The notes under the pieces are model-generated. The model had not been told where the DNA came from and did no database searches. It was given only the letters and a program-made list of their open reading frames with translations. From a phage, in sequence record PX418922.1: a stretch of 64,000 bases of DNA; one strand, 5' to 3'. A program made the position numbers and the translations under genes. Positions 1 through 64,000 of the stretch are shown piece after piece. How positions within the stretch are numbered: position 1 is the stretch's first letter; every line of letters begins with the position of its first letter.

Positions 1-285
1 ATGTATTATTCACAAAATGAAGCAGCAAACATTAAACTGGCAGTTGGCGATCTTATTGTGTCACCTAACTACCATTGGGATAACACAGATTTGGTTGAAG
101 TAGTAACTCATGTTGGGTTTGAGGGTGTTGTGCTCTACACATTAGGTGGAGGTGTTGTTGGGGAAATGGAACGTTATACAACAACGAAGAAACTGGTAAG
201 CTCTTATCGCATGTTTTTACACCAAGGTTCGGAAGAGTATACAGCTTTCTTGTTGAAATTAGATGCAGATCGGGAGAAGGCATGA
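1..285 (+). CDS. hypothetical protein (94 aa)
   Basis: ATG at window position 1, 94-aa ORF; next gene overlaps by ATGA; upstream context not visible. Confidence 0.45.
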   Translation: MYYSQNEAANIKLAVGDLIVSPNYHWDNTDLVEVVTHVGFEGVVLYTLGGGVVGEMERYTTTKKLVSSYRMFLHQGSEEYTAFLLKLDADREKA

Positions 286-641
286 TGAAAATTGTACACG
301 ATGAAATTCAAATAGAAGAAAGTGACCTGATGGATTTGGATGCAGCTTTGGGGAAGGTAATCTATGCAGGAATTAAAGCCTTCCGTGAGAAGGCAAACAA
401 TAGCACGTTTGTCATGATCCCCACTAAACTGATGCGTGTTTTGTATCCAAATAGAAGTGCGCCGTATACAGATGAAGAAGAGGAGACAGGTAGAAGAGAG
501 TGGTTAAATATTTTAGAAAAGATGGAGAATGCTTTTATTGATAGTGGTAATCCAGAAATCGTGTATGCTGAAGATCAAAGGAAGGCACGGTTAGAGGGCC
601 GTCTTTTATTCGCTAGTTATTTTGATAATCTTTGGAGCTAA
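282..641 (+). CDS. hypothetical protein (119 aa)
   Basis: RBS GGGAGAAGG upstream; ATGA overlap with previous ORF. Confidence 0.55.
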   Translation: MMKIVHDEIQIEESDLMDLDAALGKVIYAGIKAFREKANNSTFVMIPTKLMRVLYPNRSAPYTDEEEETGRREWLNILEKMENAFIDSGNPEIVYAEDQRKARLEGRLLFASYFDNLWS

Positions 642-643
642 AT

Positions 644-820
644 ATGTCTGAATTCTTCACAATGGCTTTCTTAGGGATCTATCTGATTATTAGTGCTGTT
701 GGCTTAATCATGTCTCTAATAGAGGAAATGGGAATTAAGTGGAATTGTGCATTCGGTATAGCTCTTATGCTCACTCCGGTTTGGATCTACATCTGCAAAG
801 CAGTTGAACTAATTGGTTAA
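644..820 (+). CDS. small membrane protein (58 aa)
   Basis: RBS GGAG before ATG 644; hydrophobic segments FLGIYLIISAVGLI / FGIALMLTPVWIYI. Confidence 0.5.
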   Translation: MSEFFTMAFLGIYLIISAVGLIMSLIEEMGIKWNCAFGIALMLTPVWIYICKAVELIG

Positions 821-831
821 TAGGGGGTAAT

Positions 832-1083
832 ATGATTCAGTTTCAAAAAGGTCAAAAGATGACGGTATACGACGCAAAAGATATGGAATTTGCACTTGAA
901 CTTCTCGAAGATGCAGGTTTTGTGTGGATCAACGGCGGAGAGAAGCCTACGGCTTGGCTTCCACATGAAAAAGTAGTCAACCACACCTTTCCTGACAGTA
1001 TCAACTGGCATTCTGATGGTAAGATTTGCCGTGGAAGTTACCCAACAGGTGTCGAGTGGACCATTAAATTAGGAGGGCTTTAA
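832..1083 (+). CDS. hypothetical protein (83 aa)
   Basis: RBS AGGGGG 6 nt before ATG. Confidence 0.55.
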   Translation: MIQFQKGQKMTVYDAKDMEFALELLEDAGFVWINGGEKPTAWLPHEKVVNHTFPDSINWHSDGKICRGSYPTGVEWTIKLGGL

Positions 1084-1084
1084 T

Positions 1085-1423
1085 ATGTTTAGTAAAGAGA
1101 TGAGAGACGTAATTGCCACTCTGGTAGTTGATCATGGTGTTGAAGTTGAGCGTCACGTTTGGAAAGATGAGCCTCCTTTCTTTGATTTGGCATCACGGGC
1201 TAAAAGTCACATGTATCTCCTTGAAGATGATAAGGATTTTATTCTGCGTATGCGTTATGATCGAGAGTTTAGAATTCCTCTTGACACAGATCCTGATGAT
1301 GTAGTATTGTGGTTGGCAGAGCATTTCGCATTTAACGCTCTACATGGAAGAAGTTTTGGTAATGAACGTTGGGATACCATTTGTCGTAAACATAATATTG
1401 AACCAGAATACGGGAGTATGTAA
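1085..1423 (+). CDS. hypothetical protein (112 aa)
   Basis: RBS GGAGGG before ATG; tight spacing with neighbours. Confidence 0.55.
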   Translation: MFSKEMRDVIATLVVDHGVEVERHVWKDEPPFFDLASRAKSHMYLLEDDKDFILRMRYDREFRIPLDTDPDDVVLWLAEHFAFNALHGRSFGNERWDTICRKHNIEPEYGSM

Positions 1424-1674
1424 TGTTAAGCATCAAACCTAAAATGATTACTGAAGATCAAAAAGATTACATTTATAAATGTGGTCGGGTGTGGAAAGAA
1501 TACACTAAAGGTAATGAAGTTATTGTAGTTACGGAACATGCTATTTCTTTATCAGATCTTTTTGGTGATTATTTGCAAGTCATTAAAATTGGTATTGACA
1601 GAGGTTTGGTGCAGGTGTTAACATTATCCCAAGTTGAAGCAGAACACTTAGACAAAATCATTGTCGAGTTCTAA
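1423..1674 (+). CDS. hypothetical protein (83 aa)
   Basis: ATG overlaps upstream stop (ATGTAATG); RBS GGGAG. Confidence 0.5.
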   Translation: MLSIKPKMITEDQKDYIYKCGRVWKEYTKGNEVIVVTEHAISLSDLFGDYLQVIKIGIDRGLVQVLTLSQVEAEHLDKIIVEF

Positions 1675-1686
1675 GAGGAGAAAGAA

Positions 1687-1852
1687 TATGATCTCTTTAG
1701 AATCAATAGCTTTTAAGAAAGGGTATACCGCAGGGTTCAAGTTTGGTATGTTTAATAAAGTAAATCCATACTGTCCAATGACACACAAAAAGGAATTTGA
1801 AGAATGGGAAGATGGATTTTCTAAAGGCTACCAGGCAAAGGGTTGGTTGTAA
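1687..1852 (+). CDS. hypothetical protein (54 aa)
   Basis: RBS GAGGAG before ATG 1687; preferred over the overlapping start at 1661. Confidence 0.5.
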
Positions 1853-1861
1853 GGAGAGAAT

Positions 1862-2026
1862 ATGATTTTAAACTTCATCATCAACTTGTGTTTGACATTG
1901 GGACTACTCTGTGCAATAGTATCCCCTCTGATTGGTGAATATTTTTCTGAACTGGCGATGTTTATAGTTCTTGGTGCGGCTGTTGCTAACATGTTTGTCG
2001 CTGCGATTTGTATGTTGTGGGAATAG
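1862..2026 (+). CDS. small hydrophobic protein (54 aa)
   Basis: RBS AAGGAGAG before ATG 1862; predicted TM-rich; below ORF-track length cutoff. Confidence 0.4.
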   Translation: MILNFIINLCLTLGLLCAIVSPLIGEYFSELAMFIVLGAAVANMFVAAICMLWE

Positions 2027-2037
2027 GAGGGAAGTTT

Positions 2038-2394
2038 ATGAAAAAATTAATCTTAGCCACATTGCTGGCTACCGTAAGCTTCACCACTTACGCTCAAAAA
2101 TTTGTAGCAGTTAAAACAGATATTGGTAAAGATGTTGTGATCACAGGCAACAAGTTTTACTATACACCTGGAAATGGTGTTCTAGAAGAGTGTAAAGATG
2201 TTGAGGCATATACAGGAAAAGAAGATAACACGGAACGTCCTTTTTATTCGATTATAGCCACTTGCAAAAATGAAATAGTAGCTATTAAACAATATAAAGA
2301 TGCCCCTGGAGGAGAATACTTATTAGTCAAGAATATTAAGAGTGAAAAAACTGCAAAGTTTACAGTAATTATTTTAAAAGGAGAAACGTTCTAA
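2038..2394 (+). CDS. secreted or lipoprotein-like protein (118 aa)
   Basis: RBS GGAGGG; N-terminal signal peptide MKKLILATLLATVSFTTYA. Confidence 0.55.
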   Translation: MKKLILATLLATVSFTTYAQKFVAVKTDIGKDVVITGNKFYYTPGNGVLEECKDVEAYTGKEDNTERPFYSIIATCKNEIVAIKQYKDAPGGEYLLVKNIKSEKTAKFTVIILKGETF

Positions 2395-3533
2395 TGAAAT
2401 ACACTATTTTTGGAGATGTGGCTGTTGTAAATAAGGAATATGGTGTTGAAGCTAATAAACTTCCTGCTGGAGTTTGGGTTGTCAACTGCGATCCGCACGG
2501 TAACTACTCTTTAGTGCGTGGCGAAAGTTTCTCTCTTCCGAACACTCTTTATGGGGAAACTAAAGACCGCGCCGCACATGTTATTAAAACATTTGCTCGT
2601 CGTAGTAAAGAAGGTAAAAATACTGGGGTGTTACTGACAGGCACAAAAGGCAGTGGTAAGACGATGTTAGCTAAACTAATTAGCATGTCCCTAATGTCCA
2701 CAGAAGGTTTAGGTATTCCAACCATTTTGGTTACACAGCCTTACACAGATGCTGGCTTCTTAGAATTTATGAGTAAAATTACAGATCGTGCTGTTGTTTT
2801 ATTTGACGAATTTGATAAAGTGTACGCTAAGAAAGAAGATCAGGAAGCACTGTTGACCTTGTTGGATGGAACAGGAAGTGGGAATAAACTTTACATCCTA
2901 ACTAAAAATAGTGGTTATATCTCGGAATATTTTGTAAACCGTCCTAGTCGTATCTATTACAGTTTCAATTACGATAAACTGTCTAGTGAAACTATGTTAG
3001 ATTACTTGGATAAGAACTTGGTAAATAAAAAACACGTAGATAACTTCCAACGTTTATGGGATGTTAGCACAGAGTTGTCTTTCGATGTTATTCAAGGTAT
3101 TGTAGAAGAATTGAATTTCTATCCAAAAATGACTTTTAAAGAATGTCTTGAAATGATGGGTATTTCTTTAGGCAACGATGCTAAATGGAATGTGGCTTCT
3201 ATCGTAGCTAATGGCAAAACTCTGAAGGTGAATTGGATCAATAACTGGCACGACTTCACCCCTACTAAGTTTTTGTCGGGTGCTTGTTCCCTGAACATCT
3301 ATCTGCAAAGCTTGAAAGATGATGAAGTGGAAGCAATGGAAACCAACAGTTATGTTATCCTGGATGAAGATGGTGATCCACATATTGATCTATGTGCAAC
3401 TGCTGATGGTCTAACTTGTGATCTGATTGAAGGTGGTAAGATCCTGGTGATGAGCACTACACCAGGAAACACTCTGCGAGTGGTGCTGGAGCCTGTAACA
3501 CAACGTTCCACCACATTAGGTAGCGTGTTCTAA
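2394..3533 (+). CDS. P-loop NTPase (AAA-like ATPase)
   Basis: Walker A GTKGSGKT and Walker B VVLFDEFD motifs; RBS AAGGAG; 379 aa. Confidence 0.6.
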   Translation: MKYTIFGDVAVVNKEYGVEANKLPAGVWVVNCDPHGNYSLVRGESFSLPNTLYGETKDRAAHVIKTFARRSKEGKNTGVLLTGTKGSGKTMLAKLISMSLMSTEGLGIPTILVTQPYTDAGFLEFMSKITDRAVVLFDEFDKVYAKKEDQEALLTLLDGTGSGNKLYILTKNSGYISEYFVNRPSRIYYSFNYDKLSSETMLDYLDKNLVNKKHVDNFQRLWDVSTELSFDVIQGIVEELNFYPKMTFKECLEMMGISLGNDAKWNVASIVANGKTLKVNWINNWHDFTPTKFLSGACSLNIYLQSLKDDEVEAMETNSYVILDEDGDPHIDLCATADGLTCDLIEGGKILVMSTTPGNTLRVVLEPVTQRSTTLGSVF

Positions 3534-3549
3534 TAAGTTGAGATTTATT

Positions 3550-3573
3550 AAACCCGCTTCGGCGGGTTTTCTC
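3550..3573 (+). terminator. rho-independent terminator (CUUCGG tetraloop hairpin)
   Basis: AAACCCGC-TTCG-GCGGGTTT stem-loop followed by T-rich run. Confidence 0.6.
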
Positions 3574-3608
3574 TTGTATGGATATCAGATTAATAAGAGG
3601 AGCAACAG

Positions 3609-4595
3609 ATGGCAGCACCAAAATCATGGGAACAATATAAAGAAGAGTGTCAACCAATAGCAGAGAGTAAGCAAATCCAAATCTTAGGATGGACGGGAGA
3701 ATGGAAAGGGGTTAATACAAAACTTGATTTGTTGTGTCATTGTGGTTATAAATGGGATACTACAAGTATTAACAATTTTAAACGTGGTAGTGGTTGTCCT
3801 TTATGTGGATATGAGAATACAAGGAAGGCACAAACAATATCCGACGATCAACATATTGCAGATTTCTTTTCTACAGGGAAGTTTAAGGAAGGCACTATTT
3901 TCACCAATACGGGGGAACGTAAAGGGTGTGATCCAGTATGGATGATTCAGTGTCCTGTTTGTTCTCATGATGAATATGTTAAAGCTGGACTATGTGATGG
4001 TAAGTTTTATATGACGCGTGGCAATCTTAAATATGGATACTTACCCTGCCGTTGCTCTGCATCTTATAGGTATACAGCGGAACAGATTACGTATAAAGTA
4101 AGAAAGAAAATAGAAAAGAAAGGGTATGTTTGGATAGGATGGATTACCAAACCATCTTCTATAGGTAAGTTTAAATATATATGTAAGAGTCATGGGGAAC
4201 AAAAAGGAACTGCAAACAACCTTTTAAACATAGGACAAGGTTGTCCGCAGTGTGCTAACAAAAATCAACAACAAGCCTACATTAATTATATTTACGATGA
4301 GCAAGATATTATCTGTGCACTGAAGTTTGGTATTGCTAATAATAGTAATCGCCGTATGAAAGAACAAAATAGTCATAATGTGTTCACTATGAAACAACAC
4401 CAAGTGTGGCACTTCCCTACTGTTAAGCAATGCCAAAACGCAGAGAAATATTGCAAGAAGGTGTTAAACACGGAAGCAGTGAGCAAATATTCTATGCAAG
4501 ATGGCTACACAGAAACAGTGGAGCTATCTTGCATGGCATCCGTACAGAATATTTATAAACTTTATGGTGGAACATTACAGGAGGAAACATGTTAG
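3609..4595 (+). CDS. Cys-rich protein, paralogue of 20297-21277
   Basis: RBS GAGGAG; shares ILGWTGEWKG, QQAYIN..ALKFGIA and DGYTET blocks with 20297-21277; several CxxC pairs. Confidence 0.55.
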   Translation: MAAPKSWEQYKEECQPIAESKQIQILGWTGEWKGVNTKLDLLCHCGYKWDTTSINNFKRGSGCPLCGYENTRKAQTISDDQHIADFFSTGKFKEGTIFTNTGERKGCDPVWMIQCPVCSHDEYVKAGLCDGKFYMTRGNLKYGYLPCRCSASYRYTAEQITYKVRKKIEKKGYVWIGWITKPSSIGKFKYICKSHGEQKGTANNLLNIGQGCPQCANKNQQQAYINYIYDEQDIICALKFGIANNSNRRMKEQNSHNVFTMKQHQVWHFPTVKQCQNAEKYCKKVLNTEAVSKYSMQDGYTETVELSCMASVQNIYKLYGGTLQEETC

Positions 4596-4954
4596 TTGAC
4601 GTTCAAATTATGCGCAACGAAAGAATGGACTTCTTTGAAGCAGTAGAGAAACATCTGATCAGATGGGACTATGAATTTGTTCCTGCTGGATGTGGACCAG
4701 TAGAGCATTTAGCGGAAGACGACGATGTATACATGATCATTCGTCAAGTGTACCAGACAGACCAGTGTGAAGAAACGCCCGAACTGATTTTGTTTGAGTG
4801 TAAAGATCTTGCAAAATATTTTGACTATGGCGGAAAAGAGGGTCATAATCTCTCCAGATACAATAAACGTCTACTTATCTTAGACTACATGCGGAACAAC
4901 AAACACAAACTCATCGACGCAGACGCAGTTTATGGCTACTGGTGGATGGATTAA
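4589..4954 (+). CDS. hypothetical protein (121 aa)
   Basis: RBS AGGAGG before ATG. Confidence 0.5.
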   Translation: MLVDVQIMRNERMDFFEAVEKHLIRWDYEFVPAGCGPVEHLAEDDDVYMIIRQVYQTDQCEETPELILFECKDLAKYFDYGGKEGHNLSRYNKRLLILDYMRNNKHKLIDADAVYGYWWMD

Positions 4955-4967
4955 CAAAGGAGAAACT

Positions 4968-5156
4968 ATGGCACGTTTAGCAGATAACCCTGTATTCTAC
5001 CCCGTTCTTGATCTTTATGATGAATTGACATATGTTGTGGAGCGGTATAATTACAATGAAGACCTCTTGGAGACAAACCTTAAAGTAGTTCTGATGAAAG
5101 CCTATCAGCAAGGGCAACGTGAAATTTTGGAGAGTATGAAAAATGCGAATAACTGA
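4968..5156 (+). CDS. hypothetical protein (62 aa)
   Basis: RBS AAGGAG before ATG 4968. Confidence 0.45.
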   Translation: MARLADNPVFYPVLDLYDELTYVVERYNYNEDLLETNLKVVLMKAYQQGQREILESMKNANN

Positions 5157-5685
5157 TGATTATGTATTCTTCTTTTCACATAAAGATGTTTTTAGTAATT
5201 GGTATATTGCACCCTTTACAGAAACCGAACCAGGTTACAATCAGACATTTAATTGTGTCGAACAATACATGATGTGGCGTAAAGCTTTGCTTTTTAATGA
5301 CCACAACACTGCACAGGCTATTCTGACTCATAGTTTGATACGGAAAGATGAGAAGATCCAAGCTTATTACAAACGTATGGGTAAGGCAGTGTCGGATTTT
5401 GATAACAACGTATGGGAAGAGAACCGTGAGCGTATTGTTATGCGAGGTTTATGCTTGAAATATGTACAGAATCCAGATTTGTATGCAGACTTACACCTTT
5501 ACCAATACAAAACGTTTGTTGAAGCAAGCCCCTACGATAAGGTTTACGGAATTGGAATGGGGATGTATGAACCAGGGGTGCTAAACCCTGCCACCTGGAA
5601 AGGGCAGAATCTTTTAGGTAAATATCATAATAAACTGATCGAAATACTTTTCCCAGACAAAATACCGCAAAGACGATATTTGTGA
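5143..5685 (+). CDS. NADAR (YbiA-like) domain protein
   Basis: Motifs FFFS..FSNW, E.YMMWRKALLF, EASPYDKVYGIGMG..GQNLLGK resemble the YbiA/DUF1768 N-glycosidase family. Confidence 0.5.
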   Translation: MRITDDYVFFFSHKDVFSNWYIAPFTETEPGYNQTFNCVEQYMMWRKALLFNDHNTAQAILTHSLIRKDEKIQAYYKRMGKAVSDFDNNVWEENRERIVMRGLCLKYVQNPDLYADLHLYQYKTFVEASPYDKVYGIGMGMYEPGVLNPATWKGQNLLGKYHNKLIEILFPDKIPQRRYL

Positions 5686-5911
5686 TATTTTAACTTTTTT
5701 CATTTTTAGAACAAAGGTGTCACTTTGTAGCACAGAAATAAGGCTCCTACAGCACCGTAGAGAGCCTGTTATTTTGTCCTATACAAACCCTTGTCTTTTT
5801 CAGTTTGCATCACTAGGATTCGATCTAAGTAGGTTCCTGAAGGTCTACCAATAAGATTAAAGGTTATCTCAAATTACCACTACCTGTTATCTCAAAAATT
5901 CCTCAAATTAT

Positions 5912-6112
5912 TTAAACTTTTTAAGAATTTACAAAAGTGAAAGTTGAAAACCAAAATTTAAAGTTTAGGAAAATTATCTTAAAATGTCAGATACAAAACA
6001 AAACTCAAAAGTCAAGGAAAATTTTAAAAATTTTGCGCGCCCACAGTATTTAAAGTTTTTTTGCTTTTACAAAAATGAAAGTACAAAAGCAAAATTTAAA
6101 GTTTACAAAAAT
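5912..6112. repeat. tandem imperfect direct repeats (~46-bp core, ~136-bp period) in AT-rich non-coding tract
   Basis: TACAAAAGTGAAAGTTGAAAACCAAAATTTAAAGTTTAGGAAAATT (5930-5975) vs TACAAAAATGAAAGTACAAAAGCAAAATTTAAAGTTTACAAAAATT (6066-6111); TTTAAAGTTT recurs. Confidence 0.6.
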
Positions 6113-6119
6113 TTATGCA

Positions 6120-6240
6120 GATGGGAATGAGAAGAGTTCTCATGTGGAAATGCAAATGATAATGATTCGCATTTAGGTTTATAAATGAGATTGATTCTTA
6201 TTTAATAAAGTAAATGATAATCATTCTCATTTAGAGAATG
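6120..6240. promoter_or_regulatory. cluster of palindromic operator-like sites (half-site TTCTCAT/ATGAGAA), Fur-box-like
   Basis: ATGAGAAGAGTTCTCAT (6127-6143); AATGATAATGATTCGCAT (6155-6172); TAAATGATAATCATTCTCAT (6211-6230) followed by GAGAATG. Confidence 0.45.
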
Positions 6241-6459
6241 ACGCGCAGGGGCGGTGTTTGTCTCGCGCTCCCGTGTCCCCTCGCCATGTACTAAGAATAA
6301 CAGATCCAGCCAGGAAAGCAAGCGATTATTTTATCTTTACATTTCTTTACAAATATATAGCGCCCAGCCTACCGGCGATCAACCTTCCAACCAGTGCCCC
6401 TGGTATGTTAGCCCCGCCTTTACGCCGTGGGGTGGCGCTTCCTCTTCTGTATGTAAAAC

Positions 6460-6488
6460 AGTATAAGCCCTATCCCTGGGCTTGTCAA
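6460..6488 (-). promoter_or_regulatory. sigma70-like promoter on minus strand (TTGACA-N17-TATACT)
   Basis: On minus strand TTGACA (plus 6483-6488), 17-nt spacer, TATACT (plus 6460-6465); drives GC-rich transcript toward ~6250. Confidence 0.35.
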
Positions 6489-6490
6489 GA

Positions 6491-6757
6491 TTATTTTTTG
6501 TTTTCTTGCCAGGTCAGGACACCTAGCCAAAAATGAATATCACCTTTTCCCCAATGTGGTATATTGCTTTCTTTCCCACCTTCACGCGCCCAGGTAAAAC
6601 CGCCCGTGTAACTTTGTAATTGATAACTATCCTCGACCTTATAATCTGATAGGTTGAGAACGGTTTCAACCTTTAAGCCCGTTGCGCTTGCTACCTGGTG
6701 CACCGTGCCGCCTTGCCAGCCCAATGAGTGCATAAGATGTAATGTAGTATTTGTCAT
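6491..6757 (-). CDS. hypothetical protein (88 aa)
   Basis: Minus-strand ORF in the GC-rich block; RBS AAGGG and GC hairpin upstream; divergent from the plus-strand array. Confidence 0.4.
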   Translation of the reverse strand: MTNTTLHLMHSLGWQGGTVHQVASATGLKVETVLNLSDYKVEDSYQLQSYTGGFTWAREGGKESNIPHWGKGDIHFWLGVLTWQENKK

Positions 6758-6866
6758 GGTGTCGCCCTTTCTTTGTTGTGCGCCCTGGTTGGCGCGGTAG
6801 AAAGATGATAGCCCTTTCCTTTATATATAGCAAGCAAAAAGAAAATAAAAAAGATTGAAAAAGTGG

Positions 6867-6923
6867 TTGACGTTCGCCAGGTGGCGGCATAATATTTACC
6901 ACGTAGCGCGGCAATGGTGCCGC
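6867..6923 (+). promoter_or_regulatory. early promoter unit 1 with 5' hairpin
   Basis: TTGACG-N17-TAATAT; TTACCACGTAG start region; hairpin GCGGCA-ATGG-TGCCGC 6908-6923. Confidence 0.6.
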
Positions 6924-6944
6924 TCACTATTTGGAGTTAAGATC

Positions 6945-7142
6945 ATGGCAACATTGCACATTGTGGCGAAAGCTGGACAAATCAACGTAATAGTAAACGG
7001 TTTTACTGAGTTCAGTCATCCCCAGGATGATCATGAAACGGTTTTATCTTTCATTGATTCCCTGTTAGAAATGGGAGTCATTACAGAAGACCAGCACGCT
7101 ACAAAATGCAAGCGCGTTAATCAAATTGCAGGGATAGAATAA
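6945..7142 (+). CDS. hypothetical early protein (65 aa)
   Basis: ATG 6945 after RBS GGAG downstream of unit 1. Confidence 0.5.
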   Translation: MATLHIVAKAGQINVIVNGFTEFSHPQDDHETVLSFIDSLLEMGVITEDQHATKCKRVNQIAGIE

Positions 7143-7148
7143 AAAGTA

Positions 7149-7203
7149 TTGACAACAAACAACAACCTGATAAGATGTATCACATAGGGGCGACAAGCGC
7201 CCC
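7149..7203 (+). promoter_or_regulatory. early promoter unit 2 with 5' hairpin
   Basis: TTGACA-N16-TAAGAT; GTATCACATAGGG; hairpin GGGGCG-ACAAG-CGCCCC 7187-7203. Confidence 0.6.
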
Positions 7204-7227
7204 GCCTAACAGAAGAGAGAAATCATC

Positions 7228-7500
7228 ATGGCATCATATAGCGCAACAATGATCGTAACTGGCACCACTGGTAAACCTATGAGCGGTGGCGGATCTTTCG
7301 CTAATATTAATATTGACGGGCGCTTATCCCTGGACGCAGCGATCACCGTGGCGCGGGAAACATTTAAGAAAGAATGTAAATTCAATAAACAAGATTATCT
7401 CGGTTTCGCTATTGAAAAAACCGCGCGCTTTGTTGATTATAAAAGCCCGAAAATGGTTGATACTACACTGAAAGCGCAAGATGTAGCCTTTTTGCTTTAA
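7228..7500 (+). CDS. hypothetical early protein (90 aa)
   Basis: RBS AGAGAGAAATCATC-ATG; follows unit 2. Confidence 0.55.
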   Translation: MASYSATMIVTGTTGKPMSGGGSFANINIDGRLSLDAAITVARETFKKECKFNKQDYLGFAIEKTARFVDYKSPKMVDTTLKAQDVAFLL

Positions 7501-7503
7501 GGC

Positions 7504-7559
7504 TTGACATTAACGAATAATTTGTTAATATGTTACATAAAGCGGGAATAGTTCCCGCT
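7504..7559 (+). promoter_or_regulatory. early promoter unit 3 with 5' hairpin
   Basis: TTGACA-N16-TAATAT; hairpin AGCGGGAA-TAG-TTCCCGCT 7541-7559. Confidence 0.55.
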
Positions 7560-7576
7560 ATTTGTAAGGTGGTAGA

Positions 7577-7834
7577 ATGTTTTACATCAAATTAAAAGGT
7601 CACGTGATCGCGTTCAAAGATAACGCTTTTTACAGATTAGCAAAATATGCGTTAATACATCCCCACTATGTTTATATAAGGGGGCGTGATGAAATAAATA
7701 TTTTTGATCAAACAACATGCGAAAACATCGAGATCCGCAAGGTTGGCGTACGTGATTATCGTACATCTTTCTACCCTTGCAAGGATTCAGCAAGTCTTTT
7801 TAAAGTATGCCAATTGTTGAAAAAAGGTGGTTAA
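7577..7834 (+). CDS. hypothetical early protein (85 aa)
   Basis: RBS AAGGTGG before ATG. Confidence 0.55.
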   Translation: MFYIKLKGHVIAFKDNAFYRLAKYALIHPHYVYIRGRDEINIFDQTTCENIEIRKVGVRDYRTSFYPCKDSASLFKVCQLLKKGG

Positions 7835-7835
7835 T

Positions 7836-8393
7836 ATGGGCCGCGAATATGTGATCCAGTCTTGGGTAAAACATGAAGCAGATGATCCGCGCATCATTCC
7901 CGATCATCTTATCGATGAATCCACGGGATATAGCGGTGAGCAAATAGGTAACAGATTAGCACGTAGTAACGGCAACGTAAAAGCGCGTTATGTGCGCCCT
8001 GGCTGGCTGGCAAATGGTAACGCTGATTTATCCAGTGCGGAAGATGCGAGCGACGGCGCGAAAGATAATCCTTTGTACAAAATTGATCCGGCTTTTCGTG
8101 TCCTGGATGAATACCCCAGCAAGATAGCGGCGCTCGATCAGGCCCTGGAAAGTAAGCGCATCACCTGGACCGCTTACAACATGGCAAAAAACGTACTTGA
8201 TGGTAAATTGATTCAAGCTGAAAGAAAATTAGCCAAAATTGCAGCCATAACCCAGGAGGAAGACGAGGAGACAACGGAAGAGGAAGAGTACGAAGAGATC
8301 CCGCCGTTGTTGTGTGTTGATGCTTTCCCTGATTATCAGCCGACAGAGGAAGAAAAAAGGATCGCACTAGAAAACTTTGAAAATAGTCTTTGA
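7836..8393 (+). CDS. hypothetical protein with acidic C-terminal region (185 aa)
   Basis: RBS AAAGGTGG before ATG 7836; acidic tract EEDEETTEEEEYEE. Confidence 0.55.
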   Translation: MGREYVIQSWVKHEADDPRIIPDHLIDESTGYSGEQIGNRLARSNGNVKARYVRPGWLANGNADLSSAEDASDGAKDNPLYKIDPAFRVLDEYPSKIAALDQALESKRITWTAYNMAKNVLDGKLIQAERKLAKIAAITQEEDEETTEEEEYEEIPPLLCVDAFPDYQPTEEEKRIALENFENSL

Positions 8394-8446
8394 CATATCG
8401 CCGCCACTGGCATAATATTTACCACGTAGGGCGGCAATGGTGCCGC
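8390..8446 (+). promoter_or_regulatory. early promoter unit 4 with 5' hairpin
   Basis: TTGACA-N17-TAATAT; TTACCACGTAGGG; hairpin GCGGCA-ATGG-TGCCGC 8431-8446. Confidence 0.6.
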
Positions 8447-8475
8447 TCATAGTGAAATTATGCAAGAGGTTTGCA

Positions 8476-8571
8476 ATGATTAATAAAGAAAATAGCTTGA
8501 CGGTTGGAACGATTAACGCTATCATTCTTGCCGTTCCATTTTGGATTGTATTAGCGGCTATTATTTTCTAA
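8476..8571 (+). CDS. small membrane peptide (31 aa)
   Basis: RBS AAGAGG; hydrophobic INAIILAVPFWIVLAAIIF; sits between unit 4 and unit 5. Confidence 0.4.
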   Translation: MINKENSLTVGTINAIILAVPFWIVLAAIIF

Positions 8572-8580
8572 AAAATATTC

Positions 8581-8641
8581 TTGACAACGTTTTTTAATCT
8601 GATAAGATGTATCACATAGGGCGGCGGAATACTTCCCCGCC
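8581..8641 (+). promoter_or_regulatory. early promoter unit 5 with 5' hairpin
   Basis: TTGACA-N16-TAAGAT; GTATCACATAGGG; hairpin GGCGGCGGAA-TACT-TCCCCGCC 8619-8641. Confidence 0.6.
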
Positions 8642-8662
8642 AAAACAAAAAAGGGTAACACA

Positions 8663-9025
8663 ATGAGCAAGCAAATCAATACTATCATGTTTAATCTGGT
8701 ATCTTTCCGCGATGATATGAAAAATTTACCACGTGAAACGGTTGATATTCATGTTTCAGCTTATCGCGCCCTTATTGATATGTTACCGCTAAAACGTGAT
8801 CAACATGCCGCTAATATGATGCTTAATGCTATGCTTAAAAAGATGATTCAAACGGATCTCACCCTGGCGTATGAGTATCAAGGGCGCTTATATGCAACTT
8901 ACAACAAGGCGGTACCTGGTCTGGGAAGTACCGAAGAGTTGCACGGCTTAAACCTGGATCAAAACACTTGGGATAGTATGCGCCGCGTTATGGTATGGGC
9001 CGAAAGCGGTAAAATTTACGAATAA
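8663..9025 (+). CDS. hypothetical early protein (120 aa)
   Basis: RBS AAAAGGG before ATG. Confidence 0.55.
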   Translation: MSKQINTIMFNLVSFRDDMKNLPRETVDIHVSAYRALIDMLPLKRDQHAANMMLNAMLKKMIQTDLTLAYEYQGRLYATYNKAVPGLGSTEELHGLNLDQNTWDSMRRVMVWAESGKIYE

Positions 9026-9031
9026 AAACGG

Positions 9032-9091
9032 TTGACATTGTTTAAAATTCTAGTATAGTTTACCACATAGGGCGGGAAGTGGTTTCCCGCC
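9032..9091 (+). promoter_or_regulatory. early promoter unit 6 with 5' hairpin
   Basis: TTGACA-N16-TATAGT; TTACCACATAGGG; hairpin GGCGGGAA-GTGGT-TTCCCGCC 9071-9091. Confidence 0.6.
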
Positions 9092-9113
9092 AACAATGAA
9101 AAAGGTTATCATC

Positions 9114-9479
9114 ATGGCTATTAATATTAATGTTTCCGCTTATGCTACCCTGGCTAACACGGCTAAAATTGAATTATCCAGCATTGAGGCGGTGCATATT
9201 AGCGCCCGTCGCTGGTTTCAACGGTCCTACGGTAACACATATTTTTCTTTAATGGTTGACGTTGAGATCGGCGGTAAACTGATCGAGGTGGTTAACGTTC
9301 CGTTTCAATATGGCTATGGTGATCATTTTGATACCGTCGCCCTAGAAGAGTTTAGCAAGGTTATCAACCTGGAAGGTAAAGAGTTTTCAAATTATGCCTA
9401 CCTTTCCCGTTTTTGCCGTGACAATGGGATCACTGTATACAGTCATGCGAGCGATGTAAAACGTAAAAAAGATTTATAA
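9114..9479 (+). CDS. hypothetical early protein (121 aa)
   Basis: ATG 9114 preceded by conserved AAAAAGGT..ATC context; alternative in-frame ATG at 9096. Confidence 0.5.
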   Translation: MAININVSAYATLANTAKIELSSIEAVHISARRWFQRSYGNTYFSLMVDVEIGGKLIEVVNVPFQYGYGDHFDTVALEEFSKVINLEGKEFSNYAYLSRFCRDNGITVYSHASDVKRKKDL

Positions 9480-9485
9480 AAAGCA

Positions 9486-9545
9486 TTGACAGCACGAATA
9501 AAAAGAGTAAACTGTATTACATAGAGAGCGGGAACACTTCCCGCC
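9486..9545 (+). promoter_or_regulatory. early promoter unit 7 with 5' hairpin
   Basis: TTGACA-N16-TAAACT; GTATTACATAGAG; hairpin GCGGGAA-CAC-TTCCCGC 9528-9544. Confidence 0.6.
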
Positions 9546-9568
9546 TCACTGAAAAAGAGAGAAAAATC

Positions 9569-9808
9569 ATGGCTAAATCTAAAATGTACAACGGTCACAA
9601 AAACAAAACTCATTGGAATGTAAGCCTTTGGATTAATAACGATGAATCGTTATACCGGTTGGCCCAAGATTTTATTAACGCTAATGCTAATCGTAATGAT
9701 GCGGCGCGGGATATGATGCTTTTTCTGGAACAAACTGGACAAGATAAAACGCCAGACGGTTTCAAATATAGCACTACTGCGATCCGTGCCGCGATGGTTG
9801 GAATGTAA
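9569..9808 (+). CDS. hypothetical early protein (79 aa)
   Basis: RBS AAGAGAGAAAAATC-ATG. Confidence 0.55.
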   Translation: MAKSKMYNGHKNKTHWNVSLWINNDESLYRLAQDFINANANRNDAARDMMLFLEQTGQDKTPDGFKYSTTAIRAAMVGM

Positions 9809-9817
9809 TAAAAACAG

Positions 9818-9877
9818 TTGACAACGTTTAAAATTAGTGTAAGATGTATCACATAGGGCGGGAAGTGGTTTCCCGCC
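9818..9877 (+). promoter_or_regulatory. early promoter unit 8 with 5' hairpin
   Basis: TTGACA-N16-TAAGAT; GTATCACATAGGG; hairpin GGCGGGAA-GTGGT-TTCCCGCC 9857-9877 (identical to unit 6). Confidence 0.6.
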
Positions 9878-9898
9878 AAAACAAAGAGATTAAAGATT

Positions 9899-10126
9899 AT
9901 GGCTATCAATATTGTTCGCGTATCCGGCACCGTTGGCACTTCCCAGGTTATTGCAGTTGTAACAAACAAAAAGATTAATGATGTATGTGAGATCTTGAAT
10001 AAGTGGGCTATTGCTAATTTTGGGGAATATGCAAGCGTCGAGTACATCGAATCCTACCAGGTGCCAACCATCAGCCTAACCGATCTCAACGTTGATCGCC
10101 TGTTATGCCTGGATGAATTGATCTGA
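9899..10126 (+). CDS. hypothetical early protein (75 aa)
   Basis: RBS AAAGAGA..ATT-ATG after unit 8. Confidence 0.55.
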   Translation: MAINIVRVSGTVGTSQVIAVVTNKKINDVCEILNKWAIANFGEYASVEYIESYQVPTISLTDLNVDRLLCLDELI

Positions 10127-10135
10127 AAAAGATTG

Positions 10136-10191
10136 TTGACACCGGAAAGAAAAAGAGTAAACTGTATTACGTAGGGCGGCAATGGTGCCGC
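10136..10191 (+). promoter_or_regulatory. early promoter unit 9 with 5' hairpin
   Basis: TTGACA-N16-TAAACT; GTATTACGTAGGG; hairpin GCGGCA-ATGG-TGCCGC 10176-10191. Confidence 0.6.
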
Positions 10192-10216
10192 TCACAACAA
10201 AAGAGAGATTATTACG

Positions 10217-10429
10217 ATGGCTAATATCCGCACACTGTTAAAAAATGCAAGTCAAGTTTTATTTTCAGATGACGAGTATTTCAATAAAGACATTACAGGC
10301 GTGAAGAATATCAAAGATGTAAAAAGTGTTATGGGTATATATTGCAATGTTAAACGTGTTGGAACGTTCGGTGATAAAGTATTGTACCAATCAGGTGATT
10401 ACAATTTTACTTTGACGATTATTTCATAA
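10217..10429 (+). CDS. hypothetical early protein (70 aa)
   Basis: RBS AAGAGAGA before ATG. Confidence 0.55.
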   Translation: MANIRTLLKNASQVLFSDDEYFNKDITGVKNIKDVKSVMGIYCNVKRVGTFGDKVLYQSGDYNFTLTIIS

Positions 10430-10434
10430 AACGC

Positions 10435-10496
10435 TTGCAATACTGCAAAAATAAAGTAAACTGTATTACATCAAGGCGGCGGAATGGTCCACCGCC
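10435..10496 (+). promoter_or_regulatory. early promoter unit 10 with 5' hairpin
   Basis: TTGCAA-N16-TAAACT; GTATTACATCAAGG; hairpin GGCGGCGGA-ATGG-TCCACCGCC 10475-10496. Confidence 0.55.
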
Positions 10497-10520
10497 TAAC
10501 AAAGAGAAGAGGAAAATATC

Positions 10521-10688
10521 ATGATCACTTTCGCTACCCGTGAAGCCGCTCGCAACGTTGCACGTAAAGTTAACGCCGCCAACCTGGGCGCTACTTTTAA
10601 AGCGCCTGTAAAAGATGAATCAGGAAAATGGATCTTCCCTGGTCTGCGTCACGCTGATAAGCTAGGCACTTTAAGCCTTAAAAAATAA
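10521..10688 (+). CDS. small basic protein (55 aa)
   Basis: RBS AGAGGAAAATATC-ATG; first 16 nt of coding sequence identical to the next ORF (ATGATCACTTTCGCTA). Confidence 0.45.
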   Translation: MITFATREAARNVARKVNAANLGATFKAPVKDESGKWIFPGLRHADKLGTLSLKK

Positions 10689-10691
10689 TCG

Positions 10692-10729
10692 TTGACTTTT
10701 CGTTATAGCGCCCATTATAAGGCGCTATA
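10692..10729 (+). promoter_or_regulatory. early promoter unit 11 (variant hairpin)
   Basis: TTGACT-N17-TTATAA; 9-bp inverted repeat TATAGCGCC..GGCGCTATA 10705-10729 overlaps the -10 region. Confidence 0.45.
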
Positions 10730-10762
10730 GAGAAGAGAAACCACTACTAACAAGGAAACATC

Positions 10763-10984
10763 ATGATCACTTTCGCTATTGTCGCCGTTGTCGCTGGTCA
10801 GGTTTACGTAAACGATACATTCACCACAGAAGACAAGGCCGCAGGAGACATAACCGCCGTTTACAATGAGTGCAAGGCAGTAGAAAGGATGTTAGCGCCT
10901 TGTATGTTAATGAGTGAACGCCAGGACGGGATAACAGTGTTTACTAACATTGAAACAGGGTACCAAATGGTAGTAACAAAATAA
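10763..10984 (+). CDS. hypothetical early protein (73 aa)
   Basis: RBS-like AAGGAAA; N-terminus MITFA shared with previous small ORF. Confidence 0.5.
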   Translation: MITFAIVAVVAGQVYVNDTFTTEDKAAGDITAVYNECKAVERMLAPCMLMSERQDGITVFTNIETGYQMVVTK

Positions 10985-10987
10985 AGC

Positions 10988-11044
10988 TTGACACGGATTT
11001 AATTTTCAGTAAACTGTTACACGTAGGGCGGGAATAGTTCCCGC
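10988..11044 (+). promoter_or_regulatory. early promoter unit 12 with 5' hairpin
   Basis: TTGACA-N16-TAAACT; GTTACACGTAGGG; hairpin GGCGGGAA-TAG-TTCCCGC 11027-11044. Confidence 0.6.
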
Positions 11045-11062
11045 TAAAAAGAGAGAAAGACC

Positions 11063-11416
11063 ATGAAAGCACAAAATGCAATTAAAGAGTACATCCTTGC
11101 CGCTATCGATTTTAATGATTACGGTATTACAACCGAAAAAGAGAAGATCGCGGAATTGATGCGCCGTTTTAATTCCGAGTACTGGTACCCTGATAATCAA
11201 TCACGTTTTAATTATAGTATTGTTAAAGCACTTGCATCATGGTTACAAGGCTTGCCATCAGATATTAATATAGCTTTCGAATATTGGGAAATTGATCGTT
11301 TGTTAACATCCTGGGGATACATTAAAGAGAATAGCAGCGATGATAAAATCCAACGAGAAAGGGAAAATTATTGGCTTTATATTGCAGGCGTGATCCTTGC
11401 TTGCTCTTATGAATGA
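11063..11416 (+). CDS. hypothetical early protein (117 aa)
   Basis: RBS AAGAGAGAAAGACC-ATG. Confidence 0.55.
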   Translation: MKAQNAIKEYILAAIDFNDYGITTEKEKIAELMRRFNSEYWYPDNQSRFNYSIVKALASWLQGLPSDINIAFEYWEIDRLLTSWGYIKENSSDDKIQRERENYWLYIAGVILACSYE

Positions 11417-11422
11417 TAAACC

Positions 11423-11476
11423 TTGACAATTTTACAAAACAGTTTAAATTAATAATATAGCGGCAATGGTGCCGCT
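11423..11476 (+). promoter_or_regulatory. early promoter unit 13 with 5' hairpin (spacing atypical)
   Basis: TTGACA then TAAATT or TAATAT; hairpin GCGGCA-ATGG-TGCCGC 11460-11475 lies closer to -10 than in other units. Confidence 0.4.
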
Positions 11477-11495
11477 CATATAAAGAGGAAACAAA

Positions 11496-11642
11496 ATGAA
11501 TACATCTAATCGCGCAGAAAAAATTCAATCTTCCAAGATCCGCAAGGCCTGGAATGAGGAAGTGATCCGCAAAGGCGACAAGCGCAATAAAACAAAGCGC
11601 GGGAAGAGTGACAAATATAATTGGATGGATTTAGAGGATTAA
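11496..11642 (+). CDS. small basic protein (48 aa)
   Basis: RBS AAGAGGAAACAAA-ATG; Lys/Arg-rich; followed by terminator. Confidence 0.45.
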   Translation: MNTSNRAEKIQSSKIRKAWNEEVIRKGDKRNKTKRGKSDKYNWMDLED

Positions 11643-11650
11643 CATAACAA

Positions 11651-11676
11651 GGGCGCACCAAGCGCCCTTTCTTTTT
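11651..11676 (+). terminator. rho-independent terminator
   Basis: GGGCGCACCAAGCGCCC hairpin followed by TTTCTTTTT. Confidence 0.65.
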
Positions 11677-11697
11677 ACATGTAGAGGATAAACAAAA

Positions 11698-11883
11698 ATG
11701 ACTTTAAACGAGCTTAAAACAGCCTATAACGCAACATTAAAAATAGCCGTGCGTTACCGTGACGAATACGGTTTTATTGCGCAGGGCGTGATCCTGGGCT
11801 TTTCTGACGATGGTTTGATCTATGTTGATGCACATCACAACAAGGTTAAACCGGAAAACGTTATCAGTATAAAATATCTTTAA
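11698..11883 (+). CDS. hypothetical protein (61 aa)
   Basis: RBS GAGGATAAACAAAA-ATG. Confidence 0.5.
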   Translation: MTLNELKTAYNATLKIAVRYRDEYGFIAQGVILGFSDDGLIYVDAHHNKVKPENVISIKYL

Positions 11884-11889
11884 AAGTGG

Positions 11890-11946
11890 TTGACACCATA
11901 ACCGGACCTGTTAAACTGTATTACATCAGGCGGGGAATAGTTCCCC
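11890..11946 (+). promoter_or_regulatory. early promoter unit 14 with 5' hairpin
   Basis: TTGACA-N16-TAAACT; GTATTACATCAGG; hairpin GGGGAA-TAG-TTCCCC 11929-11946. Confidence 0.55.
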
Positions 11947-11969
11947 AACCATACAAAAAGGTAAATATT

Positions 11970-12176
11970 ATGATCACCGCAAAACAAGAAAAAATCATTA
12001 TCGACGTTGCAGCCGTTGCCGCTATTGCTATTATTGGATCTTATTATGATACCCGTTTCCCGTCGGCTATGCATGAGATCGCCGCCGTTGCATCAGTTGG
12101 CGTGCTGTTTTACGTTGGTAAACGCTATTTATCACCAATGATTAACAAGCTGACACCGTGGAAAAATAAAGGTTGA
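11970..12176 (+). CDS. small membrane protein (68 aa)
   Basis: ATG 11970 preceded by AAAAAGGTAAATATT; hydrophobic IIIDVAAVAAIAIIGSYY. Confidence 0.5.
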   Translation: MITAKQEKIIIDVAAVAAIAIIGSYYDTRFPSAMHEIAAVASVGVLFYVGKRYLSPMINKLTPWKNKG

Positions 12177-12230
12177 TCCTGTTTTATATTGTGTTATAGT
12201 TATCGTGTAGGGCGGCAATGGTGCCGCGCC
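12173..12230 (+). promoter_or_regulatory. early promoter unit 15 with 5' hairpin
   Basis: TTGATC-N16-TATAGT; TATCGTGTAGGG; hairpin GCGGCA-ATGG-TGCCGC 12212-12227. Confidence 0.5.
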
Positions 12231-12247
12231 CCTTTGAGGATGCAATC

Positions 12248-12532
12248 ATGAGTAAAGCTAACACCGTGCTAATGTTTTCCCTGATTAATGATCCCGCTTA
12301 CTTGTCCAACATGACGCAGGAGGGTAACACATTAACGGCAACATTCACCAATAAGCTTGACCGAGTGATCATCATCTCACTGAAAACAGTTAGTAAAGGC
12401 TTTTACTCGTTAGCTTATCATTGGATCACTGATACCGATGAGACAAGCCAGGACTATAGCGCCCCTTTCCCTGAATCAATGGCACGGGAGATCATCGCCG
12501 CCGTTGTAAATGATGGTTTGTTTACTGCATAA
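12248..12532 (+). CDS. hypothetical early protein (94 aa)
   Basis: RBS GAGGATGCAATC-ATG. Confidence 0.5.
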   Translation: MSKANTVLMFSLINDPAYLSNMTQEGNTLTATFTNKLDRVIIISLKTVSKGFYSLAYHWITDTDETSQDYSAPFPESMAREIIAAVVNDGLFTA

Positions 12533-12549
12533 ATAATTTAGAAAAAGGC

Positions 12550-12606
12550 TTGCAATCATTTTGAGATAGTGTATATTTAATTCATAGGGCGGCGGGAATA
12601 GTTCCC
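12550..12606 (+). promoter_or_regulatory. early promoter unit 16 with 5' hairpin
   Basis: TTGCAA-N16-TATATT; TTCATAGGG; hairpin GGGAA-TAG-TTCCC 12587-12606. Confidence 0.5.
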
Positions 12607-12629
12607 AAAGCAAACGAGAGGATTACACG

Positions 12630-12749
12630 ATGAGCAAGTACACAGTAGAATACACGGTAGAGAATCCGGCAGTATCCGAAGGTAAAAAGATGACATTTGC
12701 CATCAGTATAATCGCTTTCGTTGTCACTATCTTATCAATCATCTTATAA
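12630..12749 (+). CDS. small membrane peptide (39 aa)
   Basis: RBS GAGAGGATTACACG-ATG; hydrophobic C-terminus AISIIAFVVTILSIIL. Confidence 0.4.
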   Translation: MSKYTVEYTVENPAVSEGKKMTFAISIIAFVVTILSIIL

Positions 12750-12759
12750 GGTACACACC

Positions 12760-12921
12760 ATGAAAATAACAGACATTATCAAAGAGATCGCCCTTGCCGC
12801 TGGCGTTGAAGTCGAGGAAGTGATCGCGCTCAATCTTACAGAAAACGATCTGCGCAACTATGAAGCGGAAAGCGTGAAAGCAAGCGGCGCGGTCCTGGTA
12901 TATGATCCGGCTAACAAGTAA
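12760..12921 (+). CDS. hypothetical small protein (53 aa)
   Basis: ATG 12760 with weak AAGG RBS. Confidence 0.4.
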   Translation: MKITDIIKEIALAAGVEVEEVIALNLTENDLRNYEAESVKASGAVLVYDPANK

Positions 12922-12930
12922 GGGGGTAAC

Positions 12931-13041
12931 ATGAATCCGAAAGATATGCAAGCATGGAAAGGGTACGACGATCTAAGCGCCTTGCGCAATAAGTCAAGCC
13001 GTAACTTTAGACGGTTGGAAGCAAAGAAAAAGAAAAAATAG
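12931..13041 (+). CDS. small basic peptide (36 aa)
   Basis: RBS AAGGGGG before ATG 12931; Lys-rich C-terminus. Confidence 0.35.
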   Translation: MNPKDMQAWKGYDDLSALRNKSSRNFRRLEAKKKKK

Positions 13042-13042
13042 T

Positions 13043-13098
13043 TTGACAAGTCCGCCTAGTCTGATAATATGTATCTTGTAGGGCGGCAATGGTGCCGC
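13043..13098 (+). promoter_or_regulatory. early promoter unit 17 with 5' hairpin
   Basis: TTGACA-N16-TAATAT; GTATCTTGTAGGG; hairpin GCGGCA-ATGG-TGCCGC 13083-13098. Confidence 0.6.
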
Positions 13099-13119
13099 TC
13101 ACAAGAAGAGAGAAAAATC

Positions 13120-13404
13120 ATGAAAATTACAAAAAGCCTAACTAATTATGCAGCACGTCGCGGATTATGTTTAACCGTTGAAAACTTAGGGAAAGAAGAC
13201 TTTTTGTGTTTTTGGGAGCTTGAGAATGATTGCGAGTGGATGTTTTCTTATTCTATCTGCGAAGATCAAAACGGTTGTTTGTTAACCTGGCGCGGTAATA
13301 TCTATTTACCGGAAGAAATTAAAGAAGAGTTACCAGGTACGATCATGACAGAGAGACAGCTTAAGGAAGTGATCAATTTTGTAGGGCAAAACATTAAAAA
13401 ATAA
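13120..13404 (+). CDS. hypothetical early protein (94 aa)
   Basis: RBS AGAAGAGAGAAAAATC-ATG. Confidence 0.55.
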   Translation: MKITKSLTNYAARRGLCLTVENLGKEDFLCFWELENDCEWMFSYSICEDQNGCLLTWRGNIYLPEEIKEELPGTIMTERQLKEVINFVGQNIKK

Positions 13405-13405
13405 T

Positions 13406-13466
13406 TTGACAGCAGGCAAACAACGTAGTAAAGTTTACCACATAGGGCGGCGGAATGGTCCACCGC
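13406..13466 (+). promoter_or_regulatory. early promoter unit 18 with 5' hairpin
   Basis: TTGACA-N17-TAAAGT; TTACCACATAGGG; hairpin GGCGGCGGA-ATGG-TCCACCGC 13446-13466. Confidence 0.55.
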
Positions 13467-13489
13467 TCACAACAGAAGAGAAACAAATC

Positions 13490-13660
13490 ATGATCCCGAC
13501 TATGTTTTATGTATCGCGCAAAGGTCACAATATTTTTTGGTCTGAAGATTTAAATGAAGCTATGACGTTTGCCCGTGATCGTGTTGCTATCGGTGGCGTT
13601 AACATCACCGTAACCGATGAAAATGGCATTGAATACTATAACGGCGACGATGAAGAATAA
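13490..13660 (+). CDS. hypothetical early protein (56 aa)
   Basis: RBS AGAAGAGAAACAAATC-ATG. Confidence 0.5.
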   Translation: MIPTMFYVSRKGHNIFWSEDLNEAMTFARDRVAIGGVNITVTDENGIEYYNGDDEE

Positions 13661-13667
13661 TTAATGA

Positions 13668-13688
13668 GGCGGGGGAGTATTCCCCGCC
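13668..13688 (+). promoter_or_regulatory. 5' UTR hairpin without a clear -35/-10
   Basis: GGCGGGGGA-GTAT-TCCCCGCC stem-loop 20 nt before RBS of 13708 gene; promoter hexamers not convincing. Confidence 0.35.
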
Positions 13689-13707
13689 GTCAATAAAGAG
13701 GTAAATC

Positions 13708-13977
13708 ATGAAAATATCATTAGACGTTGCAATCAAGGCCATCGAATCCGGTTACACCCTGGTAAAAGATGATAAGGCTAAAACCGTGCACCACGTTAAC
13801 AAAGAAACAGGCGAAAGCATGATCACATATAAAGCCGCCTACTTTCTCCAATCAGTAGCAGATCCGCGCGTACAACGCCAGGTTACAGCGGCTATTGCTA
13901 AAAAATTATGTGCTTTACAGGGCACAAGTTTTAACGAGATCGCCCCGTGTTTTGACTGGTCGAGCTTGAAAAAATAG
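13708..13977 (+). CDS. hypothetical early protein (89 aa)
   Basis: RBS AAAGAGGTAAATC-ATG. Confidence 0.55.
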   Translation: MKISLDVAIKAIESGYTLVKDDKAKTVHHVNKETGESMITYKAAYFLQSVADPRVQRQVTAAIAKKLCALQGTSFNEIAPCFDWSSLKK

Positions 13978-13978
13978 T

Positions 13979-14040
13979 TTGACAACAATTATAAATCGGG
14001 TAGAATGTATTTCGTAGGGCGGGGCAATGGTGCAACGCCT
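13979..14040 (+). promoter_or_regulatory. early promoter unit 20 (degenerate hairpin)
   Basis: TTGACA-N16-TAGAAT; GTATTTCGTAGGG; weaker stem GGCG...CGCC 14018-14040. Confidence 0.5.
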
Positions 14041-14058
14041 ACTAATGAGGGTAAAATC

Positions 14059-14163
14059 ATGTTAGAGAAAATTTTCACGGTTGTAGTAGTGGGCCTGGTG
14101 TTATCGGTTGGAGTGGTTGCAACTATGGCTAACATGATCCTATCTTCCCACGGTATTGGATAA
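14059..14163 (+). CDS. small membrane peptide (34 aa)
   Basis: RBS GAGGGTAAAATC-ATG; hydrophobic FTVVVVGLVLSVGVVATMANMIL. Confidence 0.4.
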   Translation: MLEKIFTVVVVGLVLSVGVVATMANMILSSHGIG

Positions 14164-14173
14164 GGTGAATCAA

Positions 14174-14389
14174 ATGATCACGAATAAGACAGGTAAAACA
14201 GAATTTTTACGCGCCTTGCAGATCGGCAAGCCTGAGATCTGGCATTGCACTAAATCCGCGCATAATGAAATGAAAGATTTTACCGCTACTTTACAACGTG
14301 TTAAAATATCTATCACACAGAAAAAAGCCTTGTTAGTAGTAGAAAACGAGATCCCGCAAACTATTATTATTGTCGAGCGTACAGCATGA
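14174..14389 (+). CDS. hypothetical protein (71 aa)
   Basis: RBS AAGGTG before ATG 14174; alternative TTG start at 14156. Confidence 0.5.
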   Translation: MITNKTGKTEFLRALQIGKPEIWHCTKSAHNEMKDFTATLQRVKISITQKKALLVVENEIPQTIIIVERTA

Positions 14390-14772
14390 AAACAGAAATC
14401 ATTATTGAAATCATCAACGGTTATAAAGAAGCCTTTATTTTTGCTGAATCAGCAAGGGATCATGAAGGTAATTTTATTGATAACTTAGACGATTATGATT
14501 TTTCTCCTAGCGTGGATCAACGGATCGCCCAGGATGTAACAGCCTTTATTAATGCTAATCTTGCCGCTATCTCTGAGGCAATGAGCGACGGCGCAACAGC
14601 CAACCAGATCGGGAATGATTTACATTTTACCCGTAACGGTCACGGCGTAGGCTTTTGGGATCGCCCTGAAATATACACCACTAACACGGCGAACCGCCTA
14701 ACCAATGCAGCTAAGTTTATGCCGAACGTGTCGGCTTACATTGGTGAAGATAATTTGATTTATATTGAATAA
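14386..14772 (+). CDS. hypothetical protein (128 aa)
   Basis: ATGA overlap with upstream ORF. Confidence 0.55.
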   Translation: MKTEIIIEIINGYKEAFIFAESARDHEGNFIDNLDDYDFSPSVDQRIAQDVTAFINANLAAISEAMSDGATANQIGNDLHFTRNGHGVGFWDRPEIYTTNTANRLTNAAKFMPNVSAYIGEDNLIYIE

Positions 14773-14778
14773 AAAGTA

Positions 14779-14837
14779 TTGACACCGATCCCCAATATGG
14801 TACTATTTACCACGTAGGCGGGAAATGGTTTCCCGCC
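14779..14837 (+). promoter_or_regulatory. early promoter unit 21 with 5' hairpin
   Basis: TTGACA-N16-TACTAT; TTACCACGTAGG; hairpin GGCGGGAAA-TGG-TTTCCCGCC 14817-14837. Confidence 0.6.
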
Positions 14838-14860
14838 AGGTAATCAAAAAGGTAAATACT

Positions 14861-15250
14861 ATGCGCAACCTGGTTTCTGTTTCTAACGTTGAAAAATTTC
14901 AATCTTTACAGGGTATCGTTAACAACGTAGCGCCTTTTTTAGTCAACGGCTTGATTGCAAAGATGAAAAATAAACATCATGCGGCATGGTCTGCTTACTG
15001 CTTTGATAATGATGAAAAAGCGGCTGAAATGATGTTAAATATGCTGTTAGACAGTGTAGAATCATCTTTACCGGAAAACATCGCAGAAGAGATCACCTAT
15101 CGTTATAATATGGCGATCACTTACCAGGAGGTTGCGCAATTTAATATGATGGACGATGACGAACAACAGGATCAGGAAATGTTTTGGGAGTATGCTGATC
15201 GTCAATCGGCTTTTGATGAAAAATTAGCGATGTATTATAACGAATATTAA
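14861..15250 (+). CDS. hypothetical early protein (129 aa)
   Basis: ATG 14861 preceded by AAAAAGGTAAATACT. Confidence 0.55.
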   Translation: MRNLVSVSNVEKFQSLQGIVNNVAPFLVNGLIAKMKNKHHAAWSAYCFDNDEKAAEMMLNMLLDSVESSLPENIAEEITYRYNMAITYQEVAQFNMMDDDEQQDQEMFWEYADRQSAFDEKLAMYYNEY

Positions 15251-15266
15251 TACACGGTAAAAGAAA

Positions 15267-15290
15267 GGGGCGCACTAAGCGCCCTTTTTT
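15267..15290 (+). terminator. rho-independent terminator
   Basis: GGGGCGCACTAAGCGCCC hairpin followed by TTTTTT. Confidence 0.7.
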
Positions 15291-15635
15291 GTATTCTTTT
15301 TTCACGATGGAAACAACACGTAAAGAATAGGCGTAAAGGTGGCGTAAAACCATCTAAAACCGACTGTAACCGCTTAAACAAGGTAGGAATGATTAATCAC
15401 CTTGCCAGGATGAAAAAGCCGTTATAAAGCTATCTAGAGCGTTTAAAGCACATAGGAAATAATTTGCTTTTTATCTTGCCTTTTACCCTGCTTTTGATTA
15501 TTATTATGGAACGGGCGGCACCTGGAGACAGGGGAAGATAATCACCGGAAGATCCCGCTATATATTGATAGCTAATACCTATTAAACAACAAAACATCAA
15601 AGGAATAAACTATCAAATCTTTACAATTCTACCTA

Positions 15636-15670
15636 TTGACACCGGATCGCCCTTATACTAAGATGTATCA
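15636..15670 (+). promoter_or_regulatory. early promoter unit 22 (no GC hairpin)
   Basis: TTGACA-N17-TAAGAT; GTATCACGTAGGG conserved start region but downstream hairpin absent. Confidence 0.5.
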
Positions 15671-15710
15671 CGTAGGGCAAATGATTTTAAACGGTAAACG
15701 AGGAATCACC

Positions 15711-16094
15711 ATGAGCAATATCATCAACCTGGCAGCGACTGTAAACGGTAAAGACTTTAACGGCGCTGTAGACCGTGATCCTATGTGGTACTTGTCAGTG
15801 TTTAAAGGCGATCTGGTTGAAGTTAGAACAACCGAAGGGTATAGCGATGATTATAAATGCGAGATTCATTTACATAATTGGTACACGGGTAAAACTTATG
15901 CGCTGAATCACGCGTTTATCGGAAAAATCGAATATCGTGAGATGATCGACGAAGAAACGGGGCAAGATTTTAGCGAAAACGTTTATATTCGTTCCGAGAC
16001 ATTAGCCGAACGTTTGATCGAGAAAATGAAAGCAAAAAATAAAATTAATTTATCTCATTGGATTGATATAACAAACGATCCAGCTTATCAGTAA
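15711..16094 (+). CDS. hypothetical early protein (127 aa)
   Basis: RBS CGAGGAATCACC-ATG. Confidence 0.55.
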   Translation: MSNIINLAATVNGKDFNGAVDRDPMWYLSVFKGDLVEVRTTEGYSDDYKCEIHLHNWYTGKTYALNHAFIGKIEYREMIDEETGQDFSENVYIRSETLAERLIEKMKAKNKINLSHWIDITNDPAYQ

Positions 16095-16110
16095 ATAACA
16101 TTTCATACCA

Positions 16111-16136
16111 GGGCGCACAAAGCGCCCTTTCTTTTT
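16111..16136 (+). terminator. rho-independent terminator
   Basis: GGGCGCACAAAGCGCCC hairpin followed by TTTCTTTTT. Confidence 0.7.
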
Positions 16137-16139
16137 GCC

Positions 16140-17150
16140 CGAACAATGTTGATAGATTCCGCCTATGGAAAACCGACACAGAACAAAACTGAATAAATAG
16201 CGGTATCAAGCTAATCAACCATTAAATGAATAACCATACCTCCCAGGGTAACAGGCTGTTAGAGAGCCATTTAAAGCGGTTAAAATCGATCAACAACCAA
16301 CAACAAACCATCAAAAACACCCTTTTACCTCCTTTCTAGTGCAATGATAACCATTATCATCTATCCATGTTTATCTATACAATATAAGTGCATAATTATA
16401 ATGTTGATAATAGTTCGCAACAACTAACCAACAAACAACATAAAACAATAAGCAAACTAATCATAATCAAAGGAATAATAGCAAGATGATTGATAACAAC
16501 AAACAATCAAACCATGATGAATACTAAGCAAGATAACGATAACACGACAAAACAACCAACTAACGAACAATAACAAACGAAACCATTAAAATAATAACTA
16601 TTGCCATAATAGTGACTAAATGAAATCATTACAAAACGAATCATTCACAGAGTCATCATTAGCACGCTATGCCGGACACATAGCGAGCTAATAATAAGCC
16701 AACTACACCCCAACAATCATAACCATCGGTGATGGTTATTTCTTGTTACTGCGTAGCTTGCAATAATTGCAAGCGTAATGACGCTTACACTTATTGCGCT
16801 GGCTTATTATTAGCATTATATGTAATTACCAAGATCATAACATTAGCGCAATAACAATAATCATTGTGGTAATTACGTAAGGAAACAATTAGCATGGCAA
16901 TAATTATGGGGCAATGGGAGGATGATTATCATCATTCCGATACATTGCACACTATGCACATAATAGAATAAAAAGCAATAATTTTGGGGGCGAAATGTTA
17001 CCGCCACAGGCGGGAATGTTGAGCACTAAGAAAAGAGATAAACCTTAATCATGGGGGCGTAAATATCCGCAGGATTGCCAACGGCGATCCGGTAGGATGT
17101 TGAGCATCTTCTCTTAAACGTAAATAAAATCAGAAAATTCTTGATTTATT
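16140..17150. other. A+C-rich, G-poor non-coding tract with palindromes (candidate origin, regulatory region or ncRNA)
   Basis: About 1 kb without credible ORF; runs of CAACAA/AACAAA; palindromes CTTGCAATAATTGCAAG (~16757), GATGATTATCATC (~16920), AGCGT-AATG-ACGCT (~16774). Confidence 0.45.
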
Positions 17151-17174
17151 TTAGTTTTTATGTTAATAAACGTT

Positions 17175-17379
17175 TAAATAATAATCATTCTCATATAAAT
17201 AATAGTCTGCTTGTCATGAGCGGGATTAGTTGACAATGTTCCGTCATATGATGAAGTTGCCAACCTATTGATAAATAAGTGTTTGTGTGATTTATAATCA
17301 AGTGGCCCACCTTGTCGCTACGTTGGCATAAGCCTTGCATAAGTCATTGAATACGAATGATAATTATTCTCATTCGCAT
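17175..17379. promoter_or_regulatory. second cluster of Fur-box-like / TTCTCAT palindromic sites
   Basis: TAAATAATAATCATTCTCAT (17175-17194) is 19/20 identical to 6211-6230; AATGATAATTATTCTCATTCGCAT (17356-17379) matches 6155-6172. Confidence 0.45.
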
Positions 17380-17493
17380 GATATTTGGGAATTGTCGCTG
17401 CGTGGACCTGACGGCCCGAAAATTCGCGTTAAGCACTTCTTACGTATGCGCCATGATTTTTGCCATATGATATTGATTCTATTAGATATTCTT

Positions 17494-17678
17494 GCCATGA
17501 TTGCCATGAAACAGGGTGTCCCGAAATAATCTTTCCCCGTAGATATTTTGGGTTACTTTTTATACAAGAGTGGGGTGTCAAAAATAATCGGTATATATGG
17601 GATAATTGATAGGAATCCCCTATGATAATTCGATTGTAATTCCCTGAGATTGATCGTATGATGTTGGTGATTGATGAT
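17494..17678. repeat. direct repeats ATGATTGCCATGAAA (two copies ~170 bp apart) and GGTGTC..AAATAATC
   Basis: Copies at ~17494-17508 and ~17664-17678; GGTGTCCCGAAATAATC (~17515) vs GGTGTCAAAAATAATC (~17573). Confidence 0.35.
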
Positions 17679-17715
17679 TGCCATGAAAGATGGCTAACGA
17701 TGAGAGGAGATTATC

Positions 17716-18090
17716 ATGCAAGAGAGTAAAAATATTCCGTTGAGCAGTGCAGCATTGCTTCGCTTCTATAAAGCATGGATTGCCAACTATCCTGCAATGA
17801 ATCGCACAACGAGTGGCTTATGTGGTTGTCTGGTGGATTATGTAGATGATTTTGTTGGTGAGACAACTAGAGAAGAAGATAGAAGATGGCGGGATAGTTT
17901 GTTGGACCGTTTGAAATATGAAATGAGGAGACAATTTACATGTGCAGGGCTGGACTATAATCTTCCGTTCAATGCAGATTGCATGGATTACCTTTCAGAG
18001 TGTATAAACTTGGCGTGTCATACCAACACGTTACGTCTTCAGTGGGTGAAAGACAGAATTGAAGATGCAAATAATGTTTGCATTGAATAA
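17716..18090 (+). CDS. GLCxCL-family small protein (124 aa), paralogue set member 1
   Basis: RBS GAGGAG; motifs FYKAW..YP, GLCGCL, C-terminal LRLQWVKDR shared with 22323, 28117, 29422 ORFs. Confidence 0.6.
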   Translation: MQESKNIPLSSAALLRFYKAWIANYPAMNRTTSGLCGCLVDYVDDFVGETTREEDRRWRDSLLDRLKYEMRRQFTCAGLDYNLPFNADCMDYLSECINLACHTNTLRLQWVKDRIEDANNVCIE

Positions 18091-18149
18091 AAATGTCTGT
18101 ATAGTGGTTTGCATACCGCGCATAACAGATAGCCAATGAGGAGATTGAA

Positions 18150-18359
18150 ATGTCAAATATGAAAACTGTATCCTTGTATTTAGCTAACACTGATCGTGTG
18201 CACACCCTTGCTAACGCAAGTCGTGTACTCGTGCAGTTCCGAAACTTTAAGCCGTCCGTTGTGACAGGCAGTGAAACGTGTGTTATCGATTTCATTAACG
18301 AATACTTCCGAGGGAATCCGGTTGGTCGTTACTTTATTAAGGGTTTGAAGGATGCATAG
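18150..18359 (+). CDS. hypothetical protein (69 aa)
   Basis: RBS GAGGAG before ATG. Confidence 0.55.
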   Translation: MSNMKTVSLYLANTDRVHTLANASRVLVQFRNFKPSVVTGSETCVIDFINEYFRGNPVGRYFIKGLKDA

Positions 18360-18360
18360 T

Positions 18361-18582
18361 ATGAAACGCATGAAAATTCGTATTGAGAATGATGGTGGTT
18401 ATAAAGGATTGGCACATGCAAAATTTCCACTTGTGTTGGAAGCTACGGTGGAATACAGTGGGCTTGCTCATGTGCGATTCTCGAAGATGATGGAAGTGCA
18501 GGAATGGTTTTGGGACGAGATAGATGCACGAGAAGGAGAAGATTATGTTTTCTTTCCTCACGAATATAACATTGTTTATTAA
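18361..18582 (+). CDS. hypothetical protein (73 aa), paralogue of 23033-23254
   Basis: Shared block EWFWDE..EGEDYVFF with 23033 ORF; alternative ATG at 18352. Confidence 0.5.
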   Translation: MKRMKIRIENDGGYKGLAHAKFPLVLEATVEYSGLAHVRFSKMMEVQEWFWDEIDAREGEDYVFFPHEYNIVY

Positions 18583-18594
18583 AGGTTGTGTGCA

Positions 18595-18834
18595 ATGATC
18601 ACACCACAACAGAATGAAGCAGCAATGGATCTTCTTGATAGTTTGTATTTCGATAATTGGTACTCTGAATGTGAATGGATGAATATGCAAACTCTGAAAG
18701 AGAAGACAAAAGCGTTGATTACAGTAGATCAATTTCTTGCAGAGACGGAAAGAATGAATTATGATATGGCATCTCGCGCACGACGCGTTTCCATTTTCAA
18801 TAAAATGTTAGCATTATGGGGAGGTAGAAAATGA
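18595..18834 (+). CDS. hypothetical protein (79 aa)
   Basis: ATG 18595 after AAAGG; in-frame GTG at 18586 possible. Confidence 0.5.
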   Translation: MITPQQNEAAMDLLDSLYFDNWYSECEWMNMQTLKEKTKALITVDQFLAETERMNYDMASRARRVSIFNKMLALWGGRK

Positions 18835-19292
18835 GACAACCATCTATACTGGAAGCGCATGTGCAATGTGTTGTAGATTATGTCAAAGAACACTCAAGTT
18901 TGTTGAATGTAACCTGTGCAGTGCAAAATGATGTAGGTATTGTCTGTGTGCAACATATCTTATCTGAAACTCGTTATGAAGTATTTCGTGCCACGTTGTT
19001 TGGATGTGATCGAGTGCATGTAAACTTCCTGGACTCCAATTATCGTTATGCTTTAGAAAATATTGATGATTATCTTCCTTGCTCTCCGACAGGATATGTA
19101 ATGGTAACAGCAAACGAAGTAACACCGAGCAACAGTGAACAGGAAGCTTTGTTACGGAAGAAAATACGCCAACTGCAAGTGTTGAATGAACTGAAAGAAG
19201 AGATTGAAAAAGAACTGAAAGAAGATTTTGGTATGCTTCCAAAAGACGCTTTGAAATGGTATGATGAGTTAGGAGGAGAGAACAATGTTTAA
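18831..19292 (+). CDS. hypothetical protein (153 aa)
   Basis: RBS GGAGG; ATGA overlap with upstream ORF. Confidence 0.55.
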   Translation: MRQPSILEAHVQCVVDYVKEHSSLLNVTCAVQNDVGIVCVQHILSETRYEVFRATLFGCDRVHVNFLDSNYRYALENIDDYLPCSPTGYVMVTANEVTPSNSEQEALLRKKIRQLQVLNELKEEIEKELKEDFGMLPKDALKWYDELGGENNV

Positions 19293-19743
19293 AGAAGGTC
19301 ATGTCTACCGTTTCCAGGATGAGGATTATATGCGATTATATTCTACCTTTGATAACAGTATTGCTGCTATCATTGGAGAGAATTTTTTCGAGGTGTTGAG
19401 CACTGATGCAAATGGTAATATCTTGTCAATGGTTGTAATAGGTATGAGAGACGGTATTATCACTGCTGGTGATGGGGATCGTTACATAATCAATTCTGCT
19501 CATATAGATTATTTTGTTGACGGTGGTGTTCGTGGTGGTCGTGGAAAACCCCAAGAAGAACCTGTTGATACAACAAAAGAAGAGTGGTATGTTGTAATGA
19601 CTGATGACACCTGTATTTCTGGATTTGAAAGTTATGAAGAAGCTTTGAAAGAAGCAGCAGAGCATAAAATGGCTAATCCTACAGAAGAGGTTGAAGTTTA
19701 TAAACGTTTGGTTGTTGCTACCATCGGCGTATCTTTTGTTTAA
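19285..19743 (+). CDS. hypothetical protein (152 aa)
   Basis: RBS AGGAGGAG; overlaps upstream stop. Confidence 0.55.
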   Translation: MFKEGHVYRFQDEDYMRLYSTFDNSIAAIIGENFFEVLSTDANGNILSMVVIGMRDGIITAGDGDRYIINSAHIDYFVDGGVRGGRGKPQEEPVDTTKEEWYVVMTDDTCISGFESYEEALKEAAEHKMANPTEEVEVYKRLVVATIGVSFV

Positions 19744-19755
19744 AAGGGGAATGTT

Positions 19756-20193
19756 ATGTTTAAAGTTAATGCTGTTTACTGTTTCAAAAGTAAAGCTGCC
19801 TGTGAAGCTTTCTCTATGATCTCTGATGAAAATTTCAAAATGGCAGCTTTGATTGAAGGGTCTTGTTTCCGCGTCGAGGATGTTAGTGAATCAGGGTCTG
19901 TTTGCTCATTGACTTTATTGGACAGCGGGGATATTATTGAAGCTGGACAGTATCCGTTCAGGAGTTGGGAGATATTGTTAGCTCGCGGAGAGCGTAACTT
20001 TTTTATGTGCGTGTCTGCGGGGGAAGTTGTGAAAGAAACTAAGGATGTTTCTGTTTACAATTCTGAATTTATAAGTTATAGTGAGTATCAACATCTGGAA
20101 GGCATTGTTGGTCACTTGTTATCTCTGATTGACATTGAATGTGACCTGCCTGAATCATTGAAAGAAGAGTTGAAAGCATTAGATCTGCTGTAA
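19756..20193 (+). CDS. hypothetical protein (145 aa)
   Basis: RBS AAAGGGG before ATG. Confidence 0.55.
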   Translation: MFKVNAVYCFKSKAACEAFSMISDENFKMAALIEGSCFRVEDVSESGSVCSLTLLDSGDIIEAGQYPFRSWEILLARGERNFFMCVSAGEVVKETKDVSVYNSEFISYSEYQHLEGIVGHLLSLIDIECDLPESLKEELKALDLL

Positions 20194-20296
20194 TGTTTCG
20201 CACAACGGAGACTAAGCATGTCGATTGTTTACCTGGCTGTTTGGTTCCGCTGTGATTTGTTTGTCCTGTCGGGGCATTTTTAGGAGTCTGGAAGTA

Positions 20297-21277
20297 ATGG
20301 CTAAAACTAAAAGTTGGGAAGAACATTTAAAAGATTGTTTAGAGGTTGTAAAACCAGGTGTTAAGATACTAGGATGGTCAGGAGAATGGAAAGGAGCACA
20401 TACCCGTTTGCGGTGCGTGTGTTCTGTTCACGGGGAATGGACTTCCACCACAATACATAAGTTTAAAATGGGGAGAAGTTGTCCAGGTTGTAGGACAGAT
20501 GCTTCAGCCCATGCTAGACACAACGGAGATAAGTTTTGGTTGGATTTGTTGTATAATTTTTGTCAAGAACGAGATTTCTTTTTTGAAGTGCCTCAACCTC
20601 CTATCTACGGTAGGTCTGAAATCAAGATCTGCTGCCCGAAACACGGTACATTTAGAAGTACACTAAGTAATATACAAAAACAAAGATCATGTCCCATGTG
20701 TAAAGTAGATGCAGCCAGAGAGAATAATCTTTTACCTGACCAATATCACGTGGAGAAGTACATGGCGACAGGTTCTTTTCCACAGGGCAGTTTATTTCGT
20801 AGAATAGGTAAAACAAGAAGTTCGAAAGGTTCAGCACAAACATGGGAGTGCTACTGTCCCACATGCAATGAAACACATCTTGCACGTGATAGCAATCTGG
20901 CTCAAGGTAAGCGACCATGTTCTTGTTCAGGGAATAATCAGAAGCAAGCGTACATTAATGTGGTATTTGACAACAACACTCCTATAGCTTTAAAGTTTGG
21001 AATAGCAAGAAACAGTGCACAAAGATTAGCCGCACAAAATAAAAAGAATTTTTTGAAGATGGATTGCTTGGCGGTATATTCTTTCAGAACAGTCAGAGAA
21101 TGTAAAGCTGCGGAACGCGCTTGTAAGAGGATGCTGGTCTGTAGTACAGTAGGTAAGAAAGAAATGGTTGACGGGTATACTGAAACAACATATATTTCTA
21201 ATTACGATACAATTGTGGATATCTATAAGAAGTTTGGAGGTGTGAAGTTGCAAATGATAAAGAAGAGTACCGAGTGA
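20297..21277 (+). CDS. Cys-rich protein, paralogue of 3609-4595
   Basis: RBS AGGAG before ATG 20297; N-terminus MAKTKSWEEHLKDC parallels MAAPKSWEQYKEEC; shared ILGWSGEWKG, KQAYIN..ALKFGIA, DGYTET. Confidence 0.55.
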   Translation: MAKTKSWEEHLKDCLEVVKPGVKILGWSGEWKGAHTRLRCVCSVHGEWTSTTIHKFKMGRSCPGCRTDASAHARHNGDKFWLDLLYNFCQERDFFFEVPQPPIYGRSEIKICCPKHGTFRSTLSNIQKQRSCPMCKVDAARENNLLPDQYHVEKYMATGSFPQGSLFRRIGKTRSSKGSAQTWECYCPTCNETHLARDSNLAQGKRPCSCSGNNQKQAYINVVFDNNTPIALKFGIARNSAQRLAAQNKKNFLKMDCLAVYSFRTVRECKAAERACKRMLVCSTVGKKEMVDGYTETTYISNYDTIVDIYKKFGGVKLQMIKKSTE

Positions 21278-21374
21278 GGCGTACACATATCTATTAAATT
21301 TGGATTGTTTATAAAGAAATGGATCTAAACGGAGCATATGAGTGGATCACTATTGATTGGTCGGAGGTGAAATA

Positions 21375-21584
21375 ATGGTTACTATCACGTTGACAGTTAC
21401 ACAAGAGCAAGCAGAAGAATTACGTGATGCACTGGCATATATGGGACGCGCTTATTATATGCCTCACAAATCTCAAGATGTTTTTGCTACAGCCGTTGAG
21501 AAAGCTTTAAACAAATACCGAGAAACTCATGCCGTTCCTAAAGTATCAGCAGAAGAGTTTGGCACTTGGCACGAAGTTCACTGA
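21375..21584 (+). CDS. hypothetical protein (69 aa)
   Basis: RBS GGAGGTG before ATG 21375. Confidence 0.5.
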   Translation: MVTITLTVTQEQAEELRDALAYMGRAYYMPHKSQDVFATAVEKALNKYRETHAVPKVSAEEFGTWHEVH

Positions 21585-21595
21585 GGAGGTTTCGA

Positions 21596-21849
21596 TGAAA
21601 GGTAACAAGATGAAAGTTAATCAAGTGCCGAGCGCATACACTTTGTGGCTTGCGCGAGCGTTACACCAGACGATCAAAGACCCTAAGAAGCCAATGAAGA
21701 GTGGGAAGAAGTTTATGTCTAAGGGCAAAACAACCTTTGGCTTCACTCGTATGTCTGTTAAGATGAAAAGGCTGGGGGGTACAAGCCAAACTACGCTCGT
21801 TACCCTTCTGAATACAACTGGTTTGATTAAAGAGGAGAACAAAACATGA
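21596..21849 (+). CDS. small basic protein (84 aa)
   Basis: RBS GAGGAGG before ATG 21596; Lys-rich, possible nucleic-acid binding. Confidence 0.5.
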
Positions 21850-22130
21850 AAACATCTATTCGCGTAAAACATGATCCAAACAGCAGTTACCCATATGTGT
21901 ATGTTGAACGTCATGAAGGGGACTATTACACCATAAAACGTAAAGTCCCAACTGATACAGGGTTTAACTTTGATGTTATTGCACTGGATGATCAAGGTGT
22001 TGATAATCTGGTAAATGCATTACTCGCATTGAAGGAAGTACGACATGAAAATCAGACTAAAGGTAAAGTGGCTTTCGATTCTTGTGATCGTTTAGCCGAA
22101 GAGATTGCCGAATGGCGTGATACTCACTAA
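21846..22130 (+). CDS. hypothetical protein (94 aa)
   Basis: RBS AGAGGAG; ATGA overlap. Confidence 0.55.
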   Translation: MKTSIRVKHDPNSSYPYVYVERHEGDYYTIKRKVPTDTGFNFDVIALDDQGVDNLVNALLALKEVRHENQTKGKVAFDSCDRLAEEIAEWRDTH

Positions 22131-22145
22131 AACAGGAGAAAGATT

Positions 22146-22322
22146 ATGGCTACTTTTCAACAACTGAAAGATGTTTCACGTTTAGTAAGAAAAATCCGAG
22201 AAGCAGACGCTGCTGTGCGGAATGCATTAACGCCAGCAGAGCGTGAAGATCTTGAAGAGGAGGTGAAAACAGCCGAGAATGCTTTTGCTGCGTATCTTTC
22301 AACACTGTATACAGGAGGTTAA
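22146..22322 (+). CDS. hypothetical small protein (58 aa)
   Basis: RBS ACAGGAG before ATG 22146; fills gap between neighbours. Confidence 0.45.
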   Translation: MATFQQLKDVSRLVRKIREADAAVRNALTPAEREDLEEEVKTAENAFAAYLSTLYTGG

Positions 22323-22637
22323 ATGTCAGAAGAACTTAAAGAATTTTATCAAGCATATCATAACTGGCTGTTAGCTGGTGCTCCAGATAATAATCCTTTC
22401 TGGCATGATAAAGGATTATGTAGTTGCCTCTACCTTTGGACTGGAGGTTATGATGATCTAAATTATGAAATGCAAATGCAATTCCGTGAGGCAGGATTGT
22501 CTGAAGAATACCCGTTTGATGACGGAGACTGGTTTAAATATGATTTTGCACAAAGAAACGGGCTATTGCATTTGAATGCTGCCCGTATAAAATGGGTAAA
22601 AGACCATGCTACACAGGAGGATGTGCAATGCCAATAG
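22323..22637 (+). CDS. GLCxCL-family small protein (104 aa), member 2
   Basis: RBS AGGAGG; FYQAYHNWLLAGAP, GLCSCL, ARIKWVKDH motifs. Confidence 0.6.
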   Translation: MSEELKEFYQAYHNWLLAGAPDNNPFWHDKGLCSCLYLWTGGYDDLNYEMQMQFREAGLSEEYPFDDGDWFKYDFAQRNGLLHLNAARIKWVKDHATQEDVQCQ

Positions 22638-22828
22638 TGTTTAGTTTCTTAGTAATTGTTATGGTTGTTCTTTTCGCGGCATGGCTTTGGGATTTTGACC
22701 CAGGAGCAGCGCAGCAAAGAGCTACAGACTGGAAAGAACAATGTATTGTGCTCAAACATGAACGAAATGCGGAGAAATTTCTTGACCTAGAGTGTGATCG
22801 CCTTGTAAGATACAAGCAAGATAAATAA
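22628..22828 (+). CDS. small membrane protein (66 aa)
   Basis: RBS GGAGG before ATG 22628; hydrophobic PIVFSFLVIVMVVLFAAWLW. Confidence 0.45.
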   Translation: MPIVFSFLVIVMVVLFAAWLWDFDPGAAQQRATDWKEQCIVLKHERNAEKFLDLECDRLVRYKQDK

Positions 22829-22842
22829 CCTTGAGGTGCAAA

Positions 22843-23031
22843 ATGGTAATTGAGATTAAACTTGAATATGCTGGGGCTGTTGCTCTGATCGCACAAATGC
22901 TTGGAGCAAAGATTGAAGAAGTGTATATCAATGCCTGGAGCGTAGAGATTGATGTTCCTATGGACAACATTGCTAATCGCTTGCTGGTGGCAGAGTGTGA
23001 ACGCACCAACATAATCTACAAAGGAGCATAA
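22843..23031 (+). CDS. hypothetical protein (62 aa)
   Basis: RBS GAGGTG before ATG 22843. Confidence 0.5.
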   Translation: MVIEIKLEYAGAVALIAQMLGAKIEEVYINAWSVEIDVPMDNIANRLLVAECERTNIIYKGA

Positions 23032-23032
23032 T

Positions 23033-23254
23033 ATGAAAATTAGAGTTTGTGATGTATTGGGTTATGTTGGTTTTGAGAATGTTCAGATTCCTTTTGTTGT
23101 TGAAGCACATCTTGTTAGCGACGATATGACAACATTCTTTGTTACGATAGAAGAAATGTCCAAAGTTGAGGGATGGGAGTGGTTTGAAGAAGATGTTTGG
23201 GAAGGTTGTGATTACGTATTTTTCTCTGACGAAGTGAATGTTCTTGCGGAGTAG
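23033..23254 (+). CDS. hypothetical protein (73 aa), paralogue of 18361-18582
   Basis: RBS AAGGAG; shared WEWFEED.WEGCDYVFF block. Confidence 0.5.
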   Translation: MKIRVCDVLGYVGFENVQIPFVVEAHLVSDDMTTFFVTIEEMSKVEGWEWFEEDVWEGCDYVFFSDEVNVLAE

Positions 23255-23256
23255 GT

Positions 23257-23463
23257 ATGTCTTGTTTTACAAAAGCAGTGTCCATATGTAAGAAACAGTA
23301 TGAAAGTGATTACGGAATATTTAATATTCCAGCAGATCATACAAAGTATTGTTCATGTGGTGGCAGAATGAAGAAAACAGTGATTTATGCGGATAGTGGA
23401 GACGAACTTGTTCCGGTTATGGTTTGCAAAGCTTGTCATTCTGTTAAAACATTAAAAGCGTAA
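23257..23463 (+). CDS. Cys-containing small protein (68 aa)
   Basis: RBS GGAG; Cys pairs CSCGG and CKACH suggest a zinc-binding fold. Confidence 0.5.
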   Translation: MSCFTKAVSICKKQYESDYGIFNIPADHTKYCSCGGRMKKTVIYADSGDELVPVMVCKACHSVKTLKA

Positions 23464-23558
23464 GGAGTCGGGACACCCGACGATTGGAGCTAAAAATTTT
23501 GCGTACAACCCTTTCCGCCCAACAGGGGCGCGTCGGGTAAATAAAGAGGAGAGTTTAT

Positions 23559-23957
23559 ATGAAAAAGATCATCGTAGGTTTATTGTTACTCATTGCATCA
23601 CTCGGAACAGCAAATGCGTCTCAAGTTTATGAGTGTGTGTCAGATGTGGTTGTTAAAAATCTGAAAGGTGAAGTGATTTCTGGTCCTAAGAAAATGGCTT
23701 CTGTTGTCATTAATAAAGATAACTCCTTTATCCTTAAAAATTCAGGTGGTGCTTTGATGAGTGGCATTCTGCAATACACAGGAGAAAAAAGTAAAGATGG
23801 TAGTGCTATGTATGGTTCACAACAGTTTATTGGCACTACTGAAGTTGTGATGATGCGCACAGAGTATCGAGACACTTTAGCTTGGTTTGCATTTCTAAAA
23901 AATGATAAAACAATAACAAATGTTCTTACTCTAGAAGCCGATTGTACGCAACGATAA
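23559..23957 (+). CDS. secreted protein (132 aa)
   Basis: RBS GAGGAG; signal peptide MKKIIVGLLLLIASLGTANA. Confidence 0.55.
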   Translation: MKKIIVGLLLLIASLGTANASQVYECVSDVVVKNLKGEVISGPKKMASVVINKDNSFILKNSGGALMSGILQYTGEKSKDGSAMYGSQQFIGTTEVVMMRTEYRDTLAWFAFLKNDKTITNVLTLEADCTQR

Positions 23958-23967
23958 GGGGGTATTT

Positions 23968-24423
23968 ATGACTAAAGTGCGACATTACGCTGTAAACTGC
24001 AACGATGCTTGGCGTTTGTGTCCTGATGATCCGACAGAAGGCACATTTGTAAGATATGAGGATTATAAAGAATTATCGGATGCTGTAATCGCATTGTTAA
24101 CTGATATCCGTTCACGTTATCCAGGACAAGATTTCACTTGCCCTCACATCAAACTTCTTGCTTGCCTGGTAGAAGGTGAGAAAGAAGTGGAAGATGGCTT
24201 CAAGCGTGTAGAGTATCAAGGTGAAACTTTAGATGTTCCTGAATTTGTTAATTATATTGCAACAGATTCGAGTGGCGAGCGTTATGGTTACACTCATAAA
24301 CCGGAGATTCCAGATTTCGCTTATGCGTGGCGTATTCCTTATGAAGTTTTTAATGTTGCAGATTGCTGGTATTTAGGAGAAGGAAACAACCTTAATTGGC
24401 GTGATTCCTTGGTTCAGGTTTAA
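23968..24423 (+). CDS. hypothetical protein (151 aa)
   Basis: RBS AAGGGGG before ATG. Confidence 0.55.
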   Translation: MTKVRHYAVNCNDAWRLCPDDPTEGTFVRYEDYKELSDAVIALLTDIRSRYPGQDFTCPHIKLLACLVEGEKEVEDGFKRVEYQGETLDVPEFVNYIATDSSGERYGYTHKPEIPDFAYAWRIPYEVFNVADCWYLGEGNNLNWRDSLVQV

Positions 24424-24427
24424 CAAT

Positions 24428-24691
24428 ATGAAAGAGACATTGCCAGCAGCATACCGTTTGAATGATGAACGTATTTGGGAGTGGACCGACGTTTCTTGTT
24501 TTTACCCTGAAATAGTTCAATATTGGCGAGCAAAAGGGTGTGTTGTAGTTATCAACCCATGTGGACCAGTGGATGAAGATTGCTTGTATCTCGATGGAAA
24601 GTGGCACAGTTATTGTCGCTGGCCTTTTGAGTGGATGTGTAAAGAAGATCTCCCAGAGGGTTGGGAGTATCCAAAAGCAAATAGGAGATAA
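24428..24691 (+). CDS. hypothetical Cys/Trp-rich protein (87 aa)
   Basis: ATG 24428 just after upstream stop; alternative GTG at 24401. Confidence 0.45.
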   Translation: MKETLPAAYRLNDERIWEWTDVSCFYPEIVQYWRAKGCVVVINPCGPVDEDCLYLDGKWHSYCRWPFEWMCKEDLPEGWEYPKANRR

Positions 24692-24692
24692 T

Positions 24693-25055
24693 ATGTCTAA
24701 AGATTTTGTTGAAATGTTTGTCAAAGATGAAGAAACTGGTTTAGGCACAGGTTTCATTTGTGAAGAAACCTTTAAACGTGAACAAGAAAAAGCTATTCTT
24801 ATGCGAAACTATGATCACGCATTAGAACAATGGAAAAATGCAGAACAAAAATGCAAAAACCTTTATGCAGAAAATAGAAAACTACAAGATCAAATGGAGT
24901 TGTTAGCTATCAGTTTACGATCTCTCATTTTGGCTGTAGAAGATGGTTTTAAAAATCCAGATGGTTTTCCTGTGAGCGATATTGAACATGATTTGTATCT
25001 TGCTCGTGGTGCTTACTTCTATGTTAAACAGAAGTCTGTAGAAGGAGAGAAGTGA
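24693..25055 (+). CDS. hypothetical protein (120 aa)
   Basis: RBS AGGAG before ATG 24693. Confidence 0.5.
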   Translation: MSKDFVEMFVKDEETGLGTGFICEETFKREQEKAILMRNYDHALEQWKNAEQKCKNLYAENRKLQDQMELLAISLRSLILAVEDGFKNPDGFPVSDIEHDLYLARGAYFYVKQKSVEGEK

Positions 25056-25252
25056 TGGAAGAAAAACTGGAACGTATTATCGAGTTAGCCATGTCTATTG
25101 GCTACGACGATTGTTTTCTCCAAACTATTGGAGAAATAGAGAACGATTACGACTCTTGGGTGAAAGAGTTGGAAGAACTTAAAACTTCCTTGATTGCTGA
25201 CTTTGCTGAAGCAGAGGATAAAGCAGATCGTTACAACTATCTGTGTCGATAA
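25052..25252 (+). CDS. hypothetical protein (66 aa)
   Basis: RBS AAGGAGAG; ATGA overlap. Confidence 0.5.
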   Translation: MMEEKLERIIELAMSIGYDDCFLQTIGEIENDYDSWVKELEELKTSLIADFAEAEDKADRYNYLCR

Positions 25253-25255
25253 AGC

Positions 25256-25283
25256 TTGACACACGCTTCCTGTATGGTATGCT
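25256..25283 (+). promoter_or_regulatory. sigma70-like promoter
   Basis: TTGACA 25256-25261, 16-nt spacer, TATGCT; TTACCACATCAAG start region resembles array units but no GC hairpin. Confidence 0.45.
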
Positions 25284-25312
25284 TACCACATCAAGACAAT
25301 AAGGAGAGAAAA

Positions 25313-25657
25313 ATGACTAAACTTTTGTGCGTATCATCTTCCGTTCCATATTTCACTGTTGGTAAGCAATACCCTGTGACAAATACGGACGAGGATGTAG
25401 ATTACTACTGGATCAATAGTGATGACGGAACAGATTGTGTTATTGAGTTGAGAATGCGCTGCGCCACTTTTGAGGTGGTAACTGAAAACGTGATGCGTCT
25501 TTTCGAGATCCGATATACAAAAGATAACGGCAGTATTAAAACTTATCAGATCCCAGCCCTTTCTATCTACGACGCATGTGTACGTTTGGGTCAGATTTAC
25601 GGGGACGATAAATACTACCGTGACGATGTGTCCATTCATGTGGTAGAGGTGGTGTAA
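25313..25657 (+). CDS. hypothetical protein (114 aa)
   Basis: RBS AAGGAGAG before ATG 25313. Confidence 0.55.
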   Translation: MTKLLCVSSSVPYFTVGKQYPVTNTDEDVDYYWINSDDGTDCVIELRMRCATFEVVTENVMRLFEIRYTKDNGSIKTYQIPALSIYDACVRLGQIYGDDKYYRDDVSIHVVEVV

Positions 25658-25658
25658 T

Positions 25659-25931
25659 ATGAATAAAGATCGGTTTCTTTCTTTAGTCGCGGAAGCTCCT
25701 TTTGATGTTCTTGGGGTGAGATTATGGAAAGACAGAAACTATGGGTTAGATGTTCAAACATACTCTCTTTGGTTGGTTGGGGAGCACAGCTTAGATGAAA
25801 GCTTGTGCATGGGTAGGGATTCTCGTTCCCTCTGTTTAAAGTTCAGAAGCTTAGAACGCGCAAACAAAGAGCAAGAAAAACTAACGAGGTGGCTAAATGA
25901 AAACAAGCGCAAGGTTGATGGAGTTTTATAA
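25659..25931 (+). CDS. hypothetical protein (90 aa)
   Basis: RBS GAGGTGG before ATG. Confidence 0.55.
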   Translation: MNKDRFLSLVAEAPFDVLGVRLWKDRNYGLDVQTYSLWLVGEHSLDESLCMGRDSRSLCLKFRSLERANKEQEKLTRWLNENKRKVDGVL

Positions 25932-26101
25932 AATTTATCTAGCATGGATTGATGTTGGTGCTCCTGATGGTAAACCTTTTCGGCGGGATTGACTTTGGGT
26001 CATTGTTTGGCAAACATTGAAGATGTTGTGATCCAAAGGGTTGTTTTAGAGAAAGAGGCTATTTGAGAGAAGACGGCACAATACTTAAATATAAAGATTA
26101 A
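25918..26101 (+). pseudogene. decayed GLCxCL-family gene remnant
   Basis: MEFYKIYLAWIDVGAPDGKPFRRD* matches family N-terminus; downstream frame-shifted ILKYKD* matches C-terminal (I/L)KWVKD; ~184 nt vs ~320-375 nt for intact members. Confidence 0.45.
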
Positions 26102-26118
26102 CCACAAAGGAGATAGAT

Positions 26119-26418
26119 ATGCAAGTTGAAGACCTGATTAAAATTTTGAATGAAGCTAAAGAGAAAGGTGCTATCAAGGACTGGAAACGTGAAACAAGTG
26201 AAGACCTATCTCATTGTTGCCGAGAGTTTTACATCGAAGGTATTGCTGACGATCATTATACTATCGAATGGTATATCAACTTAATGACCCTTAAGCACGG
26301 TTCATTTGAGATTTGGTTTGATGACATTGATGTAAATGGTTTTCATCCTGGCTATAAAATCGCTATGCAGTTATCTTATCGTAGAGAAGTTGTAGCACAT
26401 TTGGGTTTACATAACTAA
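26119..26418 (+). CDS. hypothetical protein (99 aa)
   Basis: RBS AAGGAG before ATG. Confidence 0.55.
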   Translation: MQVEDLIKILNEAKEKGAIKDWKRETSEDLSHCCREFYIEGIADDHYTIEWYINLMTLKHGSFEIWFDDIDVNGFHPGYKIAMQLSYRREVVAHLGLHN

Positions 26419-26428
26419 GGAGAAAAGA

Positions 26429-26752
26429 ATGCAAGCAGTTGTTAACGAAGCTATTATGAACTTATCCTTCTTGTTAGCTGGTTTAGGAGGTGTTCTCATA
26501 GGTTTGGCTCTTATCTGGTGTATTCGTCGATTAATCGGGTACCGACAAAAAGGTGTTTCATGTTTTGTATCTTACAATTTTACAACTGCTTACAGCAATG
26601 AAGTTGGATCTGGTAATGCTCAAGCATTTTTACCAACATATCCTCCTACGGTGGAAGATATTCGAAACTTGGAAGTACAACTTATGGGACTAGGTGATAA
26701 CTATACATCTCTAGTTATTCAAAATATTTTTCGACTAAAACAGGGGGCGTGA
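26429..26752 (+). CDS. membrane protein (107 aa)
   Basis: RBS AAGGAG; N-terminal TM segment LSFLLAGLGGVLIGLALIWCI. Confidence 0.55.
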   Translation: MQAVVNEAIMNLSFLLAGLGGVLIGLALIWCIRRLIGYRQKGVSCFVSYNFTTAYSNEVGSGNAQAFLPTYPPTVEDIRNLEVQLMGLGDNYTSLVIQNIFRLKQGA

Positions 26753-26965
26753 ATGAAGGTACATTACCCTCATCCATTTGATCCTAAAAACAAAGCCGTA
26801 ATTCTTCGTCAGTGGCAACGGGTTTGTCGTACTAAATGTCCAATCAATAGCCCACACAATGTAGACAAGGACTATCTTGGGACATTTGTTGAATACACTT
26901 ACATAGACAAAAACAAGCGTAAACAGCATGTCGAGGAATACTGCTTAAGAGTAGAATGGCTGTAA
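26753..26965 (+). CDS. hypothetical protein (70 aa)
   Basis: RBS GGGGG; ATG overlaps upstream stop. Confidence 0.5.
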   Translation: MKVHYPHPFDPKNKAVILRQWQRVCRTKCPINSPHNVDKDYLGTFVEYTYIDKNKRKQHVEEYCLRVEWL

Positions 26966-26977
26966 ATAATAAATACC

Positions 26978-27006
26978 TTGACAAGTGTTTATTCGTTTTG
27001 TAAAGT
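26978..27006 (+). promoter_or_regulatory. sigma70-like promoter for recombinase gene
   Basis: TTGACA 26978-26983, 17-nt spacer, TAAAGT 27001-27006. Confidence 0.5.
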
Positions 27007-27035
27007 GAGAATACAGCAATGGTTTAGGAGTGGTT

Positions 27036-27707
27036 ATGAAAAAGTTTGTTGTTTACAGTCGTCTTTCTAAACAGAAAAAAGGTGAGGCACAATATGGTAT
27101 GGAGAGCCAAGAGAATGATATCCGTTACTTCTTAGACTCTGTGCCTGATGCGGAAGTTATTGGTCAATTTTCTGAATACTATTCGGGTAAGGGCGATTGG
27201 AAGCAACGTAAGGAACTGGTTAAAGCGGTTGAAATGTGTAAAGCTACCGGAGCAACTTTATTGGTAGCTAAAGTTGACCGCTTGGGTCGTAACAACGCCT
27301 CCGTAGCAACTCTTCTAGAAATGATCGATGTTAAGATAGCCATTATGCCAGACGCAGATAAAATGGTTATACAGCTTCTGTCTGTTCTGGCTGAACAAGA
27401 AGTTAGAGGTATTGCTGATCGTATTAAAAAGGGTCTTGCTGTAGCAAAAAGCAAAGGTGTTTTATTAGGCAGTGCTAATCCTAAAACTGCCGCTGCACGT
27501 AGAAAAGGAAAAATGGAATACAACTCTGTTAAAGCAGACGCTTTTGCAGAGACATTCCGTGAACGCTTGGAGATCCTTAGAGATTTAAATACACCTTACA
27601 AAACTATTGCTGAAAAATTCAATAGTAAGAAAATAGCAACAGCACGTGGTGGTAAATGGGATGCTAAAACTGTTTCTCGTTTGTGTGCCAGACTGAACAT
27701 TAAATAG
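27036..27707 (+). CDS. serine recombinase (resolvase/invertase family)
   Basis: N-terminal VYSRLSKQ (catalytic Ser context), LLVAKVDRLGRN motif, C-terminal basic HTH-like region; RBS AGGAG. Confidence 0.65.
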   Translation: MKKFVVYSRLSKQKKGEAQYGMESQENDIRYFLDSVPDAEVIGQFSEYYSGKGDWKQRKELVKAVEMCKATGATLLVAKVDRLGRNNASVATLLEMIDVKIAIMPDADKMVIQLLSVLAEQEVRGIADRIKKGLAVAKSKGVLLGSANPKTAAARRKGKMEYNSVKADAFAETFRERLEILRDLNTPYKTIAEKFNSKKIATARGGKWDAKTVSRLCARLNIK

Positions 27708-27715
27708 GAGAGGAT

Positions 27716-28138
27716 ATGAAACAAGAAAATGAATCTGTAGATCACTTAATCATGCTGTCAGCCCTTTTTGCCGGATGGGACGTATTTTTTGAAAATTTGT
27801 TCAATTCTGCTACAGATGGTTCCGATTTTATGCGCCAGTTTAAACGACGAACTGTTGAGGACTATGCTTTCTATTCAGGTCGGATTGAAAAAGGTTACGA
27901 AGATACAAATACAACACTCACCATTAAAGTTTTAGATGTGATGTTTAGTGTTATAGATGCTATCGACGAAAGTCTTCCGATCCTAGACAATTGTAATACG
28001 AAAGCCTATGTTTACAAAATAGCTCGTGCTTATGTGTCTGCAAACAGTTGTCTTCTTTCCACCCAGATTGCCGTGAACAATCTTGCCAACTTGTTTGATG
28101 AAGGAGAAACTTTTTATGACAATCGATTTGAAGTGTAA
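27716..28138 (+). CDS. hypothetical protein (140 aa)
   Basis: RBS AGGAGAGG before ATG. Confidence 0.55.
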   Translation: MKQENESVDHLIMLSALFAGWDVFFENLFNSATDGSDFMRQFKRRTVEDYAFYSGRIEKGYEDTNTTLTIKVLDVMFSVIDAIDESLPILDNCNTKAYVYKIARAYVSANSCLLSTQIAVNNLANLFDEGETFYDNRFEV

Positions 28139-28481
28139 GAGGATTCTTTTAGATTTCTATAATAATTGGTTAGAACACCTCCGGCTCTTTCCAAGAGAAA
28201 GTGGTTACGCTGATGTTGGCTTATGCCGAGGTCTACGTATGTATATAAGTGGTGAATTTCGGGCCGAGCATTCTTTAGCATATTCTGTTTATGGTATGCA
28301 ATTAGCCAGTTTTGAAAACGCTGGCTTAGATACAACTTTCCCATTTAACACAGCAAAATCTTTTGAGCAAGAGTGTAAGGAAAAACGTTGCATGTTTAAT
28401 GAAAAACGTGTACAGTGGGTTAAGGATCGAGTTAAACAACTGGAACAAGAGTTGGATTTCTTCTATGATGAGGCAGAATAA
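28117..28481 (+). CDS. GLCxCL-family small protein (121 aa), member 3
   Basis: RBS GGAGAAA; FYNNWLEHL, GLCRGL, KRVQWVKDR motifs. Confidence 0.55.
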
Positions 28482-28753
28482 TGGATAGACAAACCTTAAA
28501 AACAATGGCAGATGCCACTAATTCCCCGTACTTTGAAAAAGTAAGTAAATTGGTAGCTAAAGCCGCAGAGGAAGGATATTATAACATAAACATCCATAAC
28601 CCAAGTCTTATACTAGAAATGCCAAGTGATAAGAAGATACAAGAGAGTATCTGTGAAGGTATTGTTAGTTACTGGCGCGAGCGTGGGTGTGGTGCAAACA
28701 TGGCTTTAGACAGTGCAAACATTGTAAGATATATAAATATTTCTTGGGGGTGA
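28481..28753 (+). CDS. hypothetical protein (90 aa)
   Basis: Start overlaps upstream stop (TAATG). Confidence 0.5.
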   Translation: MDRQTLKTMADATNSPYFEKVSKLVAKAAEEGYYNINIHNPSLILEMPSDKKIQESICEGIVSYWRERGCGANMALDSANIVRYINISWG

Positions 28754-28794
28754 TTTTATGATTCAATGCACTCATATCCAAATTACTTGGAGAG

Positions 28795-29370
28795 ATGAAC
28801 TTTACCATTTTGGGACAATTTACTGTAGGGGAAACATACCCTGTCATTAAACATAATCCTAACATCGCAAACTTTGATAGGATGGTTCTTGTTGAGGACG
28901 ATCTGGGTCAAACTTATTCTTTAGATCTAAAATATCCGTTTTCTTACGGCTACGATTGGATCGTTACTTTTGAAGACGTGGAGGAAAATAAAACAATGAA
29001 CGAAAAAAATTCTTGGTATTATCGTTGTGAACTGCCGCCAGTAGGTGAAAAGGTTATCTTTGTTCCTGATTTGGAAAGATATTCTTGGGACAGTTCTTAT
29101 TCTATTCCTAAAGAAGGCACCGAAGTTGAAGTTATTGCACATCGCACAACTTCGCATGGTAACGATGTAGCAGTTGTTTTCTGGGATGATGAAGGTGCTG
29201 CTTGTGCAGGTGGCTTTGTTGCAGGTAATTTTGAACCCCTGCCAGATCCTTTGAAGGAGGCAATTTTAGGCGTAGCTTCTTTTGGACTCTCTTACACATC
29301 TGCACAAGAGATCGTAGAAGGTATTTTAAACGGTACCGTTCCAAACGAAATTTTTAAACAGATTAAATAA
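28795..29370 (+). CDS. hypothetical protein (191 aa)
   Basis: RBS GGAGAG before ATG. Confidence 0.55.
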   Translation: MNFTILGQFTVGETYPVIKHNPNIANFDRMVLVEDDLGQTYSLDLKYPFSYGYDWIVTFEDVEENKTMNEKNSWYYRCELPPVGEKVIFVPDLERYSWDSSYSIPKEGTEVEVIAHRTTSHGNDVAVVFWDDEGAACAGGFVAGNFEPLPDPLKEAILGVASFGLSYTSAQEIVEGILNGTVPNEIFKQIK

Positions 29371-29375
29371 TAGTT

Positions 29376-29400
29376 GCACCCCGTTCTGCGGGGTGTTATT
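29376..29400 (+). terminator. rho-independent terminator
   Basis: GCACCCCG-TTCT-GCGGGGTG hairpin then TTATT. Confidence 0.6.
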
Positions 29401-29421
29401 GTATATGTAAAGGAGGCGCTA

Positions 29422-29760
29422 ATGTATTACACTGAAGACTACATATTGTATAACTTTTTTAAAGGTTGGTTGAAATGGGCGGAACAAGCTCCTGTCGGAG
29501 ATTGTGTTTTTCCTTGGGATTCTCGTCAAGGCTTGTGTCGTTGTTTGGAAGATTGGCTTATAACCACAAACTACAATTCAGAAACTAAGAAATCTACATC
29601 AAACAGATTAAAAATGTTGTTTGAAGAAGATGGTTTAGATCCAATTTATCCTTTCGGTGAGGAAAGTTTCCACAATGGTCTTTTCCTTGGCACTCAACAT
29701 TATGATAAAGATCGTGTAGATTGGGTAAAAGAAAAGGTAGCACAGTATGAATGGGGTTAA
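29422..29760 (+). CDS. GLCxCL-family small protein (112 aa), member 4
   Basis: RBS AAGGAGG before ATG 29422; FFKGWLKWAEQAP, GLCRCL, DRVDWVKEK motifs. Confidence 0.6.
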   Translation: MYYTEDYILYNFFKGWLKWAEQAPVGDCVFPWDSRQGLCRCLEDWLITTNYNSETKKSTSNRLKMLFEEDGLDPIYPFGEESFHNGLFLGTQHYDKDRVDWVKEKVAQYEWG

Positions 29761-29950
29761 GAATTATCACCGCTGGTTAGAAAGCTATCTTAAGAAATGT
29801 GAACTTGGTGTTCCAGGTTATACTTACGACACGGACGAGATCCTTGATGAAATGGAAGTTTGGTTTAAAGAGCCTCGTGAACTATTGGAAAACATTCTAA
29901 TGGCTTGGGATGGTACGGCACAAAGCATTGAAGGAGGTAGAAATGAGTAA
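29747..29950 (+). CDS. hypothetical protein (67 aa)
   Basis: Overlaps upstream gene end; weak RBS. Confidence 0.45.
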   Translation: MNGVKNYHRWLESYLKKCELGVPGYTYDTDEILDEMEVWFKEPRELLENILMAWDGTAQSIEGGRNE

Positions 29951-30077
29951 GAAATTGTTTAATATTCGTGAGAATCGTGATGGATCGTTCTCTGTAGTCA
30001 ATGAGTTTAATGTTTCGGTTGGGACTTTTATTACTAAACGTCAAGCAGAACAAGTAAGAGATACTTTAAACAAGTAA
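29943..30077 (+). CDS. hypothetical small protein (44 aa)
   Basis: RBS AAGGAGG before ATG 29943; below ORF-track cutoff. Confidence 0.4.
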   Translation: MSKKLFNIRENRDGSFSVVNEFNVSVGTFITKRQAEQVRDTLNK

Positions 30078-30094
30078 ATTTTTAAGGGGGACTT

Positions 30095-30514
30095 ATGTTA
30101 GGTAAGATCAAAGCTTTTTTCAAACGTATTGTTGAAGGAAGTCCAACAGAAGGTGCATTAGGAAGATCTCTAACAGGAGAACCGCTTGCCATAATTTCTA
30201 TCAGTCGGTATGGTGGATATTCAATTAAACAAACACCTTTAGGTATAGAAGGTAGTATGCTTTCTTGGACAATATCTCAAGTTGGTGATAACAGGCTTGC
30301 AGCTATAGCATTGCTTCGTGGGGAGTATGACTATTGTTTATCAGCGCCTTGTAAAAAGCATCTCATAGAGCACATTAGAGATAGAGTAGAAAGAGAAGGC
30401 GGATACTTCTTCGAAACTAAGAGAAACGAACAAGGAACTCTTGACTTCACTAAGGTTTACTGGGACAATCATACTCGTCAAACTGTTGAACAACTTCTGG
30501 AGGAAAGATGTTAA
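30095..30514 (+). CDS. hypothetical protein (139 aa)
   Basis: RBS AAGGGGG before ATG. Confidence 0.55.
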   Translation: MLGKIKAFFKRIVEGSPTEGALGRSLTGEPLAIISISRYGGYSIKQTPLGIEGSMLSWTISQVGDNRLAAIALLRGEYDYCLSAPCKKHLIEHIRDRVEREGGYFFETKRNEQGTLDFTKVYWDNHTRQTVEQLLEERC

Positions 30515-30717
30515 AAGCTTTTGCTGTATACTCTACTGTAGGATTCTTTTATTGGATTATAGTTGTTGTTGGATGTTGGTTGGGTTCTTCTGTTGTGATG
30601 GGAGAATGGTTAACATACAATGTATTTGAATGGAATGTAGTTTGTAGATCATTACTTGTTATATGGACTGCTATTGTTTGTTGGATAACTGTTAGTCTAA
30701 CATTAGATCTATATTGA
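30508..30717 (+). CDS. membrane protein (69 aa)
   Basis: RBS GGAGG; two hydrophobic segments. Confidence 0.5.
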   Translation: MLKAFAVYSTVGFFYWIIVVVGCWLGSSVVMGEWLTYNVFEWNVVCRSLLVIWTAIVCWITVSLTLDLY

Positions 30718-31010
30718 TTAATAGATGGTAGATAGATGATCATAGTTTATCTACCTTCACTTACGTTTCATACCTCACTATCGTGAGTAACATGAAACAT
30801 TATTATATAGAAATCTACTACTCGCTATCGCTCGTAAACATATGTTTAGGGTACCATATTTTTTTGAAAAAGTCAATGCTGATTCACCTATCAATTATCT
30901 GTTTAAGATAAATCTTACCTATCAATCTAACTCTTAACTAGTATTGCACCTATAGTAAGACTATTCCTATAGTTATTAACCCTCTTCTTCTGTAGAATGT
31001 AATTAGATCC

Positions 31011-31040
31011 TTGACAAACTCACAAAGCTTGTGTTACATT
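31011..31040 (+). promoter_or_regulatory. sigma70-like promoter
   Basis: TTGACA 31011-31016, 17-nt spacer, TTACAT/TACATT; follows 300-bp non-coding gap. Confidence 0.4.
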
Positions 31041-31077
31041 GTGTCTCACAAGTGAATAATACCGAACAGGAGGAAGA

Positions 31078-31293
31078 ATGAGTTCCAATTTTCTATACAA
31101 AGCAAAAGATTCACGAGATGGAGAGAACCATTGGTGGTTGATCACAGAAGATGGTGTTATCATCCTACCGTGGGACGGAGAGACGAAAGTTCAAATACTA
31201 GAGAAAGTAAAAGGTGTTAGTTTTAATGTTAATCATGATATAACAACTTTCAAAGCTTTTGCTATGAATCCTAGTCTTGTTGCTGAATGGTAA
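31078..31293 (+). CDS. hypothetical protein (71 aa)
   Basis: RBS AGGAGG before ATG; C-terminus ..LVAEW. Confidence 0.55.
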   Translation: MSSNFLYKAKDSRDGENHWWLITEDGVIILPWDGETKVQILEKVKGVSFNVNHDITTFKAFAMNPSLVAEW

Positions 31294-31305
31294 TCCAGGA
31301 GAAGA

Positions 31306-31525
31306 TATGACTAAAATGTATGCAGCCGTTGATAAGCTGGATGGGTCTGATTCTGTTTTTATTTTGAATAAAATGGGTGTCTTAGTTTATGCCCGAACTT
31401 CTCAAAACATAGAGCACCAAGTGGAAGCAGCACAAATTTTAGAGCAAATAACCCCTCCATACCTATACTCAAATGTTGAGCGTTTTAACGATGCACTTGG
31501 TTTGACGTTAATAGCGGAATGGTAA
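31306..31525 (+). CDS. hypothetical protein (72 aa)
   Basis: RBS AGGAGAAG before ATG 31306; C-terminus ..LIAEW similar to previous ORF. Confidence 0.5.
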
Positions 31526-31725
31526 TAATGGCGAAAATGTTGAAAATTGATAATGTCGTAACAATCACTACGTCCATACCTTGTCCTCCTATGCCTTGCC
31601 CCTATTGTGGTGGTGCAGGATATGTTATGGCGGATGTAGGTCAAATTTACGAGTGTAACCCGTGCAAAACCACAGGTTATATCCAAATAGAATCAGAGGA
31701 GAAACACTATGAGCCAAAACGCTAA
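31519..31725 (+). CDS. zinc-ribbon small protein (68 aa)
   Basis: CPYCGG..CNPCK Cys pairs; start ATG 31519 or 31528. Confidence 0.5.
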   Translation: MVIMAKMLKIDNVVTITTSIPCPPMPCPYCGGAGYVMADVGQIYECNPCKTTGYIQIESEEKHYEPKR

Positions 31726-32158
31726 AGAAAAAGAAGTAATCACGGTAATCCGTCAGATGGAAGGTGCCGAAAACAATGCTTTTGTTACTAAGATTCTTCT
31801 TAATATCTTTGAAGATGTTATTTTAAACAATCCTGGTCATAAAGATTATCAGTATGATGTTATGATGGGTGCTTTGCTTGAGATTAACAAAAACACTTTT
31901 GCTGAATATGAGCAACACATGCTTTTACCAGAGGAAGATCAGGATTATTTGTTATCTGGTGCTTTAAGTGCACAAGAAAATTTCTACCACGTTCTTAATA
32001 TGGCTTATGCAGATGAACTTGCTGTCTCCCTTGAAGAGCGGATTCAAATGGTTCGTGACGTAATGAATGAACAAATCCAAGAAGTTGAGGATCTGGTGGC
32101 AGAGCCTTTAGCAGAAATTCGTGCAGCTATTGAAAAACAAAAAGGAACTCAATCATGA
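31709..32158 (+). CDS. hypothetical protein (149 aa)
   Basis: RBS GAGGAG before ATG. Confidence 0.55.
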   Translation: MSQNAKEKEVITVIRQMEGAENNAFVTKILLNIFEDVILNNPGHKDYQYDVMMGALLEINKNTFAEYEQHMLLPEEDQDYLLSGALSAQENFYHVLNMAYADELAVSLEERIQMVRDVMNEQIQEVEDLVAEPLAEIRAAIEKQKGTQS

Positions 32159-32322
32159 TGCAAGTAGGTGATGTGGTTTGCCTTAAAGGTGCAAACAAAC
32201 AAATGACAGTAATAGAAAGTTATGGTGAATCTTGTAAAGTAACTTGGTTCGATGAAAACGGGGAATTGCAACACGCCATATTCGATCAAAAAGCTTTGAG
32301 GAAGGTTGAAGAAAAAGAATGA
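32155..32322 (+). CDS. hypothetical small protein (55 aa)
   Basis: RBS AAAGGA; ATGA overlap with upstream gene; below ORF-track cutoff. Confidence 0.4.
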   Translation: MMQVGDVVCLKGANKQMTVIESYGESCKVTWFDENGELQHAIFDQKALRKVEEKE

Positions 32323-32582
32323 GCCATCCGTCAATATTTTTCTGTTTTGTAGATCTTGAAAACGAGTCTTTAATCGTTGATAGTGAGGGTTACTTCACTT
32401 ATTGGGAATCCGAGCACGAAACTATAAGTGTAGTGAAAGAAATTATGCAAACCAATCCAAACCTACCAGCACATAAGTACGGTATTGCAAAAGTGTTTGT
32501 TACTAAAACAGAGTACACAAAAGAGCGAAGCACTTTGTACCATAATATTGAAGTGATTCACTATTTCAAAGATGTTATTTAG
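32319..32582 (+). CDS. hypothetical protein (87 aa)
   Basis: ATGA overlap with upstream ORF. Confidence 0.5.
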   Translation: MSHPSIFFCFVDLENESLIVDSEGYFTYWESEHETISVVKEIMQTNPNLPAHKYGIAKVFVTKTEYTKERSTLYHNIEVIHYFKDVI

Positions 32583-32590
32583 GAGGTTAT

Positions 32591-33199
32591 ATGGAAGAGA
32601 AGATTTGGGATGGTAAAGATCCTTTAGAAGTTGGACACGTAGCACGTGTCAAAAAATCTACTACAGGTCCTGGTTTTTCTGGTTTGTATCATATACCAGA
32701 AGAAGGTCAGCACGTTACAATTTTGGCTCGTGACAAACAAAACGGAGCAACGCCTGTGTGGATTGTTCGCTGGTATGACAAAGATCTTAACATTTGCTTG
32801 TCACCTATTATGGCTCATTTGCTGGAAGCCCCTTGCTCTGAAGAAGCTCTAATTTTTGTTTCGGCTTTTCAGAAAGCCACAGGTTTAACATTAGATGCAA
32901 AAGATGTGCAAAAAGCATTTGACATTATTCAGGAAGACAACGATACTACATCTAACGACGAACTGGTTGAAGTTACAATCTTATCTTCAGCAGATATCCG
33001 AGAGATTGATAATTGTGATTTTCCAATCACATTTAAAATGTCGCAGAAAGACATGCAGTCATCTGGAAGTTGTTTTGGTATACCTCGTTGGTTTTTTGAT
33101 TCTATCAAAAATTCTACTACAGAGGGATCAGACTATGATCAAGATGACATGCTTTGGTTCTTAAAAAACCGAGAGATTGTTCTCTCACCACTTAAATAA
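32591..33199 (+). CDS. hypothetical protein (202 aa)
   Basis: RBS AGGAGG before ATG. Confidence 0.55.
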   Translation: MEEKIWDGKDPLEVGHVARVKKSTTGPGFSGLYHIPEEGQHVTILARDKQNGATPVWIVRWYDKDLNICLSPIMAHLLEAPCSEEALIFVSAFQKATGLTLDAKDVQKAFDIIQEDNDTTSNDELVEVTILSSADIREIDNCDFPITFKMSQKDMQSSGSCFGIPRWFFDSIKNSTTEGSDYDQDDMLWFLKNREIVLSPLK

Positions 33200-33362
33200 G
33201 GAGAAATAATGGTTTCATTTATCGTAGGTGTAGTTGTAGGCTATCTGATTAACAAATATCAAGACGTTATCACGGCAAAAGTAAAAGACATTTTAGACTC
33301 ATCTAAATAATCTATCAAAGCTGCATCTTCAATAGGTGCAGCCTTTTAAAAGGAGATATGGC

Positions 33363-33536
33363 ATGACTAAACGCACTGATTTTAAATGTATGCATTGTGG
33401 GAAATCTTTTGGGGATCATCAAGCTCGCACATTCAACTGTCCACGTAAAGGTCGCGGAAATTTTAAAGGTTTTAATCCCGCACATGTTTATTCTCCAGAT
33501 TACGATAAGCCAGAAGAAGAAAAATTTGTTATTTAA
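33363..33536 (+). CDS. zinc-finger small protein (57 aa)
   Basis: RBS AAGGAG before ATG 33363; CMHCG..CPRKG Cys pairs. Confidence 0.5.
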   Translation: MTKRTDFKCMHCGKSFGDHQARTFNCPRKGRGNFKGFNPAHVYSPDYDKPEEEKFVI

Positions 33537-33548
33537 TAAGGAGGTCAT

Positions 33549-33830
33549 ATGGAACTCGTTCAAGAATTGTATAATGCTTTAGGAGCAAAAGGAAAAGATT
33601 GGCCCGAACATGCGCTTATTGCTATAAGAGACTCCGATGGTGAGATTAAGTTTTCAAGCGTAAGTAAAGAGCACATCGTAGAAACAAAACTGGGTATTTA
33701 CATGCGTGGAACTTATTGCTTATTCAACACCAGAATGGTAGAAGCTCCTGTTATTGAAAATGGGACAAAAGATTGCCCCACAATCGTAACAAAAGCTGAA
33801 TATGAGAAGTTTTTCTACGCTAAGGCTTGA
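33549..33830 (+). CDS. hypothetical protein (93 aa)
   Basis: RBS AAGGAGG before ATG. Confidence 0.55.
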   Translation: MELVQELYNALGAKGKDWPEHALIAIRDSDGEIKFSSVSKEHIVETKLGIYMRGTYCLFNTRMVEAPVIENGTKDCPTIVTKAEYEKFFYAKA

Positions 33831-33874
33831 CACAGGAACAATACTATAGGATAGTAATCCTATCGTAGCAATAG

Positions 33875-33897
33875 AACCCGCTTCGGCGGGTTTTTTC
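33875..33897 (+). terminator. rho-independent terminator (CUUCGG hairpin)
   Basis: AACCCGC-TTCG-GCGGGTT followed by TTTTTT. Confidence 0.7.
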
Positions 33898-33921
33898 ATA
33901 TCTGTAGCAATAGGAGGTCGT

Positions 33922-34152
33922 GTGTTAAATAAAATCGAAGAAGGTTGTATGGCATTTTTGGTAGATAACCCGTTTCCCTTTATGGTTAAGGTCCATGTAG
34001 GAGAGTATTTAGGTTATGACGAATGGGATTGTATTATCAATAGTGAAATGCACCACTACCAACCAACAATACTTAAGACGGATCAAATGGCGCGTATTAC
34101 AGTAGAGGATGAATTGATCATTGAGTTATACGAGAGAGCACTACACAAGTAA
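33922..34152 (+). CDS. hypothetical protein (76 aa)
   Basis: GTG start 33922 with RBS AGGAGG 5 nt upstream. Confidence 0.45.
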   Translation: MLNKIEEGCMAFLVDNPFPFMVKVHVGEYLGYDEWDCIINSEMHHYQPTILKTDQMARITVEDELIIELYERALHK

Positions 34153-34193
34153 GCTAGAACCCACCTAAATCGAACAGAGACGCTCTAAAATAG

Positions 34194-34224
34194 AAAAGGC
34201 ACCCACTTGGGTGCCTTTGTTTTA
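34194..34224. terminator. bidirectional terminator at convergence of plus and minus gene blocks
   Basis: AAAAGGCACCC-ACTT-GGGTGCCTTT with A-run upstream and T-run downstream. Confidence 0.65.
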
Positions 34225-34494
34225 TTCTTCGTTAGATTGCGTTTCAGACGCGTTAAATTCGGTTTCAGTACAACTTGCTAGGTAACTTATATTTTGCATC
34301 ACTACAACTACAGGTGTTTGAAGTTTATCTTCTAGCCCAGCAGCCACTTGAGCCAAAGCATTATCAATATTCGATTTCCTAACACCTGTTCCATGTCCTG
34401 TTGCCAAGTAAAGATTACCTTCCCCTTTTTGTGTAGCATTGGCAAAGTAGTAAACGTAATGTGCAAGGTAGTAATCACGGATTTCTTCAGTCAT
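34222..34494 (-). CDS. hypothetical protein (90 aa)
   Basis: Minus-strand ORF; RBS AGGAG upstream. Confidence 0.5.
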   Translation of the reverse strand: MTEEIRDYYLAHYVYYFANATQKGEGNLYLATGHGTGVRKSNIDNALAQVAAGLEDKLQTPVVVVMQNISYLASCTETEFNASETQSNEE

Positions 34495-34514
34495 TTTATT
34501 CTCCTAATAAGAAA

Positions 34515-34528
34515 GGGGCCGAAGCCCC
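34515..34528 (-). terminator. GGGGCUUCGGCCCC tetraloop hairpin (terminator/attenuator)
   Basis: Minus-strand GGGGC-TTCG-GCCCC followed by TTTCTT, between Sir2 gene and next RBS. Confidence 0.5.
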
Positions 34529-34537
34529 TTGAGTGGT

Positions 34538-35338
34538 TTATTTGTTTAAGTGGTCTTCGACCATTTTAATAAAACCTTCATTGCTGAAGGCTGTTGCAGC
34601 TTTTTCTCGGTAAACAAAAACTCCACGATCTTCATAGAGAAGTGTTTCTTCGTAATTAACTTCAGGGTTAACTACAACCATTTTTGTCCCGATGTTAAGA
34701 GCAGGAAAAAGCTCCCAGTTAAAATTGATAACTTGATTAGAGCAACCCACTACAATCACCATATCTTGAGCCGTCAAGCCGTCTAAGATGTGGTACATAT
34801 CGTTATACAATGGGGCAGTCTCCCCAAAGAACACTACATTAGGCTTCACATACTTGTAATCATCTACATCGATAGCAGCATAGCCAACATCTTTGATGAT
34901 TCTATTGTCTACGATCACTTCAGGCAGGAAGCCGTGAACATGTAGAACATCTTCATGAACAACACCCGCTTGTTCCAGAAGATCATCTACGTTTGTCGTG
35001 ATGTTGATAACACGATCACAGCCGTACTCTTGAAACCATTCCGCGATCTGGTAATGCGCAGCGTTAGGAGTTACACTATCCATCTCTACGCGACGTTTAT
35101 TGTAGAAGTCATGAGTTTTACGGTAGAGGTTGTATCCCTCTGCATCTAATCCGCCAACAGCCCCAGGAACACACTGTTCTTGTTGGTATCCAGCACGGAA
35201 GTTGAAAATGTCACACACTTCAGAAAGGTCGTATTCATCCCACAAAGCTTTCCCACTATCTGTATCAGTGCGGAAAGTACGTACACCGCTATCGGCGCTT
35301 AAGCCAGCGCCGCTGATCACTATTAATCGTCTTGGCAT
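34538..35338 (-). CDS. Sir2-family NAD-dependent protein (sirtuin-like)
   Basis: GAGLSADSGVRTFR NAD-binding motif, TTNVDDL, catalytic-type HVHG, VVFFGE; no CxxC zinc ribbon seen. Confidence 0.6.
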   Translation of the reverse strand: MPRRLIVISGAGLSADSGVRTFRTDTDSGKALWDEYDLSEVCDIFNFRAGYQQEQCVPGAVGGLDAEGYNLYRKTHDFYNKRRVEMDSVTPNAAHYQIAEWFQEYGCDRVINITTNVDDLLEQAGVVHEDVLHVHGFLPEVIVDNRIIKDVGYAAIDVDDYKYVKPNVVFFGETAPLYNDMYHILDGLTAQDMVIVVGCSNQVINFNWELFPALNIGTKMVVVNPEVNYEETLLYEDRGVFVYREKAATAFSNEGFIKMVEDHLNK

Positions 35339-35835
35339 TCTTCCTCCTCATAATCATCATAATCTTCATCATCCAAATCGTACACTTCGTCTTGAGAATA
35401 ACTCACTTCAAAGTAAATATCAAACTCTGCAAACAAACGTAGAATGTTGGACATGCTGTAATAGTTATCATAAGCTTCCTCTGCTTCATAGTAGAGGCGT
35501 AGCAAACGTTCAGCTTCTTCGTCTTCTACCCATTTATGATCAACATAAACAGAAGCGGCATAAATATTGTAGGCTTGTTCTCGACTATCAGCAAGATTTC
35601 GGCTTAACAGTTCAGGGAAGTCTTTACCATTTACATTTAGTCTTCCGCATAACCACAAAGCAATATCATGCCAATCTGCATCCTCTCCGCTGAAGCAGCT
35701 TGCGACTTCGCCAAACTTGGCATCCCCTAAGTCTCCGCTAATAGTGATCATGGTTGAACTATTGTAACCACAAGTTTCGCAATTTGAACAACTGTTGTGC
35801 ACATGAATTTCTACTTGAAACATATTTCCTCCCAT
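35323..35835 (-). CDS. hypothetical protein with acidic C-terminus (170 aa)
   Basis: Minus-strand ORF overlapping Sir2 start; C-terminal DLDDEDYDDYEEEE. Confidence 0.5.
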   Translation of the reverse strand: MGGNMFQVEIHVHNSCSNCETCGYNSSTMITISGDLGDAKFGEVASCFSGEDADWHDIALWLCGRLNVNGKDFPELLSRNLADSREQAYNIYAASVYVDHKWVEDEEAERLLRLYYEAEEAYDNYYSMSNILRLFAEFDIYFEVSYSQDEVYDLDDEDYDDYEEEECQDD

Positions 35836-35881
35836 AAAAGAAAAGCCCCCTGAAACAGGAGGCTTTGTTCAGATTCTGACA

Positions 35882-36532
35882 CTATACCAGACTTTGTAGG
35901 TATTTGTCAAGGGCTTCTTGATCACCTTGACAAACATAGCAACGGAAGTCTTGAGCCGAAGGTTGTTTATTCTCATCCCAGTCCCACATTATATTACCTT
36001 TGTAACGTGAACCAGGGAAGTCGAAAAATGCTGTATGGGTGATGTGGTGTGGACCGCCCCAAACCTCTGTAAAGGTGAACTGCGGATACGCTACCTTCAC
36101 CGCCTCCATAAACCAAGCTTTACGAATCAAAGCATTGTTGATAAAATGCGCGTGACGTTCCATTTCTTCCCAGTTCTTCCACACGCTTTTCTCGTCAAGG
36201 GAAAATACAAGATCCTCTTCAATATACAAGCCATCTTCGCATTCGTCAAAATCTGCCTCAAGACCTCCTACAGGTTCGTCGAGTCTAACACCATCAAAAG
36301 CAGAATATACCCACCAACCATCTTCCAGTAAGGCTTTGATAGGGACGAAGCCTTTATCAGCATATTGATCGAATTGTTTCACACGGTGGCTTGTGCAGTC
36401 TTCAAACTCACATTCTAAACGATATGCACCTTTTCGACGAGCCTCAAGACCGTGTGTACTGAAAATAACAACACTTCCTTCACCATCATTACGATCTACT
36501 TGATAAGCAACTACTGGTTTTGAATTTGACAT
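35882..36532 (-). CDS. hypothetical protein (216 aa)
   Basis: Minus-strand ORF. Confidence 0.5.
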   Translation of the reverse strand: MSNSKPVVAYQVDRNDGEGSVVIFSTHGLEARRKGAYRLECEFEDCTSHRVKQFDQYADKGFVPIKALLEDGWWVYSAFDGVRLDEPVGGLEADFDECEDGLYIEEDLVFSLDEKSVWKNWEEMERHAHFINNALIRKAWFMEAVKVAYPQFTFTEVWGGPHHITHTAFFDFPGSRYKGNIMWDWDENKQPSAQDFRCYVCQGDQEALDKYLQSLV

Positions 36533-37215
36533 TATTTCTCCTTATCTAGAAGATTGTTAGACAAAAACACGGCACGAGCAAAACCACGTGCGGTTAGGGA
36601 TCTAAGTTGTTTTGTTTTTGCACTAGCTCCACCTAAGCTTTTCCAACCCCAGAAGCAGCCTATATGATCTACTGGTTTCTTCACTGGTTGAACAAAACCA
36701 TTGCCGTGCCAAATACAAGTTTTCTTTGTATACCCATCACGGGTAGGCATTTTAGGATGAAAGCTTCCTTCCTCTTCAAACAAATACCCACCATATTCAT
36801 AAGGATTAAAGTAAAAATCGGGTTTACGCCATAAGGTTGAAAGTTTACCTACTGGGTTCTCAATCATCCAAGGAACATTATATTTGTTACCCAAAGCTTC
36901 CACTACACGAATATTAGCTAAAGCTTCATCTAATTCCTCTGTGCTACGTTCGTGTTTGCTACCACTACCTGCTAACATAGTACAAGGTGGAAATCCAAAA
37001 ATAATATCGGGTTTAGGTATCCCATGATCTTCAGGGTTGAATGTAGAATCTATCCAGGCATTCACATAGGTTATGTTTGGGTGCTCCATCCTAACCTCGT
37101 ATTTACCGTGATCCCCTTCATCAGCGTTTACACAAAAACACTTGTGACCTGCTTCGGCATAACGTAACACCATGATCCCAGATCCGTCAAACATAGACAA
37201 AACTGTTTTACTCAT
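36532..37215 (-). CDS. DNA (cytosine-5)-methyltransferase-like protein
   Basis: Motif I LSMFDGSG, motif IV FGFPPC, motif VI-like ENPVG; start ATG 37215 with RBS GGAGGGG; short for the family (227 aa). Confidence 0.5.
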   Translation of the reverse strand: MSKTVLSMFDGSGIMVLRYAEAGHKCFCVNADEGDHGKYEVRMEHPNITYVNAWIDSTFNPEDHGIPKPDIIFGFPPCTMLAGSGSKHERSTEELDEALANIRVVEALGNKYNVPWMIENPVGKLSTLWRKPDFYFNPYEYGGYLFEEEGSFHPKMPTRDGYTKKTCIWHGNGFVQPVKKPVDHIGCFWGWKSLGGASAKTKQLRSLTARGFARAVFLSNNLLDKEK

Positions 37216-37621
37216 TACCCCTCCATTCAAGACAAGCCATAACTTTACGCCAATCACTTTCTGTAAGAAAAATCTCGTTTGCTTTCTTCCACAAATCTAA
37301 ATCGTGAAGGGTTGGAATACGATATGTTAGTTCACAGAATCTATGCTCTTCTTCTGTAATATAACCAAAATGCAGAGCCACATCGTGAAACCAACACCAA
37401 CCATGCATCTCTCGAACAACATGGTCATGCTGAGACATTGTTTTATGCCGTAAACCTAACCAACAAGGAACAGATACTTTAGTAGTCTTTAATCTGTGAT
37501 CAACAGTATTAGAGTATTCAATAATAGCTGTCAGTTTCAATCGTGCTTTTTCTAAATCCTCATGGGTCACTTTGAAATAACTTTCTGAAAGATATCCACA
37601 CATATTAATAACCTCCTTCAA
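37208..37621 (-). CDS. hypothetical protein (137 aa)
   Basis: Minus-strand ORF with several His/Cys/Trp. Confidence 0.5.
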   Translation of the reverse strand: MKEVINMCGYLSESYFKVTHEDLEKARLKLTAIIEYSNTVDHRLKTTKVSVPCWLGLRHKTMSQHDHVVREMHGWCWFHDVALHFGYITEEEHRFCELTYRIPTLHDLDLWKKANEIFLTESDWRKVMACLEWRGNE

Positions 37622-38546
37622 AAGGCTTTACTACATGTTGATTAGCTTTAAAACGTTCAACATAGTCGTTTTCACCCATGTTTTCATATAGTTTAGTAAC
37701 AACATAAAAGTTTTCCCAAGCATATTCCCTAAACCAACCACTAGTGATGGAGGTGCAGACTTTTGATAAAGCCATTATAAAACTTTGCTTAGGGGTTGGA
37801 CCTCCGATCTCTTCACCGAAAGGAATTTGTGAACGTTCCAAAGCCAAAACACACGCTTCTTCATAAACACCTAACAGGCGCACATGTTTTGGTTGAGCAA
37901 AAAACTTTTCTTTGCTGGTCATAACTTCACTTCCATCTTTCATATAAGATTTATATGCTGGAGCATCCATTAACGCGATTGCTTCATGGATAGAATCATG
38001 ATCATAAACATACGGAACCTCGTCACCTTTAAAGAACTCTTTACTTTTTACGTTTAAGTTCGGATGAGAGTAAGTGTATGTTTCTTTCTCACGCAACTCA
38101 TAAATACTCTTAAGATTTTCTGGGATCTTTGCGCCCAGTGACCGCATGAAATGAATATCTTTCATAGTTTTAAAGAAGTGAGGACTATCCTTTTTAAAAC
38201 GATGACTCATTTTAAGAAGGTAGAGCACATCTAAAGGAGCAACAACATGTCCAGCGTAAGTTCGACGAACATCATCAGAATCTTCACAATAACTAATCAA
38301 AGCTTCTGTGCTATCTCCTTGAGAAGCAATATCGTATTCCAAATGTGCACCAGCTATCATTTTGACATGGCCTTTGTTCCCTTTACGTTCTACAAGTTCA
38401 ACAAACTCGTCTTGAGAGAACATTTTTGATAATTCTTCCCACTCTTGTTCTGTACACAGGTAATCTAAATCTACACAAGGGCGATACAAGTCTTTTCCCA
38501 TGTCCATAGCATGAATTTGTAATGCACGGCTACCAATTAACACCAT
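37605..38546 (-). CDS. hypothetical protein, possible nucleotidyltransferase-fold (313 aa)
   Basis: N-terminal IGSRAL...VDLDYL resembles GS..DxD NTase signature with longer spacing; RBS GAGGAG. Confidence 0.4.
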   Translation of the reverse strand: MVLIGSRALQIHAMDMGKDLYRPCVDLDYLCTEQEWEELSKMFSQDEFVELVERKGNKGHVKMIAGAHLEYDIASQGDSTEALISYCEDSDDVRRTYAGHVVAPLDVLYLLKMSHRFKKDSPHFFKTMKDIHFMRSLGAKIPENLKSIYELREKETYTYSHPNLNVKSKEFFKGDEVPYVYDHDSIHEAIALMDAPAYKSYMKDGSEVMTSKEKFFAQPKHVRLLGVYEEACVLALERSQIPFGEEIGGPTPKQSFIMALSKVCTSITSGWFREYAWENFYVVTKLYENMGENDYVERFKANQHVVKPFEGGY

Positions 38547-38576
38547 AATATTTCTCCTCTATTGGTTGATAGGTTA

Positions 38577-38605
38577 AGTTTATCAAGCTTCCAGATTCCT
38601 GTCAA
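38577..38605 (-). promoter_or_regulatory. sigma70-like promoter on minus strand
   Basis: Minus-strand TTGACA-N17-TAAACT immediately after terminator hairpin. Confidence 0.5.
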
Positions 38606-38627
38606 TAAAAAACCCGCCGAAGCGGGT
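38606..38627 (-). terminator. rho-independent terminator (CUUCGG hairpin), minus strand
   Basis: Minus-strand AACCCGC-TTCG-GCGGGTT followed by TTTTTT. Confidence 0.65.
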
Positions 38628-38636
38628 TATTATTTA

Positions 38637-38909
38637 CTAACACATTGAGGAAGAAGAGATCCAAACACCTCTTGTGGTTAAACCATTTTCATCCAACTCT
38701 ACACCATAATCTTCACAAATGAAATCAATATAGTGATCTGCGGCTGGCGTTCCTGTAGGGTAATAAGTTTCTCCGTTACCGTAGTCACCTATCCAAGCTT
38801 GTTCCTGAAACTGTTCACAAAGTTCTTCAATTTCCTTACGAAACTTTCCTTGTGCTTGTTCCATCTCTTTAACTTTCTTTTTTATCAGCAGTTCGCCTTC
38901 AGACTCCAC
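38637..38909 (-). CDS. small acidic protein with C-terminal W-x-SSS-x-C motif (paralogue 1)
   Basis: GTG start with RBS AAGGAGAG; C-terminus GVWISSSSMC. Confidence 0.5.
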   Translation of the reverse strand: MESEGELLIKKKVKEMEQAQGKFRKEIEELCEQFQEQAWIGDYGNGETYYPTGTPAADHYIDFICEDYGVELDENGLTTRGVWISSSSMC

Positions 38910-38918
38910 AATCTCTCC

Positions 38919-39137
38919 TTAACAGCTACTACTGTGCCAAACGCCTTGAGAATTAACAACGAAACCATCATCACCTTCACCATAACAAGAAGAGGATTGC
39001 CAATCTTCAAAACAGATTGCGTCATCTTCTAAACTAAGACCAAAACCAGCATCTTCAGCTTCTTTTGTAAGTTCGTCCACCAAAGCCATAATAGCTTGGG
39101 CTTTTTCAGTTAATTCTTCAACATTACGATAACTCAT
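38919..39137 (-). CDS. small acidic protein with C-terminal W-x-SSS-C motif (paralogue 2)
   Basis: ATG 39137 with RBS GAGGAG; shared VEEL..A..L..E block; C-terminus GVWHSSSC. Confidence 0.5.
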   Translation of the reverse strand: MSYRNVEELTEKAQAIMALVDELTKEAEDAGFGLSLEDDAICFEDWQSSSCYGEGDDGFVVNSQGVWHSSSC

Positions 39138-39451
39138 TAGTATTTCTCCTCTGGTTGGAAAACGGAACGACAAGCCCACATACTAGCTTCTTTTAAATGT
39201 TTAATAGCACAACGGATTTGATCAATACGTTCGTATGCAAGATCTAATTCTTTTTCTGTGCCGTCAAAAGACCCATGATATGCTTCACAATACTCTTCCT
39301 CTAAAGCTTTGAAGATTAAACCTAAACGCTCTTCTGCATCTTTAATAGCGTTAACCTTGCCAATCTTATCGTCAGTATGCGCCTTATAACCTTTGATATC
39401 TTCGATTCCCACTTTACCTCCTATTAACAACTTAAAGAAGATGGATGCCAA
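39137..39451 (-). CDS. hypothetical protein (104 aa)
   Basis: Minus-strand ORF overlapping neighbours by 1 nt. Confidence 0.5.
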   Translation of the reverse strand: MASIFFKLLIGGKVGIEDIKGYKAHTDDKIGKVNAIKDAEERLGLIFKALEEEYCEAYHGSFDGTEKELDLAYERIDQIRCAIKHLKEASMWACRSVFQPEEKY

Positions 39452-39621
39452 TTTGTTCCAGTATTCTCATTTTCATCTTCTGGATCATAATAGCCACCCA
39501 TCCCATATTCAGGGGAGAAACGGAAACCTTTACCAGTCTCATCTGCTAACTGCTCTGCTTCCGCTAAAGCCTCATAAGCTGCTTTTACGGCTTCTTCTAC
39601 TGTTTTAAACTTGGTCGTCAT
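39424..39621 (-). CDS. small acidic protein with C-terminal W-x-SS-x-SC motif (paralogue 3)
   Basis: RBS AGGAGAGGAG; VEEAVKAAYEALAEAE block; C-terminus NWHPSSLSC. Confidence 0.5.
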   Translation of the reverse strand: MTTKFKTVEEAVKAAYEALAEAEQLADETGKGFRFSPEYGMGGYYDPEDENENTGTNWHPSSLSC

Positions 39622-39895
39622 AAAATTTCTCCTCTCCTAAAGACATGTTGACATGAAATGCACGATATGTAAATTCGTTGTCCGTTGTGTTTGAATAAAA
39701 CTCAAATTGAACAACACCGTCTTGAGAAGACAGATACATGCCAATTTGAACTGTTCCTTCTGGTACCAGGTAAGCATACTCTGGACGTAGTGTTACATTG
39801 TAAAAATAAAGTTCCCCAACACCCATTTCATCCCAAGCTTCCCAAGCGGTAACGAAGTTACTTTCAAAACTTGTTACTGATCTGAACTCTGCCAT
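39605..39895 (-). CDS. hypothetical protein (96 aa)
   Basis: Minus-strand ORF. Confidence 0.5.
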   Translation of the reverse strand: MAEFRSVTSFESNFVTAWEAWDEMGVGELYFYNVTLRPEYAYLVPEGTVQIGMYLSSQDGVVQFEFYSNTTDNEFTYRAFHVNMSLGEEKFYDDQV

Positions 39896-40386
39896 AAAAC
39901 CTCCTCAATCTTGTAGTTTGACTCCATCTCCAATACATTTCCACGAACGTCTCTCCGAAGAAAGGCATAAGCTTTATTAGGTATTGTAGACTCATATTTA
40001 ACCATATCTGGCACAGCAAAAGATACTACTACTCCTGCTGGGCTTCTGTCAAGAGCCTTATTAATATTTCTAAGGATATCGTTAGCCAAGATTTCTGCCA
40101 ATTCTCCAAGAACGGTTTCGGTTATATCTTTATATCCCATTAAGTATTTGTTGATATCTTTCATCTCTGTATTGTTCAGAGTATAATCCAAAGGATAGAA
40201 ATTCAAAGCGGAGTCACTTTTATGTGTCCACATGAAATGCACCCGATCCGAGCAGAATCGTAACCCTCTTTGAAGAATATCTTCTACAACAGGCAGAATT
40301 TCTTTTGTCACATCATTAACCATGTTGTAATCTAAGATTTCTGCCAAGTTTGTTCTTTGTTCACCACGTTTACGTTTAGGAATCAC
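39874..40386 (-). CDS. hypothetical protein (170 aa)
   Basis: Minus-strand ORF. Confidence 0.5.
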   Translation of the reverse strand: MIPKRKRGEQRTNLAEILDYNMVNDVTKEILPVVEDILQRGLRFCSDRVHFMWTHKSDSALNFYPLDYTLNNTEMKDINKYLMGYKDITETVLGELAEILANDILRNINKALDRSPAGVVVSFAVPDMVKYESTIPNKAYAFLRRDVRGNVLEMESNYKIEEVLWQSSDQ

Positions 40387-40957
40387 TTGTTATTGCCCTC
40401 ATTACCAAAGGTCGTAGAAAATCGTAAATCTCTTGTTTTGTTTTCCCACGAATGTTTAAACAAGGAACATTATTGGCTTTAGCTATCTTCCAAGCCGTAG
40501 CTGTTCCACCTTTTGCATCTCCATGTTTATCAGTATTAGCACAAGCCAACAAGAAACATGATGGAGCAGGATTCTCCAAATCTCTACCTAACACTTGATG
40601 CACATTACGTTGGTGCAATTTTCTAGCACCCTGCTTAAGCTTTTCATAGGCTGGGTGAACATCTTTGATCCATTGCACAGAGATAGCATAGTTCATTGTA
40701 TCTGGTTTTGCAAGAACAATAACATCCCCTGGAATCTGATTACCTTTGAAATTTTCCCAAGGAACATAAATCTCCTTGTTAGTAGGATTTTCAGACTCTT
40801 GGACACCTGTTTCAAAAGCAGAATCACTACCCTCTGCCTTCCCAGACCTTAATTTAAACCCAAGGTTTGAAAGCCATTTCCCTATGCCTACCATCAAAGC
40901 CCACTCTTCTTCGGATATGTCTCTACTTCCAACTCCCGTATAGAACAGTTCTGCCAT
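40376..40957 (-). CDS. DprA/Smf-like (SLOG-type Rossmann) protein
   Basis: TGVGSR...SGKAEGSDSAFETGV and ..RNVHQVLG.. resemble the DprA Rossmann core; ATG 40957 with RBS GAGGTGA. Confidence 0.4.
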   Translation of the reverse strand: MAELFYTGVGSRDISEEEWALMVGIGKWLSNLGFKLRSGKAEGSDSAFETGVQESENPTNKEIYVPWENFKGNQIPGDVIVLAKPDTMNYAISVQWIKDVHPAYEKLKQGARKLHQRNVHQVLGRDLENPAPSCFLLACANTDKHGDAKGGTATAWKIAKANNVPCLNIRGKTKQEIYDFLRPLVMRAITSDS

Positions 40958-40964
40958 AATCACC

Positions 40965-41273
40965 TCAACAAGTAATTTCAAAAGGTGTATACGGTTCCGT
41001 ATTTCTCATGATCCAAGGACTGCTAGGATTGCTCGGATCATAAGGACCAAAAGGTTTTATGGTCGGTTGTGTTTCTTTCTTCTGAATCTCTTCAAAAATA
41101 CGACGAAGTTCAGAATATTCTTGATCCACCATAAGATTCGGTGCATCTGATTCTACAGCTTGCAGGTTATCTTCCTTAAGAACAATCTCACGAACAAGAT
41201 TAACATCTTCTGTTTCTAAGATAACTTCTTTACGGATATTACCTACACTTTGAATAATTGTAATCTTATACAT
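40965..41273 (-). CDS. hypothetical protein (102 aa)
   Basis: Minus-strand ORF. Confidence 0.5.
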   Translation of the reverse strand: MYKITIIQSVGNIRKEVILETEDVNLVREIVLKEDNLQAVESDAPNLMVDQEYSELRRIFEEIQKKETQPTIKPFGPYDPSNPSSPWIMRNTEPYTPFEITC

Positions 41274-42016
41274 TAATCCTCCTCAAGAGTTGAATAAAAT
41301 TGAAGACCACCGTCCATATCGAAATAAGCAAATGTTAAGTTATTATTGAACACAGATCCAGTATCCATATAAACACGATTCGCATTGATAATAGGTGTTT
41401 TTACATAAGAGTGTCCATGAAACACATAATCCACACCCATCACAACAGGAAGTTTCATTCCCTCTTTAGCACAGTCTACCATATCTCTGTCCCACATAAG
41501 TGCTTCAGCAAAACGGTTTTCCTGTGTTTTTGTCATCTTCGAAATGTATTCTGGAATATCTGTTACAGGGAGATATTCCAAAGAAGATGGATACCCACCA
41601 TGAATAAACGCAAGTTTCATGCCTCTGTAGTTAACAATGAGAACAACAGGTAAATCTTCTGTCATCATTGTTAAGGCTGTAGCTCCTTCTTCACCACATT
41701 CTTCAAAGACCGTATATCCTCCATTTTGATACCAACACTCGTAGTAGCTACGATCTCCTTCCAGCATACCTTTAATCATCATGTCTTCATGATTGCCACG
41801 AATAGCGTAGCGATTGTGTTTACGAGTAAATTCTAAAACACAACGAAAGTTTTGCTTTCCACGGTCAGTAAGATCTCCTAGAGATACAACCACATCTGTA
41901 TCTCGGATACCTAACTTTGCCTTTCCTTTTTCATACAAATTATAACAACCGTGTAGATCTCCAATTATAAAAAGATCTTGATCGCTTTTAACAGTAATTT
42001 CTCTGTGTATGATCAC
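41273..42016 (-). CDS. Ser/Thr protein phosphatase (calcineurin-like metallophosphatase)
   Basis: GDLHG, GDLTDRG, GNHE metallophosphatase motifs. Confidence 0.8.
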   Translation of the reverse strand: MIIHREITVKSDQDLFIIGDLHGCYNLYEKGKAKLGIRDTDVVVSLGDLTDRGKQNFRCVLEFTRKHNRYAIRGNHEDMMIKGMLEGDRSYYECWYQNGGYTVFEECGEEGATALTMMTEDLPVVLIVNYRGMKLAFIHGGYPSSLEYLPVTDIPEYISKMTKTQENRFAEALMWDRDMVDCAKEGMKLPVVMGVDYVFHGHSYVKTPIINANRVYMDTGSVFNNNLTFAYFDMDGGLQFYSTLEED

Positions 42017-42342
42017 TTATCCTCCTCAAAATCTAAGAAAATAAAAATATTCACCTTTCCTTCAATCTCTTGTTCTAAAACAAGATCGGCAAATTCTGCA
42101 TAAGCTTTCTCTTCAACTTTTTCAATATGTTCTGCGGCATCTTTAAAAGGCGTATCCCCATCCACCTTTACTAATAAGAAAAGAGATCGCATTTCGACGT
42201 TTTTACTGTTACGAGGAAGGAAATCTACAGCTTCAACAATTCTCCAACCCAAATAGCCAGGGGTTTTATGAATCTCCCCTAAATACTTTTCTAAGATTTT
42301 ACGACCCTCGTCGATAAGGGCTTGTTCTGTAGTAATTTCCAT
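42013..42342 (-). CDS. hypothetical protein (109 aa)
   Basis: ATGA overlap with downstream phosphatase gene. Confidence 0.5.
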   Translation of the reverse strand: MEITTEQALIDEGRKILEKYLGEIHKTPGYLGWRIVEAVDFLPRNSKNVEMRSLFLLVKVDGDTPFKDAAEHIEKVEEKAYAEFADLVLEQEIEGKVNIFIFLDFEEDK

Positions 42343-42352
42343 TCCTTCCTCC

Positions 42353-42925
42353 TCAAATTATTAACGAAACCGCATGACTAAATCTTGGTTCAGATATAAC
42401 CTCTGCTACAGTCACATATGTATCGTGCAGCCAAAAAGATTCTACTCTACAAACACAAATACCGTTGATAATGAAATCTACACAGGCTTTATTATTTTCG
42501 CACACTTGTTGACTATAAACAACCCCTAAAGAGTCATAAAGTGATCTCACTGTTGCTACCATTTCATCTGTTTCGTCTTCCTGTGAAACAAAGAAAACGA
42601 ATACAGACAAGTTATTAGCGAAAGTATTGCTATTCTCTACTTCAACCGACTTACAAGGTAAAAAGGAGTAATATTTACCGTTAGGTATCAATTTCGCCTC
42701 AACCTGGTTAAGTATGCTTTGAGATGGTTTTGTTACATAAAAAAGATTTTCTGTTGGGTTTTCAACATTGCTCCTTACTATGCAACGAGTGGGGTTCGAA
42801 GGATCAAAAACATGATCGAAATCGACACACACAGGTAAGTTAACAACTTTAAACTTTTTGCTAAGAATGCTTACTGCTGTAAAAATCAAACCAGCATTTA
42901 TTTTGCCAGTGAAAGTTGAACGCAT
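42353..42925 (-). CDS. hypothetical protein (190 aa)
   Basis: ATG 42925 with RBS GAGGAG; in-frame upstream ATG at 42943 also possible. Confidence 0.5.
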   Translation of the reverse strand: MRSTFTGKINAGLIFTAVSILSKKFKVVNLPVCVDFDHVFDPSNPTRCIVRSNVENPTENLFYVTKPSQSILNQVEAKLIPNGKYYSFLPCKSVEVENSNTFANNLSVFVFFVSQEDETDEMVATVRSLYDSLGVVYSQQVCENNKACVDFIINGICVCRVESFWLHDTYVTVAEVISEPRFSHAVSLII

Positions 42926-42939
42926 AACTACTCCTCGGA

Positions 42940-43134
42940 TCATTCTACCAAAGAGAATTCCGCCTCTTCCAGGTAGATTACAGACCTTGTTGCATGATAT
43001 TTAACGCTCCAGAAATTACCTTCGCGCCGTAAAAGTATCTCATTCACATCAAGATTGCTTAGAAAAACCATATAACTTAAAGCTTGTTGACGCGTTGAGA
43101 ATTGTTTCTCTAAAAGTTCTTCTCCGCTCTGCAT
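42940..43134 (-). CDS. hypothetical protein (64 aa)
   Basis: Minus-strand ORF. Confidence 0.45.
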   Translation of the reverse strand: MQSGEELLEKQFSTRQQALSYMVFLSNLDVNEILLRREGNFWSVKYHATRSVIYLEEAEFSLVE

Positions 43135-43180
43135 AATCCCTCCTTAAAGATACTCCCTCCGAAAAGGGAGTATAAGTATA

Positions 43181-43384
43181 TCACGTAGTTGTTATGTTGT
43201 CTTCTTGGATACTAGAATCCACTTCTGCAAACATATCTTCTGCACTGTAATTATTTCCAGTCCAGCGTGATAAAAGGATAGCACCAATCTCTTTTGCATG
43301 AGATTCGGACTCCGCATAAACGTTAGTCCCAGTGTCACCTTTTTTCTTTTCATGTGCATAAATGCAGTAATAATTGTAAGCCAT
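43181..43384 (-). CDS. hypothetical protein (67 aa)
   Basis: Minus-strand ORF. Confidence 0.45.
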   Translation of the reverse strand: MAYNYYCIYAHEKKKGDTGTNVYAESESHAKEIGAILLSRWTGNNYSAEDMFAEVDSSIQEDNITTT

Positions 43385-43620
43385 TAATCTTCCCAGTCAT
43401 TGCCCTCGGTAGAGTGAACTAAAGCTCGCACGATACCACCGTAATCTACTGCCTGATTTGCAGCATGTTCGGCATAAACTTCAATGGCTTTTTTGAAGAA
43501 AAGAGCAGTAGCTGCTTCAATATTATCCATTTCGCCATCTACGTCAGTAGAAAGTGAAAGGTTGAGGCTTTCATCTACTTCATCAAAATCAATAGCCACT
43601 GTCATAATTAGTTTACCCAT
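43384..43620 (-). CDS. hypothetical acidic protein (78 aa)
   Basis: Minus-strand ORF; overlaps downstream start by 1 nt. Confidence 0.5.
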   Translation of the reverse strand: MGKLIMTVAIDFDEVDESLNLSLSTDVDGEMDNIEAATALFFKKAIEVYAEHAANQAVDYGGIVRALVHSTEGNDWED

Positions 43621-43632
43621 AGTTCACACTCC

Positions 43633-44142
43633 TTAAACAAAATAAAATGGTTGAGAGAGGCCCAAACGATTCTTTGGGTCGTATACATACCAAGCGTATG
43701 CTGTCTTATCTGTTCCACCTGCAACAAACGAAGGCCGTTCTGAAAGGACTATAAGGTTTGTTGGTGGATTCTTTTGATGGAACTCTCGTCGTTTCTTTGA
43801 CTCCAAGAAGCCCAACCGAAGAAGATAAATACAAACATCCGCCTCTTTTAAGCTCTTTTCCAAGAACTCCATTGCCAACTTAAATGGAGGATTTGTGATT
43901 ATAATGTCGGGACGATTTTCCCATTCATGACTAAAATAATCTTTACCTTCTTCAAGTTCGCAATATTCTGAACCTTCAGGAAAATGGCGATAAATCGCTT
44001 CAGCTTCACCTCTGCAAGGTTCTGCAAAAACCCAACCTTCTTCCTTTAGATTTTTGAAATCTATAACACTAAACAAACTATTGATTGCTTTTTGCGGTGT
44101 CGGATAATAATCGCTCGTTGGGCGATCATAATCTAATGCCAT
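43633..44142 (-). CDS. DNA N6-adenine methyltransferase (small phage Dam-like)
   Basis: Catalytic DIIITNPPF (NPPF) motif and N-terminal YYPTPQKAINSL. Confidence 0.7.
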   Translation of the reverse strand: MALDYDRPTSDYYPTPQKAINSLFSVIDFKNLKEEGWVFAEPCRGEAEAIYRHFPEGSEYCELEEGKDYFSHEWENRPDIIITNPPFKLAMEFLEKSLKEADVCIYLLRLGFLESKKRREFHQKNPPTNLIVLSERPSFVAGGTDKTAYAWYVYDPKNRLGLSQPFYFV

Positions 44143-44560
44143 CTAAAATCTCCTCTTTTGTAATATTATCCAACTCTTTAAAGGATGAAATCTCGTTTAA
44201 TAATCCTATTTGATCAGCCTCTAGAGGATAAGTGTTTTTATCTGTTTTTCTAGACAGAATATCTTCAACAAACTTATCAATAGCCAAAGAAGAATCATAA
44301 AATTTTAAAAGTTGGTAATCCATAGGAGATATTTTGTCATCTCTTAGAAATATTTCTAACATGTTTTCAGGAGTATCGTGGTTTAGTTTATGTTCACCAA
44401 AAATATTAACTTCGTAAACATCTTTGCCAAACCAACGTTTTTTCTTTTCAACAGTATAGGTTTTTGCCACCAGACCATCTAAACAGTTTCTTGCCCTCTT
44501 ACATGTTTGACGGTAAGAGTGGATAGCGCCTTCAACAAACTTAGCAGGAACTTGTAACAT
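44126..44560 (-). CDS. hypothetical protein (144 aa)
   Basis: RBS AGGAG before ATG 44560. Confidence 0.5.
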   Translation of the reverse strand: MLQVPAKFVEGAIHSYRQTCKRARNCLDGLVAKTYTVEKKKRWFGKDVYEVNIFGEHKLNHDTPENMLEIFLRDDKISPMDYQLLKFYDSSLAIDKFVEDILSRKTDKNTYPLEADQIGLLNEISSFKELDNITKEEILDGIRL

Positions 44561-44584
44561 TATTAATCTCCTATGTTTAAGAAA

Positions 44585-44600
44585 TGCCCCCGAAGGGGCA
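44585..44600 (-). terminator. CUUCGG-type hairpin terminator, minus strand
   Basis: Minus-strand TGCCCC-TTCG-GGGGCA followed by TTTCTT. Confidence 0.55.
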
Positions 44601-44605
44601 GTTTG

Positions 44606-45298
44606 TTAAATAGCGGTTCCTTCGAAATCCGCCACATTTACGAGATTAATATTTTCAGATTTAGAAGTCAAGTTGTTTTCTGCAACAGATTTTTCTTCAG
44701 TATCCGCCTCGTTACCTGCCACGTTACGAGGTTCTTCTTCACCGTAGGGATTACCGAATTTCAAAAGATTGATCAATTCTTCTTTGGAGAAGTTTTCTAA
44801 ATCATCGTCTGTTAATTCAATAATCTCGTCTTGTTCTTCAATAAATGTTTCACCACCAGAAAAAGCATCTCGCTTTTTAGCTACTTCCATAGCCTGTTCT
44901 GGTGTTGCCCCTGCATCAAGAGCAGCTAAAGCAAAGTCTGACCCACTTCCTACCGCATAATATTCTTCATCAATCGGATATGCACGTGTTGGGTTGTTAC
45001 CTTCGTGCAGGAAAATACGTCCGTCTGGATGAACAACAAGTGCAATAAACTCTTCATCTTCTTTATCTGGATCAGAGTGAATCATCAAACCAGGGACAGC
45101 ATCACGTGCTGCTTCGCACTGTAGATTTTGTTCAAACCATTGAAAGAAAGAAAGCACGGAGGTCAGACGACCAGCACCACCTACAAGGTAATCTCCAATT
45201 TTTCGGACCTTTTTGAAATTAATAGAATCTACACGTCCACCAAAAGTTACCTTACCATCACTCAAAATCTTATTTTTGGTTGCAATAATTGTCGTCAC
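44606..45298 (-). CDS. HslV-like Ntn-hydrolase peptidase with acidic C-terminal extension
   Basis: N-terminal MTTIIATKN (Thr nucleophile after Met), GG..D motif, YAVGSGSDFALAALDAG resemble HslV/ClpQ; ~50-aa acidic tail. Confidence 0.7.
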   Translation of the reverse strand: MTTIIATKNKILSDGKVTFGGRVDSINFKKVRKIGDYLVGGAGRLTSVLSFFQWFEQNLQCEAARDAVPGLMIHSDPDKEDEEFIALVVHPDGRIFLHEGNNPTRAYPIDEEYYAVGSGSDFALAALDAGATPEQAMEVAKKRDAFSGGETFIEEQDEIIELTDDDLENFSKEELINLLKFGNPYGEEEPRNVAGNEADTEEKSVAENNLTSKSENINLVNVADFEGTAI

Positions 45299-45801
45299 TA
45301 TTCTTCCTCCTCTGTTAATGTTTTAAGAACCGCTTTCCCACCATTCACATATTTGCAGATGTATTCTATCGCACGTAGTGTCTCTTTGTCAACAAAAATT
45401 TGATCAGACGTTGCGAGCGGGTTATTAAGAAGATCACTGCAATCACGAACAAGCAGTGCTTTCTTATTAAACAAATTACTTAAGAACAGTAACTTCGCCT
45501 CTTCTTCTGTTATGTGCAGAAGGCTAGGATCGGAGCCAGCTATTCCTATTATACAATCAAACAAGCTTTCTTTACTATCAGAAAGTTCTTGAAAATGGTT
45601 TAAAAGCCAATCTTCTCCTAGACACCAACATTTAAACATTTCCAGTTTATCTCGGAGGGTCATATTCTCTAAAGTAAGAGCAATCTCTTTTTCAATATGG
45701 TTTACACAAATTTGACGAAATTCGTTAGGTTTTACGAGTCCCGTTTGATAGCACTCATCTATACCGCTTCTTCCGATAGCTATTGTTGCTACACCCATCA
45801 A
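45298..45801 (-). CDS. hypothetical protein (167 aa)
   Basis: Minus-strand ORF immediately upstream of HslV-like gene. Confidence 0.5.
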   Translation of the reverse strand: MMGVATIAIGRSGIDECYQTGLVKPNEFRQICVNHIEKEIALTLENMTLRDKLEMFKCWCLGEDWLLNHFQELSDSKESLFDCIIGIAGSDPSLLHITEEEAKLLFLSNLFNKKALLVRDCSDLLNNPLATSDQIFVDKETLRAIEYICKYVNGGKAVLKTLTEEEE

Positions 45802-45833
45802 TCCTCCTTATAAATGGCTTCCCTGCCATGTTA

Positions 45834-46592
45834 TTAAATAAACACTTCAGTAATCAGTTTAGACAAACGTCCACGTTTATTATCGTCCGTTGTCAGTTCA
45901 ACGTATCCAATAAAATCTACAATTGGCTCACGAACACCTTCTTCATTTTCTGGATATAAAAGTTCCAAAATTTGATGCAGACCATTGCTACGTTTTTTAA
46001 TTGCATATGTCTGGCGAACATCGCCTAATACAATAACATGCGTATTAATACCTGCACGTTCAATAAGAAGTTTAAGTGTTTCTGTTGACATAAGTTGTGC
46101 TTCGTCAATAATGACGATTGTATTATCCAGGGTGGCCCCCAACAAATAGTTAGGAATATTCAATTCGATCTTACCTGATCCAATATCGTTTTCCAATTTG
46201 TTGGCTGTCATGAATTGCTGGAAAATACGTTTTGTAGATTCATAGTGTGCTGCTAGTTTATCTGTTTTATCCCCAGACAAGAAACCAATCTGGTCATCTC
46301 CGACTTCAGTAGGGTTCTTGATAAAAAGTAGTTTACGGAAGTCTCCTGAACGAAGCATCTGCAAAGCTTTCCATAAAGCAACAGAGGTTTTACCAGTCCC
46401 TGCCGGAGCATTTACAACAGTCAGATCATTCCAGATCATGCTTTGAACAATCTTATTTTGGTCCCCTTCAGGCATAAATTCATCTAAACGGTAATCGTCA
46501 TTACCTACCGCTTTTGCTGCATAACGGCTTTCAATCTTTGCTGAATTAGCCAATTTCTGCCGTTGTGTTTTAGCTGCGGTTTTATTTCCCAT
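45834..46592 (-). CDS. phoH: PhoH-like ATPase
   Basis: Walker A GTGKTSVA, Walker B IVIIDEAQ; start ATG 46592 with RBS AAGGAG (ORF-track start 46643 lies in terminator). Confidence 0.8.
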   Translation of the reverse strand: MGNKTAAKTQRQKLANSAKIESRYAAKAVGNDDYRLDEFMPEGDQNKIVQSMIWNDLTVVNAPAGTGKTSVALWKALQMLRSGDFRKLLFIKNPTEVGDDQIGFLSGDKTDKLAAHYESTKRIFQQFMTANKLENDIGSGKIELNIPNYLLGATLDNTIVIIDEAQLMSTETLKLLIERAGINTHVIVLGDVRQTYAIKKRSNGLHQILELLYPENEEGVREPIVDFIGYVELTTDDNKRGRLSKLITEVFI

Positions 46593-46609
46593 AGTAGCAC
46601 TCCTTTTAG

Positions 46610-46627
46610 AAGGGGCCGAAGCCCCTT
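46610..46627 (-). terminator. GGGGCUUCGGCCCC hairpin terminator, minus strand
   Basis: Minus-strand AAGGGGC-TTCG-GCCCCTT right after lysozyme stop. Confidence 0.55.
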
Positions 46628-46629
46628 TA

Positions 46630-47130
46630 TTAGTTGTAAGCATCTAAAGTTCCAGAAGTCAGAACTTTAATTACTCGTTCAGCACGGTTTGGCGTCTGGC
46701 TATACCATCGGCTTTTACGCATGTTTTTACCTGCTTGAGTATAATATGCATTGCTGATTAAAGTCAAGCTATTTTGAAACCCTTCAGCACCTTTTAACCC
46801 CAACTGGAAAACCATGTTGATTATTCCCAATTTACGAGTATCACTAACCTTATCATAGATTGGTGATAAGATAGCACTGTTTTTTATGTCTCTCTTCACT
46901 TTTGCAACATCGTCAGCAAAGATTTGACGGGCTTCTTTTTCTGTGATAACTCCATTAGTCTTACGACCAAGAAGATTATCTAAGATTTGAATAGCCTTTG
47001 CTTTATCTTTTATTTTAGTCAGAAGGTGTCCTATGCCGACTGTCCAATAACCAAGATGGTCTTGATAAACAGTAAGCTTCAGTCCTTCATCGACTCGTAG
47101 CATATCAAACTCATCTACTACTTTAGCCAT
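46630..47130 (-). CDS. e: T4-type lysozyme (endolysin, muramidase)
   Basis: Strong similarity to T4 lysozyme: MLRVDEGLKL..Y.D..GYWTVGIGHLLTK, catalytic Glu/Asp context, INMVFQLG, KSRWYSQTPNRAERVI. Confidence 0.85.
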   Translation of the reverse strand: MAKVVDEFDMLRVDEGLKLTVYQDHLGYWTVGIGHLLTKIKDKAKAIQILDNLLGRKTNGVITEKEARQIFADDVAKVKRDIKNSAILSPIYDKVSDTRKLGIINMVFQLGLKGAEGFQNSLTLISNAYYTQAGKNMRKSRWYSQTPNRAERVIKVLTSGTLDAYN

Positions 47131-47137
47131 TTACTTC

Positions 47138-47287
47138 CTATTCGTCGTCTCCTACTCCGTGATCCAACTCGTTAAACAACAGATGTTCTGGAGAAGTTTC
47201 ACGTTTTGGTTTCGTTTTCTTTATGTTGGACTTCAGCTCATTTGCCAAAGCACGAGAAAAGATCTTACGTTTCTGTTTACTTTTCAT
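47138..47287 (-). CDS. small basic protein (49 aa)
   Basis: ATG 47287 with RBS GGAG; Lys/Arg-rich; below ORF-track cutoff. Confidence 0.4.
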   Translation of the reverse strand: MKSKQKRKIFSRALANELKSNIKKTKPKRETSPEHLLFNELDHGVGDDE

Positions 47288-47292
47288 AATTG

Positions 47293-47553
47293 TTACTCCG
47301 CAATTTGAGCCATGAGATCACGCAGTTCGGTAAAACCGCCTACGTATGTTACCTCCCCGTTCACTTCAGACAGAATTTGTGGAAATGTGCGTGGAGGAAC
47401 TCCGGTAAGATCAACAACTGTTTTAGTCATTGATTCTAAATCATAGTCTTGATCAAGACTTAAATATTCAAACTGTTTATTGCGCATGGTTAATAGTTGT
47501 TTTGACATTTCACAAAATTGACAGTTAGGTTTACCAAAAATTACAAATTCCAT
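47293..47553 (-). CDS. glutaredoxin/NrdH-like redoxin
   Basis: CQFC active-site motif in GKPNCQFCE context, thioredoxin-fold size (86 aa); RBS AAGGAG. Confidence 0.75.
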   Translation of the reverse strand: MEFVIFGKPNCQFCEMSKQLLTMRNKQFEYLSLDQDYDLESMTKTVVDLTGVPPRTFPQILSEVNGEVTYVGGFTELRDLMAQIAE

Positions 47554-48395
47554 TACCTCTCCTTATTAAGTAATACTGCTAAAGACTGTTCAATACCTTT
47601 ATTTAAATCTGATTTTGTAAGATAGTGACTGGTTACTAGTTGTGACTTCACCGGACGTGCTGCTGGAGCATTATAGGTTGAAGCTGATACCGCCGATATC
47701 TTAACAGGTTCTGGCATCTGTGTCAAGATCTTTTCCGCAAACTCCGCCCAAGAAATAAGATGGCTTCCTGCAAAATGGTAAGTCTTAACAGACCTTGACC
47801 AACCTGTTTTTAATACTTCAAAAATAGCTTCTGCTAAATCTGGAGCATATGTTGGACAAGAGAACTGATCAGCAACAATAATAAAATCACGTTGTCCATC
47901 ATTATAGCGAGACAACATGGTTTTTAGAAAGTTATTTCCAAATTCGCTATATACCGAGGCTGTTCGAATAATATATGCATTTGGGTTAACTCCTCGCACC
48001 ATTTTTTCACCAAGTTCTTTCGTATACCCATAATTGTTTATTGGGTTAGGTGTAGTATCTTCAAAAATAGGATGAGAATAATTAAAAATATAGTCTGTAG
48101 AAATATGCACAAAATCAATTTTAAGTTTGCTGCACACTGCCGCAATATTTGCAGGTCCATACGCATTAACAGCCAAAGCAGTAGCAAAATCATGTTCTGC
48201 TTTATCTACAGCCGTATAAGCGGCGCAATTAATAACACCATCTACATAATCTTCAATAATAGCGTTTCGCACAGCTTCAAAATTTGTAATATCTACACGT
48301 TCTTTAGGATAAATTAAAGATACATTTGAAGGAGCCACTTTACGTAAAGCTTGTCCCAGTTGTCCATTACCGCCCAATACCAGATATGTTAGCAT
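47553..48395 (-). CDS. rmlD: dTDP-4-dehydrorhamnose reductase
   Basis: N-terminal LVLGGNGQLGQAL Rossmann motif and overall RmlD-like sequence; last gene of rmlBACD block. Confidence 0.8.
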   Translation of the reverse strand: MLTYLVLGGNGQLGQALRKVAPSNVSLIYPKERVDITNFEAVRNAIIEDYVDGVINCAAYTAVDKAEHDFATALAVNAYGPANIAAVCSKLKIDFVHISTDYIFNYSHPIFEDTTPNPINNYGYTKELGEKMVRGVNPNAYIIRTASVYSEFGNNFLKTMLSRYNDGQRDFIIVADQFSCPTYAPDLAEAIFEVLKTGWSRSVKTYHFAGSHLISWAEFAEKILTQMPEPVKISAVSASTYNAPAARPVKSQLVTSHYLTKSDLNKGIEQSLAVLLNKER

Positions 48396-48955
48396 ACACC
48401 CTCGCTACGTAACTGTTGAAAAGATTTAGCCATTGCATCTTTTGTTGATAGGATAGGTTTAAAACCTTCGTCAAAAATCATATCGAAGCCCCAATCGATC
48501 CCTATATCAGGATCATCCCAACGTAAACTTTGTTCACTAGAAGGGTCGTATGGAGTTGTGCATTTGTATTCAAAGATAGCATCCATACTCAAAACTATAA
48601 AACCATGAGCCAAACCAGGCGGAAGCCAAAACTGCGTATGGTGTCGTGCACGAAGAACAACACCGTCCCAAGCACCGTAAGTTGGACTATCTTTACGTAA
48701 ATCTACAGCGAAATCCAATACTTCCCCACTTACACAACGAACTAGCTTACCTTGCGGGTTATTTGTTTGAAAGTGCATTCCTCGCAAAACACCGAAGTTT
48801 GATTTAGACATGTTATCTTGAACGAAAGTTTGTCTACCAATAATATCTTCGTATTTTTGTTCATTATATGTTTCTAGAAAGAAACCACGATCATCTTTAT
48901 AAACGTCTGGTTTGATAATTACCGCACCTTCAATTTTTGTTTTTTCTACTTTCAT
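48389..48955 (-). CDS. rmlC: dTDP-4-dehydrorhamnose 3,5-epimerase
   Basis: RmlC-like DDRGFF..E and RGMHFQ motifs; ATG 48955 with RBS GGAGAG overlapping rmlA stop (ATGA). Confidence 0.8.
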
Positions 48956-49830
48956 TTTCTCTCCGCTAATTTGAGTAGGTATTGCCCGTACTCTGTTTTC
49001 TTCAGTGAGTTTCCATGATACACCAAAGTCTCTAAAGAAATCCACCCTTTTTTGAAAGCAATTTCTTCCAGGCACGCAATCTTCAATCCTTGACGGTTCT
49101 CAATAGTCTGCACGAATTGACCAGCTTCCATCAGACTGGCGTGTGTTCCTGTGTCAAGCCAAGTAAATCCTCGTCCGAGAACTTCCACTTGTAACTTCCT
49201 GTCTTCTAGGTAGCTGCGATTGATATCAGTGATCTCCAGTTCTCCACGCGCGGAAGGGGTTACTTCTAATGCACGTTGAATAACAGAGTTATCATAGAAA
49301 TACAAACCTGTGACAGCATAATCTGATTTAGGATTTTCAGGTTTCTCTTCAATAGAAATAGCTTGACGATTACTCCCAAATTCAACCACACCGAATCGTT
49401 CAGGATCTTTCACCAAATACCCGAAGATACAAGCTCCACCCCAAACATCTACCATCTCACTAGCGTTAATCAGTAGTTTACCAAAGCTTTGTCCGAAGAA
49501 TAGGTTGTCACCTAAAATAAGAGCAACAGAGTCTTCTCCGATAAAATCTTTACCGATGATGAAAGCGTCAGCAAGACCTCGTGGCTCGGATTGGATTGCG
49601 TAAGTGAGTTTTATCCCAAACATAGATCCATCTCCGAGAAGATACTCAAAGTCTTCCTGATCGCCTGGTGTGGTGATGATTAAGATATCCTTAATATCAG
49701 CCAACATCAATACCGATAAAGGGTAGTAGATCATGGGTTTGTCATACACAGGGAGCAATTGCTTGCTCACACTGCGTGTTACCGGATGAAGGCGGGTTCC
49801 ACTTCCTCCCGCCAAAATAATACCTTTCAT
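48952..49830 (-). CDS. rmlA: glucose-1-phosphate thymidylyltransferase
   Basis: N-terminal [18 protein letters not shown] nucleotidyltransferase motif; RmlA-like throughout. Confidence 0.85.
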
Positions 49831-49838
49831 AACCCTCC

Positions 49839-50831
49839 TTAAATCTTCTCACTCCACCATTGAGGGTTGTTTAAGTACCATTCAATCGTTGAGTAGAGAT
49901 CTTGTTCAAATGTAGAGTTTGCACTCCAACCCAGTTCAGACTCTATTTTAGAAGGATTGATTTCATAACGCAAGTCATGTCCTTTACGATCTTCAACAAA
50001 AGTTATCAAGTTGGAAGAAGGGTAGGTTCCTGCTTCTGGATGTACAGCATCCATGTAGTCACAAACCATATAGATGATCTCCATATTGGTTTTGGGATTA
50101 CGTGTTCCAACATTATACGTTTGACCTGGTTCTCCACCTGTTGCCACTTGAAGAATAGCTCGCGCATGATCCTCAACAAAAAGCCAGTCTCGCACCTGAT
50201 CGCCTTTACCATACACCGGAATCTCTTTATTCGTCAAGATATTTGTGATGATTTTTGGGATCAGCTTTTCTGGATGTTGATAAGGTCCAAAGTTATTGGA
50301 GCAGTTGGTTATCACAACAGGTAAATCGTAGGTACGGTACCAAGCTTTCACAAGATGGTCAGATGCCGCCTTAGACGCACTGTATGGGCTTGAAGGGGCA
50401 TAAGCTGTCTCTTCGGTAAAAGGAACGCCAGAGTCTGCCATATCGCCGTACACTTCGTCTGTGGAGACGTGTACGAACATCTTCAGTTTATTTTTTGGGA
50501 GGAGCCTTGCAGCTTCCAATAAATTGTATGTACCAATAATATTGGAGTCAATGAAAACTCGTGGATTCTTGATAGAATTATCCACATGACTCTCTGCCGC
50601 TAAGTGAATGATGAAATCGGGATTGCACTCTACTACTAAACTTTTGACCTGGGTTTCGTTTGCCAAATCTGTTATGCTTAGTTTAACGTGAGTGATATCG
50701 CCTACATTCTCAATATCTGCTGCATAGCCCATCTTATCAACGACAAAAACTTCGTTATTAGGATCTTGACAAAGAGAGCGCACCACGGCACTCCCAATAA
50801 AACCAAGACCACCTGTTACCAGATAGCGCAT
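49839..50831 (-). CDS. rmlB: dTDP-glucose 4,6-dehydratase
   Basis: N-terminal [16 protein letters not shown]-binding motif; SDR catalytic YSASK. Confidence 0.85.
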
Positions 50832-50840
50832 CAGTTCTCC

Positions 50841-51167
50841 TTACCAGACATGTTGAGAAATAATAGTTTCCGTTTTAATGTTATATTTTTCAAGTAGCTT
50901 TGCATAGGCTTCTTTTGCATTCTCATTCAATTGCTCAAGATCTACAGCTATGCTTCCCTCTCCGCCTTCTAAATCAAGGCCATATATGCAATAAGACTCA
51001 TCCGCATCGTAGAAAGGAGAGATGCGGCTTAAGTCCAGACCTTCTTGTAAGAACCAGTTAAAATCTCCATCAAATTCTTCTTCAATTCTAGGATCTTCTC
51101 CTACAGCCTCTTCCCATTTATTAAAAGGTGCACCCTGTAACATACGCCATGCAATATCAACTCCCAC
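50841..51167 (-). CDS. hypothetical acidic protein (108 aa)
   Basis: GTG start; minus-strand ORF. Confidence 0.45.
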   Translation of the reverse strand: MGVDIAWRMLQGAPFNKWEEAVGEDPRIEEEFDGDFNWFLQEGLDLSRISPFYDADESYCIYGLDLEGGEGSIAVDLEQLNENAKEAYAKLLEKYNIKTETIISQHVW

Positions 51168-51303
51168 TATCTTCCTCCTCTTCTTTTTCTTCTGTATGAA
51201 CGAAACCTAAGCCGTTACAATTCCAACAAGGAATAAATTGTTCCATACTAACAATAAAATTCCCAGTGCCGCCGCAGATAGGACAAATACTTACATCATC
51301 CAT
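51166..51303 (-). CDS. zinc-ribbon small protein (45 aa)
   Basis: ATG 51303 with RBS GGAG; CPICGGTG..CWNCNG; acidic tail; below ORF-track cutoff. Confidence 0.4.
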
Positions 51304-51305
51304 TA

Positions 51306-51512
51306 TTAAAGCTCCTTAATCTTTTCTAACATCTGTTCTAACTCATTCTCTGTTAACAGAATTTCTGTGATACCATCATAAGTTTCTACCATCAGAGTAA
51401 AACATTTTTCCCCATCTGAACACACAAAAGCGCCACCTTCATCTTCTGTTAAGTCAGAATTAATATCTACATCACCAAAATCAATCATCTTTTTCTCCTT
51501 TGATAATTTCAA
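51306..51512 (-). CDS. hypothetical acidic protein (68 aa)
   Basis: Minus-strand ORF. Confidence 0.45.
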   Translation of the reverse strand: MKLSKEKKMIDFGDVDINSDLTEDEGGAFVCSDGEKCFTLMVETYDGITEILLTENELEQMLEKIKEL

Positions 51513-51699
51513 ACTTGGCTACACCATTAACTATAATGTGACCACAAGACATAACTCCTAGCCAAGGATCGCCGTTTTTCTTCAGGCGTTTACCGAATAC
51601 ATCACAAAAACCATTCTTCATTTCGGAGGCTTCATAAGAAGCCCCTTTATCAAAAACGTCTTTGAATGTGTCGATTATACCAACACATCTCAAAATCAT
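51481..51699 (-). CDS. hypothetical protein (72 aa)
   Basis: Minus-strand ORF abutting nrdB stop. Confidence 0.45.
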   Translation of the reverse strand: MILRCVGIIDTFKDVFDKGASYEASEMKNGFCDVFGKRLKKNGDPWLGVMSCGHIIVNGVAKFEIIKGEKDD

Positions 51700-52784
51700 T
51701 AGAAGTCAAGCTCCTCATCATCAGAGAGATCTTTGTTAGCTGAATTCAATTTGTAATTAGTTAACTGAATCTCTTGGGCTGCTGACTGAATCAAATCAGG
51801 ATTCAACCATTTTTCCATCCAAGCTAAAGGACTATGTTTAGGTGCTTTAAACTTGGCTTTCATTTTCAATCGACGATAAATAGGAGCAGCATTGAAATAA
51901 ACCCACTGTTTAGACAATTCGGCGTTAAGACCTACAATAAAACGACCTTCACTAAACAGGTAGTCACACCACTGTTCCTCTTGTTCAACAACAGTGTCGA
52001 GGATCAAAGTCAACTCTTCAATATTATCTTCGTAAATTTTACGCCAAATTGGGTCATGCATCAATGCATCAATTACAGCATAATCCATCTTAACATGCAA
52101 GATTTCATCTAGCATAATTTTCTGGATCAGTTTACAAGCCCCAACAAACAGTTGTTGTTCTGCCATAGCAAAAGTAGCAGAGAAGGAAGATATAAACTGA
52201 ATACCTTCTAATCCAATCAGGGCTACCATCCCTTTAAGAATCAGCAATCGAAGTTCATCGTTAGCTTCAATCAATCCTAGAGCATACTTATGACCAGCTT
52301 CTTCCAACTGACCCATGATATCAGCAATGATACCCATACGATTGAAAATTTTATCATTAATCATAATCTGATTGATGACTTCAATTGGATCTGGAGTACA
52401 TTGACGGATTATTTCAGAATACGTTAACGCATGGAGAACTTCCATTTCACTCTGCTTCATCATCATAGCACAGGCTTCATTGTTACTCAAGAATGGAGAG
52501 AACAAAGTGATGATTGATTTTGCAAGAGAATCATTTTCCCATTGGAACGATAAGTTTTTAATCATAACATCATAGTTGTTTTTAGAACAAGCTACGAAAT
52601 CTTTACGTGTCTGATCCAGATTAACTTCGTTTTCATCCCAATCTTGTGCTTTTTGAAGTTTGTAGAGTTTGTGCATTTCTGGATAAGTTACGTTAACAGA
52701 ATCAAAGATCCCTAATTGCTCCCCCAAAAATACTGGATATTTTCCTGTTTTGTAAACTTCATTGTGTAAATTAATTGCTGCCAT
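51699..52784 (-). CDS. nrdB: ribonucleotide reductase class Ia small subunit
   Basis: Ferritin-like di-iron R2 fold; size and position next to nrdA. Confidence 0.8.
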   Translation of the reverse strand: MAAINLHNEVYKTGKYPVFLGEQLGIFDSVNVTYPEMHKLYKLQKAQDWDENEVNLDQTRKDFVACSKNNYDVMIKNLSFQWENDSLAKSIITLFSPFLSNNEACAMMMKQSEMEVLHALTYSEIIRQCTPDPIEVINQIMINDKIFNRMGIIADIMGQLEEAGHKYALGLIEANDELRLLILKGMVALIGLEGIQFISSFSATFAMAEQQLFVGACKLIQKIMLDEILHVKMDYAVIDALMHDPIWRKIYEDNIEELTLILDTVVEQEEQWCDYLFSEGRFIVGLNAELSKQWVYFNAAPIYRRLKMKAKFKAPKHSPLAWMEKWLNPDLIQSAAQEIQLTNYKLNSANKDLSDDEELDF

Positions 52785-52805
52785 TTAAAATTCTCCTCAA
52801 TAAAA

Positions 52806-52821
52806 GGGGGCCGAAGCCCCT
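52806..52821 (-). terminator. GGGGCUUCGGCCCC hairpin between HEG and nrdB
   Basis: Minus-strand GGGGC-TTCG-GCCCCC followed by TTTTATT, then RBS of nrdB. Confidence 0.5.
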
Positions 52822-52827
52822 TTATAT

Positions 52828-53484
52828 TTAGCCTCGAAATACTGTTTTTGTTTCCGCCAGGTGCCAATAGAAATCAGCTTTGTTTACAAGAGTGTTGTAC
52901 ACCTCTGGATAAAAATGTTCTTCCTCTTTGTAACGATCTGCTGTTTCCCTGATTGACTTAGCTTTATCCTTTAGCCAATCGAAGTGTGCCTCTTCCTCTG
53001 TAGAGAAGTAGCCTAAATGCTTTCCTTTACTCCCAGAAGCTTTGGCATAAATCTTACCATCTTTCCTAACATGTGCTCCTAGTAAGTATTTTCTTTCATA
53101 CCTCTTAGCATAACTTAAGAGTGTATTTATATAAGGAGGAACAAACCTACAATATTCAGGACAATAAACAGTATTTCCTTCAAGAACAAGATCTTTATCT
53201 AAAACAAAGCCTTCCACATTGTGTTCTTGATACCAGTTATCAAAGTTTGAAAAGGTGAACCAAGCATCACACACAGTAACATCTTTATAACCTGGTCTAA
53301 TGTTTTCCATACGATATGCACGATTAAACATGCCTTTCCAAGCTGCATAGGAAGGGTCTATGAATGTATTAACCCTTTTCCCATTGATAACACCACCTTC
53401 CCACAATCTACGTTCAACATCCACAATCAAGGGGATTTCTCCCCTCTCTGTGAGAACGGTAACTTTACGTTTACCCTTCTTCAT
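52828..53484 (-). mobile_element. HNH homing endonuclease with AP2-like DNA-binding domain, inserted between nrdA and nrdB
   Basis: N-terminal phage HNH-type block (YAAWKGMFNRAY..VTVCDAWF.FSNF) and C-terminal KHLGYFSTEEEAHFDWL AP2-like motif; location mirrors T4 mobE. Confidence 0.6.
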
Positions 53485-53495
53485 CTGTTCTCCTA

Positions 53496-55739
53496 CTACA
53501 TTTTACAGGCACTACACCCTTCGTCTTCAGAATCTTCTTGTGCTAAAGAATCTGCTGATTTTGTTCTACTGTTAAGGTAATACAATGACTTACCACCCAG
53601 TCTAGCAAAATTCAGAATAAACTGCATCTCAGCTTTCACTGATAAACGTCCACCTACCAATTTAGAATAATCTAGCCAAGAATCACAAGAAATTCCTTGG
53701 TCCGTAAACTTGGTAAAGATACCATACATTTCTGCAAGGTCTTTAGCCGGAGTATCCCAGGCGGATTGGTAGAACATTTTCAGTTTTTCGTAGTCTGGAA
53801 CAATAAATAATACGCTACCTTTCTGACTTTGTTTATACATAATGGTATCACGAACAGGGTACAGAGAGTTAGTAGTATTGCTTACCAAACTGCTGGACTC
53901 ATTAGGTGCAATAGCAGCCAAGACACTGTTACGGATACCACCTTGTTCAATGATTTCAGCACGTAAGCCTTCCCAGTCCATTTTAAGATCAAAATTACCG
54001 ATACTATCTACTGTTTTAGCATAAGTGTCAATTGGTAGCCAACCTTGAGGCCATTTGGTCTTATCGATCCATTCTGCATTACCTTTTTCCTTAGCCAGAC
54101 GCAGAGAGGCTTTTGCCAACCAAAAGTAATGACGTTCTGCAAGTTCATGCATTAATTTTTTAGCATAAGCATCTGAATAATTTACAAAATTACTTGCCAA
54201 ATAATGCGCTAAGTTTGTAATACCTACACCAATAGATCTACGTGCTTTAGCAGTTATTTCGTTATGTTTAAATGGATAATCCATTGTTTCAATAACGTTG
54301 TCAATTGTCAATACAGTGTAGTATGCAACATCCTCATATTCTTCAGGTAAGACACGACCAGCGACAATAGAAGATAAGAAGCATAAAGCCAATTCTTGAT
54401 CTTCTGTATTCTCACCAGTAAAGAGATCCGGCATACTGTGGAAAGCTTTAGTTGGTAAGAAGATCTCTTGACACAGGTTTGATTGATACACCGTATCCAG
54501 GAAAGGTGTATGGTTGTTAACGTTGTCAGCAAAGAACATGTAAATACGTCCTGTTTCTGCACGTTGAACAATAATCTCTGTCAGAAGATCACGAGCCTTA
54601 ACAAATTTTTTCTTAATGCGACGACGGCTTACTTTGTCATAAACTGCATCAAACTCTTCTTCACTTTTATACAAGGCTTCATAAAGTTCAGGAGCATCAT
54701 CACAACTAACTAACATCCAGTCTTCGTTTTTTGCTGCTCGACGCAAGAACGAACGGTTAACAACAATAGAATAATCTAGTTTGTCTACTCGTTTATCTAT
54801 AGGTGTTGTTGGATTCTTCAGTCGAATCAGATCGTCGAAGTCTGGTTCAAGTATGGTAAAGGTAACTGTAGCACTACCTCCACGGCTTGCTTGCTTCGAA
54901 GCTCCAACACTATCTTCCATCCATTTCAGATACGGAAGAAGACCACCATGAATAATACGATTATTCTTAACACCTTGACCTGTGGCACGAGTTTGAAGAT
55001 TAACACCAATACCTGCGTTATTCAACGTATACTCATGAGCTAAGTAATTAGCAATGGCTAAAGATTCTGCCGTATCGTCTGCACGGAATAAACAACAAGA
55101 CGCACTTCCTTTGATTGGAGTTCGTAGAGTTGTCAGATACGGCGATGGCAGATTAATCTTAAGATCGCTAACATAAGTATAAAGTTTTTTAATATCTTCT
55201 ATACGGCGTTCTTTTGGTTGGATCTCCATAACCTTCATTGCGATACCAATGAAAAGAAACTGTGGAGACTCATGCACCACATCGTTTACTGCATCTCGAA
55301 TAAGATATTTATCTACCATCTGACGTAAAACAGAATAACCATAAGTTAGATTTTTATTATGCTTTACAATCTTACCTATTTCTTTGATCTCTTCATCAGT
55401 ATAATCCATTTTAGCCCAATGTCCACGTTCTACCATATCATGATAAAAGGTATTCAGTGAAGGGATGCTGTGGTATCCCCCATGAGCCTGTTTGTAAATC
55501 ATACCCAGAAGAAGTCTTCCTGCCATATCACTGTAAGCTTGTGTTTTCTTGTCAATACACGCTGCAATCATTGCTTTATGCAGATCACGCGTAGACACAC
55601 CGTCATAACACCGCTTCACAGCTTCTAATTCAATTTCAGACCAGTTTAGTTTACCTGCTGCAAATTCAGACCACTTGCGAAGTTTTTCTGGATTAAACTC
55701 CTCTGTCTTACCGTTAGATTTAGTTACAAAACGAATCAA
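53496..55739 (-). CDS. nrdA: ribonucleotide reductase class Ia large subunit
   Basis: N-terminal ATP-cone; active-site NLCQEI and ESSS motifs; C-terminal CSACKM redox cysteines; 747 aa. Confidence 0.9.
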   Translation of the reverse strand: MIRFVTKSNGKTEEFNPEKLRKWSEFAAGKLNWSEIELEAVKRCYDGVSTRDLHKAMIAACIDKKTQAYSDMAGRLLLGMIYKQAHGGYHSIPSLNTFYHDMVERGHWAKMDYTDEEIKEIGKIVKHNKNLTYGYSVLRQMVDKYLIRDAVNDVVHESPQFLFIGIAMKVMEIQPKERRIEDIKKLYTYVSDLKINLPSPYLTTLRTPIKGSASCCLFRADDTAESLAIANYLAHEYTLNNAGIGVNLQTRATGQGVKNNRIIHGGLLPYLKWMEDSVGASKQASRGGSATVTFTILEPDFDDLIRLKNPTTPIDKRVDKLDYSIVVNRSFLRRAAKNEDWMLVSCDDAPELYEALYKSEEEFDAVYDKVSRRRIKKKFVKARDLLTEIIVQRAETGRIYMFFADNVNNHTPFLDTVYQSNLCQEIFLPTKAFHSMPDLFTGENTEDQELALCFLSSIVAGRVLPEEYEDVAYYTVLTIDNVIETMDYPFKHNEITAKARRSIGVGITNLAHYLASNFVNYSDAYAKKLMHELAERHYFWLAKASLRLAKEKGNAEWIDKTKWPQGWLPIDTYAKTVDSIGNFDLKMDWEGLRAEIIEQGGIRNSVLAAIAPNESSSLVSNTTNSLYPVRDTIMYKQSQKGSVLFIVPDYEKLKMFYQSAWDTPAKDLAEMYGIFTKFTDQGISCDSWLDYSKLVGGRLSVKAEMQFILNFARLGGKSLYYLNSRTKSADSLAQEDSEDEGCSACKM

Positions 55740-55755
55740 CTTCTCCTCCCTATTA

Positions 55756-55998
55756 TTAATGCATATTCAAAACATCTACATCATAACCGAACTTCATTTC
55801 ATTAAAAAGTCCATTAGCATATAGAAAACCTTCAAAATGAGTTATGTCATCAAACCCTTTTGCTTTTGCTCGACGGTCTGCTTCTTGTCTTTTAGGAGAT
55901 AAACGTTTTGAAGTGTCTAGAATTACAGTTACATTACAACCAACAGTTTCATCAAAATAGACTTCGATTTCACAGCCTTCATATTTATTATCAGTCAT
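55756..55998 (-). CDS. hypothetical protein (80 aa)
   Basis: ATG 55998 with RBS GAGAGGGA. Confidence 0.45.
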   Translation of the reverse strand: MTDNKYEGCEIEVYFDETVGCNVTVILDTSKRLSPKRQEADRRAKAKGFDDITHFEGFLYANGLFNEMKFGYDVDVLNMH

Positions 55999-56006
55999 TG
56001 TCCCTC

Positions 56007-56417
56007 TCATTGATTAGTATCATCTGCTTTCGCAGGATCATAAGAGTTACCGAAATCATCCATCTTAATATGTGACGCACCCCAACCTGTAAATTCTTCA
56101 TCACCAAAATGAAAAATATCATTTTCTTGATAGATTCGTTTAAAACCACAATTAGGTGAAACAGGGAAAGTGAAAAGCGTTGTATTTGCAAACACTACTC
56201 GCTTATCGTTATTGCTTCGGATATTCACATTACGCTCAACAGAATAGTGTGAATCTTCAGCCATACCCAGCATTACAAGCGACGCTCTAATAACAGCATT
56301 TTGTTTCTCGTGTGGGATATTGCCATTGTGTTTATTTGATTCTAGTTTCCAGATAGGGGTAGACATTACAGTAGACATGCTTACGGTAGCCCAAGTTGTA
56401 GTATTTACTAATGACAT
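56007..56417 (-). CDS. hypothetical protein (136 aa)
   Basis: ATG 56417 with RBS AAGGAG; preceded by promoter plus 5' hairpin. Confidence 0.5.
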   Translation of the reverse strand: MSLVNTTTWATVSMSTVMSTPIWKLESNKHNGNIPHEKQNAVIRASLVMLGMAEDSHYSVERNVNIRSNNDKRVVFANTTLFTFPVSPNCGFKRIYQENDIFHFGDEEFTGWGASHIKMDDFGNSYDPAKADDTNQ

Positions 56418-56438
56418 ATTTTCTCCTTCATTTTGAAT

Positions 56439-56499
56439 GGGAGGACTCACCTCCTCCCAGTATTGTGCTATATTATACTAAAACTAATACTAAAGTCAA
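56439..56499 (-). promoter_or_regulatory. sigma70 promoter with 5' GC hairpin, minus strand
   Basis: Minus-strand TTGACT-N16/17-TATAAT followed by hairpin GGGAGGA-GGTGA-GTCCTCCC and RBS AAGGAG. Confidence 0.55.
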
Positions 56500-56515
56500 T
56501 AACTATTTAAACAGA

Positions 56516-57514
56516 TCACCATTTAGTATGATTTGTTAAAAGTTGACGATGTTGAATCCAGCCTTTGAAATTGCCAGACCAAAACTTACCATTACGATCT
56601 ACATGGGTAATACCTGGTTCCCAAGAGTTAAAATCCCAAGGAGCATTGATAAACAAATCTTCAAAACAGTTCTCTCCATATTGTTCGCATGTTTCTTGAA
56701 TTGGAGTGGCTTGATGTTCAAACGGAGAAGCATGAACCTTGCGCCCAGTCAGCAAGCGACCATAGATATCTAAAGCTTTATCTTTAGTTGCATTTAAACG
56801 ACGATAGCTAACCTGTGCACAACATGAAGCTGAAATAGCTTTGGCTTCTTCCAAAGTAAGCACAACAACTTCTCCAGATTCATCTTGAACGTAGTATCCA
56901 CCAAAAACAAAATGATCGTCACCTTCTGTGCCAATATTATCGTAGAAATGGTCTACATAAGGTGTGTGCCATTGCCCTGGTTTCAGCACTTCTGGTGTAG
57001 ATCCTTCATACTCTTTGTGCATCTCTTTAGCCAAAGCTTCGATAGTAGGATCGGCTTCTTTGTCATCACGTAGCCACCAGAAATTTTCATATTCTGTTGC
57101 TGTCAGAACTGTTTTAATTCGTTGGAAAGGTTCCAGAAGACGGTTTGCAACTTGTTTGTGGTACCCTGCCAAAGAGAATTCTTCTGCAAAACGTGCTGCA
57201 CTAAGCGCGGCAAGATCCCACCACTCTTGAGCAGTATAACCTGCATCAATAAGAGCGTCATGATCAACACCTTTATCCTGCATACCAGGTTGGTTAGCCC
57301 CAAAACGATAAGGACGAGCAGGTTGATTTCGCACCATTTCAATCAGTGTTTTAACAGGTATAGCACGGCTAGAAGCAGCATTACGACTGAACAGGCGGTG
57401 AGTCATCAATTCTGAATGAATAATACGTGGATATTCTAGTTCAAAAGTTACAATCTCTTTTCCGTCTTCAGTGATGGAATGCGCAATAATACTAGCCGAA
57501 ATCTGTTTTGTCAT
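56516..57514 (-). CDS. thyX: ThyX-like protein with variant signature motif (putative flavin-dependent thymidylate synthase)
   Basis: ELMTHRLFSRNAASSRA aligns to ThyX signature LIRHRHFSYSQLSQRY with R to T and Y to A changes; 332 aa, longer than typical ThyX. Confidence 0.5.
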   Translation of the reverse strand: MTKQISASIIAHSITEDGKEIVTFELEYPRIIHSELMTHRLFSRNAASSRAIPVKTLIEMVRNQPARPYRFGANQPGMQDKGVDHDALIDAGYTAQEWWDLAALSAARFAEEFSLAGYHKQVANRLLEPFQRIKTVLTATEYENFWWLRDDKEADPTIEALAKEMHKEYEGSTPEVLKPGQWHTPYVDHFYDNIGTEGDDHFVFGGYYVQDESGEVVVLTLEEAKAISASCCAQVSYRRLNATKDKALDIYGRLLTGRKVHASPFEHQATPIQETCEQYGENCFEDLFINAPWDFNSWEPGITHVDRNGKFWSGNFKGWIQHRQLLTNHTKW

Positions 57515-57523
57515 TTTTTCTCC

Positions 57524-58132
57524 TTAGTTTTTAAAATTGTTCAAAGTGTTAAAAACATCCAAACATGTTAGCCACTGATCTTCTAAACCTGTGATCACAA
57601 CATTTGGTTTTTTCTTTAGTTCTTCTAGATGGTTATCTTTATAAGGCGTATTAAAATATATTTTAACCACTTCATCTGGAAAATATAGTAGGTTATCAGC
57701 CCTGTCATCTATTGCTATATCACAAGGCAATAAGTATTTTTCTTTCGTAGCAAAAAAGCCGTTACCAGATCCTTTGCTAAAATCAATCGTATCTAATGTT
57801 CTTAAAACATGCTTATGTTTAGAACTTAAGTGACCACCTTTTGTCACACTTGCGATCAAAAGATCGCTACCTTTCCTTGAAACATACTTTAAGAAATCTG
57901 GCATACCTGGAACAAAACCCATTGTATCATAGAGATGAGGATTATCCAGAAATCCGTAAGGATCTATATTGAACTCCTCCCTGAAACCAGGAAAGTAGTT
58001 GGTAAGATCATAGTCTGCATTTTTTGTGAATGTGTCTATCTTAACACCAAGTCCACTAATCTTATTCAACCATTCTAACCAAGCAACATCTAATGGAGCC
58101 ACAACTAAATCCCAATCACATACTATCTGCAT
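57524..58132 (-). CDS. HAD-family 5'(3')-deoxyribonucleotidase-like protein
   Basis: N-terminal IVCDWDLV DxD motif typical of 5'-nucleotidases; nucleotide-metabolism neighbourhood. Confidence 0.45.
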   Translation of the reverse strand: MQIVCDWDLVVAPLDVAWLEWLNKISGLGVKIDTFTKNADYDLTNYFPGFREEFNIDPYGFLDNPHLYDTMGFVPGMPDFLKYVSRKGSDLLIASVTKGGHLSSKHKHVLRTLDTIDFSKGSGNGFFATKEKYLLPCDIAIDDRADNLLYFPDEVVKIYFNTPYKDNHLEELKKKPNVVITGLEDQWLTCLDVFNTLNNFKN

Positions 58133-58168
58133 AAAACCTCCTCTCTCTTTTAGTATAGTTATCTTATA

Positions 58169-58744
58169 CTAACTTTCAATTTCCTGCAATAGGATTTTGA
58201 CTATTTGTTTACGGCGTTTTGCTACTGTGCTTTCAGGTTCTATTTTACGCTTCTTCAACCAAGCTTTATCTTTCTTAGCTCTACACAAAGCTATTGCTTC
58301 TTTTTCAGCTTTCGCTTCTTCAAAAGATATACCTTGTTTATCTGCATAAGCAAGAATAGAGTTGCACAATTTACAAACCATGCGCAAATCTTCTTCTTTC
58401 ACATAGATTAAACGGAAAACAAAAAGGGGAATATCCTCAAAACATTGAAGTTGTTTTGCTGCGTGAATATGATCCACTTGGAAGTCTTTCATTCCTCCTC
58501 TGTGTCCACATATTTCGCACTCACAATTCCAAACTTGTTTTGGTTTTCCAGTTTTCTTATCTATCATTACATTGCCGTCTTTATCTACACGATCAACTTT
58601 AAAACGCCTTGCATTGATAACCTTAATTTTATTAGGGTGTCTCATCCATGCTTTTCTAAAGCATCCCCTAAGATAAGTATAAAATTCAGCTTGTGTTTTC
58701 CAGGGTGTTCCTTCACCCCACATTATTTTTGGTTCACCTGCCAA
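58169..58744 (-). mobile_element. HNH endonuclease (probable homing endonuclease)
   Basis: CECEICGH...FQVDHIH...CKLCN HNH zinc-finger nuclease motif; basic C-terminus. Confidence 0.6.
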
Positions 58745-58802
58745 TATTGCTCACCTTTTTAGCTGTATATTCCCCTGGTGGGATATTATGTTTAAAAAAC
58801 AA

Positions 58803-58822
58803 AAGGCGGTCTAACCCCGCCT
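58803..58822 (-). terminator. hairpin terminator, minus strand
   Basis: Minus-strand GGCGG-GGTTAGA-CCGCC followed by TTTTGTTTTTT. Confidence 0.5.
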
Positions 58823-58911
58823 TGCACATTGTTTCTGGAATAGTCAAAGTTAGTAAAAGTTTATCACCTTTTCGGTTGAATATTTTATAAACTTCTCCTG
58901 CTCCATATTGT

Positions 58912-59313
58912 TTAGTATTGCTCGCCACTAATACGTTCCTTAAGTTGTTTAATAGCTTCGATTGCATCTACATAAGAAGAGTTATACATGTGTTTCAGTG
59001 CTACTCGTATTAAAGGATCTTTTGTGAAGAAATCAATAAGAAGCATAGCTTGATCATGTTTAGCTGCATTTGTCATAGATGGATAATTTTCACGAACCAT
59101 ATACGTGTTATTTTGCATAAGGGTTCTTTCTAGTTCAATACAATGAATAGCTTTATCTAGGTTAATCTGACGTTCACCTTTAATACGTGTTGCGTATTTT
59201 GCCAATTTGCAAAAACAAGGTGTGCCACCAACCAAATAAGCTAGTTCAATAGGTTGCATTGTCATTTTTGTGTAGTGATCACCGTCAACCTGATTATCAA
59301 AAGCATTAGACAT
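58912..59313 (-). CDS. hypothetical protein, possible DUF3310-like (133 aa)
   Basis: GDHYTK..QPIE..GG..C..A.KY..R block loosely resembles phage DUF3310; unverified. Confidence 0.4.
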   Translation of the reverse strand: MSNAFDNQVDGDHYTKMTMQPIELAYLVGGTPCFCKLAKYATRIKGERQINLDKAIHCIELERTLMQNNTYMVRENYPSMTNAAKHDQAMLLIDFFTKDPLIRVALKHMYNSSYVDAIEAIKQLKERISGEQY

Positions 59314-59533
59314 AATTTTCCTCCTGAATTCCTACTGCACCTTCTTCTGGGTAGTCTGCATAATAAGCTACCCTACCTTGATAGATAATATCACCATCGT
59401 CATTATAAATTGCTGTATCTTCTTGGATTGTTATTTCAACGTCAAGTAAATCTGGGTCTTTCTCGATGGTATAGTTCAAACCTAACATTTCAAACAGTTC
59501 GAAAATTTCGTTACCTGTTAATGTAATGCTCAT
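59306..59533 (-). CDS. hypothetical protein (75 aa)
   Basis: ATG 59533 with RBS AAGGAGG downstream of promoter. Confidence 0.5.
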   Translation of the reverse strand: MSITLTGNEIFELFEMLGLNYTIEKDPDLLDVEITIQEDTAIYNDDGDIIYQGRVAYYADYPEEGAVGIQEENYV

Positions 59534-59560
59534 ATTTCCTCCTTTTATTGTGGTTAGCAG

Positions 59561-59589
59561 AGTATACACTAATATCAAATTTTTGTCAA
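59561..59589 (-). promoter_or_regulatory. sigma70-like promoter on minus strand
   Basis: Minus-strand TTGACA-N17-TATACT just after terminator hairpin. Confidence 0.55.
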
Positions 59590-59595
59590 TAAAAA

Positions 59596-59612
59596 AGGGA
59601 GCAATAAGCTCC
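59596..59612 (-). terminator. rho-independent terminator, minus strand
   Basis: Minus-strand GGGAGC-TTATT-GCTCCC followed by TTTTTT. Confidence 0.6.
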
Positions 59613-59619
59613 CTGATTA

Positions 59620-60579
59620 TTAGATTCCAATGATAGTTGCTGCTCGTTTATCCTTGGATCTGGTGTTTGCTCTACTACGTGACAAACCTCCACAAGATTC
59701 ACAACGAATGATATCGAAAGAACTTACCGCAGTGTGGTATTGTTTACCAGTAACAACGTGAACGTGATCACTGCCACAACGAGAACAACGGACCTTCTCA
59801 TCTGGGTAATAAGCGGATAAGTTAGGATGCTGTGGAATCCACGGAAGGATTTTCATATACAAATCACGGAGTGAAACAACATCACCATCATTGTAAATCT
59901 GCATACGTTCAAAAGCATCACGATCACCTTCACAACATGCTTTCCATAAAGGGAACCCCTCGTTATCCAGTTTTTCACTTTCTGTTTCGAAATATGCTCC
60001 CATTTCTTTAAGGGAGTTGGAAGGAAGTGCAAATTGTTTCTTAGCTGCCTTCAATGTATCAACAACTACATAATTAGAAGGAGGAGCCATATCGTGATAT
60101 GCAAATCGTTGGTTAATGTATGCACGGTCAAACTTATACCCGTTGTGTGCCACAACTACATCTGCCTCATTCAGAAGGTTCCAAAGATCTTGGCAAAGCT
60201 CCCAATCATCTGTATAATCAATATCAAAAAGAGGATAAGAAGACAAGTTCTTACCTTCCACTTCACCAGTATACAGGTCAGCAGAAGAGTAAGATAACAA
60301 ATAACCCCTACGAATTACTTGATCTGGAGAAATGAAGGCTTTGAATCGACGGAAAGTATATGCAATCTCTGGTGCAGTTTCAACATCAATAATTTTAATA
60401 ACGGGTTGTTTCTTTTTAACTGGCTCTTGTTTACTTGCTCCAAATCGTGCAAGGAAATCGTTCACTGTGCTTTTTCTTGTTGGACTACCTAAAACAATTG
60501 CTGCAATATTACGAGAAGACATACCCTCTGCACTCATACTAAGGATATCTGCTTTCTGCTCTTCTGTTAATCTGCTCAC
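59620..60579 (-). CDS. DEDD-family 3'-5' exonuclease with N-terminal HTH and C-terminal zinc ribbon
   Basis: Exo I IDVETAP, Exo II VAHNGYKFD, Exo III YNDGDVVSLRDLY; N-terminal sigma-region-4-like HTH; C-terminal CSRCG..CESCG. Confidence 0.6.
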   Translation of the reverse strand: MSRLTEEQKADILSMSAEGMSSRNIAAIVLGSPTRKSTVNDFLARFGASKQEPVKKKQPVIKIIDVETAPEIAYTFRRFKAFISPDQVIRRGYLLSYSSADLYTGEVEGKNLSSYPLFDIDYTDDWELCQDLWNLLNEADVVVAHNGYKFDRAYINQRFAYHDMAPPSNYVVVDTLKAAKKQFALPSNSLKEMGAYFETESEKLDNEGFPLWKACCEGDRDAFERMQIYNDGDVVSLRDLYMKILPWIPQHPNLSAYYPDEKVRCSRCGSDHVHVVTGKQYHTAVSSFDIIRCESCGGLSRSRANTRSKDKRAATIIGI

Positions 60580-61682
60580 TCTGCCTCCTGTTGTGAGATG
60601 TATGACTGAAGCATACTCTCAAATGTTGTATCGTCATTATCCCAGCGTTTCATGTATACCAACTGGAAAATTGTTTCTATCCATTCATCTGTTGTCATAT
60701 GGACTTCTTCTCCATCCCAAGAAGTAAAATTAACACCATCTGGGAACCATGAGTAGTAAGTATCTTTAACTGTTTGGAAAAGTTCTGCTTGAGTTTTACA
60801 AGCTGAAAGAAGATTAAAACAAGTAATATCTCCGAACTTAATATCAAAATCTTGATAAGGTCGAATACTATCTGTTTTATCTCCCATTAGCATCTGATAT
60901 GCTAACCAGTAACTGCCCCAACCTTTAACTTCTTTCTTTTTACCTTTATCTACGATCCATATATCGCCAATAGACTCGTCAATAAGAATTATATCTGGAT
61001 TTTTAAATACTCCATCCTCTTTGTAGAAATTAAAAAGGATACTAGGAGTATGTAAACTATCTTTATCTATAGATACTACGATATAAGAAAATTTACCCGT
61101 CCTTTTATAATCTTTATAACCTTGGAAACCATACTTCTCTAACTCATCATCAGCTTCTATTACAGTAACAACATCACCATTGTGGAACTCCACAAGATAA
61201 TCTTTGGTTTCTGAAAGCTGAAGTGGTTTGATATCTAATCGTTCAGATTTATATTCTACAGGCATTTTGAAGGCGTGTCTGAAAGTTTTTCCTACGCCAA
61301 TAACTCCGCAATATTTTTCTAAACGTAGATGTTTTAGAATACCTAAGACTTTTGTTTTAGCTGCTTGGAAGGTGTGTCCGATATCTTCTGGCGGGTATTG
61401 CTTATCAATGATTTCGAACTCTTCCTTTGTGAAGGGACGTTTGTTTTTGGAGGCTCTTTCTGCATTTGTATCTCCTAGCCAACCTCCAATTTTAGTCTTG
61501 CTTTTACCCCAAAACTCTGTCTTATTTTTAAATTCCTTTTGAGCACCTGAAGGGATGTGCTTCGCAATGATTGTTCTTTTCTCTAATGCAGATGCTGCTT
61601 GGAAAGCGATCTGATCATAATCAATTGCAGCTATTGTTTCTTCGTTGACATATAAATGAAGATCTTCAGGTTTAATTAAAAT
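60576..61682 (-). CDS. rnh: T4 RNase H-like 5'-3' exonuclease / flap endonuclease; 5' end uncertain
   Basis: ETIAAIDYDQIAFQAAS, VIEADDEL and MLMGDKTDSIRP match T4 rnh/FEN motifs; only ATG is internal (61265) but frame stays open to 61706 with no ATG/GTG/TTG. Confidence 0.5.
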   Translation of the reverse strand: MLIKPEDLHLYVNEETIAAIDYDQIAFQAASALEKRTIIAKHIPSGAQKEFKNKTEFWGKSKTKIGGWLGDTNAERASKNKRPFTKEEFEIIDKQYPPEDIGHTFQAAKTKVLGILKHLRLEKYCGVIGVGKTFRHAFKMPVEYKSERLDIKPLQLSETKDYLVEFHNGDVVTVIEADDELEKYGFQGYKDYKRTGKFSYIVVSIDKDSLHTPSILFNFYKEDGVFKNPDIILIDESIGDIWIVDKGKKKEVKGWGSYWLAYQMLMGDKTDSIRPYQDFDIKFGDITCFNLLSACKTQAELFQTVKDTYYSWFPDGVNFTSWDGEEVHMTTDEWIETIFQLVYMKRWDNDDTTFESMLQSYISQQEAE

Positions 61683-61706
61683 ATAACCGCTAATATTTCC
61701 CCCTAA

Positions 61707-61916
61707 TTATTCATCGTCATCCTCTGTTGAGAATGTTTTAGTATACGGACATTGACGACTTTTCGGGATTGCTATAACTTCATCTTGGTTAGCGTTAGAA
61801 TAGTAGCAATATTTTGTATTGCCATTAACTTCAGAATCAGACAAGATTAAAGTAATTTGACCTGCTGCTACTGTGAAACTAAAAGCTAAAAGAACGACTG
61901 TCAGAATCTTTTTCAT
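61707..61916 (-). CDS. secreted small protein (69 aa)
   Basis: Signal peptide MKKILTVVLLAFSFTVAAG; acidic C-terminus. Confidence 0.5.
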   Translation of the reverse strand: MKKILTVVLLAFSFTVAAGQITLILSDSEVNGNTKYCYYSNANQDEVIAIPKSRQCPYTKTFSTEDDDE

Positions 61917-61988
61917 AACGCCTCCTAAAAAGCCTACCTCATTAAGTAGGTAGGCATAATATCATAACTAATCCCGCAAGTCAAGAAC

Positions 61989-62867
61989 TTATTTAAGGAT
62001 TGTTGCTTTGGTTAAATCTTCCATCAGACCTCGAATCTCATTGAAGCACAGAAGGACCGAAGCTTCAATACTACCTTCTTCGTCTGCAAAATATTTCGGA
62101 AAACGTAGTTTAGAAAGTTTAAACTCTTTATCCACTACAAAATCTACAACACCGTCATATTCAAGACCGATTGCAACAACATCTTTACCATCTTCTTTTA
62201 GTTCGACAGCTTTAGACTCGTATAGGGATTCTTTACTCCAAACAACAACGCCCTCGCTATCCTCCATTTTGATATAATTTCCGAGAGTAATACGATCTGC
62301 TTCGTGATTCTCCAGCAATTCACCAAAACCTTTTACAATAGCTTCTTCGTGCACACTAAAACCTACCGAAGGGAAAGTCCCAAGAACGGAACGGAGGAAA
62401 GAAGTAATCTCTTCTGCAACCTTTTTACTTCCATTAAGAACATAAAGAAGATTCGTAGTTTTATCCAAGACAATATAGTTAAAGAAATCTTCAGGTTCTG
62501 TTTCAGGCAATAGTGCAAATTCAATATCTTCCTTCATTGCTTTGACTACTTCTTTATCGACATAAAACTCTTTACCTTCGCTCTCCATGTCCTGACGCAT
62601 TTCTTCTAGACGTTCATTCAGAATACGTTTAACTTTCTTTTTATCTACCTTCTTCACAGATTGACCTACATTAAGTAGTTCAAGATCTGAAAACTCTTTT
62701 ACAAATTTAGAGTCATCTTCGAAACGAACAAGACCGATAGTGTGTGACTGGGAGCCTTCTGCTGTTACAAATTCCAGAGGAATATCTGTAATGCTGTTAA
62801 GGGATGCTACAGAAGCATTGTCACCAACAACCATAGGCAGAGCAGATTTAAAAGATTTTACAAACAT
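61989..62867 (-). CDS. hypothetical protein (292 aa)
   Basis: Minus-strand ORF, acidic. Confidence 0.5.
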   Translation of the reverse strand: MFVKSFKSALPMVVGDNASVASLNSITDIPLEFVTAEGSQSHTIGLVRFEDDSKFVKEFSDLELLNVGQSVKKVDKKKVKRILNERLEEMRQDMESEGKEFYVDKEVVKAMKEDIEFALLPETEPEDFFNYIVLDKTTNLLYVLNGSKKVAEEITSFLRSVLGTFPSVGFSVHEEAIVKGFGELLENHEADRITLGNYIKMEDSEGVVVWSKESLYESKAVELKEDGKDVVAIGLEYDGVVDFVVDKEFKLSKLRFPKYFADEEGSIEASVLLCFNEIRGLMEDLTKATILK

Positions 62868-62922
62868 GTTTCCTCCTATTTAATACATCTCACATTACCG
62901 CCCGTAAAGGCGGCTTACAACA

Positions 62923-63648
62923 TTACTTGTTAATAATACCTGCAATATTAGGTTTAATGAAACCTGACCACTTCATGATCTTACCTTTATCATCAAAGAA
63001 CACATACACTTTCTGTTTTTCATTATAAACAGCATGAACACCAGTGTATGCCCCTTCTGGACGATTGGCATTTCGTTCTTCAATTGCAGCGCATTCTTGT
63101 GCAATGGCTGAATCGATATCCGAAGTTTTCCAAGTTTTCAGCAACTGTTGTTTAGTTGGATACTTGGAATCATTACTTTTCAATACCTCTTTAATAACTT
63201 TCTTTTCTGGATATTTTGAACGGATTAGAGTGTCACGAGACATACGCATAATACCAGCAGCCATTAGTGCCATTTGAACTGGCTCTGTAAATGTTTGTTC
63301 CAAAGCATCGAAATCGGTATACACAGTTGGAGTAAAAACATCGCCTACAGCATAGTCCAAGAAATTCATCGTATGTTCTTCACCAAAGAACATGTAAGTC
63401 AGATAACTGGATACTACAAAAATATCCGCTGCTGCATCCAAGAGTTCTACATGATCGTTTACTTTCGCGGCTGTTTCATACTCTTTAAGCTCTTCACGAA
63501 CGAACCCGATTTGGGACATAAATAACTCTTGAGTGAATTCAGGTTGTTCACCACCTCGTGCTTTGGCATTCCAATCAATTACGTGCTTTGCTGCATTTTT
63601 GAAAAATTCAGTATCGAATTTAATATCTTTAAAAAAATTCTCGATCAT
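62923..63648 (-). CDS. hypothetical protein, possible MazG-like NTP pyrophosphohydrolase
   Basis: EELKEYETAAK..D.VELLDAAADIFVVSSYL resembles all-alpha MazG-type motif; unverified. Confidence 0.35.
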   Translation of the reverse strand: MIENFFKDIKFDTEFFKNAAKHVIDWNAKARGGEQPEFTQELFMSQIGFVREELKEYETAAKVNDHVELLDAAADIFVVSSYLTYMFFGEEHTMNFLDYAVGDVFTPTVYTDFDALEQTFTEPVQMALMAAGIMRMSRDTLIRSKYPEKKVIKEVLKSNDSKYPTKQQLLKTWKTSDIDSAIAQECAAIEERNANRPEGAYTGVHAVYNEKQKVYVFFDDKGKIMKWSGFIKPNIAGIINK

Positions 63649-63657
63649 TATAACTCC

Positions 63658-63840
63658 TTATTTAAAATAGCTTTCTAGAAAGTTGCTAATATTTACTACA
63701 GACTCACCCATGTAAATCCCTGCGAAACCGAAAACAAGCATACGTGGAATATTGAAATACCATTTATCTGCCGGAAAAGATGCCAGGATTACAATAGCAA
63801 TTGCTATCAACATCATAAGAATTGTTGCTAAAATTATCAT
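63658..63840 (-). CDS. small membrane protein (60 aa)
   Basis: RBS GGAGG; hydrophobic MIILATILMMLIAIAIVILA. Confidence 0.5.
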   Translation of the reverse strand: MIILATILMMLIAIAIVILASFPADKWYFNIPRMLVFGFAGIYMGESVVNISNFLESYFK

Positions 63841-63893
63841 AAAAATGCCTCCAGGTATTTTTCACAATGATAAGCTAAGAACATTTTTCCTCC

Positions 63894-64000
63894 TTATTCT
63901 GCTGGTTCCCAAGTGCCTGGGATCATTTCTCGAATACGAACACCAACAGGTTTTGTTGGAATACCTTCATCTGAAAATTCTTCATACTCTATTTCAACGA
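63894..64000 (-). CDS. hypothetical protein, 3' end only (N-terminus beyond window)
   Basis: Minus-strand frame open from window edge to TAA at 63894-63896. Confidence 0.4.
   Translation of the reverse strand, partial: VEIEYEEFSDEGIPTKPVGVRIREMIPGTWEPAE

Follow-up and report, generated by a model that had tools for sequence, protein, structure and literature searches.

Four adjacent genes on the minus strand of an E. coli phage (PX418922.1) encode, in the order rmlB-rmlA-rmlC-rmlD, the enzymes of a dTDP-L-rhamnose pathway, and occupy positions 47553-50831 of the window (the whole 64,000-nucleotide stretch of DNA that was analysed; Table 1). The source phage is a Phapecoctavirus with 99% nucleotide identity to phAPEC8 across the entire region described here. 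The operon is not new: it is annotated already in phAPEC8 (JX561091, genes 00100-00103), with the same order of rmlB-rmlA-rmlC-rmlD, glutaredoxin, lysozyme and PhoH, and apart from a variable ORF between nrdA and nrdB, which phAPEC8 lacks, there is no substantive difference between the two. The earlier note had described coupled, overlapping starts, and a redoxin followed by a T4-type lysozyme. Three of the four junctions do overlap (rmlA/rmlC by 4 nt, ATGA; rmlC/rmlD by 7 nt; rmlD/glutaredoxin by 1 nt, TAATG, so that the glutaredoxin is translationally coupled to rmlD), but rmlB and rmlA lie 8 nt apart, with GGAGGG in the gap; the redoxin and lysozyme are both in place, with a small ORF intervening. 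The start of rmlC at 48955 was preferred to the ORF program's choice (49075), as it corresponds to the start of the conserved domain and to the phAPEC8 annotation.

Table 1. Features at and around the rml locus (window coordinates).
Feature	Coordinates	Strand	Remarks
T4-type lysozyme	47130..46630	minus	
Small ORF	47287..47138	minus	49 aa; between redoxin and lysozyme
Glutaredoxin (CQFC)	47553..47293	minus	86 aa; Pfam Glutaredoxin 38.1 bits
rmlD, dTDP-4-dehydrorhamnose reductase	48395..47553	minus	280 aa; conserved core
rmlC, dTDP-4-dehydrorhamnose 3,5-epimerase	48955..48389	minus	188 aa (MKVEK...); conserved core
rmlA, glucose-1-phosphate thymidylyltransferase	49830..48952	minus	292 aa; in optional module
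rmlB, dTDP-glucose 4,6-dehydratase	50831..49839	minus	330 aa; in optional rmlB-rmlA module
rmlB-rmlA presence/absence module	48960..50835	minus	1,876 bp; bounded by direct repeat
108-aa ORF, phrog_15453 (no assigned function)	50841..51167	minus	directly upstream of rmlB
nrdB	51699-52784	minus	Pfam Ribonuc_red_sm; phAPEC8 annotation
Variable ORF	52828-53484	minus	218 aa; between nrdA and nrdB
nrdA	53496-55739	minus	phAPEC8 annotation
Divergent ThyX-like gene	56516..57514	minus	Pfam Thy1 33.3 bits

Each protein was assigned by its score against the curated NCBIfam equivalog cut-off, and all four exceed it: RmlB (TIGR01181, 430.5 bits versus 365.1), RmlA (TIGR01207, 467.7 versus 360.65), RmlC (TIGR01221, 224.2 versus 155.75) and, marginally, RmlD (TIGR01214, 237.6 versus 224.05). 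Catalytic motifs are kept in RmlB (GLGFIG, TDEVYG, YSASK), RmlA (GGSGTRL, KQLL, GDN, EKP, DTG), RmlC (GMHFQ, GKLV, FEYK, aligned with the His, Lys and Tyr of Salmonella RmlC, 1DZR) and RmlD (GGNGQLG, STDY, YGYTK). The closest solved structure to RmlB is Salmonella RmlB (1G1A, E 1e-110), RmlA aligns over its full length with solved RmlA/RffH enzymes (E 1e-116 to 1e-126), and every solved relative of RmlD is itself an RmlD enzyme (best 3SC6, E 7e-44). These scores and motifs bear out the complete four-enzyme pathway originally proposed from the letters. Because RmlD barely clears its cut-off, a C4-epimeric product (6-deoxy-L-talose) is possible. Relative to phAPEC8, rmlB carries 16 synonymous and 5 nonsynonymous changes and rmlA 10 and 2 (dN/dS 0.06-0.08 for the pair), and relative to phi92 the rml genes give pN of 0.21-0.30 and pS of 0.65-0.82; to judge by these ratios, all four genes are under purifying selection, and the pathway is very probably functional.

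The rml locus is present in 65 independent phage records at 95-99% identity and is also syntenic in the sister genus. In phi92 (gp064-gp067) the gene order is as here, with 54-71% protein identity. The bacterial rfbBDAC and rffG/rffH genes of E. coli and Salmonella encode the same four enzyme families and chemistry, with alignable catalytic residues, but the best E. coli DNA match to the operon is only 64%, the order there differs (rfbB-D-A-C), and the phage genes, unlike bacterial rfb loci, are not flanked by O-unit transferases, a flippase or a polymerase. RmlD falls in a phage-specific clade (50-99% identity, on contigs of 135-157 kb), and no cellular protein is more than 45% identical to it. 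The earlier conclusion that the operon is not a recent host capture is upheld by these observations. The compositional premise attached to it, that the operon is AT-rich like the rest of the phage, does not hold throughout: G+C content is 0.42-0.43 in rmlB and rmlA (GC3 0.39-0.40), higher than in rmlC and rmlD (0.37-0.38; GC3 0.22-0.27) and the window (0.387). AT-richness is a weak argument against host capture, and the conclusion stands on the other evidence.

A further departure from the bacterial operons is a division between rmlC-rmlD and rmlB-rmlA. With a threshold of 95% identity, RmlC turns up in every one of the 65 phapecoctavirus records, RmlA in only 47. In about one third of phapecoctaviruses rmlB-rmlA is missing as the result of a clean indel that runs from one Shine-Dalgarno sequence to the next: the edges of the module are formed by a GGAGA direct repeat (50840-50836 and 48964-48960), and alignment with phage anhysbys places the stop codon of the 108-residue ORF, a single GGAGA and then rmlC in immediate succession. 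The same ORF adjoins rmlC directly in the syntenic Klebsiella phage KP2025, which has rmlC-rmlD only, and ESCO37 has been reported to lack both rmlB and rmlA (PMC10269720). The RmlA of phiWec186 is 97% identical to that of this phage, its RmlC just 65%. Where rmlA and rmlB are present, in the other two thirds of phapecoctaviruses and in every phi92-like phage, they are under purifying selection. From this pattern of presence and absence, together with the unequal GC3 of the two gene pairs, rmlC-rmlD is evidently the conserved core and rmlB-rmlA an optional module. To our knowledge every enterobacterial host makes the 4-keto intermediate through RffH and RffG for enterobacterial common antigen (ECA), and RmlC and RmlD are missing from many hosts. 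Genes of the rffG/rffH type were found in all 5,426 of 5,426 E. coli genomes, and could stand in for rmlB-rmlA.

A candidate consumer of the sugar nucleotide lies outside the window, roughly 70 kb from rml in phAPEC8, where four adjacent genes (gp071-gp074) encode two GT-A-like glycosyltransferases and two GT4-like GT-B paralogues, none with a detected transmembrane segment. They occur in the same set of phages as rml (all 65 phapecoctaviruses, Justusliebigvirus and phiWec179-like phages), and variants without rmlB-rmlA retain all four; neither rml nor the transferases were found in a search of Vequintavirus. Co-occurrence of this kind, inside a single subfamily, counts for the most part as one evolutionary event. 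Two distant relatives carry an RmlB-like 4,6-dehydratase (STDE and YAASK motifs) embedded in the cassette itself. From co-inheritance and this gene neighbourhood, we consider it reasonably probable that the rml sugar feeds the phage transferases.

The translationally coupled genes gp071-gp072-gp073 recur in unrelated prophages, between the lysis genes and terminase or directly 3' of the major capsid gene, and the neighbours at 15 further cassette loci include six portals as well as terminases, capsid and prohead protease; proximity to head genes is weakly informative in small phage genomes because they are compact. The cassette of Stephanstirmvirinae is located in the replication module, beside primase, Dam methylase and DNA polymerase, and not among structural genes. 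Fold searches with the transferases returned generic GT-A and GT4 matches, among whose acceptors are also small molecules, teichoic acid and lipid-linked substrates; three protein O-glycosyltransferases (GtfC, Gtf3 and SdgB) are among the structural neighbours of the GT-B enzyme. The gp072 protein is a remote homologue of the N-terminal GT-A domain of a 478-residue protein, the larger of the transferases in the cassette of Cluster F1 mycobacteriophages (E 9e-14, with a shared FDDDCYP motif).

Mycobacteriophages of Clusters F1, O and C (Che8, Corndog, Myrna) have glycosylated virions, according to the accounts of Freeman et al. 2023 given in PMC11256854 and PMC12363180; in Cluster F1 it is the capsid that Che8 and Rita glycosylate. 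They likewise encode soluble transferases in a small cassette. The present phages differ in having a Gram-negative host and in making their own sugar nucleotide, and our literature search returned no report of glycosylated virions for them. The gp071 protein and the GT-B paralogues have no detectable counterpart in mycobacteriophage Maravista, and the Ser/Thr-rich C-terminal tails of mycobacteriophage acceptors were not seen in the capsid, decoration, sheath and tube proteins of phAPEC8.

The explanation that we favour, at a little short of even confidence as a whole, is that a long-resident rml pathway supplies dTDP-L-rhamnose to the phage transferases, whose likeliest acceptor is a phage protein. 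In the infected cell RmlA would couple glucose-1-phosphate with dTTP, RmlB would dehydrate the product to dTDP-4-keto-6-deoxy-D-glucose, RmlC would epimerize it at C3 and C5, and RmlD would reduce C4 to yield dTDP-L-rhamnose. The rmlC-rmlD pair would be the indispensable core, with the host providing the 4-keto intermediate, and rmlB-rmlA an exchangeable, optional booster that frees the phage from host supply. The co-inherited cassette would then consume the sugar nucleotide, building a rhamnose-containing glycan, as in the glycosylated mycobacteriophages, probably on virion components. Genomic context and remote homology suggest, tentatively, a virion protein as the acceptor, and among the three uses raised by the earlier note (virion glycosylation, altered host surface polysaccharide and DNA hypermodification) the first is the best supported. 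The core/optional division, the remote cassette, its recurrence in prophages and the mycobacteriophage homology are what the present analysis adds.

Alternatively, dTDP-rhamnose might serve to change a glycan of the host surface (LPS, O-antigen, ECA or another) through transferases of the phage or of the host, which could block superinfection or the adsorption of progeny to debris. Rhamnose is frequent in O-antigens, these phages recognize surface glycans through many tail fibres and require wecB and the LPS core for infection (PMC8594841, PMC11990801), the GT-B enzyme (annotated as RfaG-like by one depositor) resembles the GT4 enzymes PglA, PimB' and TarM, which act on lipid-linked or cell-wall acceptors, and the phage-encoded teichoic-acid transferase TarP is among the neighbours of gp072. 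We nevertheless regard such remodelling as unlikely: the phages are treated as strictly lytic and would therefore have little time to replace envelope glycans, the prophage cassettes lie in a late lytic operon by terminase or capsid genes, unlike the site expected of seroconversion genes expressed in lysogeny, and neither membrane-spanning segments nor flippase, Wzy or GtrA/B-type partners were found.

DNA is probably not the acceptor. Two papers discuss the rml pathway of this phage group, and one proposes DNA glycosylation, as speculation (PMC7552041). On this reading rhamnose, or a glycan with rhamnose in it, would be joined to a hydroxymethylated base, in the way that T4 puts glucose on hydroxymethylcytosine, and would shield the genome from nucleases. 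As in the T-even phages, this is a lytic myovirus with transferases near replication genes, and the rml operon sits amid nucleotide-metabolism genes. Two weak matches of the gp072 protein, one to Pfam TAGT (E 0.001; 19.5 bits, below the cut-off of 27.5) and one to the PHROG for the T-even beta-glucosyl-HMC alpha-glucosyltransferase (E 8e-6), span residues 32-70 only, a generic nucleotide-binding/DxD region, and T4 DNA glucosyltransferases are not among the best 50 structural neighbours of the GT-B enzyme. T-even phages modify hydroxymethylcytosine with alpha- and beta-glucosyltransferases and host UDP-glucose, whereas the donor here would be a dTDP-deoxyhexose and no hydroxymethylase, dCTPase or dNMP kinase set was found; nor is a dCMP/dUMP hydroxymethylase or TET/JBP enzyme annotated in phAPEC8 or beside the prophage cassettes. 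Justusliebigvirus, the sister genus, which shares the rml and transferase genes, is reported to be exceptionally susceptible to restriction-modification (PMC8594841).

The neighbouring genes that had been read as cues for DNA hypermodification give it no support on comparison. The altered ThyX-like motif (MTHRLFSRNAxSSRA, THR replacing RHR) does not vary across Vequintavirus, Seunavirus and a Klebsiella phage; because relatives share it whether or not they have rml (Vequintavirus and Seunavirus have neither rml nor the transferases), the gene has no specific link to rml. The orphan methyltransferases carry annotations that mark them as shared with rV5 and PVP-SE1. The glutaredoxin has an orthologue (VOG4549) directly after nrdB and before nrdD in Vequintavirus inoa, which is without rml; by this neighbourhood the redoxin is part of the ribonucleotide-reductase module and not of rml, and comparison with inoa and SSE121 indicates that rml was inserted between the nrdA/nrdB module and its glutaredoxin. 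The DNA-modification reading is in sum poorly supported and improbable, and a sparse, site-specific modification is possible.

The transferases might instead glycosylate some other soluble acceptor, be it a small molecule (a metabolite resembling a nucleoside, say), RNA, or a protein that is not part of the virion, such as a host factor modified in this way, rhamnose being one building block. Small-molecule transferases rank high among the structural neighbours of the GT-B enzyme (BshA, MshA, GlgM and a tetrahydrobiopterin glucosyltransferase). Genes associated with Ter (PRTase, HAD, TerD, vWA-TerF) are found close to the cassette both in phAPEC8 and at locus L023, and a Burkholderia homologue adjoins an invasin-type adhesin. 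No specific acceptor is indicated, however, and at most of the loci examined the Ter genes do not border the cassette; we give this explanation only a small chance. Less probable still is a role without any transferase, in which RmlC and RmlD drain dTDP-4-keto-6-deoxyglucose from ECA synthesis and the dTDP-rhamnose that builds up inhibits RmlA/RffH, so that dTTP is saved for phage DNA. It is well established that dTDP-L-rhamnose inhibits RmlA by feedback, rml lies within a dNTP-supply module (nrdAB, grx, thyX), and the conserved core comprises exactly the two enzymes that compete for the ECA intermediate, but the widely retained rmlA and rmlB raise dTTP use, and the co-inherited cassette is left unexplained. 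An artefact, whether host DNA joined to the phage by misassembly or functionless genes in decay, has only the slightly raised G+C of rmlB and rmlA in its favour and is already refuted by the recurrence of the locus across independent phage genomes and the sister genus, the low E. coli match, the intact reading frames, the conserved motifs and a dN/dS far below 1.

Synthesis of an activated 6-deoxyhexose by a virus has parallels elsewhere. Mimivirus and the chloroviruses make their own for capsid and fibril glycans containing rhamnose, by a UDP-L-rhamnose route with different enzymes. Rml-like genes are also carried by cyanophages and by Sphingomonas phage PAU; the RmlC homologues in PAU, in the Synechococcus phages S-B05 and S-B43 and in marine viruses show 41-47% identity.

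Five close-packed minus-strand genes occupy positions 47293-50831 of the window: rmlB, rmlA, rmlC and rmlD, followed by a glutaredoxin with the motif CQFC. Downstream of the glutaredoxin lie a 49-aa ORF and then a T4-type lysozyme. Overlaps of 4, 7 and 1 nt are present at three of the four junctions, and a gap of 8 nt separates rmlB from rmlA. The start of rmlC is most likely at 48955, and not at the upstream GTG of the mechanically called ORF.

Positions in the window of the rml operon and of neighbouring features
Feature	Position	Strand	Remark
Glutaredoxin	47293-47553	-	
rmlD	47553-48395	-	
rmlC	48389-48955	-	
rmlA	48952-49830	-	
rmlB	49839-50831	-	
218-aa ORF between nrdA and nrdB	52828-53484	-	no Pfam match
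ThyX-like gene	56516-57514	-	Pfam Thy1 33 bits, divergent
NT5C-like deoxynucleotidase	57524-58132	-	adjoins ThyX-like gene
G+C-rich hairpin GGGGCTTCGGCCCC, then T-run	52807-52820	-	just upstream of nrdB
G+C-rich hairpin GAAGGGGCCGAAGCCCCTT	46609-46628		at the lysozyme/PhoH junction

The claim of the earlier note that these genes make up a dTDP-L-rhamnose gene set (rmlB-rmlA-rmlC-rmlD) was borne out by equivalog scores, motifs and full-length alignments. Families were assigned by NCBIfam scans against curated equivalog cut-offs, with Pfam in agreement. RmlA scored 467.7 bits against TIGR01207 (glucose-1-phosphate thymidylyltransferase; cut-off 360.65) over residues 2-289 of 292, contains all of the nucleotide- and sugar-phosphate-binding motifs GGxGTRL, KQLL, GDN, EKP and DTG, and aligns to solved RmlA/RffH enzymes over its full length with few gaps. 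RmlB scored 430.5 bits against TIGR01181 (dTDP-glucose 4,6-dehydratase; cut-off 365.1); its NAD-binding GxGxxG motif is present as GLGFIG, the catalytic TDE as TDEVYG and YxxxK as YSASK, and the protein aligns full-length to the solved structure 1G1A with catalytic positions retained. For RmlC the score against TIGR01221 (dTDP-4-dehydrorhamnose 3,5-epimerase) was 224.2 bits (cut-off 155.75), and in a full-length alignment its GMHFQ, GKLV and FEYK segments line up with the active-site His, Lys and Tyr of the Salmonella RmlC cupin. RmlD cleared TIGR01214 (dTDP-4-dehydrorhamnose reductase) by a narrow margin (237.6 bits, cut-off 224.05) and scored 118 against 308 for the E. coli-type model NF007440; it keeps the SDR triad motifs STDY and YGYTK, and its solved relatives, aligned full-length, are all RmlD. 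Judged from these sequence features, the pathway is very probably functional, with dTDP-L-rhamnose as its predicted product.

The window shares 99% identity with Escherichia phage phAPEC8 and dozens of further phapecoctaviruses (subfamily Stephanstirmvirinae), whose GenBank records already name all four rml enzymes; these have been annotated since the phAPEC8 record JX561091. The pathway was discussed by Olsen et al., and DNA glycosylation has been proposed in print as speculation (PMC7552041). Maffei et al. (2021) described phi92-like phages with a 'putative dTDP glycosylation machinery' (PMC8594841), and phage ESCO37 was reported to be without two of the rml genes (PMC10269720). The operon and its DNA-glycosylation reading are thus both already known, and finding the operon is in itself ordinary; what is left is a sharper hypothesis on the use of the sugar. 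Our literature search found no functional study or biochemical data on this phage pathway, and no report of glycans on virion proteins of these phages. The division of the operon into a conserved core and an optional module, and the wide distribution of a glycosyltransferase (GT) cassette, appear to be spelled out here for the first time.

The rml operon is genuine and undamaged, and this phage lineage has long carried it. Homologues were found in all 5,426 complete E. coli genomes, at identities never above 64% and with no match spanning 80% of the operon, and the host gene order is rfbB-D-A-C as against rmlB-A-C-D in the phage. RmlD homologues fall into two groups: about 50 clusters at 50-99% identity, encoded on contigs of 135-157 kb, and, after an abrupt drop, cellular proteins of at most 45% identity. 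In phi92 the order and flanks of the rml genes are as in the window, at protein identities of 54-71%. The low E. coli identity, the phage RmlD group and the phi92 synteny together rule out the possibility, raised in the earlier note, that the genes are host DNA. That note had also argued that the operon is AT-rich and so no recent host capture; the conclusion holds, but the compositional argument does not, since rmlB and rmlA are the most G+C-rich part of the neighbourhood. Relative to phAPEC8, synonymous and nonsynonymous differences number 16 and 5 in rmlB and 10 and 2 in rmlA; relative to phi92, pN is 0.21-0.30 and pS 0.65-0.82. Selection on these genes is, as judged by substitution counts, purifying.

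The operon falls into two parts. In many phapecoctaviruses (anhysbys, nepoznato, ZCKP1, Mt1B1_P17, ETEC-TG and others) rmlC-rmlD is present without rmlB and rmlA, and a syntenic but more distantly related Klebsiella phage likewise has rmlC-rmlD alone, placed between nrdB and the glutaredoxin. RmlC was matched at 95% identity or more in 65 records and RmlA in 47 only, the latter taking in phiWec-type phages with an RmlC of just 65% identity. Presence or absence of rmlB-rmlA corresponds to a clean indel of 1,876 bp, both ends of which lie inside GGAGA Shine-Dalgarno sequences, so that rmlC has a ribosome-binding site with or without the module. The two parts also differ in composition, with GC3 of 0.39-0.40 for rmlB and rmlA versus 0.22-0.27 for rmlC and rmlD. 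The operon of phiWec186 (LC739535.1, 96735-98158) is a mosaic, its RmlA being 97% identical to that of the window and the adjoining RmlC only 65%, which implies that phage lineages have exchanged the rmlB-rmlA module by recombination. A second rmlA/rmlB copy in ESCO5, hinted at by gene numbering (PMC10269720), was rejected, since our searches gave one locus per genome, redundant assemblies aside.

Enterobacterial RffH and RffG supply dTDP-4-keto-6-deoxyglucose for enterobacterial common antigen (ECA). Genes of the rffG/rffH type were detected in 5,426 of 5,426 E. coli genomes; RmlC and RmlD alone would therefore be enough to make dTDP-L-rhamnose in any such host. (A DNA-level count of E. coli genomes with rmlC/rmlD gave 33 matches and was discarded, as it reflects blastn insensitivity at this divergence and not absence.) The core and module pattern says that what the phage needs is the end product and not the intermediate.

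A candidate consumer of that product lies elsewhere in these genomes. The phAPEC8 RefSeq record has four adjacent GT genes (gp071-gp074) at 109.6-112.8 kb, between primase/helicase and endolysin genes, about 70 kb from rml and absent from the window. Of these, gp071 encodes a small GT-A-like protein and gp072 a DxD-containing GT-A enzyme; gp073 and gp074 are paralogues (41% identical) with weak matches to Pfam Glyco_trans_1. The cassette and rml share one set of carriers: every phapecoctavirus, whether or not it has rmlB/A, Justusliebigvirus and the phiWec179-like group. Klebsiella relatives carry part of the cassette, and neither rml nor the cassette GTs were found in Vequintavirus. Two distant large phages encode a 356-aa RmlB-like NDP-sugar 4,6-dehydratase between the gp071-like and gp072-like genes (loci L008, 2667-3737, and L028, 7949-9010); it scores 171 bits against TIGR01181, below the cut-off, with STDE and YAASK kept. 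Through the embedded dehydratase the cassette is tied physically to the synthesis of deoxy-sugar nucleotides. We consider it likely that the cassette uses the rml product.

Sequence searches of the PDB with the four GTs gave nothing meaningful. Structural models of the GT-A and GT-B proteins (pLDDT 87.7 and 94.6) led in fold searches to generic GT-A and GT4 folds, with no acceptor-specific signal. Neighbours of the GT-A model were STIV A197, vaccinia H3, TarP and LH3, and those of the GT-B model were BshA, MshA and PglA together with the protein O-glycosyltransferases GtfC, Gtf3 and SdgB.

Relatives of the cassette are widespread. 'Bacterial' homologues of gp073 were located in prophages, and at least 578 viral contigs carry a GT-B relative. 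Translationally coupled gp071-, gp072- and gp073-like genes, their order unchanged, are found in Serratia, Pseudomonas silvicola, E217-like contigs and P. alliivorans; in prophages the cassette either is flanked by lysis genes and terminase or follows immediately on the major capsid gene. Among the large ORFs closest to the cassette at 15 non-redundant loci are six portals, terminases, a capsid, a prohead protease and Mu-F; DNA polymerase and primase are near the cassette only in large-myovirus relatives. The gp072 protein matches 327 mycobacteriophage records, among them Maravista gene 99 (E 9e-14, 24% identity over 182 aa, with FDDDCYP in both). Capsid glycosylation of Maravista was inferred by its authors from the relatives Che8 and Rita, for which glycans are reported on capsid and tail-tube subunits (PMC11256854, PMC12363180). 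The present system thus shares a GT homologue (gp072) with mycobacteriophage virion glycosylation, the link running through Maravista and secondary citations.

From context and remote homology, glycosylation of virion or other phage proteins is the best fit. That the acceptor is specifically a virion protein we suggest tentatively; the major capsid, decoration, sheath and tube proteins of phAPEC8 have no obvious Ser/Thr-rich C-terminal extension, and the acceptor rules of the cassette itself may differ. More doubtful still is the general form of the idea, in which a mobile three- to four-enzyme cassette would place an O-glycan on virion proteins of Phapecoctavirus and Justusliebigvirus coliphages and of many unrelated Pseudomonas and Serratia prophages, the glycan of the big coliphages containing phage-made rhamnose.

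Remodelling of the host envelope by the rml/GT system is possible. Expression in the lytic phase does not agree well with this reading, and the parts of a Gtr-type seroconversion system (GtrA flippase, GtrB, serotype-specific GT) have no counterpart among the Pfam families found; gp068-gp075 contain no transmembrane segments.

Glycosylation of phage DNA by the rml and GT products is disfavoured. The position of the cassette beside replication genes in the big coliphages speaks for it, but small phages have the cassette in their late or structural regions. Pfam scans of the window ORFs and the phAPEC8 annotation contain no base-hydroxymethylating enzyme (dCMP/dUMP hydroxymethylase, TET/JBP), and neither a hydroxymethylase nor a TET enzyme goes with the cassette. 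The gp072 protein scores 19.5 bits against TAGT (cut-off 27.5), its match to PHROG 842 covers only residues 32-70, the nucleotide-binding segment, and T4 AGT and BGT are absent from the top structural matches of the GT models. In a test set without phapecoctaviruses, Vequintavirinae and relatives of the phi92 type were reported as 'exceptionally susceptible' to RM systems (PMC8594841). DNA glycosylation may still occur as a sparse modification.

The specific pointers to DNA modification in the earlier note did not hold up, as the ThyX-like gene and the methyltransferases are common to relatives without rml; the glutaredoxin, too, occurs in such relatives. The ThyX-like protein has THR where canonical ThyX has RHR (Thr for the first Arg), and this motif is invariant in Vequintavirus, Seunavirus and a Klebsiella phage, including relatives that lack rml and the GTs, so that nothing ties it specifically to the sugar pathway; the two methyltransferases are annotated as common to rV5 and PVP-SE1. 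In the rV5-like phage inoa, which lacks rml, the glutaredoxin orthologue (same VOG) lies directly after nrdB and before nrdD, and Salmonella phage SSE121, also without rml, has a similar arrangement. This layout indicates that the glutaredoxin belongs to a ribonucleotide-reductase module, with rml inserted between nrdB and the glutaredoxin. Though divergent, the ThyX-like protein is strictly conserved across Stephanstirmvirinae, Vequintavirus and Seunavirus; it had no sequence match in the PDB.

Pure metabolic diversion of a host intermediate is contradicted by the retention of rmlA and rmlB under selection. We likewise rejected the idea of ECA as the phage receptor with precursor diversion as the purpose, since simple diversion is hard to square with the presence of rmlA/B; in a later BASEL paper host recognition by phi92-like phages is ascribed to the NGR glycan (PMC11990801), against an ECA receptor.

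If the reading of the cassette as a virion glycosylation system is true, it would be the first outside actinobacteriophages, and phage virion glycans would not be confined to actinobacterial hosts. These phages are popular therapy candidates against avian-pathogenic, uropathogenic and ESBL-producing E. coli. Since glycans on mycobacteriophage virions reportedly protect the particles against antibodies, a similar coat on these phages would matter for their immunogenicity and for deciding which phage to use.

Several smaller observations were made. In a Burkholderia dolosa contig (JAIMDN010000082; locus L011, 3025-8440), a 411-aa GT-B homologue outside any prophage adjoins an invasin/intimin-type inverse-autotransporter adhesin and a 571-aa unknown protein, a neighbourhood that hints at adhesin glycosylation. 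Ter-associated genes ('tellurite resistance'/TerD, vWA-TerF-like, ComF-like PRTase and HAD hydrolases) lie a few kb from the cassette in two unrelated genomes, phAPEC8 (locus L004, 117.6-124.8 kb) and a second contig (L023, 5963-7969), and a functional link to the cassette is possible. Records MG065650, MG065645, MG065656, MG065689, OP562383 and MW175890, labelled as Campylobacter, Acinetobacter and 'Dompiswa' phages, match E. coli phapecoctaviruses or Justusliebigvirus at 97-99% identity throughout rml and the GT cluster, and their host labels look doubtful.

Scans for promoters and terminators gave counts no different from shuffled sequence, and operon boundaries could not be drawn from them; the two tabulated hairpins are similar to each other. 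The 218-aa ORF looks like a mobile homing-endonuclease-type insertion. It is reminiscent of mobE, which lies between nrdA and nrdB in T4. The intervening stretch is absent from phAPEC8 and present in AV126, vB_Ec-G1 (there annotated as an HNH endonuclease) and ESCO5, and in phi92 the corresponding position is taken by a 218-aa ORF.

What the first reader, a model, noticed from the sequence alone, without database searches (positions are those of the whole stretch)
56516..57514. ThyX-like protein with substitutions in the canonical RHR-x7-S-x-R-Y signature and unusual length
The segment ELMTHRLFSRNAASSRA aligns to the ThyX signature (..RHRHFSYSQLSQRY) with the first Arg replaced by Thr and the terminal Tyr by Ala, and the protein is ~332 aa against ~220-250 for typical ThyX. 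Either it is a divergent flavin-dependent thymidylate synthase, or it has been repurposed within this phage's nucleotide module (nrdAB, 5'-nucleotidase, rml genes), for example to make a modified pyrimidine.
Basis: partly seen in the sequence, partly recalled or inferred. Interest (0 to 1): 0.5.

Follow-up and report, generated by a model that had tools for sequence, protein, structure and literature searches.

The report
Rearranged phage ThyX thymidylate synthase
This phage gene belongs to a very large, phage-only branch of the flavin-dependent thymidylate synthase (ThyX) family; one piece of the active site has moved to the other end of the protein and two normally essential residues are replaced, yet it most likely still makes thymidylate for phage DNA.

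Summary
Window 56516-57514 (-) is a 332-aa gene with a strong ribosome-binding site. It is 100% identical to phAPEC8 gp156, annotated 'putative thymidylate synthase'. The loop ELMTHRLFSRNAASSRA aligns to the ThyX motif with T38 in place of Arg78 and A51 in place of Tyr91 (T. maritima numbering).

- **Family signatures.** Among 120 representatives of 50%-identity clusters, T38 is present in 116 and A51 in all 120. The dUMP and flavin residues R50, R125, R149, H39, S236 and H261 are invariant.
- **Reason for the length.** The ThyX fold is non-collinear here. Residues 20-176 match ThyX 60-201. The missing N-terminal alpha1-alpha2-HxxPFEH segment (ThyX 21-64) reappears at residues 227-272 (hhalign E about 1e-7; score 50.7 against at most 23 in 120 shuffles).
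- **Inteins.** In homologues, inteins sit exactly in these motifs.
- **Context.** The gene lies next to ribonucleotide reductase genes in the Pseudomonas and Caulobacter phage lineages examined and within a few kb of them in phAPEC8 and ICP1, and it is the only thymidylate synthase candidate in phAPEC8.

It is most likely a working dTMP synthase with a rewired active site. Repurposing is not supported but not excluded. I rate it a new variant of a known kind, of moderate interest.

The parts
56516..57514 (-). Complete gene for the 332-aa ThyX-family protein (identical to phAPEC8 gp156); stop codon at 56516-56518
   Evidence: ORF list. 100% identical to phAPEC8 'putative thymidylate synthase'. 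phrog_85 E 1e-107. Pfam Thy1 above the gathering score.
57520..57525 (-). Shine-Dalgarno sequence AAGGAG, 5 nt upstream of the ATG, overlapping the stop codon of the upstream NT5C-like gene
   Evidence: Sequence read directly.
56987..57457 (-). Residues 20-176: ThyX core equivalent to T. maritima ThyX 60-201 (beta3, active-site loop, long helix, R147/N169/R174 region)
57362..57412 (-). Residues 35-51, ELMTHRLFSRNAASSRA: ThyX-motif/active-site loop. T38 stands for Arg78 and A51 for Tyr91; H39, R40, S43, N45, S48 and R50 are retained.
   Evidence: Alignments. Family frequencies: T38 116/120, H39 120/120, S48 119/120, R50 120/120, A51 120/120. Inteins lie at H33|S34, R40|41 and S48|S49 in homologues.
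56837..56986 (-). Residues 177-226: family-specific beta-rich linker (strands 188-193, 202-210, 216-219) with invariant W-H183-x-P185-Y. It may be a remnant of the beta1-beta2 hairpin of a second ThyX copy.
   Evidence: Secondary structure of the model. Invariance. No significant match to ThyX, so the origin is inferred only.
56699..56836 (-). Residues 227-272: relocated ThyX N-terminal segment (alpha1, alpha2, H-A-S-P-F-E-H, start of a strand), equivalent to T. maritima ThyX 21-64. It carries S236 (=S30), H261 (=H53), S263 (=T55) and E266 (=E58).
   Evidence: hhalign E 3.2e-6 in the full-length comparison and 1.8e-7 for the C-terminal half alone. Score 50.7 vs at most 23.0 in 120 column shuffles. 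A canonical ThyX(1-66) HMM lands here in 224/240 members. Model helices 221-234, 244-255 and 263-267 match the canonical elements.
56714..56734 (-). Residues 261-267, HASPFEH: counterpart of the ThyX H53-E-T-P-F-E-H59 flavin/folate-stacking motif
   Evidence: H261 120/120, S263 118/120, E266 115/120, H267 119/120. An intein is inserted between H261 and residue 262 in seven homologues.
56519..56698 (-). Residues 273-332: family-specific C-terminal tail with conserved G301-x-T-H and W-S-G-N-F-x-G-W-I-Q-x-R323-Q
   Evidence: R323 120/120 and Q321 116/120. High model confidence. The resemblance of GWIQHRQ to ThyX QWFRHRI is not significant (E 0.28).
57524..58132 (-). Upstream neighbour (202 aa), probably co-transcribed: NT5C-family 5'(3')-deoxyribonucleotidase-like HAD phosphatase. 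This is context only; it is not shown to act with the ThyX protein.
   Evidence: Pfam NT5C 25.5 bits vs cut-off 24.8. phrog_420. 9-nt intergenic gap.

Best explanation
The gene encodes a functional flavin-dependent thymidylate synthase (dUMP + CH2-THF + NAD(P)H -> dTMP + THF). It belongs to a very large, apparently phage-restricted ThyX clade whose fold is non-collinear with canonical ThyX.

**Architecture.** The N-terminal half (residues 1-176) is a ThyX core that lacks the alpha1-alpha2-HxxPFEH insert. That insert, which carries the flavin/folate-contacting Ser30, His53, Thr55 and Glu58 equivalents, is supplied from the C-terminal half (residues 227-272), flanked by family-specific beta-rich segments. 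The simplest origin is a partial tandem duplication followed by reciprocal loss. This origin is inferred, not shown.

**Catalysis (inferred from homology).** dUMP would stack on reduced flavin. It would be held by S48, R50 and R125 and activated by R149 (=R174). The methylene would pass from folate through flavin N5 to C5 and then be reduced. The roles of canonical Arg78 (stabilising FADH-) and Tyr91 (acid and gate, paired with His53) must be taken over by other residues. Candidates are the family-specific invariants R30, K120, H183 and R323. That takeover is pure inference.

**Role in the phage.** Together with the phage's NrdAB, NrdDG and glutaredoxin, the enzyme would give it a thymidylate supply independent of dihydrofolate reductase.
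For: - **Sequence.** Pfam Thy1 is above the gathering score.
- **Non-collinear matches.** Residues 20-176 match ThyX 60-201 and residues 227-272 match ThyX 21-64. Shuffle control and reciprocal HMM search agree.
- **Catalytic residues.** H39, R50, R149, S236 and H261 are present in 120/120 representatives; R125, N144, S48 and H267 in 119/120; S263 in 118/120; E266 in 115/120.
- **Inteins.** In homologues they sit at H33|S34, R40|41, S48|S49, H261|262 and about 151|152, all within these motifs.
- **Context.** The gene is adjacent to NrdA/NrdB genes in Pakpunavirus, Nankokuvirus and phiCbK-like phages and within a few kb of nrdA in phAPEC8 and ICP1. A dNMP kinase (Magneto) and a dCTP deaminase (N4-like) lie nearby, and PaP1 encodes a dCMP deaminase elsewhere in its genome.
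- **No alternative enzyme.** The phAPEC8 genome has no ThyA, canonical ThyX or DHFR.
- **Experimental hints in relatives.** PaP1 gp110 is 49% identical with the same loop. It is highly expressed, and thymidine rises during infection (PMC5377924). Vequintavirinae and relatives are exceptionally sensitive to restriction-modification systems (PMC8594841), which argues against hypermodified thymine.
Against: - No member of this clade has been assayed, as far as the searchable literature shows.
- The Tyr91 equivalent is Ala in every member. The T. maritima Y91A mutant consumes the flavin carbinolamine more than 100-fold more slowly (PMC8316439), and mutation of Y91 slows flavin oxidation about 1000-fold (PMC11940539).
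- The Arg78 equivalent, which faces N1/C2=O of FADH-, is Thr. Several other canonical positions also differ: E86 is A/S, N163 is T/S, R165 is T, and H178 is D/A/E.
- The score against the NCBIfam thyX equivalog is 31 bits against a cut-off of 87.9.
- The PaP1 and restriction-sensitivity evidence is correlative and comes from relatives, not from this phage.
Confidence: 0.7

Rival explanations
1. A neofunctionalised ThyX. It would be a flavin- and folate-dependent pyrimidine C5 transferase with altered chemistry or substrate. For example, it might release the exocyclic-methylene or hydroxymethyl product (5-hmdUMP) because the Tyr91/Arg78 functions are lost, or it might act on UMP or dCMP, feeding a modified base or a nucleotide-sugar pathway.
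For: - The two substituted positions are catalytically important in canonical ThyX (PMC8316439, PMC11940539), and the substitutions are fixed across the family.
- The score is far below the thyX equivalog cut-off.
- An NT5C-like deoxyribonucleotidase lies immediately upstream. Nucleotidases accompany base replacement in some phages (my own knowledge).
- rml genes and glycosyltransferases are present in the genome.
Against: - The Arg174 equivalent that activates uracil N3/O4 is invariant, as are the R90 and R147 equivalents. This points to dUMP as substrate.
- The family occurs in more than 1000 phage records of many genera, including N4 relatives, ICP1 and Vequintavirus, with no reported thymine replacement.
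- Vequintavirinae and relatives are exceptionally sensitive to restriction-modification systems (PMC8594841).
- Thymidine, not a modified nucleoside, rises in PaP1 infection (PMC5377924).
- No other thymidylate synthase is encoded, so a repurposed enzyme would leave the phage wholly dependent on host ThyA while it carries four ribonucleotide reductase genes.
- The NT5C neighbour is not conserved in other lineages.
Confidence: 0.12
2. The C-terminal half (residues 177-332) is an unrelated accessory domain fused to a truncated ThyX core. The resemblance of residues 227-272 to the ThyX N-terminus would then be convergent or spurious. The core would lack the His53/Ser30 segment and work differently or need a partner.
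For: - Pfam detects Thy1 only in residues 22-174, and detects nothing in the isolated C-terminal fragment.
- Individual HMMER E-values for the segment are weak (median 0.027).
- The three-dimensional placement was not verified.
Against: - Profile-profile E is 1.8e-7, with a score of 50.7 against at most 23.0 in 120 shuffles.
- Motif-level identity is clear: A-x-V-S-[YF] ... H-x-[ST]-P-F-E-H, with the canonical spacing plus two residues.
- Predicted helices coincide with canonical alpha1, alpha2 and the short helix.
- The key residues are invariant.
- Seven homologues carry an intein right after H261.
Confidence: 0.06
3. A catalytically inactive ThyX relic, kept for a non-enzymatic role such as nucleotide or flavin binding, a scaffold of a dNTP-synthesis complex, or a decoy.
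For: Loss of the 'strictly conserved' Tyr91 and of Arg78. There is no biochemical characterisation.
Against: - About 15 canonical substrate and cofactor residues are near-invariant in a family whose mean column identity is only 29%.
- Inteins target those motifs.
- The gene is consistently placed among nucleotide-metabolism genes, and the genome has no alternative thymidylate synthase.
Confidence: 0.05

Closest known systems
Canonical ThyX / flavin-dependent thymidylate synthase (T. maritima TM0449, PDB 1O26/1KQ4; M. tuberculosis 2AF6; H. pylori 3AH5; PBCV-1 4FZB); Pfam PF02511, EC 2.1.1.148
   Different: The order of segments differs: ThyX 21-64 lies after ThyX 60-201 in the chain. About 110 residues are family-specific (177-226 and 273-332). 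Arg78 is Thr, Tyr91 is Ala, and E86, N163, R165 and H178 are also changed. There are new invariants (R30, G77-M78, K120, H183, P185, R323). The protein does not reach the TIGR02170 equivalog cut-off, and no PDB sequence match is found even with a profile.
PolB, the UMP/dUMP methylase of polyoxin biosynthesis (Streptomyces cacaoi, PDB 4P5A)
   Different: PolB is collinear with ThyX and sits in an antibiotic gene cluster. There is no specific sequence relationship to the phage protein, and the phage context is DNA-precursor synthesis.
Orthologues in other phages annotated as thymidylate synthase: N4 gp30 and PhAPEC7 gp31, PaP1 gp110, ICP1 gp193, rV5-like (RudolfGeigy bas52_0188), CcrMagneto gp113; PHROG 85
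   Same: They have the same rearranged architecture over their full length (31-54% identity). Where compared directly, in PaP1 gp110, the T-H-R ... S-S-R-A loop and the HASPFEH motif are identical.
   Different: Only lineage-specific loops and neighbouring genes differ. None has been characterised biochemically in the literature I could search.
ThyA-type thymidylate synthase and its phage hydroxymethylase relatives (T4 gp42, the dUMP hydroxymethyltransferases of SPO1 and M6)
   Same: They have the same metabolic position (C5 one-carbon transfer to a pyrimidine dNMP), and they set a precedent for phage enzymes of a thymidylate synthase family changing their product.
   Different: They are not homologous. 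No ThyA-like sequence exists in phAPEC8. ThyA chemistry produces dihydrofolate and needs DHFR, which the phage also lacks.

Membership tests
ThyX / FDTS (Pfam PF02511 Thy1) | Significant match to the family profile | tested here: met
   33.3 bits against the gathering score of 24.8, E 5.4e-8. The match covers only profile positions 59-190 of 191.
ThyX / FDTS (NCBIfam TIGR02170 equivalog) | Score above the curated equivalog cut-off, which implies the same function | tested here: not met
   31.1 bits against a cut-off of 87.9.
ThyX / FDTS | ThyX three-dimensional fold | tested here: met
ThyX / FDTS | ThyX motif R-H-R-X7-S: the first Arg (Tm R78), which faces N1/C2=O of FADH- | tested here: not met
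   T38 in 116/120 representatives (K in 2, R in 2). The role of R78 is taken from PMC11940539.
ThyX / FDTS | Rest of the ThyX motif: H-R-X7-S-x-R (Tm H79, R80, S88, R90) | tested here: met
   H39 120/120, R40 98/120, S48 119/120, R50 120/120, with X7 spacing.
ThyX / FDTS | Conserved Tyr after S-x-R (Tm Y91), described as strictly conserved and critical | tested here: not met
   A51 in 120/120. For the Y91 mutants of the T. maritima enzyme see PMC8316439 and PMC11940539.
ThyX / FDTS | dUMP phosphate-binding and uracil-activating arginines (Tm R147, R174) and N169 | tested here: met
   R125 119/120, R149 120/120, N144 119/120, by profile alignment.
ThyX / FDTS | N-terminal flavin/folate segment residues (Tm S30, H53, T55, E58, H59) present | tested here: met
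   S236 120/120, H261 120/120, S263 118/120, E266 115/120, H267 119/120.
ThyX / FDTS | Collinear domain order (beta1-beta2, alpha1-alpha2-HxxPFEH, then beta3 and the core) | tested here: not met
   The alpha1-alpha2-HxxPFEH segment lies at residues 227-272, after the core at 20-176.
ThyX / FDTS | Homotetramer with active sites formed by three subunits; bound FAD | not testable with these tools
   Only a monomer model without ligands was available, and its coordinates could not be inspected.
ThyX / FDTS | Catalysis of dUMP to dTMP with CH2-THF and NAD(P)H; complementation of thyA | not testable with these tools
   The only evidence is correlative and from a relative: a thymidine rise and high expression of PaP1 gp110 (PMC5377924; 49% identity).
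PolB-type UMP/dUMP methylase | Specific relationship to PolB and a nucleoside-antibiotic gene cluster | tested here: not met
ThyA-type thymidylate synthase / dNMP hydroxymethylase | Sequence similarity to ThyA | tested here: not met
   tblastn with E. coli ThyA against the whole phAPEC8 genome gave nothing credible (best E 0.36).

The most novel reading that the evidence does not exclude
The clade is not an ordinary dTMP synthase. With Tyr91 and Arg78 replaced in every member and a rebuilt active site, it would carry out different flavin chemistry. It might yield a different C5-substituted pyrimidine nucleotide such as 5-hydroxymethyl-dUMP, or use another carbon donor, reductant or flavin form. 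In that case over a thousand sequenced phages, including N4 relatives, ICP1 and rV5-like phages, would carry a misannotated enzyme.
Probability: 0.1. Interest if true: 0.8.

Novelty: new variant of a known kind. Interest (0 to 1): 0.45.

Why it matters
ThyX is a drug target and a model for flavin-mediated methylene transfer. Current mechanisms give Tyr91 (general acid and gate, paired with His53) and Arg78 (stabilisation of FADH-) central roles. This phage clade is abundant: at least 1035 phage records and about 5000 clusters at 50% identity. It lacks both residues, keeps the rest of the active site, and has moved the His53/Ser30 segment to the other end of the chain.

If it is active, it shows how the same chemistry can be done without those residues, and it is a clear case of fold rearrangement in an oligomeric enzyme whose active site is built from three subunits. 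It also shows that 'thymidylate synthase' in thousands of phage annotations rests on homology alone. For phage biology the conclusion is ordinary: the phage makes its own thymidylate without needing DHFR.

Tried and rejected
- **PDB sequence searches.** Searches with the protein and with a 24-sequence profile found nothing. The relationship to ThyX needs Pfam, profile-profile or structure comparison.
- **Pfam on the isolated C-terminal half.** It found nothing, so profile-profile comparison was needed.
- **First AF2 model.** With a shallow alignment it was mediocre (pLDDT 74). It was replaced by the model from the deep alignment.
- **A second, degenerate 'RHR' motif in the tail.** GWIQHRQ (residues 318-324) resembles ThyX QWFRHRI, and the beta-rich linker could be a remnant of beta1-beta2. 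Neither is significant (E 0.28 and 0.17). An internal-repeat test of the N-terminus against the C-terminus was also negative. The duplication-and-loss origin therefore remains a hypothesis.
- **A conserved partner gene.** The small downstream ORFs differ between lineages (different PHROGs, no Pfam hit). The ORF annotated 'thymidylate synthase' in K5 and Ab03 (phrog_3506) has no detectable ThyX or ThyA similarity.
- **A split gene in rV5-like phages.** This was suggested by two features under the match. The gene is intact in RudolfGeigy.
- **Cellular hosts of the family.** The scan of representative genomes found 10 loci, all on contigs of metagenome-assembled genomes (MAGs), 7-130 kb long. The scan uses exact peptide patterns, so it is not exhaustive. 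The wider alignment A2 could not be used.
- **AFDB search.** It was unavailable.
- **Papers.** Leduc 2004 and Ulmer 2008, the mutagenesis papers that define the extended ThyX motif, are not held.
- **Literature on this architecture.** Searches found no description of it.
Full report
**1. What is there**

The window is essentially Escherichia phage phAPEC8 (genus Phapecoctavirus). The 3-kb stretch around the finding is 99.7% identical to that genome.

The ORF at 56516..57514 on the minus strand encodes 332 aa. An AAGGAG Shine-Dalgarno sequence lies 5 nt before the ATG. The protein is 100% identical to phAPEC8 gp156, annotated 'putative thymidylate synthase'.

Family-library results are mixed:
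- Pfam Thy1 (PF02511): 33.3 bits against a gathering score of 24.8, but only over residues 22-174 and profile positions 59-190 of 191.
- PHROG 85 'thymidylate synthase': E 1e-107.
- NCBIfam thyX equivalog: 31.1 bits against a cut-off of 87.9, so not reached.
- PDB sequences: no match, with either the single protein or a 24-sequence profile.

This is a real gene, it belongs to the ThyX family, and it is unusually divergent and long.

**2. The substitutions are family signatures at catalytic positions**

Profile-profile alignment gives these equivalences:

| Phage protein | T. maritima ThyX |
|---|---|
| E35 | Q75 |
| T38 | R78 |
| H39 | H79 |
| R40 | R80 |
| S43 | S83 |
| N45 | N85 |
| A46 | E86 |
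| S48 | S88 |
| R50 | R90 |
| A51 | Y91 |
| R125 | R147 |
| N144 | N169 |
| R149 | R174 |

The family is very large. It has 1035 phage records by tblastn and 4982 representatives of 50%-identity clusters at E <= 1e-3.

In 120 such representatives:
- T38 occurs in 116, and A51 in all 120.
- H39, R50 and R149 occur in all 120.
- S48, R125 and N144 occur in 119.

They are not peripheral positions. Tyr91 and Ser88 are described as strictly conserved and critical. Mutation of Y91 slows flavin oxidation about 1000-fold, and R78 faces N1/C2=O of FADH- (PMC11940539). [quoted passage not shown]

From my memory of Ulmer et al. 2008 (paper not held), the 'extended ThyX motif' is Y..H..RHR-X7-S-x-R-Y..R. 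The phage clade keeps every element of it except the first Arg and the Tyr after S-x-R.

**3. Why the protein is long: a non-collinear ThyX**

The Pfam match starts at profile position 59, so the canonical N-terminal third seemed to be missing. It is not missing. It has moved.

hhalign of a 97-sequence family alignment (A2, mean column identity 29%) against a ThyX profile of TmThyX plus 119 homologues gives two separate significant matches:
- Residues 20-176 match ThyX 60-201 (E 2.7e-6).
- Residues 227-272 match ThyX 21-64 (E 3.2e-6, or 1.8e-7 when the C-terminal half is used alone).

At motif level, ISASCCAQVSY...(23)...HASPFEHQATP aligns with LSAVRAARVSF...(21)...HETPFEHIVFT. This gives S236=S30, H261=H53, S263=T55, E266=E58 and H267=H59.

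Two controls support the second match:
- Shuffling the columns of the C-terminal profile 120 times gave a maximum score of 23.0, against 50.7 for the real order.
- An HMM of canonical ThyX residues 1-66 found its best match at positions about 180-280 in 224 of 240 family members, and never at their N-terminus.

S236 and H261 are invariant, and S263, E266 and H267 nearly so.

A deep-alignment AlphaFold2 model is confident (pLDDT 94.8, pTM 0.92). Its elements fit this reading:
- At the N-terminus, strand 6-14 runs through a tight turn straight into strand 20-29. The alpha1-alpha2 insert of canonical ThyX is absent there.
- In the C-terminal half the order is strands 188-193, 202-210 and 216-219, then helices 221-234, 244-255 and 263-267, then strand 269-271. 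This is the same order as ThyX beta1-beta2-alpha1-alpha2-short helix-beta3.

The simplest origin is a tandem duplication in which copy 1 lost alpha1-alpha2 and copy 2 lost everything after beta3. The flanking pieces give no significant similarity, so this origin is inferred. I also could not inspect coordinates, so the three-dimensional position of the relocated segment, in cis or swapped into a neighbouring subunit, is not shown.

**4. Independent signs that these motifs are a working active site**

Nineteen of the 150 listed representatives are at least 420 aa long, and 17 of them carry insertions of roughly 170-340 aa (mostly about 300-340 aa). Most have clear intein junctions (an N-terminal Cys, and (H/G)N followed by C or S at the C-terminal end).

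The insertions sit at five sites, all inside the conserved motifs:
- H33|S34
- R40|41, directly after T-H-R
- S48|S49, inside S-S-R-A
- H261|262, inside H-A-S-P-F-E-H (seven proteins)
- about 151|152, after L-R-x-H

Inteins characteristically lodge in conserved catalytic motifs of essential replication and nucleotide-metabolism enzymes (general knowledge). Their presence in the relocated HASPFEH motif supports its functional importance.

The family also has invariant residues of its own: R30 (115/120), G77-M78, K120, H183, P185, S228 and R323. These are candidates for replacing the missing Arg78 and Tyr91 functions. That is speculation.

**5. Context and function**

The gene sits in a nucleotide-metabolism block of phAPEC8. 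The block holds NrdA, NrdB, glutaredoxin, a MazG-like pyrophosphohydrolase, DNA ligase, exonucleases and an rmlABCD-like cluster. NrdD and NrdG lie elsewhere in the genome.

tblastn with ThyA, canonical ThyX, Dut, Dcd, T4 dCMP deaminase and DHFR found nothing credible in the whole genome. gp156 is therefore the only thymidylate synthase candidate, and the absence of DHFR fits ThyX chemistry, which regenerates THF.

Orthologues in other lineages have similar neighbours:
- Pakpunavirus K5 and PaP1: next to NrdB and NrdA.
- Nankokuvirus Ab03: next to ribonucleotide reductase genes.
- CcrMagneto: next to a dNMP kinase, with NrdA about 1 kb downstream.
- ICP1: about 3 kb from nrdA.
- N4-like PhAPEC7: about 1.5 kb from a dCTP deaminase. 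Its annotation states similarity to N4 gp30.

PaP1 gp110 is 49% identical over the full length, with an identical active-site loop. In PaP1 infection that gene is highly expressed and thymidine rises significantly (PMC5377924).

Vequintavirinae and their phAPEC8-like and phi92-like relatives are 'exceptionally susceptible' to restriction-modification systems (PMC8594841). This argues against a hypermodified thymine.

A pattern-based scan of 185,579 representative genomes found the family only on 10 MAG contigs of 7-130 kb. This is consistent with a phage-restricted clade, and it means no cellular organism shows the protein acting as a sole thymidylate synthase.

**6. Verdict**

My best explanation (about 0.7) is an active flavin-dependent thymidylate synthase with a rearranged chain order and a rewired active-site loop.

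What has been shown:
- ThyX fold.
- Non-collinear homology.
- Retention of most catalytic residues.
- Loss of the R78 and Y91 equivalents.
- Phage-wide distribution.
- Nucleotide-metabolism context.
- Absence of another thymidylate synthase or a DHFR in the genome.

What is inferred:
- dTMP as the product.
- Flavin and folate use.
- Tetramer formation.
- Which residues compensate for the missing Arg and Tyr.
- The duplication-and-loss origin.

The rivals are altered chemistry or substrate (about 0.12), an unrelated C-terminal domain (about 0.06) and an inactive relic (about 0.05).

I found no paper describing this architecture or the loss of Tyr91 and Arg78. The library lacks most subscription journals, so prior description cannot be excluded.

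The gene is universally annotated as ThyX or thymidylate synthase, so its identity is not new. The architecture and the naturally 'Y91A/R78T' active site form a new variant of a known kind, of moderate interest mainly to enzymologists and to people curating phage annotation.

Noticed in passing
Homologues P0128, P0135, P0143, P0151, P0157, P0172, P0187, P0203, P0210, P0216, P0217, P0222, P0225, P0234, P0255, P0256, P0267 (not in the window): Insertions of roughly 170-340 aa (mostly about 300-340 aa), most with clear intein junctions, interrupt family members at five different sites. All lie within conserved motifs (H33|S34, R40|41, S48|S49, H261|262, about 151|152 in phAPEC8 numbering). The phAPEC8 gene itself has no intein.
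   Followed up: partly
window about 47935-51213 (-), from phAPEC8 record 37131-40409; also phAPEC8 record 109618-112765 (outside or at the edge of the window): A complete rmlA/B/C/D-like dTDP-L-rhamnose pathway is encoded by the phage, plus four consecutive glycosyltransferase genes next to the primase/helicase gene. PMC8594841 mentions a 'putative dTDP glycosylation machinery' in phi92-like relatives. The target (DNA, virion proteins or host surface) is unknown. The pathway would add demand for dTTP.
   Followed up: no
window 57524-58132 (-): An NT5C-family 5'(3')-deoxyribonucleotidase-like protein lies directly upstream of the thyX-like gene, with a 9-nt gap and an overlapping Shine-Dalgarno sequence (Pfam 25.5 bits against a cut-off of 24.8). 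HAD-type phosphatase or PNK genes also precede the orthologue in Pakpunavirus and Nankokuvirus (L003:3841-4791, L005:4584-4997), but they belong to different PHROGs. A dNMP phosphatase beside a dTMP synthase is counter-intuitive. It may relate to the thymidine (nucleoside) rise seen in PaP1 infection.
   Followed up: partly
L003:5962-6306 (K5 gp101) and L005:5904-6278 (Ab03 ORF122): Small ORFs of 114-124 aa lie immediately downstream of the thyX-like gene and are annotated 'thymidylate synthase' (phrog_3506). They have no Pfam hit and no detectable similarity to ThyX or ThyA. The name seems to have been carried over from the neighbouring gene. phAPEC8 has unrelated small ORFs in that position (window 56007-56417 and 55756-56010).
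   Followed up: partly
window 58169-58744 (-): A free-standing HNH endonuclease gene lies within the nucleotide-metabolism block, two genes upstream of thyX. HNH genes are also near the orthologue in K5 and Ab03. Together with the inteins, this suggests the locus is a hotspot for homing elements.
   Followed up: no
window about 34000: Cumulative GC skew peaks at about 34 kb. Skew is positive before that point and negative after it, which probably marks a switch in predominant coding strand; the ORFs inspected at 53-59 kb are all on the minus strand.
   Followed up: no
window 56519-56575 (-), residues 314-332: The tail motif F-K-G-W-I-Q-H-R-Q (R323 invariant, Q321 116/120) looks like the ThyX Q-W-F-R-H-R-I stretch and could be a relic of a second copy's RHR motif. 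The alignment is not significant (E 0.28).
   Followed up: yes
BFVD entries A0A4Y5TVX3 (245 aa) and A0A4Y5TVY4 (97 aa), Escherichia phage vB_EcoM-ECP26: In this rV5-like phage the orthologue is deposited as two adjacent proteins, both named thymidylate synthase. This is probably a frameshift or an annotation artefact, since the gene is intact in RudolfGeigy (L011:1501-2484).
   Followed up: partly
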